Of a DNA stretch of 36,565 bases, positions 1 through 36,565 are shown in pieces. Position 1 is the first letter of the stretch. Every line of letters begins with the position of its first letter. The translations under genes were made by a program, and so were the position numbers. The notes beneath the pieces are model-generated. The model saw only the letters and a list, made by a program, of their open reading frames with translations, had not been told where the DNA came from and ran no database searches. Source of the DNA: Candidatus Bathyarchaeia archaeon. Its GTDB lineage: Archaea > Thermoproteota > Bathyarchaeia > Bathyarchaeales > Bathycorpusculaceae. The stretch spans positions 1-36,565 of the forward strand of contig JBEKKX010000023.1 in the NCBI GenBank assembly GCA_050010515.1, read 5' to 3'.

Positions 1-313
1 CAATATAAGTGAAAATACGGGGGGGGGGTTGTCCTGGCGATGTTCTCGACCAATTTTGAATTTGCTCAGCATAAACATGCTACCTCTAAATGTTTTTTCA
101 GAAGGCCAGAGCCTGGATGCGTCGCCATAGTGACTATTGGGTGCGGTCGAATAGGTGCGTGCCTTCATCAAGGTAGCGAGGAGAATAACTAGATAGAAGG
201 GGAGATACGGAAACAGGAAAGAATAAATAAAGACTTCACATAGGTGCGCACTTAAAAATTATCTTTACTATTTATATCTTCTCGATTACATTAAAAAAAA
301 GAGTTGGGTCATC

Positions 314-1597
314 ATGTCCGAGGAGCCGCGATCGCCATTCATTCGATTGCTTCGCCAAGCACGTGGGTTTCTCCCCTTGTTCGTCGGAGATATCGTCTCC
401 ACTTCGGGGGCTGCGATATTCTCGTCCGCGATCAGCTACCTGGTTTACCTATCAACACATTCGGCCCTGGCTGTCGCCTATGTTGGGATAGCCTCGTTCG
501 CTCCTACGATCATTATCGGGCTCTTCGCCGGTGCCTTGGTTGATAGGTCCAACAAGCGACGCATGATGGTCGCCTGCGACCTCGCCCGTTCAGCTGCAGT
601 GGTGATAATACCCGTCTACATGTTCTTTGCAGGGTTCAACCTCGCTATAATTCTGTCGGTCGTCTTGGCCATCTCGCTATTCTCCACGCTCTTCAGGCCT
701 GCTGCGAGGGCCATCATGCCGCTACTCGTCCAGAGCGACCTAATCCCAAGTGCGAACGGCATCATGACGGCCGCCGAGTCGCTCGCGAACTCGGTTTCCC
801 TGGGAATAGGAGGAGTGCTGATCGAGCTTATCGGAGCGTCCCTGAGCCTGTTCTACAACACCGCAACCTACTTGATTTCGGCCACGATGATCTTCCTCAT
901 CTTAGTTCCCTCAGCAGCGACTGCCAAGACGCAGGACGGTGCCCAAGCCCAGAGCGAAAAGGTCTCCCTTCCCAGGAAAACCTCGTTGCTAGATGACGTA
1001 CGCGAAGGTGTGAGGTACATGCGCGAGAAAAAGGTCATCCTCGAGATGACGGCTACCGCCTCTGCCATCAATTTCTTCGCCATGATAGGGGTAAACTTCC
1101 TCGTCGTCTATGAGGCGAAATTCCTACTTACCACCTCGGGCCTCATCTACGGCATCCTGCTCGCCTCTTTCTCCTTTGGAAGTGCAGTCGGTGCGTTGGT
1201 CATGGGGAGAGTTAACGCCTTCAAGCATGCAGGCAAAGTCCTGATAGCCTGTAACGCGGTCTTCGGGCTCTCGACGCTCGGGATGATCCTCCTTCGCAAT
1301 GTGGTATTCGACATCTCCATGCTCTTCGTGACCGGTCTCGCCCTCGGATTAAGCATAGTGTTGTATTTCTCCATAATCCAGATCATCGTACCGGGACACG
1401 TCCTCGGTAGAGTGATAAGCGCTGACGAGGTGGGGAGCTTCGCTTCCATCCCGCTCGCCCAGATTGCAGGAGGGCTCATCATCCAGTTCTATGGCATCAT
1501 TCCAGACTTCGAGGTCGCCGGAATAGGGCTCCTGCTGACGGCGTTGGCCTCAGTCTTCCTGAAGGATCTGCGGACCTTCGAAGTGACACAAAAATAA
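314..1597 (+). CDS. MFS transporter (DHA3/macrolide-efflux-like)
   Basis: 427 aa with about 12 hydrophobic segments; MFS motif A GALVDRSNKRRMMVACDLAR; C-terminal PGHVLGRV motif; markedly GC-richer than the rest of the window. Confidence 0.92.
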   Translation: MSEEPRSPFIRLLRQARGFLPLFVGDIVSTSGAAIFSSAISYLVYLSTHSALAVAYVGIASFAPTIIIGLFAGALVDRSNKRRMMVACDLARSAAVVIIPVYMFFAGFNLAIILSVVLAISLFSTLFRPAARAIMPLLVQSDLIPSANGIMTAAESLANSVSLGIGGVLIELIGASLSLFYNTATYLISATMIFLILVPSAATAKTQDGAQAQSEKVSLPRKTSLLDDVREGVRYMREKKVILEMTATASAINFFAMIGVNFLVVYEAKFLLTTSGLIYGILLASFSFGSAVGALVMGRVNAFKHAGKVLIACNAVFGLSTLGMILLRNVVFDISMLFVTGLALGLSIVLYFSIIQIIVPGHVLGRVISADEVGSFASIPLAQIAGGLIIQFYGIIPDFEVAGIGLLLTALASVFLKDLRTFEVTQK

Positions 1598-2042
1598 CGG
1601 TCAAATACTTTGTCACCAAGGATGAATCATTATCAAAAAAAATTAAAATTTAATCTTTTCTCTCTTGCGTTCTCATTCACTACCGCTCTGACTTATGCAC
1701 GTACGCTCTCCCATGCGCACGCGTGTCTAATGTCGCGCGCTAGCTTGACTGCTTAACTACGTAAAATAAACAGTTTGGATGAACATTACATGCGAAGGTA
1801 TCTTCGGCAACCCAGACGCCGTACGGAAAAATATCCAGTAATCGTCAGGGTCCTCAAGCTCATGAAAATTAGCATCAAAATTAAACGCTAAGCCCGCAAG
1901 GAAAATCCTCATCATAACTGAGGCAGCCTCAATTTCCTTCTGATTCAACTAGAAAACCTGTTGGCTGCTATAGCGGAAAAAGAAAAAGGGAAAGTTGCGG
2001 AGAAGCAAAACGAAAGTGGCGATACATCACCAACGGATGGGA

Positions 2043-2066
2043 GTTCAAGTCCCACCCCCGGCACCA
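2043..2066 (+). other. Isolated tRNA 3' fragment (T-loop to CCA, probably tRNA-Leu); putative attR site
   Basis: GTTCAAGTCCCACCCCCGGCACCA reads as T-loop + 3' T-stem + acceptor strand + discriminator A + CCA. The upstream sequence provides neither the GTGGG T-stem partner nor a GCCGGGG 5' end. Confidence 0.7.
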
Positions 2067-2240
2067 CTATAGTAAAACAGACGGGGGGTTTCTAATCAGC
2101 CTTTTGAGGACTTGCTTCAACTTCAAGAGATGTCAAAACAGGAGTAATTAGGGTTTTAGCGCGCCGCACTAAGCATCAAAGCAACTTACGAAAAATCTCT
2201 TCCAGCAGCAAGATAAAACTTGCCTCTAGCGTGTTTTGCA

Positions 2241-2372
2241 TCAGCATGCAGACTCCGCCTTGTCTTCCTTATGAATAGATACCCGCACTTTTGACGTAGT
2301 TTTCATATCAATAGTGCGTCTCCTTATCCTCTTGACCAAAGACCACCGATAATCACGCTTCTCAGACAACAT
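2241..2372 (-). CDS. Small basic hypothetical protein (43 aa, MLSEKRDYRWSLVKRIRRR...)
   Basis: ATG at 2372 preceded by GGAGACTGGTGAG (SD-like); stop TGA at 2243-2241; co-directional with the upstream membrane gene; below the ORF-track cutoff. Confidence 0.35.
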   Translation of the reverse strand: MLSEKRDYRWSLVKRIRRRTIDMKTTSKVRVSIHKEDKAESAC

Positions 2373-2435
2373 CTCACCAGTCTCCAGCTTCAACGCTTAT
2401 TCATACGCAAATCGGCTGGCTCACATCATATCATC

Positions 2436-3848
2436 CTATTGAGAATTAGGTGAGGTTTGTGTGGCGAGAGGTTGTTTTTTGGCTTGTTTTCTGCGTGACC
2501 TTGTTTTAGAATTTTTCAAGTTATTCCGATGGTTCAAACGTAAATCATCATTTTTTGCTCTTGCGTGTGGCCAGAAGAATGCGCTTGCAAAAAGCACTAT
2601 GAACGAAATAAAGACCAGCATAAACAAGGTGTCATATGCCTGTCCAATAGTGGTTTTCCAAAGGAAACATTGGAAGTAATCCTTAGAGTAAGCGCCAGGG
2701 CCAGGCCAACTCCATCCCGCACCACCAGGACTAGCTTGCCACCACACTGGCCCACTTACGATGAGGTCAAGTTGCCAGAGACTGAAGAAAAGCAAACCCA
2801 TAGCAGCCATTACGCCTGCAAGGTTAATGATGGAGCTTGTTTTTACCATGTTCCTCCAGGAATTTCTCAGGCGATTAGGTAATTTTTCTTTTTGCTCTGT
2901 GCGACCAGTCCACTTGCCACTCAAGTAGCCCATTGTTGAAAATCGAGCGGTCTCAAATATCCCGTAAACAAAAACGCCTGTGCCTGCTAGTAGCATTCCA
3001 AAGCCTGAATAATTCATCAACGAGTTTTTTGCGTAGGAACTAGCAAGTATTGAACCAGTAATGATTAGCATTGAGCCGATGCCGATTGCCCATATGCTTC
3101 CCAATATAATTCTCGGTTCGCTATCACGGCGGTTTCCATTTAGGCTCCAGTTGCTTTTTAGGATTGTTACAACCGTTCCTGCCATGCCTAGGCTTAAGAT
3201 GGCTACTCCAATTAGTAGCATTCCAAAGCCCATATAGTTCATTATTGTTTCTTTTGCGTAACTGCCAGCTACTATAGAACCGATAACAGTAAGAACTATT
3301 CCGATGCCGACCGATAATATGCTATAAGTTAGAAACCTTGGTCTATCTACCCTGATGCCGACTTGTTTTCTGTTCTTATTTAAGTTGGTCTGCAGCATCC
3401 CCAACGCTGTTCCGAATATGCCTAAAACAAAAACGCATATTCCCGTCAGCAGCATCCCGAAACCTGCGCAGTTTATTACTGTATTCTTTGCATATGTACC
3501 GCCTAGTATGGAGCCTATAATACTCAGAACCACACCGACGCCGATTGCCCATATGCTTAGACACAGCGTCTTTGGCTTCTCAACTCTGATGCTTGCTGGC
3601 TTTGCCCGGCTTAAACGAGCTTCCACGGTTGCTGTAGCCGTTGCACAAATACCAAAAACAAAAACGGCAATTCCAGCGAGTAGCATGCCGAAGCCTGTAT
3701 AATTTGTTAATGTTGCTTTCGCGTAAGAACTAGATATTACGGAGCCAATAATGGCGAGAACTAAACCAATGACAATTACCTTTGTCTTGCTAGAGAGGGC
3801 TTCCTGGCCTTTCTCCTTAGTTCTTGCAGGTGCACCCATTTTCCTCAC
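2436..3848 (-). CDS. Multi-pass membrane protein with four internal ~77-aa repeats
   Basis: Four copies of GSxxxxxYAKxxxxNxxGFGMLL; further C-terminal TM segments; basic tail. Confidence 0.85.
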   Translation of the reverse strand: MRKMGAPARTKEKGQEALSSKTKVIVIGLVLAIIGSVISSSYAKATLTNYTGFGMLLAGIAVFVFGICATATATVEARLSRAKPASIRVEKPKTLCLSIWAIGVGVVLSIIGSILGGTYAKNTVINCAGFGMLLTGICVFVLGIFGTALGMLQTNLNKNRKQVGIRVDRPRFLTYSILSVGIGIVLTVIGSIVAGSYAKETIMNYMGFGMLLIGVAILSLGMAGTVVTILKSNWSLNGNRRDSEPRIILGSIWAIGIGSMLIITGSILASSYAKNSLMNYSGFGMLLAGTGVFVYGIFETARFSTMGYLSGKWTGRTEQKEKLPNRLRNSWRNMVKTSSIINLAGVMAAMGLLFFSLWQLDLIVSGPVWWQASPGGAGWSWPGPGAYSKDYFQCFLWKTTIGQAYDTLFMLVFISFIVLFASAFFWPHARAKNDDLRLNHRNNLKNSKTRSRRKQAKKQPLATQTSPNSQ

Positions 3849-4033
3849 CGTAGCTCTTTTAATTGCCCACCAAGCAGATACTATTAGCTACTGCGTATCT
3901 ATCCTATAACATTTAAGGCAATATTCTATATTGAAACAGAACGCTTAAGGATTGATAGCAACCCCTAGCTGCTAATTAAATAAAATAAGCATTTAAACCA
4001 ATTTAGCCATAAACTGCTAAAGGAAACGCTTGG

Positions 4034-4960
4034 TCACCTTTCTTGTTGTTTTGTTGCGTCAGTGAGGACCAAGCTTCTTTTGGGATTGAATGCGGCAGCT
4101 AATTCTTTGTAGTTAACGATGATTAGAGACAGCAAGGTGAAGAAGGGTATGAGAGAGTAATAGTAAAGTGGCGTATTAACGGCAGAGGAAAAAACCATGC
4201 TTATGAAGCCAGAGGCCATGCCTGGGTAAAGAAGCATCAGATTTGACAAGACCAACGCGCTGATTGCGCTTGCTGTTGCAGCTTTGAGGTTTTTGCGGTT
4301 GTACATTATGAAGAGCGGTATCGCCAATAATCCGAATCTTGGGTCAAAAAAACCAAAGGCAAAGGCAATTCCAGACAGGTATGGTTTTCCTCGGCTGCCT
4401 AAATAGAAGCTGAGTAGAAGCAGAAGGGTGATGAAGACTTTGGCTTGTCCCTCGCCCCACTGCCAATAGTAGCTTAGGGAAAGGCCCCCTTGCGGGGAGG
4501 GGAAAGGCAGCAGCAACGCGATAACCATAACTACGAAGGTTACTGCAAGAGGCTTGTTATCTAAGATCTTGTAGAGCAGATACGCCATTAGGGGAAGAAG
4601 CATAAACTGGACTATGTCGAAGGCTAAGAGTGCCTGTTGATAATTCAACGAGAGAAAAGGCGAGACAATAAGCAGGAAAGAAGGCAGGTACTTGTAGGCT
4701 TCAGGATGTGGAAGTATGACTGGTTCCCCATCATGTAAAGCTCCGAAAGTGTAAATGTGCGCTGGATTATTCCATAGCCTCCAAGCGCCCATATAATAGG
4801 CTGAGAAGTCTTTTGCCAGTATAGTGCCTGAAGTGTTAATGCCTGCGTTGACGGCGTAAGTCTCTGGATAAGCCACTATGAAAGTGTATAAATTCAAGGC
4901 GATAAGTACTGCAATTCCCACGATGAAAACAATCTTGGTTAAGCGCGGTTGGCTAATCAT
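4034..4960 (-). CDS. GT87/DUF2029-like polyprenyl-phosphate-sugar-dependent glycosyltransferase (GT-C)
   Basis: KDFSAYYMGAWRL after TM1, YKYLPSFLL and GQ motifs; multi-TM. Confidence 0.75.
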   Translation of the reverse strand: MISQPRLTKIVFIVGIAVLIALNLYTFIVAYPETYAVNAGINTSGTILAKDFSAYYMGAWRLWNNPAHIYTFGALHDGEPVILPHPEAYKYLPSFLLIVSPFLSLNYQQALLAFDIVQFMLLPLMAYLLYKILDNKPLAVTFVVMVIALLLPFPSPQGGLSLSYYWQWGEGQAKVFITLLLLLSFYLGSRGKPYLSGIAFAFGFFDPRFGLLAIPLFIMYNRKNLKAATASAISALVLSNLMLLYPGMASGFISMVFSSAVNTPLYYYSLIPFFTLLSLIIVNYKELAAAFNPKRSLVLTDATKQQER

Positions 4961-5101
4961 TTTTATCCAACGTTTGGCTGGCAGTTTCGCATCTAATACT
5001 CATTGGAACTTTTATACTTTGGTTGATATAGCATTTTTGGCTTTGAAAATCTTCCTGAAGTTACAGTAGCTCAATAATCACGCTTTACTAAAAATTCTGA
5101 T

Positions 5102-5119
5102 GTATTACAAATGTAATAC
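5102..5119. promoter_or_regulatory. Perfect 8-2-8 inverted repeat, putative transcription-factor operator
   Basis: GTATTACA-AA-TGTAATAC just upstream of the BRE/TATA-like GAAAATGCTTTTATT in a divergent intergenic region. Confidence 0.5.
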
Positions 5120-5190
5120 GCATGAAAATGCTTTTATTCAGTTCCTTCCTTGAAGGCGTTTAAGCCCAGAACATAAGGACCGAATAATAA

Positions 5191-5778
5191 ATGAATATGC
5201 AAAAACAAAGCAGCGCTAAACATGCCTCAATAATCGCCACGGCAGCAGCCCTCTACACCATATTCTTCTTCCTGTCATACTCGATAACATTGCCAAGATT
5301 CACGCTCCTCTATCTCCCGATTATCCTGCTAGGTGTTTTTCCAATATGGTTCGGATGGAGCGGACTGGCAGGAGCGATGATTGGAGCGTTTATAGGTGGC
5401 GCTTTTGTGGAGGGCCTAGGTTTTCTCGGAGTGTTCGAATCAGTTGTAGCACTCATAATATACCTCATAAATTGGACCCTTATGCCTAAAAAAGCCGCTG
5501 AGGATGGAAAGAGAAAGAGCCTGATTACTCTTTTAGGTGTTTACGCTTTAAGCCTCTTTGTGGGGACAAGTTACATTCTTTGGCAATACACAATTTTGCC
5601 TCAACTGTTTACTGCTACCGAAGCAGAAGTCATTCTGGTGCCAACGTTTGCTCTTAACTTGCCAATCGTGTTGATTACCTGCCCAGCTTTAATTAGGGCG
5701 ATATCTCCGAAACTGAGAACTTGGGGTATGTACTGTGGCAACTTTGCGGATTGGAGACGCCTCAGAGCCAAATCCTAA
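5191..5778 (+). CDS. QueT/ECF S-component-like membrane protein
   Basis: 195 aa, 5-6 TM; PIWFGWSGLAGAMIGAFIG pattern typical of S-component-like proteins. Confidence 0.55.
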   Translation: MNMQKQSSAKHASIIATAAALYTIFFFLSYSITLPRFTLLYLPIILLGVFPIWFGWSGLAGAMIGAFIGGAFVEGLGFLGVFESVVALIIYLINWTLMPKKAAEDGKRKSLITLLGVYALSLFVGTSYILWQYTILPQLFTATEAEVILVPTFALNLPIVLITCPALIRAISPKLRTWGMYCGNFADWRRLRAKS

Positions 5779-5925
5779 GTATGGCATCTTTTTTATTCCT
5801 CTCTTTTACCGGCATTCGTCGGTTGACTTGAACTCTGCTGTAATAGTATCAAAAAGTTTGGGCATGAGTAATGGGCAATGCTTTTAAGTTATCGGTTACC
5901 TAAAGGCAGTTCTGAGTGCTCAGAC

Positions 5926-6441
5926 ATGAAAATAAGAATAATAAAATTATCCCCAGAATTCCTCATCGAGTTGTTGCAGGGGAAAGCATCCTCTTCGGCT
6001 TCCAATTTGCCCAGCGATACTGAACTATTAGACTTAAAACTTGATTTGTTTTCCAAGCAAGTGCTCGCGATAGTTAGAAGCGAAAGTTTTGAGGACATTG
6101 CCGAATCCTATCCAATCCCAGAATTCAACCTAACAAACACTGGAGAACCTAAAACTGCACCAAAGCCGATTGGGACCGTTAAAATCGAATCCAAACCTGA
6201 ACCTAAGCCTACAAATGTAAAGTTAATTCAACCAAGCAAAACCTCAACCAAAATGGAAAATGAATTCAGCCCAGAGCAGCGCAAACTGCTCAGTTTTACA
6301 GTTAAGGGAGATTGCGTTGTGGTAAAACCAGTTCAATTTTTAAAGGCTGAATGGGAAGATATCAATGAGGTTGTGCGAAGTTTAGGCGGTAAATGGGTGA
6401 AAGGCGACATCATTAGCTACTGGGAAATCCCAGCGCAATAA
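5926..6441 (+). CDS. Hypothetical protein (archaeal conserved C-terminal domain)
   Basis: Probable start MKIRII at 5926 (track gives 5878); Pro/Lys linker; C-terminal LLSF...KPVQFL...VRSLGGKWV domain that I recall from Bathyarchaeia proteins. Confidence 0.7.
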   Translation: MKIRIIKLSPEFLIELLQGKASSSASNLPSDTELLDLKLDLFSKQVLAIVRSESFEDIAESYPIPEFNLTNTGEPKTAPKPIGTVKIESKPEPKPTNVKLIQPSKTSTKMENEFSPEQRKLLSFTVKGDCVVVKPVQFLKAEWEDINEVVRSLGGKWVKGDIISYWEIPAQ

Positions 6442-6470
6442 GGGTTGATGATCTGCTTTGAGTAAGAAAC

Positions 6471-6484
6471 GAAAATCCTTTAAA
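6471..6484 (+). promoter_or_regulatory. BRE/TATA promoter
   Basis: GAAAATCCTTTAAA about 36 nt before ATG 6521, which has a GGTG SD-like element. Confidence 0.5.
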
Positions 6485-6520
6485 CAAGATTCACCTATTC
6501 AGAATAAGAATGGTGTTAAG

Positions 6521-7120
6521 ATGGAAAAAACCAATATACCTCTGACTCGAGACGCACTAGTCTCTATGCAAGTCATAGATGCAAAAGGACGATTGGTTGG
6601 AAAAGTTAAAGATATCGCTTTCGCCGTTGGAAAGACGGGCATTGCCTTGTCAGTGGAGAATGAGGCTGGGGAAATCCAACACATCCCCTGGGAAGATGTT
6701 CAAGCAGCATCAGACTTCATACTTCTAAAGGCAGTTCCACAAAGCACTAGTCAACAGAAGCAGCAGCAACCCGTTCAAACTAGGTCTCTGAGTGAGGAAG
6801 AAAAGGTTTTTGGGCCTTATGAGCAGCAGCAACCCGTTCAAACTGATGTTCAGGAACAGTCAACTCAACCACTTTGCCCAACATGCAATCAACCTCTCAC
6901 ATGGATTCCGCAATACAAAAGATGGTACTGCTACAACGACAAGAAATACGTTTCAGTTGGGAAGAAAAGGTTTTTGGGTCTTATGAACGGCAGCAGCAAC
7001 GTTCAAACTGATGTTCAGAAACAGTCAACTCAACCACTTTGCCCAACATGCAATCAACCTCTCACATGGATTCCGCAATACAAAAGATGGTACTGCTACA
7101 ACGACAAGAAATACGTCTAA
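6521..7120 (+). CDS. PRC-barrel protein with two tandem C-terminal Zn-ribbon-like motifs
   Basis: MQVIDAKGRLVGKVKDI...IPWEDVQAASDFILL (PRC barrel); two copies of CPTCNQPLTWIPQYKRWYCYNDKKYV; ATG 6521 preferred over TTG 6458. Confidence 0.85.
   Translation: MEKTNIPLTRDALVSMQVIDAKGRLVGKVKDIAFAVGKTGIALSVENEAGEIQHIPWEDVQAASDFILLKAVPQSTSQQKQQQPVQTRSLSEEEKVFGPYEQQQPVQTDVQEQSTQPLCPTCNQPLTWIPQYKRWYCYNDKKYVSVGKKRFLGLMNGSSNVQTDVQKQSTQPLCPTCNQPLTWIPQYKRWYCYNDKKYV
6796..7116 (+). repeat. ~165-bp tandem direct repeat, plus a 23-bp partial copy at 6759-6781
   Basis: 6836-6951 and 7001-7116 are identical except for one base; 6796-6835 and 6960-7000 are similar with indels. Confidence 0.95.
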
Positions 7121-7153
7121 ACAGTATAAACCATCTTCAAACATTTTTAATTT

Positions 7154-7792
7154 TTAATTTTTAGCCGTTTCATTTAGCATGGGCTTTTCCAATATTGTGA
7201 TTGTTCCGTTTTTTCCAAGACGGAGTTGCTTTTTAGCCTTAAACATAGCCACGTGCGCATTCTTTACTTCTATACAGTTACCTACTGAAACGGCGTTTAC
7301 CTGTTGGTCCCAGAGGCAAAGCATAATTTTTCCCGTTTCATCTCCTATCCATGCGTTAGAAACAAGAGCGTTGTCCCTAAATTGAGTGTGAACCTTGGAT
7401 GGCTCAGAAGTTTCCAACACTTTGGCAATTACATTTACCTTTTTCATGCCTACTCGTAGATTCTCTATCTTCATATGTGTAGGGGCCGGGTTTTGCTTTG
7501 CGATCTCTTTTCGGACTCTGCTTGTATCCATCCAATTATCGAATGAAACATCCTTTTGTGAGAGAGTTTCTTCGGGAACCCTGAATTGCGCAATTACTTT
7601 ACTATTTTTAGTTATTAGGAAGATGGCTTCGTTGTTAACACTTCCACGGTATTCAACCGTTAAGTCTCCACATGCTGATTTCCCGTGTTCTTTTGCTTGA
7701 ATTAAAGCCTGAAATAGTTCGGTAGGATAAACTTCATGTTGTGCTGAAATGAAAGCAAGCTGATCTTCCAATGTTGGCTTTTTTGATTTCAT
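7154..7792 (-). CDS. ssb: Single-stranded DNA-binding protein (single OB fold) with N-terminal extra domain
   Basis: IENLRVGMKKVNVIAKV...IGDETGKIMLCLWDQQ...GNCIEVKNAHV...QLRLGKNG is a crenarchaeal SSB/RPA OB signature. Confidence 0.85.
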   Translation of the reverse strand: MKSKKPTLEDQLAFISAQHEVYPTELFQALIQAKEHGKSACGDLTVEYRGSVNNEAIFLITKNSKVIAQFRVPEETLSQKDVSFDNWMDTSRVRKEIAKQNPAPTHMKIENLRVGMKKVNVIAKVLETSEPSKVHTQFRDNALVSNAWIGDETGKIMLCLWDQQVNAVSVGNCIEVKNAHVAMFKAKKQLRLGKNGTITILEKPMLNETAKN

Positions 7793-8009
7793 ACTAATTT
7801 TTTCCTCTTTATAGCGAATTATCTTGAAGAAAGCAAATGTTAGTTTTCAAAATTTACTTTTTCTTGATTAATTCTGACAGTTTATTACTGATATCGTGTT
7901 AACTATATAGGTTTAGCTATGAAAAATCGGAATTTTCAGGGTAATTTGTATGATTTGCCTTGACGCGTTATGGGTTTGTTCTTTGTCCATAAAGGAAAAA
8001 GACTAGTAC

Positions 8010-8017
8010 TTTATAAT
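8010..8017 (+). promoter_or_regulatory. TATA box of the NHEJ operon
   Basis: TTTATAAT about 40 nt upstream of TTG 8057, with purine-rich sequence upstream. Confidence 0.4.
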
Positions 8018-8056
8018 GTATCTATGTAAACAAGTTGCTTTGAGACTTAACGGTCT

Positions 8057-8944
8057 TTGGTGAAAATTGTGACGGAGGATCTAAGAGAATTAACTAAAGT
8101 CAAGTTAAGCAATTTGGATAAAATCTTTTACCCAGAAGTTAATGTTAGCAAAGGACAAGTCATCGAGTACTACATTAAAATGGCGCCGAAAATGCTACCG
8201 ATTATGACTGATAGACCGTTAGTTCTAACCAGATACCCTGATGGCGTTAATGGCAAAAACTTCAGTTTTTTTGAAAAAGACGCTCCACAAGGTACGCCAG
8301 AATGGATTAAAATAAAAACAATTTACTCCCCAACGTCCCAACGAGACGTCCACTATATCGTTTGCAACAACTTGGATACGCTTATTTGGCTTGCAAACTT
8401 GGCAGCATTAGAAATCCACATGCCCTTCTCCAAGATTAACGCTCTGGATAAGCCTGATTTACTATTTTTTGATATTGACCCTGAACCACCAGCAACGTTG
8501 AGCGATGCCGCAGAGGTTGCGCTTTTGCTTAAAGACAAACTGCTCGATTTAGGACTTACACCTTTCATTAAGACTTCGGGCAAAAAAGGTCTTCATGTCG
8601 TAATTCCAATAGTTCCAGAGCATAGTTTTGAAGAAACAAGGGCTTTTGTGCATAAAATCGGAATCGACTTAGCCAAGGAAAGTGACATTATTGTTTCCGA
8701 ATTCAAGGATACAAAGAAGCCGGGAAAGGTTTTCGCCGATTACCTCCAGAATTCGCCAATGCGGACAATGGTGGTTCCTTACAGCTTAAGGCCGACGCCT
8801 CAAGCTTCTGTTTCGACACCTTTAGAGTGGGCTGAAATAAAGAAAGGCATAAACCCCTCTGACTTCAATATTTTTAGTGTGGTTGAACGGAAACTTGATT
8901 CGTGGAAAAATATTTTTGAAAAAAGAGTTAAACTGGAGATTTAA
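8057..8944 (+). CDS. ligD: Stand-alone LigD polymerase domain (AEP-family NHEJ primase-polymerase)
   Basis: LSNLDKIFYP, RPLVLTRYPDG, FFDIDPEP (DxD), KTSGKKGLHV, FADYLQN, PYSLR, VSTPLEW. Confidence 0.96.
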   Translation: MVKIVTEDLRELTKVKLSNLDKIFYPEVNVSKGQVIEYYIKMAPKMLPIMTDRPLVLTRYPDGVNGKNFSFFEKDAPQGTPEWIKIKTIYSPTSQRDVHYIVCNNLDTLIWLANLAALEIHMPFSKINALDKPDLLFFDIDPEPPATLSDAAEVALLLKDKLLDLGLTPFIKTSGKKGLHVVIPIVPEHSFEETRAFVHKIGIDLAKESDIIVSEFKDTKKPGKVFADYLQNSPMRTMVVPYSLRPTPQASVSTPLEWAEIKKGINPSDFNIFSVVERKLDSWKNIFEKRVKLEI

Positions 8945-8946
8945 TT

Positions 8947-9771
8947 ATGACGCAGGAAGATTTAGAAAAAAAGCAAAGTGAAAAAGTTAGTGCGGCTGTC
9001 CCGAGAAGGTCAATTTGGTCGGGAAGCATCACAATCGGTTTAGTAAATGTCCCTGTTAAATTGTATTCCATGATTTATGACAAGGGAATAAATTTCCATT
9101 TCTTGCATAAAGTTGACGGTCAACCTTTGAAATACGTTAAAATGTGCACTAAGGACGACAAGATTGTACCTTGGAACGAGGTCATGCGAGGCTATGAGGT
9201 AGCTAAAAACGAGTATATAGCATTTGATAAGAAAGAGTTAGATGCTGCAAAACCTGAATCTGACAGCCGAATTAGAATTAGCAAGTTTGTAGATTACTTC
9301 TCGGTTGACCCAATTTACTTTGATAAGACTTACGCTTTGATGCCTACAAAAAACAAGGAAGCTTACACTTTACTTTTAAGGGCGCTTGAAAGAAAAAACA
9401 AAGCTGGCGCTGCACGAATAACCCTGCGAACGAAAGAGTATCCTGCGTTGTTGCATACGTACAAGGGCGCGCTGGTTTTAACAACATTACGTTATGTTTA
9501 CGATATTGTGGACCCGCAGGATTTTGAAGAGGTCAAAAAGTTAAAGGAGCCCGATAAAGCTGAGTTAGATATGGCTATAAAAATAGTGAGTGACCTTTCA
9601 GGCGACTTTGATATTGGTGAATTTGAAGACGCTTACATGAGAAGGGTTGAAGAACTTGTAGCGCAAAAGCTGAAAGGCGAAAAAATCCAAATCGAGAAGC
9701 CGCCAGAAGTGGAAGCTAAAGGTCTCATGGTTGCGCTGCGAGAAACTCTCAAGCAGCTGGAACAGAAATGA
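8947..9771 (+). CDS. ku: Prokaryotic Ku protein
   Basis: RSIWSGSITIGLVNVPVKLY, RGYEV, VDPIYFDKTY, C-terminal LMVALRETL; no basic tail. Confidence 0.97.
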   Translation: MTQEDLEKKQSEKVSAAVPRRSIWSGSITIGLVNVPVKLYSMIYDKGINFHFLHKVDGQPLKYVKMCTKDDKIVPWNEVMRGYEVAKNEYIAFDKKELDAAKPESDSRIRISKFVDYFSVDPIYFDKTYALMPTKNKEAYTLLLRALERKNKAGAARITLRTKEYPALLHTYKGALVLTTLRYVYDIVDPQDFEEVKKLKEPDKAELDMAIKIVSDLSGDFDIGEFEDAYMRRVEELVAQKLKGEKIQIEKPPEVEAKGLMVALRETLKQLEQK

Positions 9772-11195
9772 GCCGCCACATTTACAAGCCTATGCTTGCA
9801 AAGGATGCCCCCAACCCTTTCTCGGATAAAGACTGGATTTTTGAGGTTAAATGGGATGGCTTCAGGGCCATAGCCTATATCGATGAAGAGCTTAGCATAA
9901 AAAGTCGCAATGAAAATGAATTAAAACACAACTTTCCGGAACTTGCAGAGTTAACACAGTTAGCTGATGGCTTAGTTGTTGACGGCGAAATCGTTGTGAT
10001 GAGAGAAGGCAAGCCTGACTTCCAAAGCCTACTGGAGCGTGGTCAAGCTGTTTCAGCAGGCGAGATTCAAAGGCAAGCCAAACGGGCGCCAGTAGTATAC
10101 ATTGTTTTTGATGTTTTAGAGAAGGATGACAAACCGCTCATTAAGCTTCCGTTAATGGAGCGCAAAAAGATTTTGAAGGACTCATTGAGGGAAGGCCCGC
10201 ATGTGCTCCTGTCCGATTTTATTGAGGAAAAAGGAGAAGCCTACTACCAACTAGCCTTAGAGAAGGGCTTAGAAGGAGTGGTGGCGAAAAAGAAAGATAG
10301 CCCCTATGAAGAAGGATTGCGAACTGGGAGTTGGTTGAAAATTAAAAAACTGAAAACTTGTGACTGCGTAATTTTCGGTTACACAAGAGGAGAGCAATCT
10401 AGGGAAAAAACGTTTGGCGCCTTAATTTTAGGACTTTACGATAAGGATGGCAAACCAGTTTACGTTGGCAAAGTCGGGACAGGTTTTACTGAAGAAACTC
10501 TTGGAGTTTTAAGTGTCACATTTGAAAAATTAAAAACGGAGCTTGCCCCTTTCAAGCCTGAATCTGGTGATAGGGTAACTTGGCTTGAGCCCACGCTGGT
10601 TTGTGAAGTTGCGTATCAAGTTGTAACACGGGATATGAGGTTAAGAATGCCACGTTTTAAAAGTTTAAGAGAGGACAAGTCACCAGCCGAATGCACCCTT
10701 GACCAACTAATCGAAAACAAAAAAATGGACACAGCCGAGGGCGACAGGCTCTCAGAATATGCGTCAAAACGCAATTTCAGACAGACTCCTGAGCCTAAGG
10801 GCGGAGAGAAAAAAGAAGAGAAGCTAATTTTTGTGATCCAAGAGCACCACGCAAGAAGATTGCACTATGACCTGAGGCTAGAAAGTGGTGGTGTTTTGAA
10901 GAGCTGGGCTGTTCCGAAAGGGATGCCTGAGTTTGCTGGTGAGCGGCGTTTGGCGGTGGAAACGGAGGATCATCCCTTTGAATACGCGAATTTTGAGGGC
11001 ACGATTCCTGTGGGGCAGTATGGGGCTGGGACGGTTAAAATCTGGGATAAAGGTAGTTACGAAACTAAGGTTTGGGAGAATGATAAAATTGAGTTTACGC
11101 TTAAGGGTCAAAGGCTTAAAGGACGATACATTCTTGTGCGGTTAAAGAAGGCTAAAGACGATAAGTCTTGGTTGCTGCTAAAGGGTAAAGAGTAG
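9768..11195 (+). CDS. ligD: ATP-dependent NHEJ DNA ligase with C-terminal LigD 3'-phosphoesterase (PE) domain
   Basis: Ligase motifs EVKWDG, VDGEIV, VFDVL, EGVVAK, WLKIK and OB domain GKVGTGF...RMPRF; PE motifs YASKRNFRQTPEP, QEHHARRLHYDLRLE, SWAVPKG, TEDHPFEY, YGAGTVKIWDKG. Confidence 0.96.
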   Translation: MSRHIYKPMLAKDAPNPFSDKDWIFEVKWDGFRAIAYIDEELSIKSRNENELKHNFPELAELTQLADGLVVDGEIVVMREGKPDFQSLLERGQAVSAGEIQRQAKRAPVVYIVFDVLEKDDKPLIKLPLMERKKILKDSLREGPHVLLSDFIEEKGEAYYQLALEKGLEGVVAKKKDSPYEEGLRTGSWLKIKKLKTCDCVIFGYTRGEQSREKTFGALILGLYDKDGKPVYVGKVGTGFTEETLGVLSVTFEKLKTELAPFKPESGDRVTWLEPTLVCEVAYQVVTRDMRLRMPRFKSLREDKSPAECTLDQLIENKKMDTAEGDRLSEYASKRNFRQTPEPKGGEKKEEKLIFVIQEHHARRLHYDLRLESGGVLKSWAVPKGMPEFAGERRLAVETEDHPFEYANFEGTIPVGQYGAGTVKIWDKGSYETKVWENDKIEFTLKGQRLKGRYILVRLKKAKDDKSWLLLKGKE

Positions 11196-11196
11196 C

Positions 11197-11940
11197 ATGC
11201 AAAACCTTCATTTAGGCACTATAGGCTGGAGCTACAGCTTCTGGAAGGGCAATTTTTACCCGAATAAAACTGCGTCCAAAGATTTTTTGGCTTATTACGC
11301 AACCAAATTCAGTACTGTTGAGGTTGATAGTACATTCTATCGGATTCCAAACCGGCAAGCCATAGCCAACTGGAAAGAGCAAACACCTGATGGCTTCAGT
11401 TTTTCGCTGAAGTTTCCAGGAGTTATAACGCATATTAAAATGCTCAAGGATTGCCAGAGTGAAACTGGCCTTTTTCTTGAAAGAACAAAAATACTGAAAG
11501 AAAAGCTTGGACCTTTGCTGTTGCAGTTTCCCCCTAGTTTTGGAATTGAGCGCTTATCCAGTTTGGCTGGCTTCTTGCATAAGCTTCCTAAGACTCAGCG
11601 TTACGCGGTTGAGGTGCGGGATGAAGGGTTTCTTAATGACGCGTTTTATTCGCTTTTAAGAGATAGCAATGTTGCTTTGGCATGGGTTGATAATCCCTTT
11701 ATGCCCAACATCAGCGAAGTAACTTCTGATTTTTTGTATGTTAGGTGGGAGGGAGACCGGAAAAAAGTTAAAGGAACTTTAGGTAAAATAGAAGTTGATG
11801 TCCAAGAGAGCTTGCGGTTGTGGGCAGACAAAATAAAGCCTTATTTAAGCAAAGAAATGAACGTTTTCGGCTATTTCGGTAAATATTATTCAGGCTATCC
11901 TCCTTCAGACATAAATTTACTTTTAAATCTCTTATTGTAG
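11197..11940 (+). CDS. DUF72 (YecE-like) protein
   Basis: GTIGWSY, VEVDSTFYRIP, LKFPGVITH, LGPLLLQFPPSF, AVEVR, YVRW; starts 1 nt after the ligase stop. Confidence 0.93.
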   Translation: MQNLHLGTIGWSYSFWKGNFYPNKTASKDFLAYYATKFSTVEVDSTFYRIPNRQAIANWKEQTPDGFSFSLKFPGVITHIKMLKDCQSETGLFLERTKILKEKLGPLLLQFPPSFGIERLSSLAGFLHKLPKTQRYAVEVRDEGFLNDAFYSLLRDSNVALAWVDNPFMPNISEVTSDFLYVRWEGDRKKVKGTLGKIEVDVQESLRLWADKIKPYLSKEMNVFGYFGKYYSGYPPSDINLLLNLLL

Positions 11941-11942
11941 AG

Positions 11943-11953
11943 TTTTTTTTATT
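11943..11953 (+). terminator. Archaeal oligo-T terminator of the NHEJ operon
   Basis: T8 run directly after the DUF72 stop. Confidence 0.55.
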
Positions 11954-12247
11954 TGGAGTTTCGCTTTTGGATGTAATGGCGCAGTTGGAGGAGCCCCGTC
12001 GAGGTTTCATTTTGTGTCTGATGTTGGGAAGGGGCTAAGTGTTGTTTGATTTACGTGGAAGAGGAAGCTTGCAATGGTAAAAATGGTTTTGCACAATAAT
12101 AGGTGGTTTAGGCTTTATTGTGCAGTTCAGACCTAAAATTTTCATGGTGATTTAAATAGGAAGGCTCATGCGCGGAAGAGTTGCTGGTGGAAAGGCGAAA
12201 AGAACAAAAGTTTGTTCCTTGATAAACCTCTTTATTGGTTGAGATGT

Positions 12248-12862
12248 ATGTTTTTTAAACAAATTCAACAGCACGGCGATAACTTTTCGTACATTATAGC
12301 GGACGAAGATACTAAAGAAGCGGCGGTTGTGGATTCAAGCTTTAACTCCAGCGAAATAATCAAGGTTTTAAAAGCTGAAAAATTCAATTTAAAGTACATC
12401 ATAAATACTCATGGACACTCCGACCATACTGCTGGAAACACAGAGTTAGCCTCTATTTTTGGGGCGAAATTGGTTGCTTATAAATTGTCAAAATTGACTT
12501 GCGATGTTGCAGTTGAAGATGGCGATGTGTTAACTGTTGGCGGGGTTTCGATAAAGGTGATTTATACGCCGGGGCACACTGTGGACAGTATTTGCTTGCT
12601 AGTGGATAATAAGAAGCTGTTGACTGGTGACACTTTATTTGTGGGTGAATGTGGAAGGACAGACTTGCCTGGCGGCAGCTCCAAAACAATGTATGACAGT
12701 TTGTTCAATAAGCTCCTAAAACTGAATGATTCTGTGGAAGTTTATCCGGGGCATGATTATGGGTTGAAGCCTTCGTCAACCATTGGCGAGGAAAAAAAGT
12801 CTAATTATACGTTGCAGCCGAGGAGCCTTGAAGATTTTATCGCGTTTATGAAGGAATTGTAA
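12248..12862 (+). CDS. MBL-fold metallo-hydrolase (glyoxalase II/ETHE1-like)
   Basis: THGHSDH, TPGHT, TGDTLF, GRTDLPGG, YPGHDY; ATG 12248 is the probable start. Confidence 0.92.
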   Translation: MFFKQIQQHGDNFSYIIADEDTKEAAVVDSSFNSSEIIKVLKAEKFNLKYIINTHGHSDHTAGNTELASIFGAKLVAYKLSKLTCDVAVEDGDVLTVGGVSIKVIYTPGHTVDSICLLVDNKKLLTGDTLFVGECGRTDLPGGSSKTMYDSLFNKLLKLNDSVEVYPGHDYGLKPSSTIGEEKKSNYTLQPRSLEDFIAFMKEL

Positions 12863-13337
12863 GCTTTCTTGTTTTTGTTTTTCTTGGGTATATGGCGATA
12901 ACAATTAACACTGCTGTGTAGGCTAGGATGATGGCTAAGACTTCAGGGTGAATGAGGATTCCACCCATTAAAACTAGATTGCGGCTGGGATGATAGGGGG
13001 TTTTAGGGAGCGGTTTGGCTTTCCATTTTTTTAAATAATAATTGTTGTACTGTTTAAGTTACATAGGGTTGCTTGAGATACTTTTTTAGTTGGTTGTGTT
13101 CTAAACTATGAGTTTATAGCTTAGCGAGTAAGCATGGTTAAACAAACCTTAAAAGAGTTTAAGAACACATAATGAGCTGTAGTGCAGAATGCTTCGATTT
13201 CGCCTTAGGAAAAAGATACTGGTAAAATTAGAGGCTTTGGGTGTTTGGATGTGGCTTAGAGCTTTGCGAATAAATCTTTTAGCTCAATCACTCAAAAACA
13301 TACTCTTAATATCGGGTAAAGCATTAATTGAGGCTGG

Positions 13338-14573
13338 ATGCAAATGATACTTTTTGATATCATTTCTATCATTTTGCTTTCGGTCTTGCTTTTTTGGACA
13401 GTGTATAATGGCTCAATTATATACGTTGGTATAAGAAGTAGACGCAAGCACCCCCAAAGTAATTATGCGAATGAGGAGCCAAAGTTTTCAATTATTGTGC
13501 CGACCAAGGATGAAGAAGCTGTTATTGGTCGCTGTTTGAATGGTTTACTTGATTTGGATTATCCGAAGGACAAGTTGGAAATTATAATAGTGGATGGGAA
13601 TTCGACTGACGACACTTGCAAGGTGTGCTCGGATTTTTCAGCGAAGTATCCTGGAACCTTTAAGATTGTTAATGAAAAGGAATCTAAAGGCAAGCCTGCG
13701 GCTCTCAACCTTGCATTGCCCTATGCAACAGGAGAAATTGTGGGAGTTTTTGATGCTGACAGTGTTCCGGAAAAGGATGTGCTTAGAAAAGTTGCGTCGT
13801 ATCTTGGAGATAAGCAATTAATGGCTGTGCAGGGCAGAACTACCTCGCTGAATGAGAAAAAAAACATTTTGACAAGGGTCGTCGCGGCGGAAGAGAAAGC
13901 TTGGTTCCAGGCTTTGCTTAGCGGAAGAGAAAAGTTGAAGCTGTTTGTTCCTTTAAACGGTAGTTGCCAATTCATAAGGCGTAACGCGCTGGAAGAGTTA
14001 GACGGGTGGGATGAGACTTCTCTTACGGAAGATGTGGAGTTAGCTTTGCGGCTTGTTGAAAAAAAGCATCAGATAAAGTATGCTGAAGATGTTTGCTGCG
14101 GGCAGGAAACACCTAATGGTTTAAGAGACTTCGTCAAGCAGCGGGTTCGTTGGTATAGAGGATATATGGAGACGGCTTTAAAATATGGGCGTCTTCTTGA
14201 TACTCTAAATAAGAAGACGGTGGATGCCGAAATTTCGCTTGCTGGACCATTTATGATGGTTGTGTCGTTGCTTAGCTACGTGAACTGGTTTTTCCTTGCG
14301 TTGTTTCTCTCCGAAAGCAACCCGATAATAAATTTCACAGGGCTAGTTATAGCTTTAACTGCGGTTTCCTTGCTTTCAGTCGGTGTTGGGTTAACTGCAT
14401 CCGAGAAGCCCGTGAAGCTTCGAAATCTGCTGTGGGTTCCTGCAATTTACGTTTATTGGCTTATTCAGATGTGTATTGCGGGGTGGGCTTTTCTGAAATT
14501 AATATTTAGGCGGAAGAGGGTTTGGAATAAAACGGTTAAAAAGGGATTCATAACACTCAACATTGCTAAGTAG
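13338..14573 (+). CDS. Processive GT2 glycan synthase (PgaC/IcaA/cellulose-synthase-like)
   Basis: N-terminal TM; GKPAALN, FDADS, LTEDVE, QRVRW (D,D,D,QxxRW); C-terminal TMs. Confidence 0.9.
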   Translation: MQMILFDIISIILLSVLLFWTVYNGSIIYVGIRSRRKHPQSNYANEEPKFSIIVPTKDEEAVIGRCLNGLLDLDYPKDKLEIIIVDGNSTDDTCKVCSDFSAKYPGTFKIVNEKESKGKPAALNLALPYATGEIVGVFDADSVPEKDVLRKVASYLGDKQLMAVQGRTTSLNEKKNILTRVVAAEEKAWFQALLSGREKLKLFVPLNGSCQFIRRNALEELDGWDETSLTEDVELALRLVEKKHQIKYAEDVCCGQETPNGLRDFVKQRVRWYRGYMETALKYGRLLDTLNKKTVDAEISLAGPFMMVVSLLSYVNWFFLALFLSESNPIINFTGLVIALTAVSLLSVGVGLTASEKPVKLRNLLWVPAIYVYWLIQMCIAGWAFLKLIFRRKRVWNKTVKKGFITLNIAK

Positions 14574-14826
14574 CCCTGGGTGGTTTGAAGTTCTAGGTTC
14601 TGCTGGAAAAGATGCTTGAAACCTAAAACCTCTTAAGATTGAATATCTATGTAACTTCAAACTGGGAAGGGGCAAGTTTAATATATTTAACCTTGAGAAC
14701 GCCTTAAAGACGTTTCAGGAAACAATATGGATGATTACTAAGGAAAAGATAACTGCGATTTGCTTTACCGTGATATCGCTTGGCACCTCACAAGTATCCG
14801 GTTCCTCACGCCTGTAGACAGGGAGA

Positions 14827-15972
14827 ATGGTGTGGTTGAGGGTCTGTTTTGTCTCTTCTTATCCACCCAACCGAGCTCGTTTAAGCGAATATGCCCAGAA
14901 TTTGGTGAGCGCCCTAGCAGGCAGACCAGCGATAGATACCCTCTATCTTTTAGTTGACAAAAGCAACCGTTCAGGGAAAGTATTACCGGAAGACCCTAAG
15001 GTTAGGGTTTTGAGGGTTTGGAAAGCTGATAATTTGCTTTCAGTACTAAGCGTAATGTACTACATTTTGAAGCTGAGACCTGATGTTGTGCATTTTAATG
15101 TGAGTTTCCAGAGTTTTGGGAAGAATAAACTTACCAACGTTACTGGTTTGTCTCTGATTCTTCTTTGTCGTCTTCTCGGTTTTCGTGTTCTAGCTGGGGT
15201 GCATACGCTTGGGGAAAAGGCGGATTTAGAGAAGTTTCATCTAAAGGATAGTTTGCTTAACAGAGTTGGGATTCTTATAGCTACAAAGATTATCCTTTCC
15301 GCTCAGAGCGTAGTGGTGCTTGTTCGCTCCTACGGTGATTTTTTGAAGAAACGTTACGGTCACAAGGGGGTTCAGTACATACCTCATGGCGCCTCAGTGG
15401 ACCCACATCTGAAAGTGAATACTAATGAAAAGGTCATCTTAATTTTCGGTCACATGGGACCACATAAGGGGCTTCCATTAATGTTTGAGGCTTTTGAAAA
15501 AATTGTGAAGGAAAAAGGCAACATCAAACTGTTGGTTGCTGGTTCAAATCACCCAAACTTTCCCAATTACCTTGAAAAATTTGTCAAAGCACATACTCCG
15601 AACGTTGAATTCTCAGGTTATGTCCCTCAGGAGAAACTTGGGTCTGTTTTTAGAATGACTGACGTGGTAGTTCTGCCTTACAATGCTGCGCCAGGAACAA
15701 GCGGTGTATTTCATCTAGCCTGTGGCTATGGGCGACCAATTGTAGCTTCTGATCTGCCCGAAATTAGAGAACTGGTTGATGATGGTGCTTCAGCAATTCT
15801 GGTGCCTCCTGGTGACGTAGACGCTTTAAAGGATGCGATTTTGACGGTTCTCTTTAACAAAGAGATATCTGCTAAGATGAGTGAGCAGAACTTGAATTTT
15901 GCTCAGAGAGAAAGCTGGAGTTCCGTAGCAAAAGCTTACGAGGACACTTACCTGGCGCTTTTACGTTGCTAA
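14827..15972 (+). CDS. GT4 glycosyltransferase
   Basis: SSYPP, IPHG, FGHMGPHKG, VVVLPY...TSGV, GRPIVASD. Confidence 0.92.
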   Translation: MVWLRVCFVSSYPPNRARLSEYAQNLVSALAGRPAIDTLYLLVDKSNRSGKVLPEDPKVRVLRVWKADNLLSVLSVMYYILKLRPDVVHFNVSFQSFGKNKLTNVTGLSLILLCRLLGFRVLAGVHTLGEKADLEKFHLKDSLLNRVGILIATKIILSAQSVVVLVRSYGDFLKKRYGHKGVQYIPHGASVDPHLKVNTNEKVILIFGHMGPHKGLPLMFEAFEKIVKEKGNIKLLVAGSNHPNFPNYLEKFVKAHTPNVEFSGYVPQEKLGSVFRMTDVVVLPYNAAPGTSGVFHLACGYGRPIVASDLPEIRELVDDGASAILVPPGDVDALKDAILTVLFNKEISAKMSEQNLNFAQRESWSSVAKAYEDTYLALLRC

Positions 15973-16151
15973 TGATTTGTAAACAGAGCAGAAGTGGTTT
16001 ATTCTGGCGTATTTTTGCTTTTCATCAAGTTTGTAAGTGTAGCGAAGGCTGTTTTGCAGTAGAATTATATTTGAATAAGGCAAATAGTATAGGAGAAGCT
16101 TAATTGGGAATGCTGCGTGTTGTTTGTAAAGTTTCGGATTCAGTTAGTTAA

Positions 16152-17429
16152 GTGGGAGGCGTGTTGCTGAAGGCCATAAAGTTTCATGTGTCGATGGTGT
16201 TTGCGGTGATTATGGTCGTCGTGGTTGCTTCGCAGGGCATTTGGCTTGCAGAAAACTCCTCAGTTAATCAAGTTAATCAAAATCCTCCAGTTGTCGATAA
16301 TACAGCGTATTGGATGAGTTTGGCTACTAATGCCTGGCAATATTTTCAGGTTGGAAACAACGTAAACTCTGCAACTGGGCTACATGCTGCGGGGCAGGAT
16401 TACCCCTACTTTACTGATTGGGATTTAGGTGTTTACATTCAAGCGATTATTGACGCTGAGAAACTGGGCATAATAAGTAACAATGGGACTTATGGTGCCG
16501 ATTGGAGATTCAATAAAATATTAGCATTCCTTGAAACTCGTCCATTAACGAGTGATGGTCAGCCTTATGATAGGTATTGTACAGCAAATGGGCAGAATCA
16601 AGATGATTCAGCTCAGGTTGCTGCTGATGCTGGTAATTTGCTTGTGGCTCTTAATAACTTGAAGGATTATAGGCCTGATTTAGCAAGCAGCATTAATTAT
16701 ATCGTGTATAATCGCACCAATTATGGACCCGAGCGCGAAGCTGTCAGCGAGTCAACTGGCTCCGTTAATATCTATGACTATTATGTCGCGTGTGGGTTTG
16801 CGGATTTTTGGCCTAGCCAGTTTTCTTCAGAAGCAAACACTATCCTTAACAACATTGTTAATGCTCCTACAGTCGAAACTTATGGTGTTGCGTTGCCGAA
16901 AGCTGAAGTAACGTCTGAGCCTTTGCTTCTTTCCATTTTTAATTTTCAACAACCTGACGCAAGGTTGCTGAATTTGTCAAGGCAAGTTTACCTTGCTGAG
17001 GAAGCGAGGTATAATGCAACGGGAAAATACACAGCTTTTAGTGAGGGAAATATTGTAGGGGTGAATGGTGTAACTTACGTGTGGGAGTGGGTGGTGTTGC
17101 CTAATGGAAGTACATGGGTTATTGAGAAGGATGAAACGTCAGTTATTTCCGTGACGCCGGTTGTTTATTTGAAGGTAGCGGTTGGCTTGGATGCACTTTA
17201 TAATACAAAATACACACAGAGCATGGTTGATGCAATTAAGCCTGTTTCCCTTACAAAAAGTGGGTACCGAGATGGTGTTAATGAAAATGGTCAGGTGGTT
17301 TCGACCGTGATTGATAAAACTAATGAGTTGATCTTGGCGGCTGCATTATACGCAATAAATAACAATGTCAGTGCTCCTTATCCCTCGCAGGTTTCTTCAC
17401 AAAGCAAAAATTGGCTTCTCGTTGCATAA
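16152..17429 (+). CDS. Secreted or membrane-anchored DUF3131-like glycoside-hydrolase-fold protein
   Basis: N-terminal signal anchor; AWQYF...TGL...YPYFTDWDLGVY...AEKLGII, TSEP, TAFSEG and TNELIL motifs match my recollection of DUF3131. Confidence 0.7.
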   Translation: MGGVLLKAIKFHVSMVFAVIMVVVVASQGIWLAENSSVNQVNQNPPVVDNTAYWMSLATNAWQYFQVGNNVNSATGLHAAGQDYPYFTDWDLGVYIQAIIDAEKLGIISNNGTYGADWRFNKILAFLETRPLTSDGQPYDRYCTANGQNQDDSAQVAADAGNLLVALNNLKDYRPDLASSINYIVYNRTNYGPEREAVSESTGSVNIYDYYVACGFADFWPSQFSSEANTILNNIVNAPTVETYGVALPKAEVTSEPLLLSIFNFQQPDARLLNLSRQVYLAEEARYNATGKYTAFSEGNIVGVNGVTYVWEWVVLPNGSTWVIEKDETSVISVTPVVYLKVAVGLDALYNTKYTQSMVDAIKPVSLTKSGYRDGVNENGQVVSTVIDKTNELILAAALYAINNNVSAPYPSQVSSQSKNWLLVA

Positions 17430-17489
17430 CGTTTTCTCTGTTGCATTTTAGGAAAAATTTAACTTCTTCAAATCCGAGTTGTAAGTGAC

Positions 17490-18986
17490 TTGTTTCCCAA
17501 AAAATATCTGTTTCCGTTGCTTGCGTTCGCCGTTCCGCTATTAGTTAGAGTTATTCCTGAGGTTTTGATGGGACCTTACGTTGTTGGCTTTGACACAATA
17601 GCGTATTATGTTTCGACCACAACGTTGTGGCTGCATGGCGATGTGAGCCTATTGAGTTTTATTGCTTCGGCGCCTTTGTTTTATACTTTGACTGCTGGGT
17701 TGACTTTAGCTAGTGGTTCAGTCGTTTTGGTGCTTAAGGTGCTTCCATCTGTGCTTTTGGGCTTTTTGGGGTTAGCCATATATGGTTATGCTAGGCGCGG
17801 CTTGGGCTGGTCGCCAAAAAAGAGTATAGTGCCTGCTCTAGTTGGAACTTTGTATTTTGTGGCTCTGCGAGTTTCGTGGGATGCGTTTCGAGAAGAGTTG
17901 GCGTTAATCTTTTTCTTTGTGGTTCTCATGTTGCTTGTCGTCAGAGCTGAGGCGTCGGGTAAGTTTTCTTGGAAGCGCTACGTAGCGTTTTCTTTGGCTC
18001 TAGCCGCGGTCGTATTGTCGAATCAAGTGATTGCTGCTCTCATGCTTGGTGTATTGCTTTTCACTGTTATTTATAAGCTGGTTCGCGAAAGCCGCGTTGA
18101 TGCCGTTCGTTTAATCGTGTTTTCTTTGCCGGCGGTGCTGCTTTTTTTCCTTATCTTTTATTTGAGTCCTGCAGTGCCTGAGTACCGTTTGATTTTTGGT
18201 TTCCCCACAACAAGTGACGGCTGGTTGGCTTTGTTTGGTTACCCTTCTTACTCCGCTATGTTGGCGAGTGAAGCAGGGTTTATTCTGTACTGTTTTCTGC
18301 CTTTACTTCCGTTAGCACTATTAAGTGTGAAGCGTTTTGGTAACTTTCAGATGCGCAGTTTGGTCATTTTGATTTTGATTGCGGCTTTGGTTCCTATGGT
18401 TAGCCCTAGCGATCTGCGTATTGTAATGTTGCTTGTTTATCCCTTAGCTTTTTATGCGACTGAAGGGTTAAGCTGGCTTAAGTCTGTTCACTGGAAGCGT
18501 TTTAGGATAACTTTGCTGCGCGTTGGCTTAGTTTATCTTATGCTTGCAACTGTGGTTCTGAGTTTCGGTTTCATGGTGATGTCTCCAGAAAGTCCTTTTC
18601 CGTATTTTCAGGCAGGGGTGAACCCTTACATTTACACGATTCCGACCTCGATGCTTCAGAACACCGTGTCCATAACTGACTGCCAAGGGACAGTAAATGC
18701 CCTTCAATGGCTTAAAGATAATATGACTGGTAACTCGATTTTGCTTACACACAGGGCGTTTTATGGTTGGGCGCTCACAACATTTAACCCTGATCAGGTG
18801 TTTCTGTATGAATTCGGCAATCCTTTAAACGCGGCAACGACTGCTGCCCAAGAAGGGTATAGTCAAATATACCTTATATGGTGGGTAAATGGAAAAGGAT
18901 GGGATGGGCAACCAACCGTGGCATCGGCATTTCATGAAATATATCAGAGTGGCGAAATTGCCATTTACCGCTATGCTCCAAATTAA
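17490..18986 (+). CDS. Multi-pass membrane protein, GT-C-like
   Basis: TM1 followed by RVIPE...VGFDTIAYY acidic loop; about 12 TM; soluble C-terminal domain (ALQWLKDN). Confidence 0.65.
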   Translation: MFPKKYLFPLLAFAVPLLVRVIPEVLMGPYVVGFDTIAYYVSTTTLWLHGDVSLLSFIASAPLFYTLTAGLTLASGSVVLVLKVLPSVLLGFLGLAIYGYARRGLGWSPKKSIVPALVGTLYFVALRVSWDAFREELALIFFFVVLMLLVVRAEASGKFSWKRYVAFSLALAAVVLSNQVIAALMLGVLLFTVIYKLVRESRVDAVRLIVFSLPAVLLFFLIFYLSPAVPEYRLIFGFPTTSDGWLALFGYPSYSAMLASEAGFILYCFLPLLPLALLSVKRFGNFQMRSLVILILIAALVPMVSPSDLRIVMLLVYPLAFYATEGLSWLKSVHWKRFRITLLRVGLVYLMLATVVLSFGFMVMSPESPFPYFQAGVNPYIYTIPTSMLQNTVSITDCQGTVNALQWLKDNMTGNSILLTHRAFYGWALTTFNPDQVFLYEFGNPLNAATTAAQEGYSQIYLIWWVNGKGWDGQPTVASAFHEIYQSGEIAIYRYAPN

Positions 18987-19092
18987 CTAATGCAGAGTTG
19001 AAAAACTGATAATTTCAAAAATTCGCGAGTTAATTTCAAAGCATAAATTAGCAAGCATAATCATCGTTGGCGTAGTCATAAGAGTTCTTCTG

Positions 19093-20409
19093 ATGCCGAT
19101 TTCCGCTCACCCTTACGATGTGTATACTTGGTATAGCATTTCAATGAGTATTTTGAAAAATGGGCCGTTCACTTTGCAGGCTTTTCCACCGTTGTGGTAT
19201 CATTATATGATGATTCCAATCGCTTATAGTTATAGTTGGCTTGCAGGCATTTTCTCCACAAGGGCTATTCCTATGGCTTCTCTTCCGTCGGCATTGAACT
19301 TCTATCCTTCTTTTAACGTTCTATATGTCCCAGGGATGCTTTTTGATTTTGTAGTTAAAATCCCCTTCTTGATTTCAGACATTGCGATAGCTTTTCTTCT
19401 TTACAAAATAGTTGAGGAATTAACACATAGCAAGGGGCTTGCTGAAAAAGCCGCGTTTCTCTGGTTCCTTAACCCATTTGTAATTTGGATTTCAGCTGGT
19501 TGGGGCATGTGGGACACTTTGCCTGCGCTTTTTTCTTTGGTTGCCTTCTTCTTTTTGTTGAGGAAGAGATATGCACTTTCCGCGGTCTTTCTCAGTTTAG
19601 GTGTGGCTTCAAAATTGTACCCTGCTTTGTTTTTGGTGCCTATTGCGGTTTATCTTTTTAAGTTGAGTCCTGTTGGAGATAGGTGGAAGAATTGCTTGAA
19701 GTTTTTTTCTGCCTTTACAGCCGCTACAGTTTTGCTTTTTCTTCCCTATTTCGGCACGATAGAAAGCTTTTTCACTAGCTACTTTGTGTCAAATCCTGCA
19801 GCGTCCGGTACTGTGGCTAATCAAGTTACTAATCCTGTGGCTTTTGGTCTTTCTTACTGGTCGCTTTATCAGCTAAATCGGCTACTCAACTTGCCTGTAA
19901 CTGCTGGGTTCGTTTCTTTTGTTTCGATGGCGTCGATTGTGCTTGTGGCTGTTGCTTTGGTGCTCGTTTACTGGAGAACTGTCAAAATCACTTTTCAGAG
20001 ACCCGCCTATGATTTGGCTTTTGTAATGCTTTTGCCTGTGCTTGCATTGTTTCTTTCATATAGAATTATTTGTGAGCAGTTTTTTGTTTGGGCAATACCC
20101 TTCCTAGTCATATTATGCGTGGGAGGACGCGTTAAAGAGGCTTTTTACTGGGCGGCTTCGATAGTAGCGTTACTTTACGCTGTACTGAATTGTCCGCTTC
20201 CTTTCTTCTTTTTGCCTTTAGCTCCACGGTACACCAATATTTTGCTGGATATGGTGCATGCTATTTGGGCTGTTGAACCCCTAAGAATTGTGGCTCTCGC
20301 CATATTAGGTTGCGTTTTTTCCATTTTGCTAGTTGTTATGCTATTCCAATTAGCGAAAACTCGGGATTCTAAAAAAATCGCGGCAGAAAACGTGACAAAA
20401 CAGAACTAA
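19093..20409 (+). CDS. GT-C glycosyltransferase (PIG-M/GT87-like); true start probably near 18998
   Basis: HPYD, FPPLW, KIPFLISD, WFLNP, WGMWD, KLYP, EQFFVW; frame open back to 18991. Confidence 0.8.
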   Translation: MPISAHPYDVYTWYSISMSILKNGPFTLQAFPPLWYHYMMIPIAYSYSWLAGIFSTRAIPMASLPSALNFYPSFNVLYVPGMLFDFVVKIPFLISDIAIAFLLYKIVEELTHSKGLAEKAAFLWFLNPFVIWISAGWGMWDTLPALFSLVAFFFLLRKRYALSAVFLSLGVASKLYPALFLVPIAVYLFKLSPVGDRWKNCLKFFSAFTAATVLLFLPYFGTIESFFTSYFVSNPAASGTVANQVTNPVAFGLSYWSLYQLNRLLNLPVTAGFVSFVSMASIVLVAVALVLVYWRTVKITFQRPAYDLAFVMLLPVLALFLSYRIICEQFFVWAIPFLVILCVGGRVKEAFYWAASIVALLYAVLNCPLPFFFLPLAPRYTNILLDMVHAIWAVEPLRIVALAILGCVFSILLVVMLFQLAKTRDSKKIAAENVTKQN

Positions 20410-20582
20410 CAATAAGATGCGATGACGTTAATATTTGCTTAGAAAAAGATTTAGAGTGATTGAAACTTTGGATAATAATCTATTAAATTTTAGGCGCTAA
20501 ATTTCATTTAACATGCATAATTCATAAATACCCTGCAAGGGAAGGTACTAAAATAACTATTATCTAAGAAAGGAAACAAACG

Positions 20583-20981
20583 ATGTCTAAAGCTGCGCTA
20601 AATGGCGATGTTTTCTGCTTCCTTGATAAAAAGCAACTGGTTAATCTGAAAACTAAAGCTATGCGTTCTGGCGCATGGTTCAAGGCATTGCAAAGAATAG
20701 ACAGAGTACTCTTTGATTTAACAATAAGAGTTGTGGATAATATCCGAAGTGCAAAGTTAGCAAAAAGCATACATGTGCTTACAAGGAAGCTGGAAGATGC
20801 TATAAAAAGCAGCAGTTTTTCAAGCCGTTTGAGGGCGATTGGTTTACCTCTGACTCAAAAAATCAGTTTCATGGCTCAGAAGTTGGGAAATATTTCTGCT
20901 GGTGACTGGGTATTTGATTCTTCGTTCGCAATCTTCTTGGCTGTGATGCACGTTAATAGTGTTAAAATATTCAAACAGTAA
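20583..20981 (+). CDS. Basic conserved archaeal hypothetical protein
   Basis: LKTKAMRSGAWFKALQRIDRVLFDLTIRVV motif, which I recall from TACK-archaeal glycosylation loci. Confidence 0.7.
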   Translation: MSKAALNGDVFCFLDKKQLVNLKTKAMRSGAWFKALQRIDRVLFDLTIRVVDNIRSAKLAKSIHVLTRKLEDAIKSSSFSSRLRAIGLPLTQKISFMAQKLGNISAGDWVFDSSFAIFLAVMHVNSVKIFKQ

Positions 20982-21108
20982 TTCAAAATTGGTGAGTCAT
21001 AACTCTTTGTTAGGTGGAACTTTGAGAATTTTTTTTGTGTGTATCCCAAGATTATGGCAAACGTTAAATTCTGGGCTTCGCTCTTAAGCATAGCAGTGCC
21101 TCAGTAAC

Positions 21109-21357
21109 ATGATTCAAATTGGCTTCAACAAGATTATGATTAAAGTTAAAGGTTACGTTAAGGAGAATTGGGGCTCTCCCTTTATCTTGGGGTTCATGCT
21201 GCTTTTGATTGCTGCCGCTGTTTCCCTGTCTACAGGCTTGTCTTCCCTAGCTGACACTGTAGCCGTTTACGCGTATTATGCCTTGGTCGCTGGGGTTTTT
21301 CTCCAACTTGCCAGCTTTCTGAAATATCGCGGAAAAAGCAATGAGGTGGCGGTTTAA
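21109..21357 (+). CDS. Small two-TM membrane protein
   Basis: ENWGSPFILGF...AVYAYYALVAGVFLQL; TAATG overlap with the next gene. Confidence 0.75.
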   Translation: MIQIGFNKIMIKVKGYVKENWGSPFILGFMLLLIAAAVSLSTGLSSLADTVAVYAYYALVAGVFLQLASFLKYRGKSNEVAV

Positions 21358-22130
21358 TGCAGCAAGTAGAATTATCTTTCGTTATTCCAGCATATAATGA
21401 GGAAGACTTCATTGAGGACATGCTTGAGTCAATAGACGCGGTTATTGCGGGTAAGCATTTGCCGTATGAAATTTTGGTTGTTGACGACGGTAGCCGTGAT
21501 AGGACATTTGCGAACGCTGTGAGATACGCAAAAAGAAACGGTCACGTTAAAGTTTTAAGTTACCCTGAGAATGTGGGAAAAGGCCATGCGGTAAAAACTG
21601 GTTTCATGCAGTCCAACGGAGATGTTGTTGTTTTTGCGGATAGCGATATGGAAATCGATTTGAGCGTTATCTCAAAATACATAGAAGCTTTGAAACGTGG
21701 CGATATTGTCATAGCTTCTAAAAAGCATCCTGATTCCCGAGTGAAAGTATCTTTATCTCGTAAGATTTTGAGTAGTGGTTTCAACAGTTTAGTTAGGCTT
21801 CTAACTGGGGTGCCTCTTAAAGATACTCAGTCTGGGCTTAAAGCGATGAGGAAGAGTGCGTTCGTTGATATTTTCCCTCGATTGGCTGTGAAGCGTTATG
21901 CCTTTGATGTTGAATTGCTAGCTGTGGCCAATCTTTTTGGCTTAAAAGTTGTGGAGATGCCTGTAAATATAAAGTTAGATGCTTCGTTTAAGCCAAAGGA
22001 AATGTGGCACATGTTTCTTGATTTGCTTGGAATAACATATAGGCTTAGAGTGATTCATTGGTATCAGCGCCCGCTTCCCAGTAAAAATGGTTTTCAAAAC
22101 ATGGCTTCATTTGTTCTTCGTGAACATTAA
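21357..22130 (+). CDS. GT2 dolichyl-phosphate sugar synthase (ALG5/DPM1-like)
   Basis: IPAYNEE, VDDGSRD, NVGKGHAV, FADSD, DTQSGLK, YAFDVELL, EMPV. Confidence 0.88.
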   Translation: MQQVELSFVIPAYNEEDFIEDMLESIDAVIAGKHLPYEILVVDDGSRDRTFANAVRYAKRNGHVKVLSYPENVGKGHAVKTGFMQSNGDVVVFADSDMEIDLSVISKYIEALKRGDIVIASKKHPDSRVKVSLSRKILSSGFNSLVRLLTGVPLKDTQSGLKAMRKSAFVDIFPRLAVKRYAFDVELLAVANLFGLKVVEMPVNIKLDASFKPKEMWHMFLDLLGITYRLRVIHWYQRPLPSKNGFQNMASFVLREH

Positions 22131-23086
22131 TGTCTTCGAAACCGCTTGTTTCAATTATTATTCCTTGTAAAGACGTGGACGATTATACGAGAGAGTGTAT
22201 TGAATACTGTAGACGCTTGGATTATCCAAATTTTGAGATAATATTGTTACCTGACTATTCTACCGAACCGATTGATGGGGTCAAAGTTGTAGCTACTGGA
22301 CCTGTAGCTCCTGGAGTCAAACGGAACATGGGCGTCAAAAGATCAAATGGCGAGTTCTGTGCTTTCATCGACAATGACGCTTATCCTCGAAGCGACTGGT
22401 TAACCAGCGCTTTGAAGCTTCTTGCAGATCCACATGTTGGTGGCGTCGGAGGGCCCGGATTGACACCTGAAACAGATGGTTTACTGCAAAAGGCTGGAGG
22501 CTATGTTCTTTCGTCATTTATGGTGGGCAATTTATCGAGTAGATACAAAACTAAAAGCTGTTTTGCATCGGATGATATACATTCATGCAATTTCATAGCT
22601 CAAAAAGCGATAATAGAAGAGGCTGGCGGGTGGAATGAGCAATACTGGCCAGGCGAAGACACACTCATGTGCTTGGCAATAAAAAAGATAGGCAAAGAAC
22701 TAATCGAATCGTGTGATGTAGTTGTTTATCATCATCGTCGTTCACTCTTTAGACCGCATCTGAAACAGGTTTCAAGATTTGGGGAACATCGAGGATTCTT
22801 CGCCAAAAAGTTCCCAGAAAATTCGGTAAAGCTGACTTACTTCTTTCCTTCTCTACTCGTATCTTCTCTTGTTGCTGGAATAGTGCTTTCTCTAATATTT
22901 CCCTTCTTTGCCTACGTCATGTTATTTGGCGTAGCGGTGTATCTTGTTTCAAGTTTAGTTGCAGCGGCTCTTCAAGTGAATAGCGTGAAGTTAATACTGT
23001 CAGTTTGGTCGGGCATTATCGTAACTCATTTAGTCTACGGTTTATTCTTTCTATCGGGATTAGTGAAGCGTGACCTGAAAAGATGA
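22130..23086 (+). CDS. GT2 glycosyltransferase with C-terminal TM helices
   Basis: KRNMG, FIDND, VGGPG, GED, VYHHRR; three C-terminal TMs; TAATG overlap. Confidence 0.9.
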   Translation: MSSKPLVSIIIPCKDVDDYTRECIEYCRRLDYPNFEIILLPDYSTEPIDGVKVVATGPVAPGVKRNMGVKRSNGEFCAFIDNDAYPRSDWLTSALKLLADPHVGGVGGPGLTPETDGLLQKAGGYVLSSFMVGNLSSRYKTKSCFASDDIHSCNFIAQKAIIEEAGGWNEQYWPGEDTLMCLAIKKIGKELIESCDVVVYHHRRSLFRPHLKQVSRFGEHRGFFAKKFPENSVKLTYFFPSLLVSSLVAGIVLSLIFPFFAYVMLFGVAVYLVSSLVAAALQVNSVKLILSVWSGIIVTHLVYGLFFLSGLVKRDLKR

Positions 23087-24555
23087 AAATCAGTATCTCT
23101 TACCCCCCAATACATTCAGAAAAAGGGGTCCCACTTCTATCGCAAAACAGACAATTCCAGTATTTTCAATCGCCCACGTACATTTACCCTGTCGTTCCCG
23201 CGTATGCTGCAACTTTGTTAGCGAATTCGGGTTATGATGTGGTTTGGGATGACGGGATTGCAGAGGAAAAAACTTATAGCCAATGGTTAAGCGGTTTGGA
23301 GCGGAGCAATCCTGATGTTATCATGATGGAGACTAAAACTCCAGTGGTAAAGAAGCATTGGTCCATGATTGGCGACGTGAAAAAAGTTCTTTCTAACTCG
23401 AAGGTTGTTTTGGTTGGCGATCATGTTACTGCGTTACCTCAGGAATCGATGGAGCAGAGCAAGGTTGATTTTGTTCTGACAGGCGGCGACTATGACTTTC
23501 TGTTACTAAACTTGGTTAATTTTCTTAATGGCAAGGCAAAAGAGCTTGAGTCTGGGGTTTGGTACCGTGAAAGCGGAAGCATAAAGAATACTGGTCAGTT
23601 TAAGCTGAATCATAGTTTGGATGATTTGCCACATATTAATCGTGACTTGACGAAATGGCAGCTTTACAACGAACGAAACGGCAACTTCAAGGATACTCCA
23701 GGCGCCTACACAATGGCAGGTCGCGACTGCTGGTGGCGAAAAGACGGAGGCTGCACCTTCTGCTCCTGGCCTACTTTGTACCCAACTTTCCGAGCGATGA
23801 AGCCTGAACATTTAGCAGATGAGATAGGTTTGTTGATTGAGAAGTATGGCGTTAAGTCAGTGTTTGATGACACTGGTTGTTTTCCAGCGGGTGAATGGCT
23901 TAGACGCTTCGCCAACCTGATGATAGAACGCGGATATAACAAAAAGGTTCAGTTTAGTTGTAACATGCGGTTTGGAGCATTAACGCGAGATGATTATCAG
24001 TTAATTAAGAAGGCAGGTTTCAGGATGCTTCTTTTCGGTGTGGAATCCGGAAGCCAAGCTACACTTGACAGGCTTAACAAGGGAACAAAAATCGACGATA
24101 TCATGAACGAGTGCAGAATACCCCGAGAAGAAGGGTTAGAACCGCACATAACGATTATGGTGGGTTATCCATGGGAGACACGCCAAGAAGCCTTAAGCAC
24201 GCTGAACGTGGCTAAGATGTTGATGCAGAAAGGTTGGGCTGTTACCCTGCAGTCTACCGTTGTTATTCCTTATCCAGGAAGTAAACTGTACGCTGAAGCC
24301 TTGAAGAATGGCTGGTTCCGAGTTGACCCGAAGGACTACGAACTTTTTGACATGAAAGAACCTGTCATGAGAACACCTGACATGACGCCTGAAGAAGTAA
24401 TGAAACTCTGCGACGAAATATACAAAGTATTCCTGACACCACAGTACATGCTCAAACAACTTGTTAGAATACGAACGTTTAGAGATGTTAAATATTCAGT
24501 TAAGGGCGCAGCAAAAGTCTTAGGGCACGTGAAAGATTTTGGAAAAAACAAATAA
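23083..24555 (+). CDS. Cobalamin-binding radical SAM protein
   Basis: N-terminal B12-binding-like domain (VLVGDHVTALP); CWWRKDGGCTFC; FGVESGSQ, MVGYPWET, IPYPGS; ATGA overlap. Confidence 0.88.
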   Translation: MKISISYPPIHSEKGVPLLSQNRQFQYFQSPTYIYPVVPAYAATLLANSGYDVVWDDGIAEEKTYSQWLSGLERSNPDVIMMETKTPVVKKHWSMIGDVKKVLSNSKVVLVGDHVTALPQESMEQSKVDFVLTGGDYDFLLLNLVNFLNGKAKELESGVWYRESGSIKNTGQFKLNHSLDDLPHINRDLTKWQLYNERNGNFKDTPGAYTMAGRDCWWRKDGGCTFCSWPTLYPTFRAMKPEHLADEIGLLIEKYGVKSVFDDTGCFPAGEWLRRFANLMIERGYNKKVQFSCNMRFGALTRDDYQLIKKAGFRMLLFGVESGSQATLDRLNKGTKIDDIMNECRIPREEGLEPHITIMVGYPWETRQEALSTLNVAKMLMQKGWAVTLQSTVVIPYPGSKLYAEALKNGWFRVDPKDYELFDMKEPVMRTPDMTPEEVMKLCDEIYKVFLTPQYMLKQLVRIRTFRDVKYSVKGAAKVLGHVKDFGKNK

Positions 24556-25405
24556 TTCTCTGAGAAATCAAGTCAATCTTTCGGAGGATAAACCGTTAGT
24601 TTCCGTTTTAATTCCAACATATAACTCAGGTAGCACAATAGAGAAATGCGTTGAATCAGTTAAAGCGCAAACTTATCAGAATATTGAGATAATCGTCATT
24701 GACAACTATAGTTCAGACGGAACAAAAAGAATAGCTGAAAGTCTCGGAGTTAAAACTTTAACGAAAGGACCCGAAAGATCAGCTCAAATGAATTACGGTG
24801 TATCCTGTGCGATTGGGAAATACATTCTTCGCGTCGACTCAGACATGATTTTGGACAAAGACCTTATCGAAAAATGTCTCAGGCTATGCCATAAGGGGGC
24901 TGAGGCTATTGTGGTTCCAGTTTTGCCACATCCGAATGGGCCCAATAATTTTTGGGTATCCTGCAGGATGTTGGAACAGAAAATGTTGTTGGATGATATG
25001 GTTAATGTTGCCCCACGATTCATTGATCGAAGTGTTTTCTTGGCGGTAGGTGGCTATGATGAAACAATCGTTGCTTGGGAAGATTATGACCTCCATAATA
25101 GGCTGCTTGAATCAGGCTGTAAAGTATTTTCACTGCAAGATTCTGCTCTATGGCATCTTGGGGAAGCTTCTTCTCTCGGCGAAGTCGTAGTTAGAATGGT
25201 TAGGTACGGGAAGACGGGGTCGCTAGGTTTGTTCACTAAGAAACATGGTTTAAGTGGATTGAAGCAAATATCGATAATTAGGCCTTCTTTTTTTAAGCAT
25301 CGTAATTACTTTATTACGGATCCAGCACATTTTGTAGGAATATTTGTTATGAAGATTGTGCAGAGTGTTTCTGTTGCACTTGGTGCTTTCATACGGCAAC
25401 TATAA
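24539..25405 (+). CDS. GT2 glycosyltransferase (start uncertain)
   Basis: VSVLIPTYN, IDNYSSDGT, ERSAQMN, VDSD, GGYDE, EDYDL. Confidence 0.9.
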   Translation: MEKTNNSLRNQVNLSEDKPLVSVLIPTYNSGSTIEKCVESVKAQTYQNIEIIVIDNYSSDGTKRIAESLGVKTLTKGPERSAQMNYGVSCAIGKYILRVDSDMILDKDLIEKCLRLCHKGAEAIVVPVLPHPNGPNNFWVSCRMLEQKMLLDDMVNVAPRFIDRSVFLAVGGYDETIVAWEDYDLHNRLLESGCKVFSLQDSALWHLGEASSLGEVVVRMVRYGKTGSLGLFTKKHGLSGLKQISIIRPSFFKHRNYFITDPAHFVGIFVMKIVQSVSVALGAFIRQL

Positions 25406-25493
25406 TATCGCTGTCAACGATGTCCATGCAAAGAACTCTATTCAGAGAACGGTATTAGCGTAAAATTTATTATATGACAAGGCGAAAAGACAG

Positions 25494-26696
25494 ATGACAT
25501 TGATAGAGGAATAGAAAATAAAAGTAATTGCCTTTCTAAACTCCTATACCCAAGGCGTGAGTGGTGGCGATCTTCGATTTATAGAGATCATGAAAAGACT
25601 GAACGAAAAGGGAGTTGTGGACTTAACTGTAGTGACTTCTTGGCATGGAGAAGATTTATGTCGAGGGCGAGACTTAAACGCGGTTTTCAAATTAACCACT
25701 CAGGAACGCGAAGCAAGGAACGTTGTTTTACTGTATATGAAAAGAATAGTTTCTGCCTTGTCTCTAAGTTTTGAGGTGAAAGCAAACACTGTTTTATATT
25801 CAACTTCTGATTTTCTTCCCGATGTTTTGCCTGCTTTCGTTTGGAAGTTGAGAAAAAGAAAAATGAAATGGATTACCTGTATCTTTTTGGTTGTTCCAAA
25901 TCTATTTAGAGATTACACCCAAAGTTTTGACAAAAATAATCGACTTTCGGTGCCAACACCTCGGCGGTTGCTTTATTTTTTAAGTCAACAGTTCACTATA
26001 TCTTGGGGAAAACGTTGGGCTAATCAAATGTTGGTTCTGAACAAGATGGACAAAGAATATCTAGTATACAACAAAGGCGTTGATGAGTCTAAAGTGAGCG
26101 TGGTTAATGGCGGCGTAGATTATGATCACATAAACAGTTTAAAAACTGATGTCAAGCTATACGATGGAGTTTTTCTTGGACGTTTTCATCCGCAAAAAGG
26201 CATTTTTGATTTAATAAGAATATGGAAATTGATCTGTGAAAAGAAGCCAAACGCCAAATTATGCATAATAGGCAGTGGTTCAGCATCGATAACAGAAAAA
26301 GTCACGGCGGCAATAACAGAAAGCAGTCTTTCCGATAATGTAGTCCTAGTTGGCTCTAAAACTAGCGATGATAAGTTTCTATTGCTAAAATCGAGCGGCA
26401 TTTTCTTATGCCCAAGTCACTATGAAAGTTTTGCAATTGTCATAGCTGAAGCGATGGCTTGTGGACTGCCTGTAGTCGCCTATGATCTGCCCATATACAA
26501 AGACTTATACGGGGAAAATATTTCGAAGGTTCCTTTAGGCGATCTGAAGCAATTCGCAGATGCCATCATGAATTTTCTCACTAATGACGAGTTGAGACGA
26601 ATTTTTGGCCTTGCAGGTCAGAAATTCATAGAAAGATATGATTGGGACAAAGTTGCAAAACAAGAAATACTGCTGATAGAAGGCTTACAAAAATGA
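25494..26696 (+). CDS. GT4 glycosyltransferase with an in-frame TAG at codon 7 (or ATA start at 25518)
   Basis: SGGD, NGGVD, GRFHPQKG, SHYESFAIVIAEAMACGLPVV; the first beta-strand KVIAFLNS lies upstream of the track's GTG 25557. Confidence 0.8.
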
Positions 26697-26958
26697 ATAC
26701 GTTGTACGATAAATGTTTGCAAAACAGGAATTTCAATCAAGTAACTGCCAATTTGAACAATCAACAAGTGTGTGCTCTCCCCTCCCTCAATTCTCTGATA
26801 AGACCTAATATCTTACAAATTGCAATTACCGCCCATAAAGAAATGAAGGCTAATCTCTTATGCATATCCTATTCATAGTTAGATTTGACCCGTTTAAGTG
26901 TTCTTCTGGTACTGAGATCTTCGTTGGCAAGCGTGCGCTAAAAAAAACGGTGGTTTAA

Positions 26959-27993
26959 ATGGCCAGTTCACAGGTAAAAAAGGTAAGTGTAATTATTTTG
27001 ACCTATAATGGCAAGAGACTTCTGGAGCAATTCTTGTCATCAGTTAAGAAATTAGATTACAGTAACTATGAAGTGATTATTCTAGATAATGGCTCTACTG
27101 ATGGAAGTGTTGATTTCGTGAAAAACCATTTTCCTGAATTTACCATTTTCAAAAATGAGACGAATGTGGGATTTTCTAAAGGGTGTAACATCGGGGCACA
27201 GCACGCATCTGGCGATTATCTCCTCTTCGTGGCCAACGACATGGAGGTTGACTCCAACTTAATCAAGGAGATGGTGAAAATGGTGGAGTCTGATCCTGCT
27301 ATTGGCGTCTGCGCGTCTAAAACCTTGAAACTTGGTGTTAACAATAGGAGAACTAAAATCATTGATAATGTAGGTGGCGAACTAGATATACTAGGCTTTA
27401 GCATACCGAGAGGCGTAAATGAGGTAGATAAAACGCAATGGGATTTTGAGACAACTGTTTTTTTTGCCTATGGTTGCCCATCTCTGATAAAGCATGAAGT
27501 TTTTGACAAGGTTGGCGGTTTCGATCCTGAATACTTTGCACTTTATGAGGACATAGACCTTTGTTGGCGGGTTAAATTGACCGGGTATAAAATAGCAGTT
27601 AATCCATCTGCTATCAGTTATCATAAAGGTTCGGTAACCGTCAAATCTATTTTTGATCGAGGGGGTATAAGATTCTTGGCTGAAAAGAATATTCTGAGGA
27701 CTCTGCTGAAGAATTATTCAACCTCAACACTGATCAGAATACTTCCTCAATATATTGCAATTTTGTCGAGTGAAATGGTTTTTTACTTGGCCATAAGAAG
27801 AGTTGATATGGCTTTAGCGCTAGTAAAGTCGGTCATATGGAACATTACGCACATTAAAAGCGCTTTATATCTACGCGTTAGGATTCAGAAAATACGAGTT
27901 GTGAGTGATGATGTCATTCAAAAAGAGATGATTAAGAAAAGTCTAAAGATTACTATTCTTAGGCAATGGCTTATGGGTAGGTTTATAATATGA
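26959..27993 (+). CDS. GT2 glycosyltransferase (rhamnosyltransferase-like)
   Basis: IILTYNG, DNGSTDGS, NVGFSKGCN, GGFD, EDIDLCWR. Confidence 0.92.
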   Translation: MASSQVKKVSVIILTYNGKRLLEQFLSSVKKLDYSNYEVIILDNGSTDGSVDFVKNHFPEFTIFKNETNVGFSKGCNIGAQHASGDYLLFVANDMEVDSNLIKEMVKMVESDPAIGVCASKTLKLGVNNRRTKIIDNVGGELDILGFSIPRGVNEVDKTQWDFETTVFFAYGCPSLIKHEVFDKVGGFDPEYFALYEDIDLCWRVKLTGYKIAVNPSAISYHKGSVTVKSIFDRGGIRFLAEKNILRTLLKNYSTSTLIRILPQYIAILSSEMVFYLAIRRVDMALALVKSVIWNITHIKSALYLRVRIQKIRVVSDDVIQKEMIKKSLKITILRQWLMGRFII

Positions 27994-28333
27994 TGAAAAA
28001 AATGGACAGTAACAATTAGGGAAGGATTGGTGAATCTTGTCTGTTACCTCCTTTTCATTTCTTTCTGAGTGCAGTTCTTTCAAGTCTTCGGTTGATGATG
28101 GTTCATGTCAACTTTCGGTTGATGGCTCTTCGATGGTTTTAAATTGGAACGTACTGATACTTAGACTGACCAGAAAAATGCCTATAACTCAGCGGATACT
28201 ACAAGTATACCCTGTCAGTTTTTTGAGTCAACATTTTTCTGTTGATTACTACGAGCATGCGGGCACCGTGGGGCTAACTTGCCAAAAGCGTTAATAGCAA
28301 TACGGATACAATAAATAAAACTATTCACTAATA

Positions 28334-29032
28334 TTGGAAAGAAACCCTTTGAATCCAATTAAGACTCTGGCAAATGCTGAGATCAATTTTCTCAATTATG
28401 AAATAGTCTTCCGGAAAAACATAGTCGCACAATTTCACCAATTCTACTATGACTCGTTGGTTTGGGAAAAAACCAGTTGGCTAGGGGTTCCCATCAAAAA
28501 GTGCCCGTTAGACCTTATGATTTATCAAGAAATTATTTTTGAATCCAAACCTGATACGATAATTGAATGCGGGACTGCAAGTGGGGGAAGTGCTCTGTTT
28601 CTGGCTTCGATTTGCGATTTGCTCGGCAATGGAAAGATCATCACTATCGACATAGACGACGTGAAAGGTAGACCCAAACACAAAAGAATTAACTACGTAA
28701 TCGGTTCTTCAACATCAAAAGAAACTGTGGGATGCATTGAAAAATTCATAGACGATAAAGACAAAGTAATGGTTATCCTAGATTCTGATCATCGCAAAAA
28801 CCACGTCATAAAAGAGCTAAGAATTTACAGCAGATATGTAAGTAAAGGCTACTATCTTATCGTGGAAGACTCAAACATAAACGGTCATCCCGTTCTAAAA
28901 GTTTTCGGTCCAGGTCCTATGGAAGCCATTGATGAATTTTTAGTTGAAAACGCAAACTTTGTGGTGGATACAAGTAGAGAGAAATTCTATCTGACCTTTA
29001 ATCCGAAGGGCTACCTGAAAAGAATAAAATGA
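28334..29032 (+). CDS. CmcI-family (cephalosporin hydroxylase-like) SAM-dependent methyltransferase
   Basis: WLGVPIKKCPLDLMIYQEII, PDTIIECGTASGGS, VILDSDH, VED, NPKGYLKR. Confidence 0.9.
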   Translation: MERNPLNPIKTLANAEINFLNYEIVFRKNIVAQFHQFYYDSLVWEKTSWLGVPIKKCPLDLMIYQEIIFESKPDTIIECGTASGGSALFLASICDLLGNGKIITIDIDDVKGRPKHKRINYVIGSSTSKETVGCIEKFIDDKDKVMVILDSDHRKNHVIKELRIYSRYVSKGYYLIVEDSNINGHPVLKVFGPGPMEAIDEFLVENANFVVDTSREKFYLTFNPKGYLKRIK

Positions 29033-29127
29033 GCGCGCGCGAATGGACCAAAGCAGCCAAGTCTAGCAAGATCGTTTGTAACTATACAACAGAACAGTTT
29101 GGGAATAAATTGGGGGACAAATAAAAC

Positions 29128-29748
29128 ATGAACTCCGACAAGATGGTTTCTTATAACGAGGAGATATACCGCTTAGTGGAGGATGGTTGGAGAGTTTTAG
29201 ATGTTGGATGTGGTACAGGTCACCTTGGCGAACGATTAAAGTCTGATAAACATTGCTTCGTTATAGGTGTCGAAATAGACAAAGACAAAGCTAATCAAGC
29301 GCGAGAGAAGCTTGATGGCGTAATTAATTCAGATATAGAACTTATTGACGACCTTGCACGTTATGGGCACTTTGACGCGATAATTTTTGCAGATTCTTTG
29401 GAACATCTACGATATCCTATGACCACATTGCAGCGGTTGAGCAATTACCTCAATGCTGATGGTTATTTTCTCATTTCTTTGCCAAATATAGCGAATTGGA
29501 TGATTAGGCTAAAGCTTCTGTTTGGAAAGTTCGATTACCAAGAATCAGGTATACTAGATAAAACTCATCTTCACTTCTTCACATTAGCCACTGCAAAGAA
29601 ATTCGTTCAAGAAGCGGGTTTTGAAATAGTTTACATTGGCAGTTATAATAGGCTTATGAAGAAGTTCGGGAGGATTTGGAAAGGTCTATTTGCCCATCAA
29701 TTGATAGTCAAAGCACGGAAGATTTCACAAAACGCCGCATTGAGCTAA
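29128..29748 (+). CDS. Class I SAM-dependent methyltransferase (glycan-locus type)
   Basis: VLDVGCGTG, FADSLEHL, SLPNIA, GILDKTHLHFFT. Confidence 0.92.
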   Translation: MNSDKMVSYNEEIYRLVEDGWRVLDVGCGTGHLGERLKSDKHCFVIGVEIDKDKANQAREKLDGVINSDIELIDDLARYGHFDAIIFADSLEHLRYPMTTLQRLSNYLNADGYFLISLPNIANWMIRLKLLFGKFDYQESGILDKTHLHFFTLATAKKFVQEAGFEIVYIGSYNRLMKKFGRIWKGLFAHQLIVKARKISQNAALS

Positions 29749-29892
29749 ATATGCAACACGACTTTACTAATCCATATCTTGAGTATATGCTAGAGAGGAA
29801 TATTGTATAATTCATGTATACTTTAATGTACTACAAACTAGTTCATCCATGGAAGAAGAACTGTTTTCGACAGAATCGGTTGAATCTAAACA

Positions 29893-32133
29893 ATGGTTAA
29901 TATAACAACAATATTCCCACTTGAAACAATCCGGCGAAGATGCGGTGCCATATCATTTACTCTAAAGTCTTTGCCAATAAGGCTTCATGCAAAGTTAGAT
30001 TCGAATTGGGGACACGAAAGCCCAAAGAAAGCATCAATCATTGTTGATGGAATTCGTGGGTTTTTCCTAGCTGCAATTACCTATGTGGTTCTTTCAGTCT
30101 TCTTTCTCTTTGGAGTAGTTACTAGTCGTGGGAACGTAGCAGAAGCCGACTGGAGTATACCTCTGACAGCCAGCGCGGCGCTAAACATTTTTCACTCCCT
30201 TCTGTTTGTTTGGTCATATAACGGCTTCGGGTACGTAACTATTGGGAATTATGGTTTTCCCTTCTTCCCAATTCTAAATGCCGCTTTGGCTCCATTTGGT
30301 TTTGTCGGTGGGACTGAAATAAAGTTGTTATCGATTTCACTTGTTGCCCTAGCGGGAATAACTATGTACCTCCTCGCTAGATCATTTGGTCTGGGTTTCC
30401 TCTCTTCTTTTTTATCTGGACTATTTTTCATGACTACAGCTGTCGTATTCAATTGGCTCATGCAGGGTTATATATTTTATTTAATTGCTTATGATCTTCT
30501 ACCGCTTATGATTTTAACCACCAAGAAGTTCTTAGAAACAAATGATTTACGGTATGCGTTAATCAACGGTATTATACTATCAATTGCCATGGCACAACCA
30601 GCATCTATTCTAATTTATCCTTTGTTGGGCTTTCTGTTTGTGTTATTTGAGTCCAGAGGTTGTCTAAAAATCATTCGAAGAGGACTAGTCCTTACTGCAA
30701 TCTCTTTATCTATTTGGCTCTTAACCGCGCTAAGCTTTCTTACATCACGTACAGTCGCATTATCCTTTTATCAAGGTAACTATTTTAGTGTAATGGTGAG
30801 CCAATTCTATCATTTTTCGTCTCTAATAGATCCCATCAGGTTATGGGGAAGTACATTTAATTACCAGTTTGAAACCTACTTTCCCAAAGAGCTAATATTG
30901 CTTTCTTTCTTACCGCTTCTGTTGGGTGCAATAGGTCTATTATTAAGACCACGTGATAGGCGCGTTCTTTTTTGCTCACTTGCTTACCTTTTTGTGTTTG
31001 TTTCATATCTGTCATACATTAATTTACATTATCTCGTCTCCAACTTACCATACGGATCTATATTCGAGCTGCCAAGCATTTTCCTAGTTCCAGCAAGTCT
31101 TGGTTTAGCCTTACTAATAGGATACGCGAACCAAGGCATTTCTCGCGTATTTACCAAATTTGGTAAAGTTGCGTCCCGGCATCTAGTCCGCAATGCGTGT
31201 TTTATCATAATTTTGATTCTAGTAATTTCAGCGAGCATTCCATGGTGGACAGGGCAGACTTCGGGCACGCCAATTTTTGGCCCGGCGCTGAAGCTGAACC
31301 TTTACCAGATTCCTTCTGGCTACACGGAATGGAGCAATGTGGTCGCGGGGGATAACGAACACTTTGTGCTTTGTCTACCTGGTGGAGAAAGCGCGCCAAT
31401 CGGGAATACCGGCTATTTCTCACAGTCCTATGGACCCTATGGACAGGTTAATGACGTCATATATTCTGAGGTCAATAATCTACCTTGCGTTTCGGCGTCG
31501 AACAGCAGCTGGCTTCTGAATGAGCTTCTTGACGGCAACTCGCAAGTGGGAGAAATTTGGGGTTCCTTCAGTATAAAGTACATTGTAGTTTACACCAATG
31601 TGGGAGCTCCGTACAATGTGACTGACATATTGAGCCGCCTCTCTTCGCAGTCGGGTATAGTGCAAGTTGCGAGCTTTCCTGACGTAGTTGTTTATCAGGA
31701 CGAATACGCAAAGCCAGTTGTTTATGCGGACAGCTCAAATGCTACCGTGGAAATCACATATCATGACCCAACCATGTACAAAGTTCAAGCTAATTCTACT
31801 TCGCCATATTTCCTTGTACTTAATCAATTCTACGCTACAGGTTGGACAGCCTCAGTTAACGGAACCAAATTAGCAACTCACATCGAAGACAGTAACGGCT
31901 TTAATAGTTGGTACATAAATTATACGGGAAACATGACGATTGACATATACTATGAGCCGCAGACAACTTACATCGCCGCCCTGACGGTTTCAATTGTAGT
32001 GGTACTTTCTGTTTCTCTCTATCTAATTCTTGCAACCGTAAGAAAAGTAAGGCGGAATCAGACAGTGAAAAATAATCAAGCATGTTTACATAAAATTAAT
32101 ACGGACCAAGTTTTAGTTTATTCTCGTCATTGA
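29893..32133 (+). CDS. Large multi-TM GT-C-like protein with YfhO-like C-terminal domain (start uncertain)
   Basis: About 13 TM; AEADW acidic loop after TM1; extracellular domain; YFLVLNQFYATGWTA...NGFNSW...YYEPQ followed by a final TM. Confidence 0.7.
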   Translation: MVNITTIFPLETIRRRCGAISFTLKSLPIRLHAKLDSNWGHESPKKASIIVDGIRGFFLAAITYVVLSVFFLFGVVTSRGNVAEADWSIPLTASAALNIFHSLLFVWSYNGFGYVTIGNYGFPFFPILNAALAPFGFVGGTEIKLLSISLVALAGITMYLLARSFGLGFLSSFLSGLFFMTTAVVFNWLMQGYIFYLIAYDLLPLMILTTKKFLETNDLRYALINGIILSIAMAQPASILIYPLLGFLFVLFESRGCLKIIRRGLVLTAISLSIWLLTALSFLTSRTVALSFYQGNYFSVMVSQFYHFSSLIDPIRLWGSTFNYQFETYFPKELILLSFLPLLLGAIGLLLRPRDRRVLFCSLAYLFVFVSYLSYINLHYLVSNLPYGSIFELPSIFLVPASLGLALLIGYANQGISRVFTKFGKVASRHLVRNACFIIILILVISASIPWWTGQTSGTPIFGPALKLNLYQIPSGYTEWSNVVAGDNEHFVLCLPGGESAPIGNTGYFSQSYGPYGQVNDVIYSEVNNLPCVSASNSSWLLNELLDGNSQVGEIWGSFSIKYIVVYTNVGAPYNVTDILSRLSSQSGIVQVASFPDVVVYQDEYAKPVVYADSSNATVEITYHDPTMYKVQANSTSPYFLVLNQFYATGWTASVNGTKLATHIEDSNGFNSWYINYTGNMTIDIYYEPQTTYIAALTVSIVVVLSVSLYLILATVRKVRRNQTVKNNQACLHKINTDQVLVYSRH

Positions 32134-32162
32134 GATATAATAGGGTCTAAGGAAGATATGAT

Positions 32163-33194
32163 ATGGCTGATGCAAGATATCCATTAGTTTCAATAGTGAT
32201 TTTAAATTACAATGGTAAGCAGTTTCTCGATAGATGTCTAACTTCGATTTTTAACCAAAGTTTTTCTAATTTTGAAATCGTGTTTGTTGATAACACATCA
32301 ATTGATGGAAGTGTCGACTATGTTAAAACACGATTCGGTCATGATACTCGCCTTAAAATTGTTGAAAACAAAGGAAACCCTGGACCTATAGAAGGAAATA
32401 ACGTTGGTATTCGGCTTGTAAATCGGCGGACACCATATATTGTTCTCCTAAATAATGATACTGAACTAACCGTGAACTGGTTATATTGTATGATCAATGC
32501 GATGGAGAGTGACCCAAAAATTGGCGCTGCTGGTTCTAAACAATTGCTGATGGATGACCGCAAACGGCTTCAAGGAGTTGGTTCGTTCATCGATCCATGT
32601 GGGTTTAACTACCAACTTGGAGAATATGAAATTGATACTGGTCAATACAACGGTGGCACATCGGAGATTTTCGCCGCTGGAACAACTGCATTATTTATTA
32701 GAACAGATCTCCTTAGGCAAATAGGGCTGCTTGATTCAAACTACGATTTCGGCTTTGACGATGTTGATCTATGCTGGCGGGTATGGCTGAGCGGGTACAA
32801 GGTAGTCTGTGTCTCGAGATGTACTATGTACCACAAAGTTTCGGGTACCCCTCGAAAGTTGGTACATGTTCTTTTTCACCGAGAAAAGAATAGGATAATG
32901 ACGGCAATTAAAAATTATAGCATCCCTTATCAATTCCGATTTTTACCTCTTATTTTGTCGTTTGATTTATCGCAGTTACTATGGTTTGCATTTACCAATA
33001 ATTTCTCTATATTTTGGGCAATAGGGCGGGCTTTAATGTGGAACATGAAGCATTTCAGGTATATGTGGGCTCAACATCTAAAGATTAAGTACTACATAAG
33101 AAAAGTCTCAGATAAGGAAATCATAAGTCATATGGTGAAGATTAACCCTATAGAACTTTGGCGGCGAATCGGGTCCCAACACCTTAACAAGTAG
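32163..33194 (+). CDS. GT2 glycosyltransferase
   Basis: VSIVILNYNG, DNTSIDGS, LLNNDT, DDVDLCWR. Confidence 0.92.
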   Translation: MADARYPLVSIVILNYNGKQFLDRCLTSIFNQSFSNFEIVFVDNTSIDGSVDYVKTRFGHDTRLKIVENKGNPGPIEGNNVGIRLVNRRTPYIVLLNNDTELTVNWLYCMINAMESDPKIGAAGSKQLLMDDRKRLQGVGSFIDPCGFNYQLGEYEIDTGQYNGGTSEIFAAGTTALFIRTDLLRQIGLLDSNYDFGFDDVDLCWRVWLSGYKVVCVSRCTMYHKVSGTPRKLVHVLFHREKNRIMTAIKNYSIPYQFRFLPLILSFDLSQLLWFAFTNNFSIFWAIGRALMWNMKHFRYMWAQHLKIKYYIRKVSDKEIISHMVKINPIELWRRIGSQHLNK

Positions 33195-33298
33195 GGATAC
33201 AACTTTGCTTCTGGCAGGCGCGCAGGCTGATTAAATAATTGTGACTTATATTAGGAGAGCCTGACCGCTTGAAGATAAAGCAGAAAACATTTGACTAA

Positions 33299-33577
33299 AT
33301 CTGTTCATCTCGTTTTTTCAATGATAAAGAAAAAACTTTCGACGGAAAAGGCTCGTTTTATTTTATTGCTCATCAGATCCGCAAGTGCGTTAGTATCAAC
33401 GTTAATGGGCATGTAGTCTGTTATCTTCCGGAGGTAATTGTTTATACGTTTTGTTGATACAGGAGAGCCTGGGAGCGTATGCCTGAAGTGTTTAAGGCTT
33501 TCAGGTTTAATCCTCAACTAGGCGCAAGGGGTCGTCTTCTGCAACTTTTGTCGAAAGTTGAAAATGGTCAATTTTGA
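33299..33577 (+). pseudogene. Candidate decayed ORF of unknown function
   Basis: About 92 codons with a single internal TGA (33455-33457) and no clear start. Confidence 0.3.
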
Positions 33578-33689
33578 GTGGAAATTTTTGCCATAAAGTT
33601 AAAGAGATTAGCCGTTAAAGAAATTATTTAAACGATAGCCGTGAAGGAGTTTTGGGAAGTATGTAAAGGTCACTTGAAGATGCAAAACG

Positions 33690-33791
33690 GCAGAGAAAGT
33701 TAAAGAAGTAACCAAATGCAAATCGGCTATAGAGTTTCACCCGTTGTCAAAGCAGGACCCGAAAAGACGCTGCCCCGACACGAACAAGCTA
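33690..33791 (+). pseudogene. C-terminal fragment of a UDP-glucuronate decarboxylase-like NAD-dependent epimerase/dehydratase
   Basis: AEKVKEVTKCKSAIEFHPLSKQDPKRRCPDTNKL matches the UXS-type C-terminal PLPxDDPxRRxPD motif; upstream in-frame TGA at 33675, no start. Confidence 0.75.
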
Positions 33792-33840
33792 GTGAAGCCT
33801 CTTAGGTTCGCCGTCCTTAAGCGTAGGCTAAAAGGGTTCG

Positions 33841-34683
33841 TCAAAAAGTCCATAACAAGCTTAAACAAGTAAAAACGAACTTATGACCATTTTTAGCCAT
33901 GTTGGGAACAAGGGAAGGGTAACGTTCCCAAAAGAAGTCCATGAACTCTTTTTTAGTAGGAATTAATCCGCACGTAGTATTTATTATCTTTTCCATTTCA
34001 TGTTTCTCGATTAGTTTTTTAAGAGTTTGGACATAAAAACTATCGATTTTACCTCCTGAATGATGAATAGCTGAGGATGGCAGAACGTAGGTTTTCAAGC
34101 CTTTCTTGGATACAGTCAATGAAAAATCAACGCCATAAAGGTGCCAGTTATCGCATACTTTCTCATCAAACTTGTTGGTCTCAAAAACTTTGGCTGGGAC
34201 TATCAACATTAGTTCATCAACCGTTTGAACTGGAACGGGTTCAGATATTATTCTACCTGGACCTGGTTGACCACCTATCTCTTGAAGCAAGTTTCCTCGA
34301 CCATATAAAGAAAACCATAAACGGTAATTCCCGATTTTGTTAAGCAAAAAATAGCGTGAAAACAATTCAAATTCATTTAAGAAACGTGGTTTCACCATAC
34401 CAGCTAATCCTGCAACACCAACATCTGATAGGGTTGAGAGATAATCTTCAATTTCTTTTAACCAGCCTCTGAAAAGAAAAAACACGTCCTGATGCACGAA
34501 TATAAGATAATCACCGTTGGCTTTGGAGCCAGCGTAATTATAAGCTTGGGCAGCATTTTTGTAGACGCCCGATGTGTTGTCAATCAACAAACTCTGATAT
34601 TTAGCATTTTGACGGTTGAGTGCTCGAAGTAGGTATTCTTTAGCACATTGCTCATTATTTATTACCGAAATTATCGATATCAC
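33841..34683 (-). CDS. GT-A fold glycosyltransferase (Glyco_tranf_2_5-like)
   Basis: NAAQAYN, FVHQDV, GVAGLAG, VQTVDE, WHLYGVD, HHSGG. Confidence 0.85.
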   Translation of the reverse strand: MISIISVINNEQCAKEYLLRALNRQNAKYQSLLIDNTSGVYKNAAQAYNYAGSKANGDYLIFVHQDVFFLFRGWLKEIEDYLSTLSDVGVAGLAGMVKPRFLNEFELFSRYFLLNKIGNYRLWFSLYGRGNLLQEIGGQPGPGRIISEPVPVQTVDELMLIVPAKVFETNKFDEKVCDNWHLYGVDFSLTVSKKGLKTYVLPSSAIHHSGGKIDSFYVQTLKKLIEKHEMEKIINTTCGLIPTKKEFMDFFWERYPSLVPNMAKNGHKFVFTCLSLLWTF

Positions 34684-34765
34684 TCATAAAGTACCTTACG
34701 AATTTTTATGACTCAACAGTGGAACAATAGTGCGTCCTAAATCCTCAATTGGGGAAAGGACGAAT

Positions 34766-34960
34766 TTAAGGTTTCTTTTCTTCTGTCGGGATAAGACCCA
34801 GATGCCTCTTCTGGCAACTCGATTTCCTTGTTGACTGGCAATGAACCGATTACTGGTACTCCTGTAATTGTTTTTATTGCTTCTTGACATCATATTGCGT
34901 GAGTTTTGTCGGCAATATTGTTCAGGATTATTGCCTGTATATTTAGTCTTTTTATTAAAC
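34766..34960 (-). pseudogene. cbiA: Internal fragment of cobyrinate a,c-diamide synthase
   Basis: LNIQAIILNNIADKTHAI*CQEAIKTITGVPVIGSLPVNKEIELPE, then a frameshift, then RHLGLIPTEEK; contains the CbiA/CobB ERHLGL signature. Confidence 0.8.
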
Positions 34961-35014
34961 TGTAGGCCAAACCTTTTTCAGAACGCATTGATATATAATG
35001 GTCCAAAGATATAA

Positions 35015-36223
35015 TTGCCTGCAAAGTATAATTATGGACGGTTGATTGGAACTGTGAATATTCTATTCTCCGGAGTTGTACTTAAACCAAATTGGAAAGG
35101 AGGCGAACCAGTTATTGCAAAAGAGCTGATTGAATTCTTGTCTCAGCGACATACTTGCAGCGTTTCTAAATTTTTGCCTTCAGCATTTGACCGACTTCGC
35201 TCTATATCTAGATTTGTCACAAAGGACCACTTTCTACTTAGCGATATTCTAAACCGCTCAAGCCTATCTGGAATTAATGTTGTGCTAAGTTTTTATGACT
35301 TTGATTCTTCAATGGTACAACTATGTACTAAGAAGAAGGTCCCAATTGTTGCTACCCAACACATTTATTGGGGGTTATGTCCTAAAATTGATTTTTGGAA
35401 TAATGATTTTGTTTGTTCATGTGCTACTGTTGATTTTTCTAAACGTGATTGTAAAAGTTGCCTTTCGAAGCAGGGAGACATAGGTGCTCATTTGGTCCCA
35501 AACCCTTTTTCATCACAAGCAATAAATTCACTAAGATTACGGCGTCTAGATTTTCTGTCTCGATGTGATGCAATTGTTGTTCCAAGCAATTATATGGCGA
35601 GGTTATACGAAAAAGAACTGAAAAAAAGAACTGAGATTAGAGTAATCCATAATGGTATTGATATAGATTTCTACAAACCTACAAAAAGTCTTGTAGCATC
35701 TAAGAAAAAACGAATTTTATATGCTGGAGGAAGAACTTATGGTAAGGGATATAGCCATTTTCTTAAATTAGCATCGCAGATAACAAAGTTAAGGAATGAC
35801 GTTGAGTTTATAGCATTCGGTTATGGCAAGGGCTCCTCACATAGTTGTGTAAGGGACAATATAGGGTATCTGAGTAAATCTGATGTTACGCAGGCTTATA
35901 GTGATTCTTATCTTTTAGTTTTTCCTGCTTTGTGGGATGAACCCTTTGGTCTGGTTCCACTTGAAAGCATGGCTTGTGGTTGCCCGGTAGTAGCTTATGC
36001 ATCTGGTGGAGTTTCTGAAACGGTTGTCAATGGACTTACTGGTCACTTGGTGCCAACAGGAGATTATAGTCAGCTCTTAAAAACAACATTAGATTTGATC
36101 GATAATGAATCAGAAAATAAAGGAATGAGAACATATTCAAGGGAATATGTTGTCAACAACTTTTCATTGAAGCAAATGTTGGATAATTATGAAAAAGTGC
36201 TTTTTGAATTTGCCAAGCCTTAG
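35015..36223 (+). CDS. GT4 glycosyltransferase with Cys-rich insert
   Basis: GGE, TQHIYWGLCPK...C-x-C...CKSC, IHNGID, KG, WDEPFGLVPLESMACGCPVV; real start may be GTG 35054. Confidence 0.9.
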   Translation: MPAKYNYGRLIGTVNILFSGVVLKPNWKGGEPVIAKELIEFLSQRHTCSVSKFLPSAFDRLRSISRFVTKDHFLLSDILNRSSLSGINVVLSFYDFDSSMVQLCTKKKVPIVATQHIYWGLCPKIDFWNNDFVCSCATVDFSKRDCKSCLSKQGDIGAHLVPNPFSSQAINSLRLRRLDFLSRCDAIVVPSNYMARLYEKELKKRTEIRVIHNGIDIDFYKPTKSLVASKKKRILYAGGRTYGKGYSHFLKLASQITKLRNDVEFIAFGYGKGSSHSCVRDNIGYLSKSDVTQAYSDSYLLVFPALWDEPFGLVPLESMACGCPVVAYASGGVSETVVNGLTGHLVPTGDYSQLLKTTLDLIDNESENKGMRTYSREYVVNNFSLKQMLDNYEKVLFEFAKP

Positions 36224-36565
36224 AAATGCTAACTTCAGTTGTATATACCCTTGACTTTTCCAGATTACACCTTATTTTCTCTCGCTAAATCAATCTCAAC
36301 GCTTGATGTGTATGGCGTGTAGCCATATTTTTTACATGGAAAGCTTACCTCATCGATGTTTCACCCCACTTAACAGTTGGCTTCATGCCACTCCAGCGAC
36401 CTACCCTCTGGCATCCCGTACAGAGGTTTACCAGTCTCTCCCGAAAACGCGCGCCAGCTTGTTGCAAAATTATGAAAGTTGACATGTTGCTGTTTAAGTT
36501 TGTTTGAGCTTGAATATTTAGGGTGAAGGATGGAGAAACCCGAATTCTCATGCGCCATTCTGTCT

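Follow-up and report, generated by a model that had tools for sequence, protein, structure and literature searches.

To our knowledge, reviews describe non-homologous end joining (NHEJ) as nearly absent from archaea. Among the closest described systems is the archaeo-prokaryotic non-homologous end-joining (AP-NHEJ) apparatus of Methanocella paludicola, reportedly presented by Bartlett et al. in 2013 as Ku, a polymerase (Pol), a 3'-phosphoesterase (PE) and a ligase (Lig) on separate proteins. Bacteria combine Ku with a multidomain LigD, in which the order is Pol-PE-Lig in Mycobacterium, PE-Lig-Pol in Pseudomonas and Agrobacterium, and Lig-Pol in Bacillus. In Methanocella, a passage of PMC4797286 places the PE gene in an operon with those of Pol and Lig, each encoding a separate protein, while archaeal NHEJ genes in general are said, in a passage of a preprint (10.1101/2023.09.30.560322), not to form a single operon. 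A complete NHEJ complex has also been reported, in a passage of Abby et al. 2020 (PMC7554672), from Nitrososphaerales, likewise soil archaea and members of the same phylum-level group as the host studied here; Ku and ligD are said there to have come from bacteria in the Nitrososphaerales ancestor.

The locus described here comes from an uncultured Bathyarchaeia archaeon of soil and peat. The window analyzed is a contig stretch of 36,565 nucleotides, in which four closely packed plus-strand genes (8057-11940) encode a LigD-type polymerase, Ku, a Lig-PE fusion and a DUF72 protein. The four activities predicted from the genes are those of the M. paludicola system. In contrast to Methanocella, Lig carries PE as a C-terminal fusion, the Ku gene sits within the operon, where it overlaps lig, and a DUF72 gene is appended; in contrast to bacterial LigD, the activities are split, with Pol separate and the order Lig then PE. 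The initial annotation held that this layout differs from characterized systems. This is true of Methanocella and of the three bacterial LigD orders, but the Lig-PE order is not unique to the lineage: alone or followed by a Pol domain (Lig-PE-Pol), it occurs in unnamed database proteins and is therefore a minority form. Our literature search found no paper that links Bathyarchaeia to end joining or describes this operon.

Organization of the Locus

The features of the locus are as follows:
7154-7792, minus strand: 212 aa, SSB-like protein
7793-8068: divergent intergenic region carrying conserved blocks as well as TTTATAA (8011-8017, TATA-like) and GGTG (8059-8062, SD-like)
8057-8944, plus strand: 295 aa, polymerase, longest reading from TTG
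8947-9771, plus strand: 274 aa, Ku
9768-11195, plus strand: 475 aa, Lig-PE
9768-10745, plus strand: ligase module of Lig-PE (aa 1 to ~326), nucleotidyltransferase and OB domains plus linker
10746-11195, plus strand: PE module of Lig-PE (aa ~327-475)
11197-11940, plus strand: 247 aa, DUF72, final gene of the operon
11943-11950, plus strand: run of eight T

The gene junctions, read directly, are TAA-tt-ATG between Pol and Ku (a 2-nt gap), an ATGA overlap between Ku and ligase, retained in 52 of 62 related loci, and TAG-c-ATG between Lig-PE and DUF72 (a 1-nt gap). These match the coupling set out in the initial annotation, whose reading of the locus is supported at every point that can be tested in silico. 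The T run begins two bases past the DUF72 stop (TAG-ag, then eight T) and is likely, judging from its sequence, to act as an archaeal oligo-T terminator. It is only partly conserved, since just 26 of the 67 related loci have at least five consecutive T no more than 60 nt from the DUF72 stop.

The conserved blocks upstream of the operon emerged when 16 orthologous intergenic regions were aligned; here TTTATAA and other elements of the region would have promoter roles. In the same alignment, several relatives have an ATG at the column of GTG 8069, preceded by the conserved GGTG. The polymerase therefore more likely starts at GTG 8069 (291 aa, 8069-8944) than at TTG 8057.

Proteins of the Operon

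Searches with models for Ku, LigD_Pol, DNA_ligase_A and LigD_N matched all domains, and Pfam and NCBIfam agree that Ku and all three LigD activities are encoded, as had been claimed from the reading frames. All modules are homologous to those of bacterial Ku and LigD and score above the curated domain cut-offs, while the full-length LigD equivalog models, which stand for the three bacterial domain orders, were missed (NF007210, 444 vs 989; NF004628, 416 vs 895; TIGR02776, 237 vs 373).

The polymerase matches Pfam LigD_Prim-Pol (1.1e-78) and NCBIfam TIGR02778 ligD_pol (247.4 bits against a curated cut-off of 214.7), and the most similar solved structure is the Methanocella enzyme 5dmu, 'NHEJ Polymerase', its top PDB sequence match (1e-48). 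By sequence, the 8069-8944 product is an NHEJ primase-polymerase of the LigD Pol/AEP type. The Ku protein belongs to the one-domain bacterial type (TIGR02772 Ku_bact, 244.9, curated cut-off 150; Pfam Ku, 2e-39), with PDB matches to 9vnq (5.7e-42) and to 9i91 and 8v53 (~1e-35). The ligase module matches Pfam DNA_ligase_A_M (1e-34, aa 8-193) and DNA_ligase_A_C (3.7e-26, aa 212-304), as well as TIGR02779 NHEJ_ligase_lig (273.6, curated cut-off 227.75). On the same protein, the PE module matches Pfam LigD_N (1.6e-41, aa 358-458) and TIGR02777 LigD_PE_dom (193.9, curated cut-off 144); its top PDB match, the shorter Methanosarcina-type PE 3p43 (2.4e-50, across aa 328-472), is nearer than the Methanocella PE 5dmp (2.9e-32).

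The catalytic motifs had been described as apparently intact, and all recognized catalytic residues proved invariant when conservation was scored across 64-66 homologues: polymerase D139, D141, D228 and H180 (65/65), ligase K28 (of KxDG), D72/G73/E74, E169/G170/K174 and K191 (67/67), and PE H360, H366, D368, R370, H402 and Y406 (67/67). The six PE residues align with MbaPE residues named as catalytic and tested by mutation (PMC3082917).

Conservation Among Bathyarchaeia

Related loci (79) were retrieved by likeness to the fused Lig-PE protein; as they mostly share one ancestry, counts over them are not independent events. Gene order is mostly conserved: Ku and Lig are directly joined in 75 of 77 loci, Pol is an immediate neighbor in 65 of 75 and separated by one inserted gene in 8 more, and DUF72 lies directly 3' of PE in 72 of 75. 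The initial annotation regarded full sets as rare in archaea, which does not apply inside Bathyarchaeia; with Ku in 126 of 401 sampled genomes, the system is common in this class.

All five genes, the SSB-like gene included, are under purifying selection, with dN/dS of 0.055-0.160 against orthologues at 70-90% identity; Ku gave 0.055, the SSB-like gene 0.082 and DUF72 the highest value, 0.160. The source genome has one copy each of Ku, Pol and PE, along with two further ligases of replicative type on other contigs (C34 and C30).

The DUF72 Protein

We know of no DUF72 member with known function. The operon protein belongs to the family by Pfam (2.6e-56) and shares family and fold with TM1631 (1vpq), EF0366 (1vpy) and the E. 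coli YecE type, although it falls under the equivalog cut-off of the latter (NF007637, 98.4 vs 412). Its sequence match to 1vpq (8e-20) includes identical residues at E42, K72, H79, Q110, E139, R141 and R183. The predicted model (pLDDT 94.4) aligns to 1vpq with a Z of 24.9 and to endonuclease IV, UvdE and sugar isomerases with Z of 11.7-13.2 for all (VIA-align), and as modeled the protein is a TIM-barrel of the xylose-isomerase/endonuclease IV/UvdE fold class. The model places the invariant polar residues E42, K72, Q110, E139, R183 and K229 at barrel strands or immediately following them; only one histidine is invariant. The operon copy is the single intact DUF72 gene of the source genome. Among 55 genomes of the genus, which are kin and not independent, 39 have Ku and DUF72, 9 neither, 5 Ku only and 2 DUF72 only.

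The Divergent SSB-Like Gene

A divergent SSB gene had been noted beside the operon. An OB-fold gene is indeed there, but its tie to the operon is loose. The protein consists of an N-terminal domain without an assigned family (aa 1 to ~105) and a C-terminal OB fold (aa ~108-201; Pfam Ssb-like_OB, 1.6e-12, aa 112-199), and falls below the cut-offs of all NCBIfam SSB/RPA equivalog models. Its PDB sequence matches are Sulfolobus-type SSB (1o7i/2mna, 1e-13) and human SOSS-B1 (3e-7), and its model (pLDDT 79.3) retrieves 1o7i with Foldseek (4e-8, rmsd 1.7). The OB fold is thus shared with Sulfolobus SSB 1o7i and human SOSS-B1/hSSB1 (rmsd 1.3-1.7), from which the protein differs in its extra conserved N-terminal domain of ~100 aa. 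Sulfolobus SSB carries a long flexible C-terminal tail, which is absent here.

In 53 of the 72 loci that could be assessed, this gene sits upstream of Pol in divergent orientation; it is absent from the 19 more distant loci, and its orthologue is missing from several Ku-positive genomes. The source genome has 6 Ssb-like OB loci and 4 copies of the N-domain, the paralogues residing in unrelated neighborhoods. Because the gene is one member of a paralogue family, its link to the operon is weak, and it seems unlikely, if conceivable, that the protein binds single-stranded overhangs or displaced strands during joining. A 203-aa SSB on another contig (C6) looks canonical.

Alternative Explanations

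NHEJ genes are reported to move between bacteria and archaea (passages of PMC7719229 and PMC7554672), and the source MAG comprises 66 contigs with 2.15% contamination and lacks an SSU rRNA, all of which would suit an operon foreign to the archaeon, whether bacterial, on a chimeric contig or very recently transferred. The composition of the contig is, however, typical for the genome (tetranucleotide correlation 0.981, GC 0.415), as is operon codon usage (35th-86th percentile, with GC3 inside the genome's 5-95% range). Many Bathyarchaeota-labelled assemblies, including single-contig chromosomes (e.g. L022), have this locus with identical flanking genes to either side, and of 36 further species in the genus, 28 have Ku. 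These data contradict that reading, which we consider extremely improbable, and they bear out the Bathyarchaeia-like host proposed at the outset; 71 of the 79 related loci are labelled Bathyarchaeota/Bathyarchaeia, and the genome is placed in the same class. A native operon might still serve mainly in something other than chromosomal break repair, such as sealing nicks and gaps with ribonucleotides or acting on the termini of linear DNA of mobile elements or viruses. Archaea are described as widely having Pol, PE and Lig modules of the LigD type in the absence of Ku, a passage of PMC7719229 listing a LIG domain but no Ku for 230 of 243 genomes of archaea, and part of PMC12848934 describes a role for mycobacterial NHEJ in antiphage defence. 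Here, by contrast, the Ku gene forms part of the operon, its reading frame overlapping that of the ligase, the flanking genes are ordinary chromosomal ones retained in finished chromosomes, and neither integrase nor CRISPR nor any other mobile or defence genes were seen in the window, making such a role rather improbable.

The membership of DUF72 is more evenly balanced. The core four activities may constitute the NHEJ system with DUF72 and the SSB-like gene as mere neighbors, DUF72 having been trapped ancestrally and co-inherited; we give this about an even chance. The family is much wider spread than Ku, with 354 of the 401 Bathyarchaeia genomes carrying DUF72 and 126 carrying Ku, and 9 of the 14 control genomes have it too, E. 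coli among them; Ku-less model organisms are thus included. No ku or ligD was found within 8 kb of the four plasmid-borne bacterial DUF72 genes examined, and a weak search found no fused DUF72-LigD form. DUF72 is absent after PE in three loci (L014, L057, L062) and broken in a fourth (L030), the fold search does not separate nuclease from sugar isomerase, and the SSB paralogues have their unrelated contexts. Against this, DUF72 is under purifying selection and keeps its position immediately after PE even where protein identity has fallen to 44-55%, also in assemblies that bear the labels of other phyla (Atabeyarchaeum, 'Methanosarcinales'). In addition, the NHEJ-linked copies form their own long-branched clade relative to 16 unlinked Bathyarchaeia paralogues (support 100/100), suggestive of specialization. 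Its place behind the ligase gene in nearly all loci, together with this clade, makes DUF72 a candidate fifth repair component, an additional end- or lesion-processing enzyme; we advance this tentatively, as a plausible role somewhat short of an even prospect. Parts of PMC3828134 and PMC11791011 regard the family as repair-nuclease-like.

A Model for End Joining

We propose that the locus is very probably a chromosomal AP-NHEJ operon long resident in the Bathyarchaeia lineage. By analogy with characterized Methanocella, Mycobacterium and Pseudomonas homologues, a Ku homodimer would thread onto the broken DNA end and recruit the enzymes, and the stand-alone primase-polymerase would bridge the ends and fill them, preferentially with ribonucleotides. 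The phosphoesterase would then take off 3'-phosphates and trim added ribonucleotides before the ligase closes the nick. Tethering of PE to the ligase C-terminus would place trimming and sealing on one polypeptide, and the overlapping or abutting reading frames would favor co-expression of all parts.

The archaeal end-joining operon is real and probably functional. It holds a complete, well-kept end-joining gene set, in contrast to the near-absence from archaea that reviews describe, and its most interesting part is DUF72.

Operon organization and core genes

Assembly G000, the source of the window, comprises 2.38 Mb in 66 contigs and is estimated as 98.5% complete and 2.15% contaminated; the window is the entire contig C23. 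Five genes make up the locus under study:

7154-7792, minus strand: SSB-like gene, 212 aa, with an Ssb-like OB fold in the C-terminal half
8057-8944, plus strand: Pol, LigD-type primase-polymerase (longest ORF)
8947-9771, plus strand: Ku, with a Pfam Ku domain
9768-11195, plus strand: Lig-PE, 475 aa, with the adenylation and OB domains of an ATP-dependent ligase ahead of a LigD 3'-phosphoesterase (PE) domain
11197-11940, plus strand: DUF72, with a Pfam DUF72 domain

The four plus-strand genes are joined as the initial annotation described, by a 2-nt gap, an ATGA overlap and a 1-nt gap, and a T8 tract lies 2 bases past the last stop codon. Translation of Pol more likely begins at GTG 8069 (giving a predicted protein of 291 aa) than at the TTG 8057 of the longest ORF, since, when 16 orthologous intergenic regions are aligned, several relatives show ATG in the GTG 8069 column and a conserved GGTG appears 6 nt upstream. 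The region between the divergent genes also holds strongly conserved non-coding blocks (7812-7922 and 7987-8003) nearer the SSB gene than Pol, one of them with a TATATA core; these blocks may have promoter or operator function or encode a small RNA.

The assignment of Ku and of all three LigD activities agrees with the curated NCBIfam models ligD_pol, Ku_bact, NHEJ_ligase_lig and LigD_PE_dom, all of which score over their cut-offs. Ku carries the Ku beta-barrel core (PF02735, 135.9 bits against a cut-off of 25; TIGR02772, 244.9 against 150), the ligase belongs to the NHEJ-type ATP-dependent ligases (TIGR02779, 273.6 against 227.75), Pol to the AEP primase-polymerases (TIGR02778, 247.4 against 214.7), and the PE domain has the His-His-Asp-Arg-His-Tyr active site (TIGR02777, 193.9 against 144). 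The enzyme is not a single-polypeptide LigD, Pol being a separate gene and, as expected of a split enzyme, the full-length LigD models were all missed (score/cut-off: NF007210, 444.3/989; NF004628, 416/895; TIGR02776, 237.2/373.2; NF007211, 142.6/774).

Catalytic residues and selection

Homologues were collected from 79 related loci and rows with less than 85% query coverage or an in-frame stop were dropped, leaving alignments (window included) of 67 Lig-PE, 65 Pol, 70 Ku, 65 DUF72 and 35 SSB sequences. The catalytic motifs, previously judged intact from the window, proved to be conserved throughout. In the ligase, K28, D72-E74, F114-D115, E169-K174 and K191/K193 are present and kept in 66-67 of the 67 sequences; these are the nucleotidyltransferase motifs, with K28 as the KxDG lysine. 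Pol residues D139, D141 and D228, which align with the Methanocella Pol chain and are the three catalytic acidic residues, are kept together with H180 in 65/65. The six PE residues are kept in 67/67 and align with His36, His42, Asp44, Arg46, His78 and Tyr82 of the Methanosarcina barkeri enzyme MbaPE (chain 3p43). Alanine at any of the first five is reported to abolish MbaPE activity, while Y82A keeps phosphodiesterase activity (PMC3082917).

Pairwise NG86 comparisons with orthologues at 70-90% identity gave ratios far below 1 for all five genes, rough values since dS is near saturation.

Median dN/dS per gene (number of pairs)
Ku: 0.055 (29)
Pol: 0.067 (42)
Lig-PE: 0.074 (16)
SSB: 0.082 (30)
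DUF72: 0.160 (15)

Host of the operon

The Lig-PE protein was scanned against one genome per prokaryotic species, which returned 265 relatives, and the best 79 loci were kept. Of these, 71 bear Bathyarchaeota or Bathyarchaeia labels and come mainly from MAG series of peat, bog, fen, palsa and soil. Candidatus Bathycorpusculum termitum accounts for one more, and the labels of the remaining seven are uncultured archaeon (2), Atabeyarchaeum deiterrae, Thermoproteota, Nanoarchaeia, Methanosarcinales and Acidoferrum. No SSU rRNA was found in the 66 contigs of G000, so its taxonomy rests on the labels of these relatives.

Only one of these assemblies, the Candidatus Acidoferrum sp. genome G471, has a bacterial label. 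Its contig (locus L073) contains the Bathyarchaeia operon and flanks, and its Ku match is identical in position and score to that of G009, a genome of the window's genus; for this reason the label is no evidence for a bacterial host, and it looks wrong. The tetranucleotide correlation of the window with the rest of its genome is 0.981 (other contigs, 0.945-0.997; GC, 0.415), codon usage of the five genes falls between the 35th and 86th percentiles of similar-length ORFs, and their GC3 lies within the genome's 5-95% range. Closer relatives keep both the upstream flank (membrane protein, unknown ORF, PRC-barrel/zinc-ribbon protein) and the downstream flank (metallo-beta-lactamase-fold gene, glycosyltransferase), also in single-contig chromosomes such as that of locus L022. 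Because composition and codon usage are native, and the locus and its flanks are common to Bathyarchaeia-labelled relatives, the bacterial or chimeric reading fails and the contig stands as archaeal. In five Ku-negative genomes of the genus that were searched for deletion scars, the flanking metallo-beta-lactamase gene and orf187 are missing or on other contigs.

Judged by sequence, the locus is a genuine, intact and natively resident archaeo-prokaryotic end-joining (AP-NHEJ) operon whose predicted core end-joining function is very likely. Its distinguishing traits are a single operon with Ku inside, the Lig-PE fusion and a conserved, dedicated DUF72.

Gene order in related loci

Gene order was counted over the best 79 loci, each total comprising the loci with sufficient DNA on the given side. 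Ku adjoins the ligase in 75/77 (the exceptions are one 31-nt gap and one ligase-only paralogue) and the ATGA overlap is kept in 52/62. Pol lies immediately 5' of Ku in 65/75 loci, and in eight further loci one gene of about 1.45 kb separates the two (L027:2821-4029, and the same site in L037, L041, L044, L052, L066, L076 and L080). This insert was considered as an extra repair factor and rejected, as its product is an aldo/keto reductase of 402 aa that carries a 4Fe-4S dicluster domain; the gene is a passenger. DUF72 starts at most 150 nt from the PE stop in 72/75 loci, the exceptions being L014, L057 and L062; in L030, DUF72 is broken by stops. The divergent SSB-like gene, which the initial annotation had noted, is a real neighbor, found 5' of Pol in 53/72 loci and absent from 19 more distant ones. 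These counts measure retention and not independent origins, because the loci were picked by Lig-PE similarity and largely share descent. The arrangement extends to an Asgard archaeon: the finished chromosome of Candidatus Atabeyarchaeum deiterrae (CP147780.1) carries, by Pfam, an intact Pol-Ku-LigPE-DUF72 operon (L067:3348-7131) whose proteins are 55-65% identical to those of the window.

Several features of the surrounding DNA were recorded. The metallo-beta-lactamase-fold gene (12212-12862, 216 aa) is kept 3' of DUF72 in closer relatives; the gap is 270 nt in the window, beyond the T8 tract, and only about 40 nt in some relatives (e.g. L018, L019 and L021), where the gene may be co-transcribed with DUF72. 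The PRC-barrel protein (6458-7120) ends in two near-identical modules, each about 30 residues long, that bear a zinc-ribbon-like CxxC motif; zinc-ribbon Pfam matches here are weak. Downstream, a same-strand gene cluster (13338-36223) encodes roughly ten glycosyltransferases, a B12-binding radical SAM enzyme, methyltransferases, DUF3131 and GT87-like membrane proteins, and is presumably an island for cell-envelope glycans.

Distribution of Ku and published archaeal end joining

In a first draw, 28 of 36 other species of the genus were Ku-positive, as was 1 of 24 genomes from other families of the order. A draw across the class (401 Bathyarchaeia genomes at least 80% complete) found Ku in 126 genomes, among them 77 of the 260 rated high-quality. 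The positives span 22 of 132 genera and cluster in a few families: f1 (66/147), f24 (25/53), f7 (5/25) and another six with a joint count of 27/57. Within the phylum of Atabeyarchaeum the count was 2/151, centre genome included. Certain Bathyarchaeia lineages thus often carry complete Ku-based end joining, which is sporadic in the Asgard sample; the view that full sets are rare in archaea fails within this class. Ku-positive genomes are mostly 2-3.5 Mb and those of Ku-negative families of the same order 1.1-1.9 Mb, an apparent difference that fits the association of bacterial NHEJ with larger genomes reported in PMC7719229.

Published accounts describe a sparser picture. A 2026 review places archaeal NHEJ exclusively in Methanocella paludicola (PMC12993045), a 2020 study describes a complete NHEJ complex in Nitrososphaerales as gained from bacteria and extremely rare in archaea (PMC7554672), and a survey of 243 archaeal genomes counted 10 in which Ku accompanies a ligase domain (PMC7719229). 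A preprint describes archaeal NHEJ genes as scattered rather than forming one operon and Asgard lineages as being without a complete set (10.1101/2023.09.30.560322). In contrast to the review and the preprint, Bathyarchaeia have a compact Pol-Ku-LigPE-DUF72 operon, with Ku in nearly a third of the class draw and, in contrast to the preprint's account of Asgards, the Atabeyarchaeum chromosome holds the operon intact. Full-text searches, with most subscription journals outside their coverage, returned no paper on an end-joining or NHEJ system in Bathyarchaeia and none joining DUF72 with NHEJ; within that reach, the operon had not already been described in this lineage.

The Lig-PE fusion

Among 1.84 billion representative proteins, a profile built from 33 Lig-PE sequences gave 5,999 matches at E <=1e-30. 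Among the best 150 of these, P0001, P0003, P0007, P0008, P0011, P0020, P0115, P0117 and P0128 each span both modules in one collinear alignment, and P0002 aligns in two stretches. By Pfam, P0001, P0002, P0020 and P0115 are Lig-PE proteins while P0008 (incomplete), P0011, P0117 and P0128 are Lig-PE-Pol. Most others of the best 150 are proteins of 480-960 aa with the ligase in the middle or at an end, a placement that fits the PE-Lig(-Pol) and Pol-PE-Lig orders. Since Lig-PE and Lig-PE-Pol forms occur among these best 150 matches, Lig-then-PE is a minority architecture that is not unique to the Bathyarchaeia lineage. The layout does differ from that of the characterised enzymes, as first proposed, but the Lig-PE order is shared with other database proteins.

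The SSB-like gene

The OB fold of the SSB-like protein is of the Sulfolobus SSB/human SOSS-B1 type. It matches the PF21473 OB domain (47.9 against 24) and misses all full-length SSB equivalogs (PRK06461 group; best 79.4 against 176). Its first 105 residues form an extra conserved N-terminal domain for which no Pfam family was found; the best Atlas score for this domain, 0.79, is uninformative, and OB folds fill the Foldseek list for the whole model. Six Ssb-like OB loci occur in G000, as do four copies of the N-terminal domain (window 7154-7792, C26, C49 and C50); the paralogues adjoin ABC transporters, a zinc-finger/PIN pair and cofactor genes. The "N-domain plus OB fold" architecture is matched in 115 of 120 genus genomes and is a lineage-specific paralogue family. 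A 203-aa SSB adjoining a helicase looks like the canonical SSB of G000. Within the genus, the orthologue (at least 66% identity) tracks the operon, Ku-negative genomes having mostly paralogue-level matches only; several Ku-positive genus genomes are without the orthologue. A role of the SSB-like protein in end joining is a possibility that we consider doubtful. Elsewhere in G000, a 97-aa stand-alone OB-fold protein lies just 5' of a bacterial-type uvrB (contig C5; L114:3837-6651).

DUF72 as a candidate end-joining enzyme

The last gene of the operon is a clear member of its family (PF01904, 191.5 bits against a gathering threshold of 25.3) and the one intact DUF72 gene in G000. A 44-aa open frame on contig C22 (55642-55761) matches just the C-terminal end of DUF72 (E 1.3e-4) and may be a remnant of the unlinked paralogue kept in other species of the genus. 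DUF72 was found in 354 of 401 Bathyarchaeia genomes, often in several copies, and in 9 of 14 control genomes; being nearly universal and having several paralogues, it makes class-wide co-occurrence with Ku uninformative. In a tree, a single long branch (support 100/100, present in all 200 bootstrap trees) parts 34 copies linked to the operon from 16 unlinked copies of Bathyarchaeia (from the top of the class-wide DUF72 match list). Within the genus, 55 genomes were searched for both genes.

Ku and DUF72 in genomes of the genus
Ku present: DUF72 present 39, DUF72 absent 5
Ku absent: DUF72 present 2, DUF72 absent 9

This table records joint retention and loss only, because the genes are adjacent and the genomes kin. 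Two results speak against a general DUF72-NHEJ link: no ku or ligD was found within 8 kb of DUF72 in four bacterial plasmid loci examined of 173 records with a match, a small and taxonomically narrow sample, and no fused DUF72-LigD among longer homologous proteins, which is weak evidence.

Structure prediction gives a confident TIM barrel (pLDDT 94.4) with the fold of solved DUF72 proteins (1vpq, TM1631, Z 24.9; 1vpy, EF0366, Z 24.5). The next matches include endonuclease IV (5zhz, Z 13.2; 1qtw, Z 11.7), ASFV AP endonuclease (Z 12.8) and UvdE (Z 11.9), and on this plateau of Z 11.7-13.2 the repair nucleases are tied with sugar isomerases and epimerases (Z 12-13). The invariant polar residues are E42, K72, H79 (the sole invariant histidine), Q110, E139, R141, R183, K229 and D238, and most are identical in an alignment with TM1631. 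In the model they lie at or just past the barrel strands; TIM-barrel active sites sit at or just after these strands. An endonuclease IV-like DNA site has been predicted in TM1631 (PMC3828134), DUF72 has been described as enriched around polB2 operons and similar to UvdE (PMC11791011), and both reports regard it as a likely repair nuclease.

A role for DUF72 in end joining is an attractive and testable hypothesis. In its specific form, which we put forward tentatively and lean somewhat against, the linked DUF72 would be a dedicated fifth end-joining enzyme. As a TIM-barrel nuclease or phosphodiesterase dependent on metal, it would clean blocked or damaged ends or incise break-adjacent lesions before Pol, PE and ligase act.

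Implications

The natural Lig-PE fusion offers a handle on the coupling of 3' trimming to sealing. The operon also nominates a testable role for DUF72, which is among the oldest unexplained families with solved structures. If that role is true, the operon would for the first time give functional access to the entire DUF72/YecE family, present in most bacteria and archaea, and minimal NHEJ would have lineage-specific helpers. Bathyarchaeia form a large group, abundant worldwide, of uncultured archaea from soil, peat and sediment, and the operon changes the view of template-free break repair in archaea with presumably slow growth.
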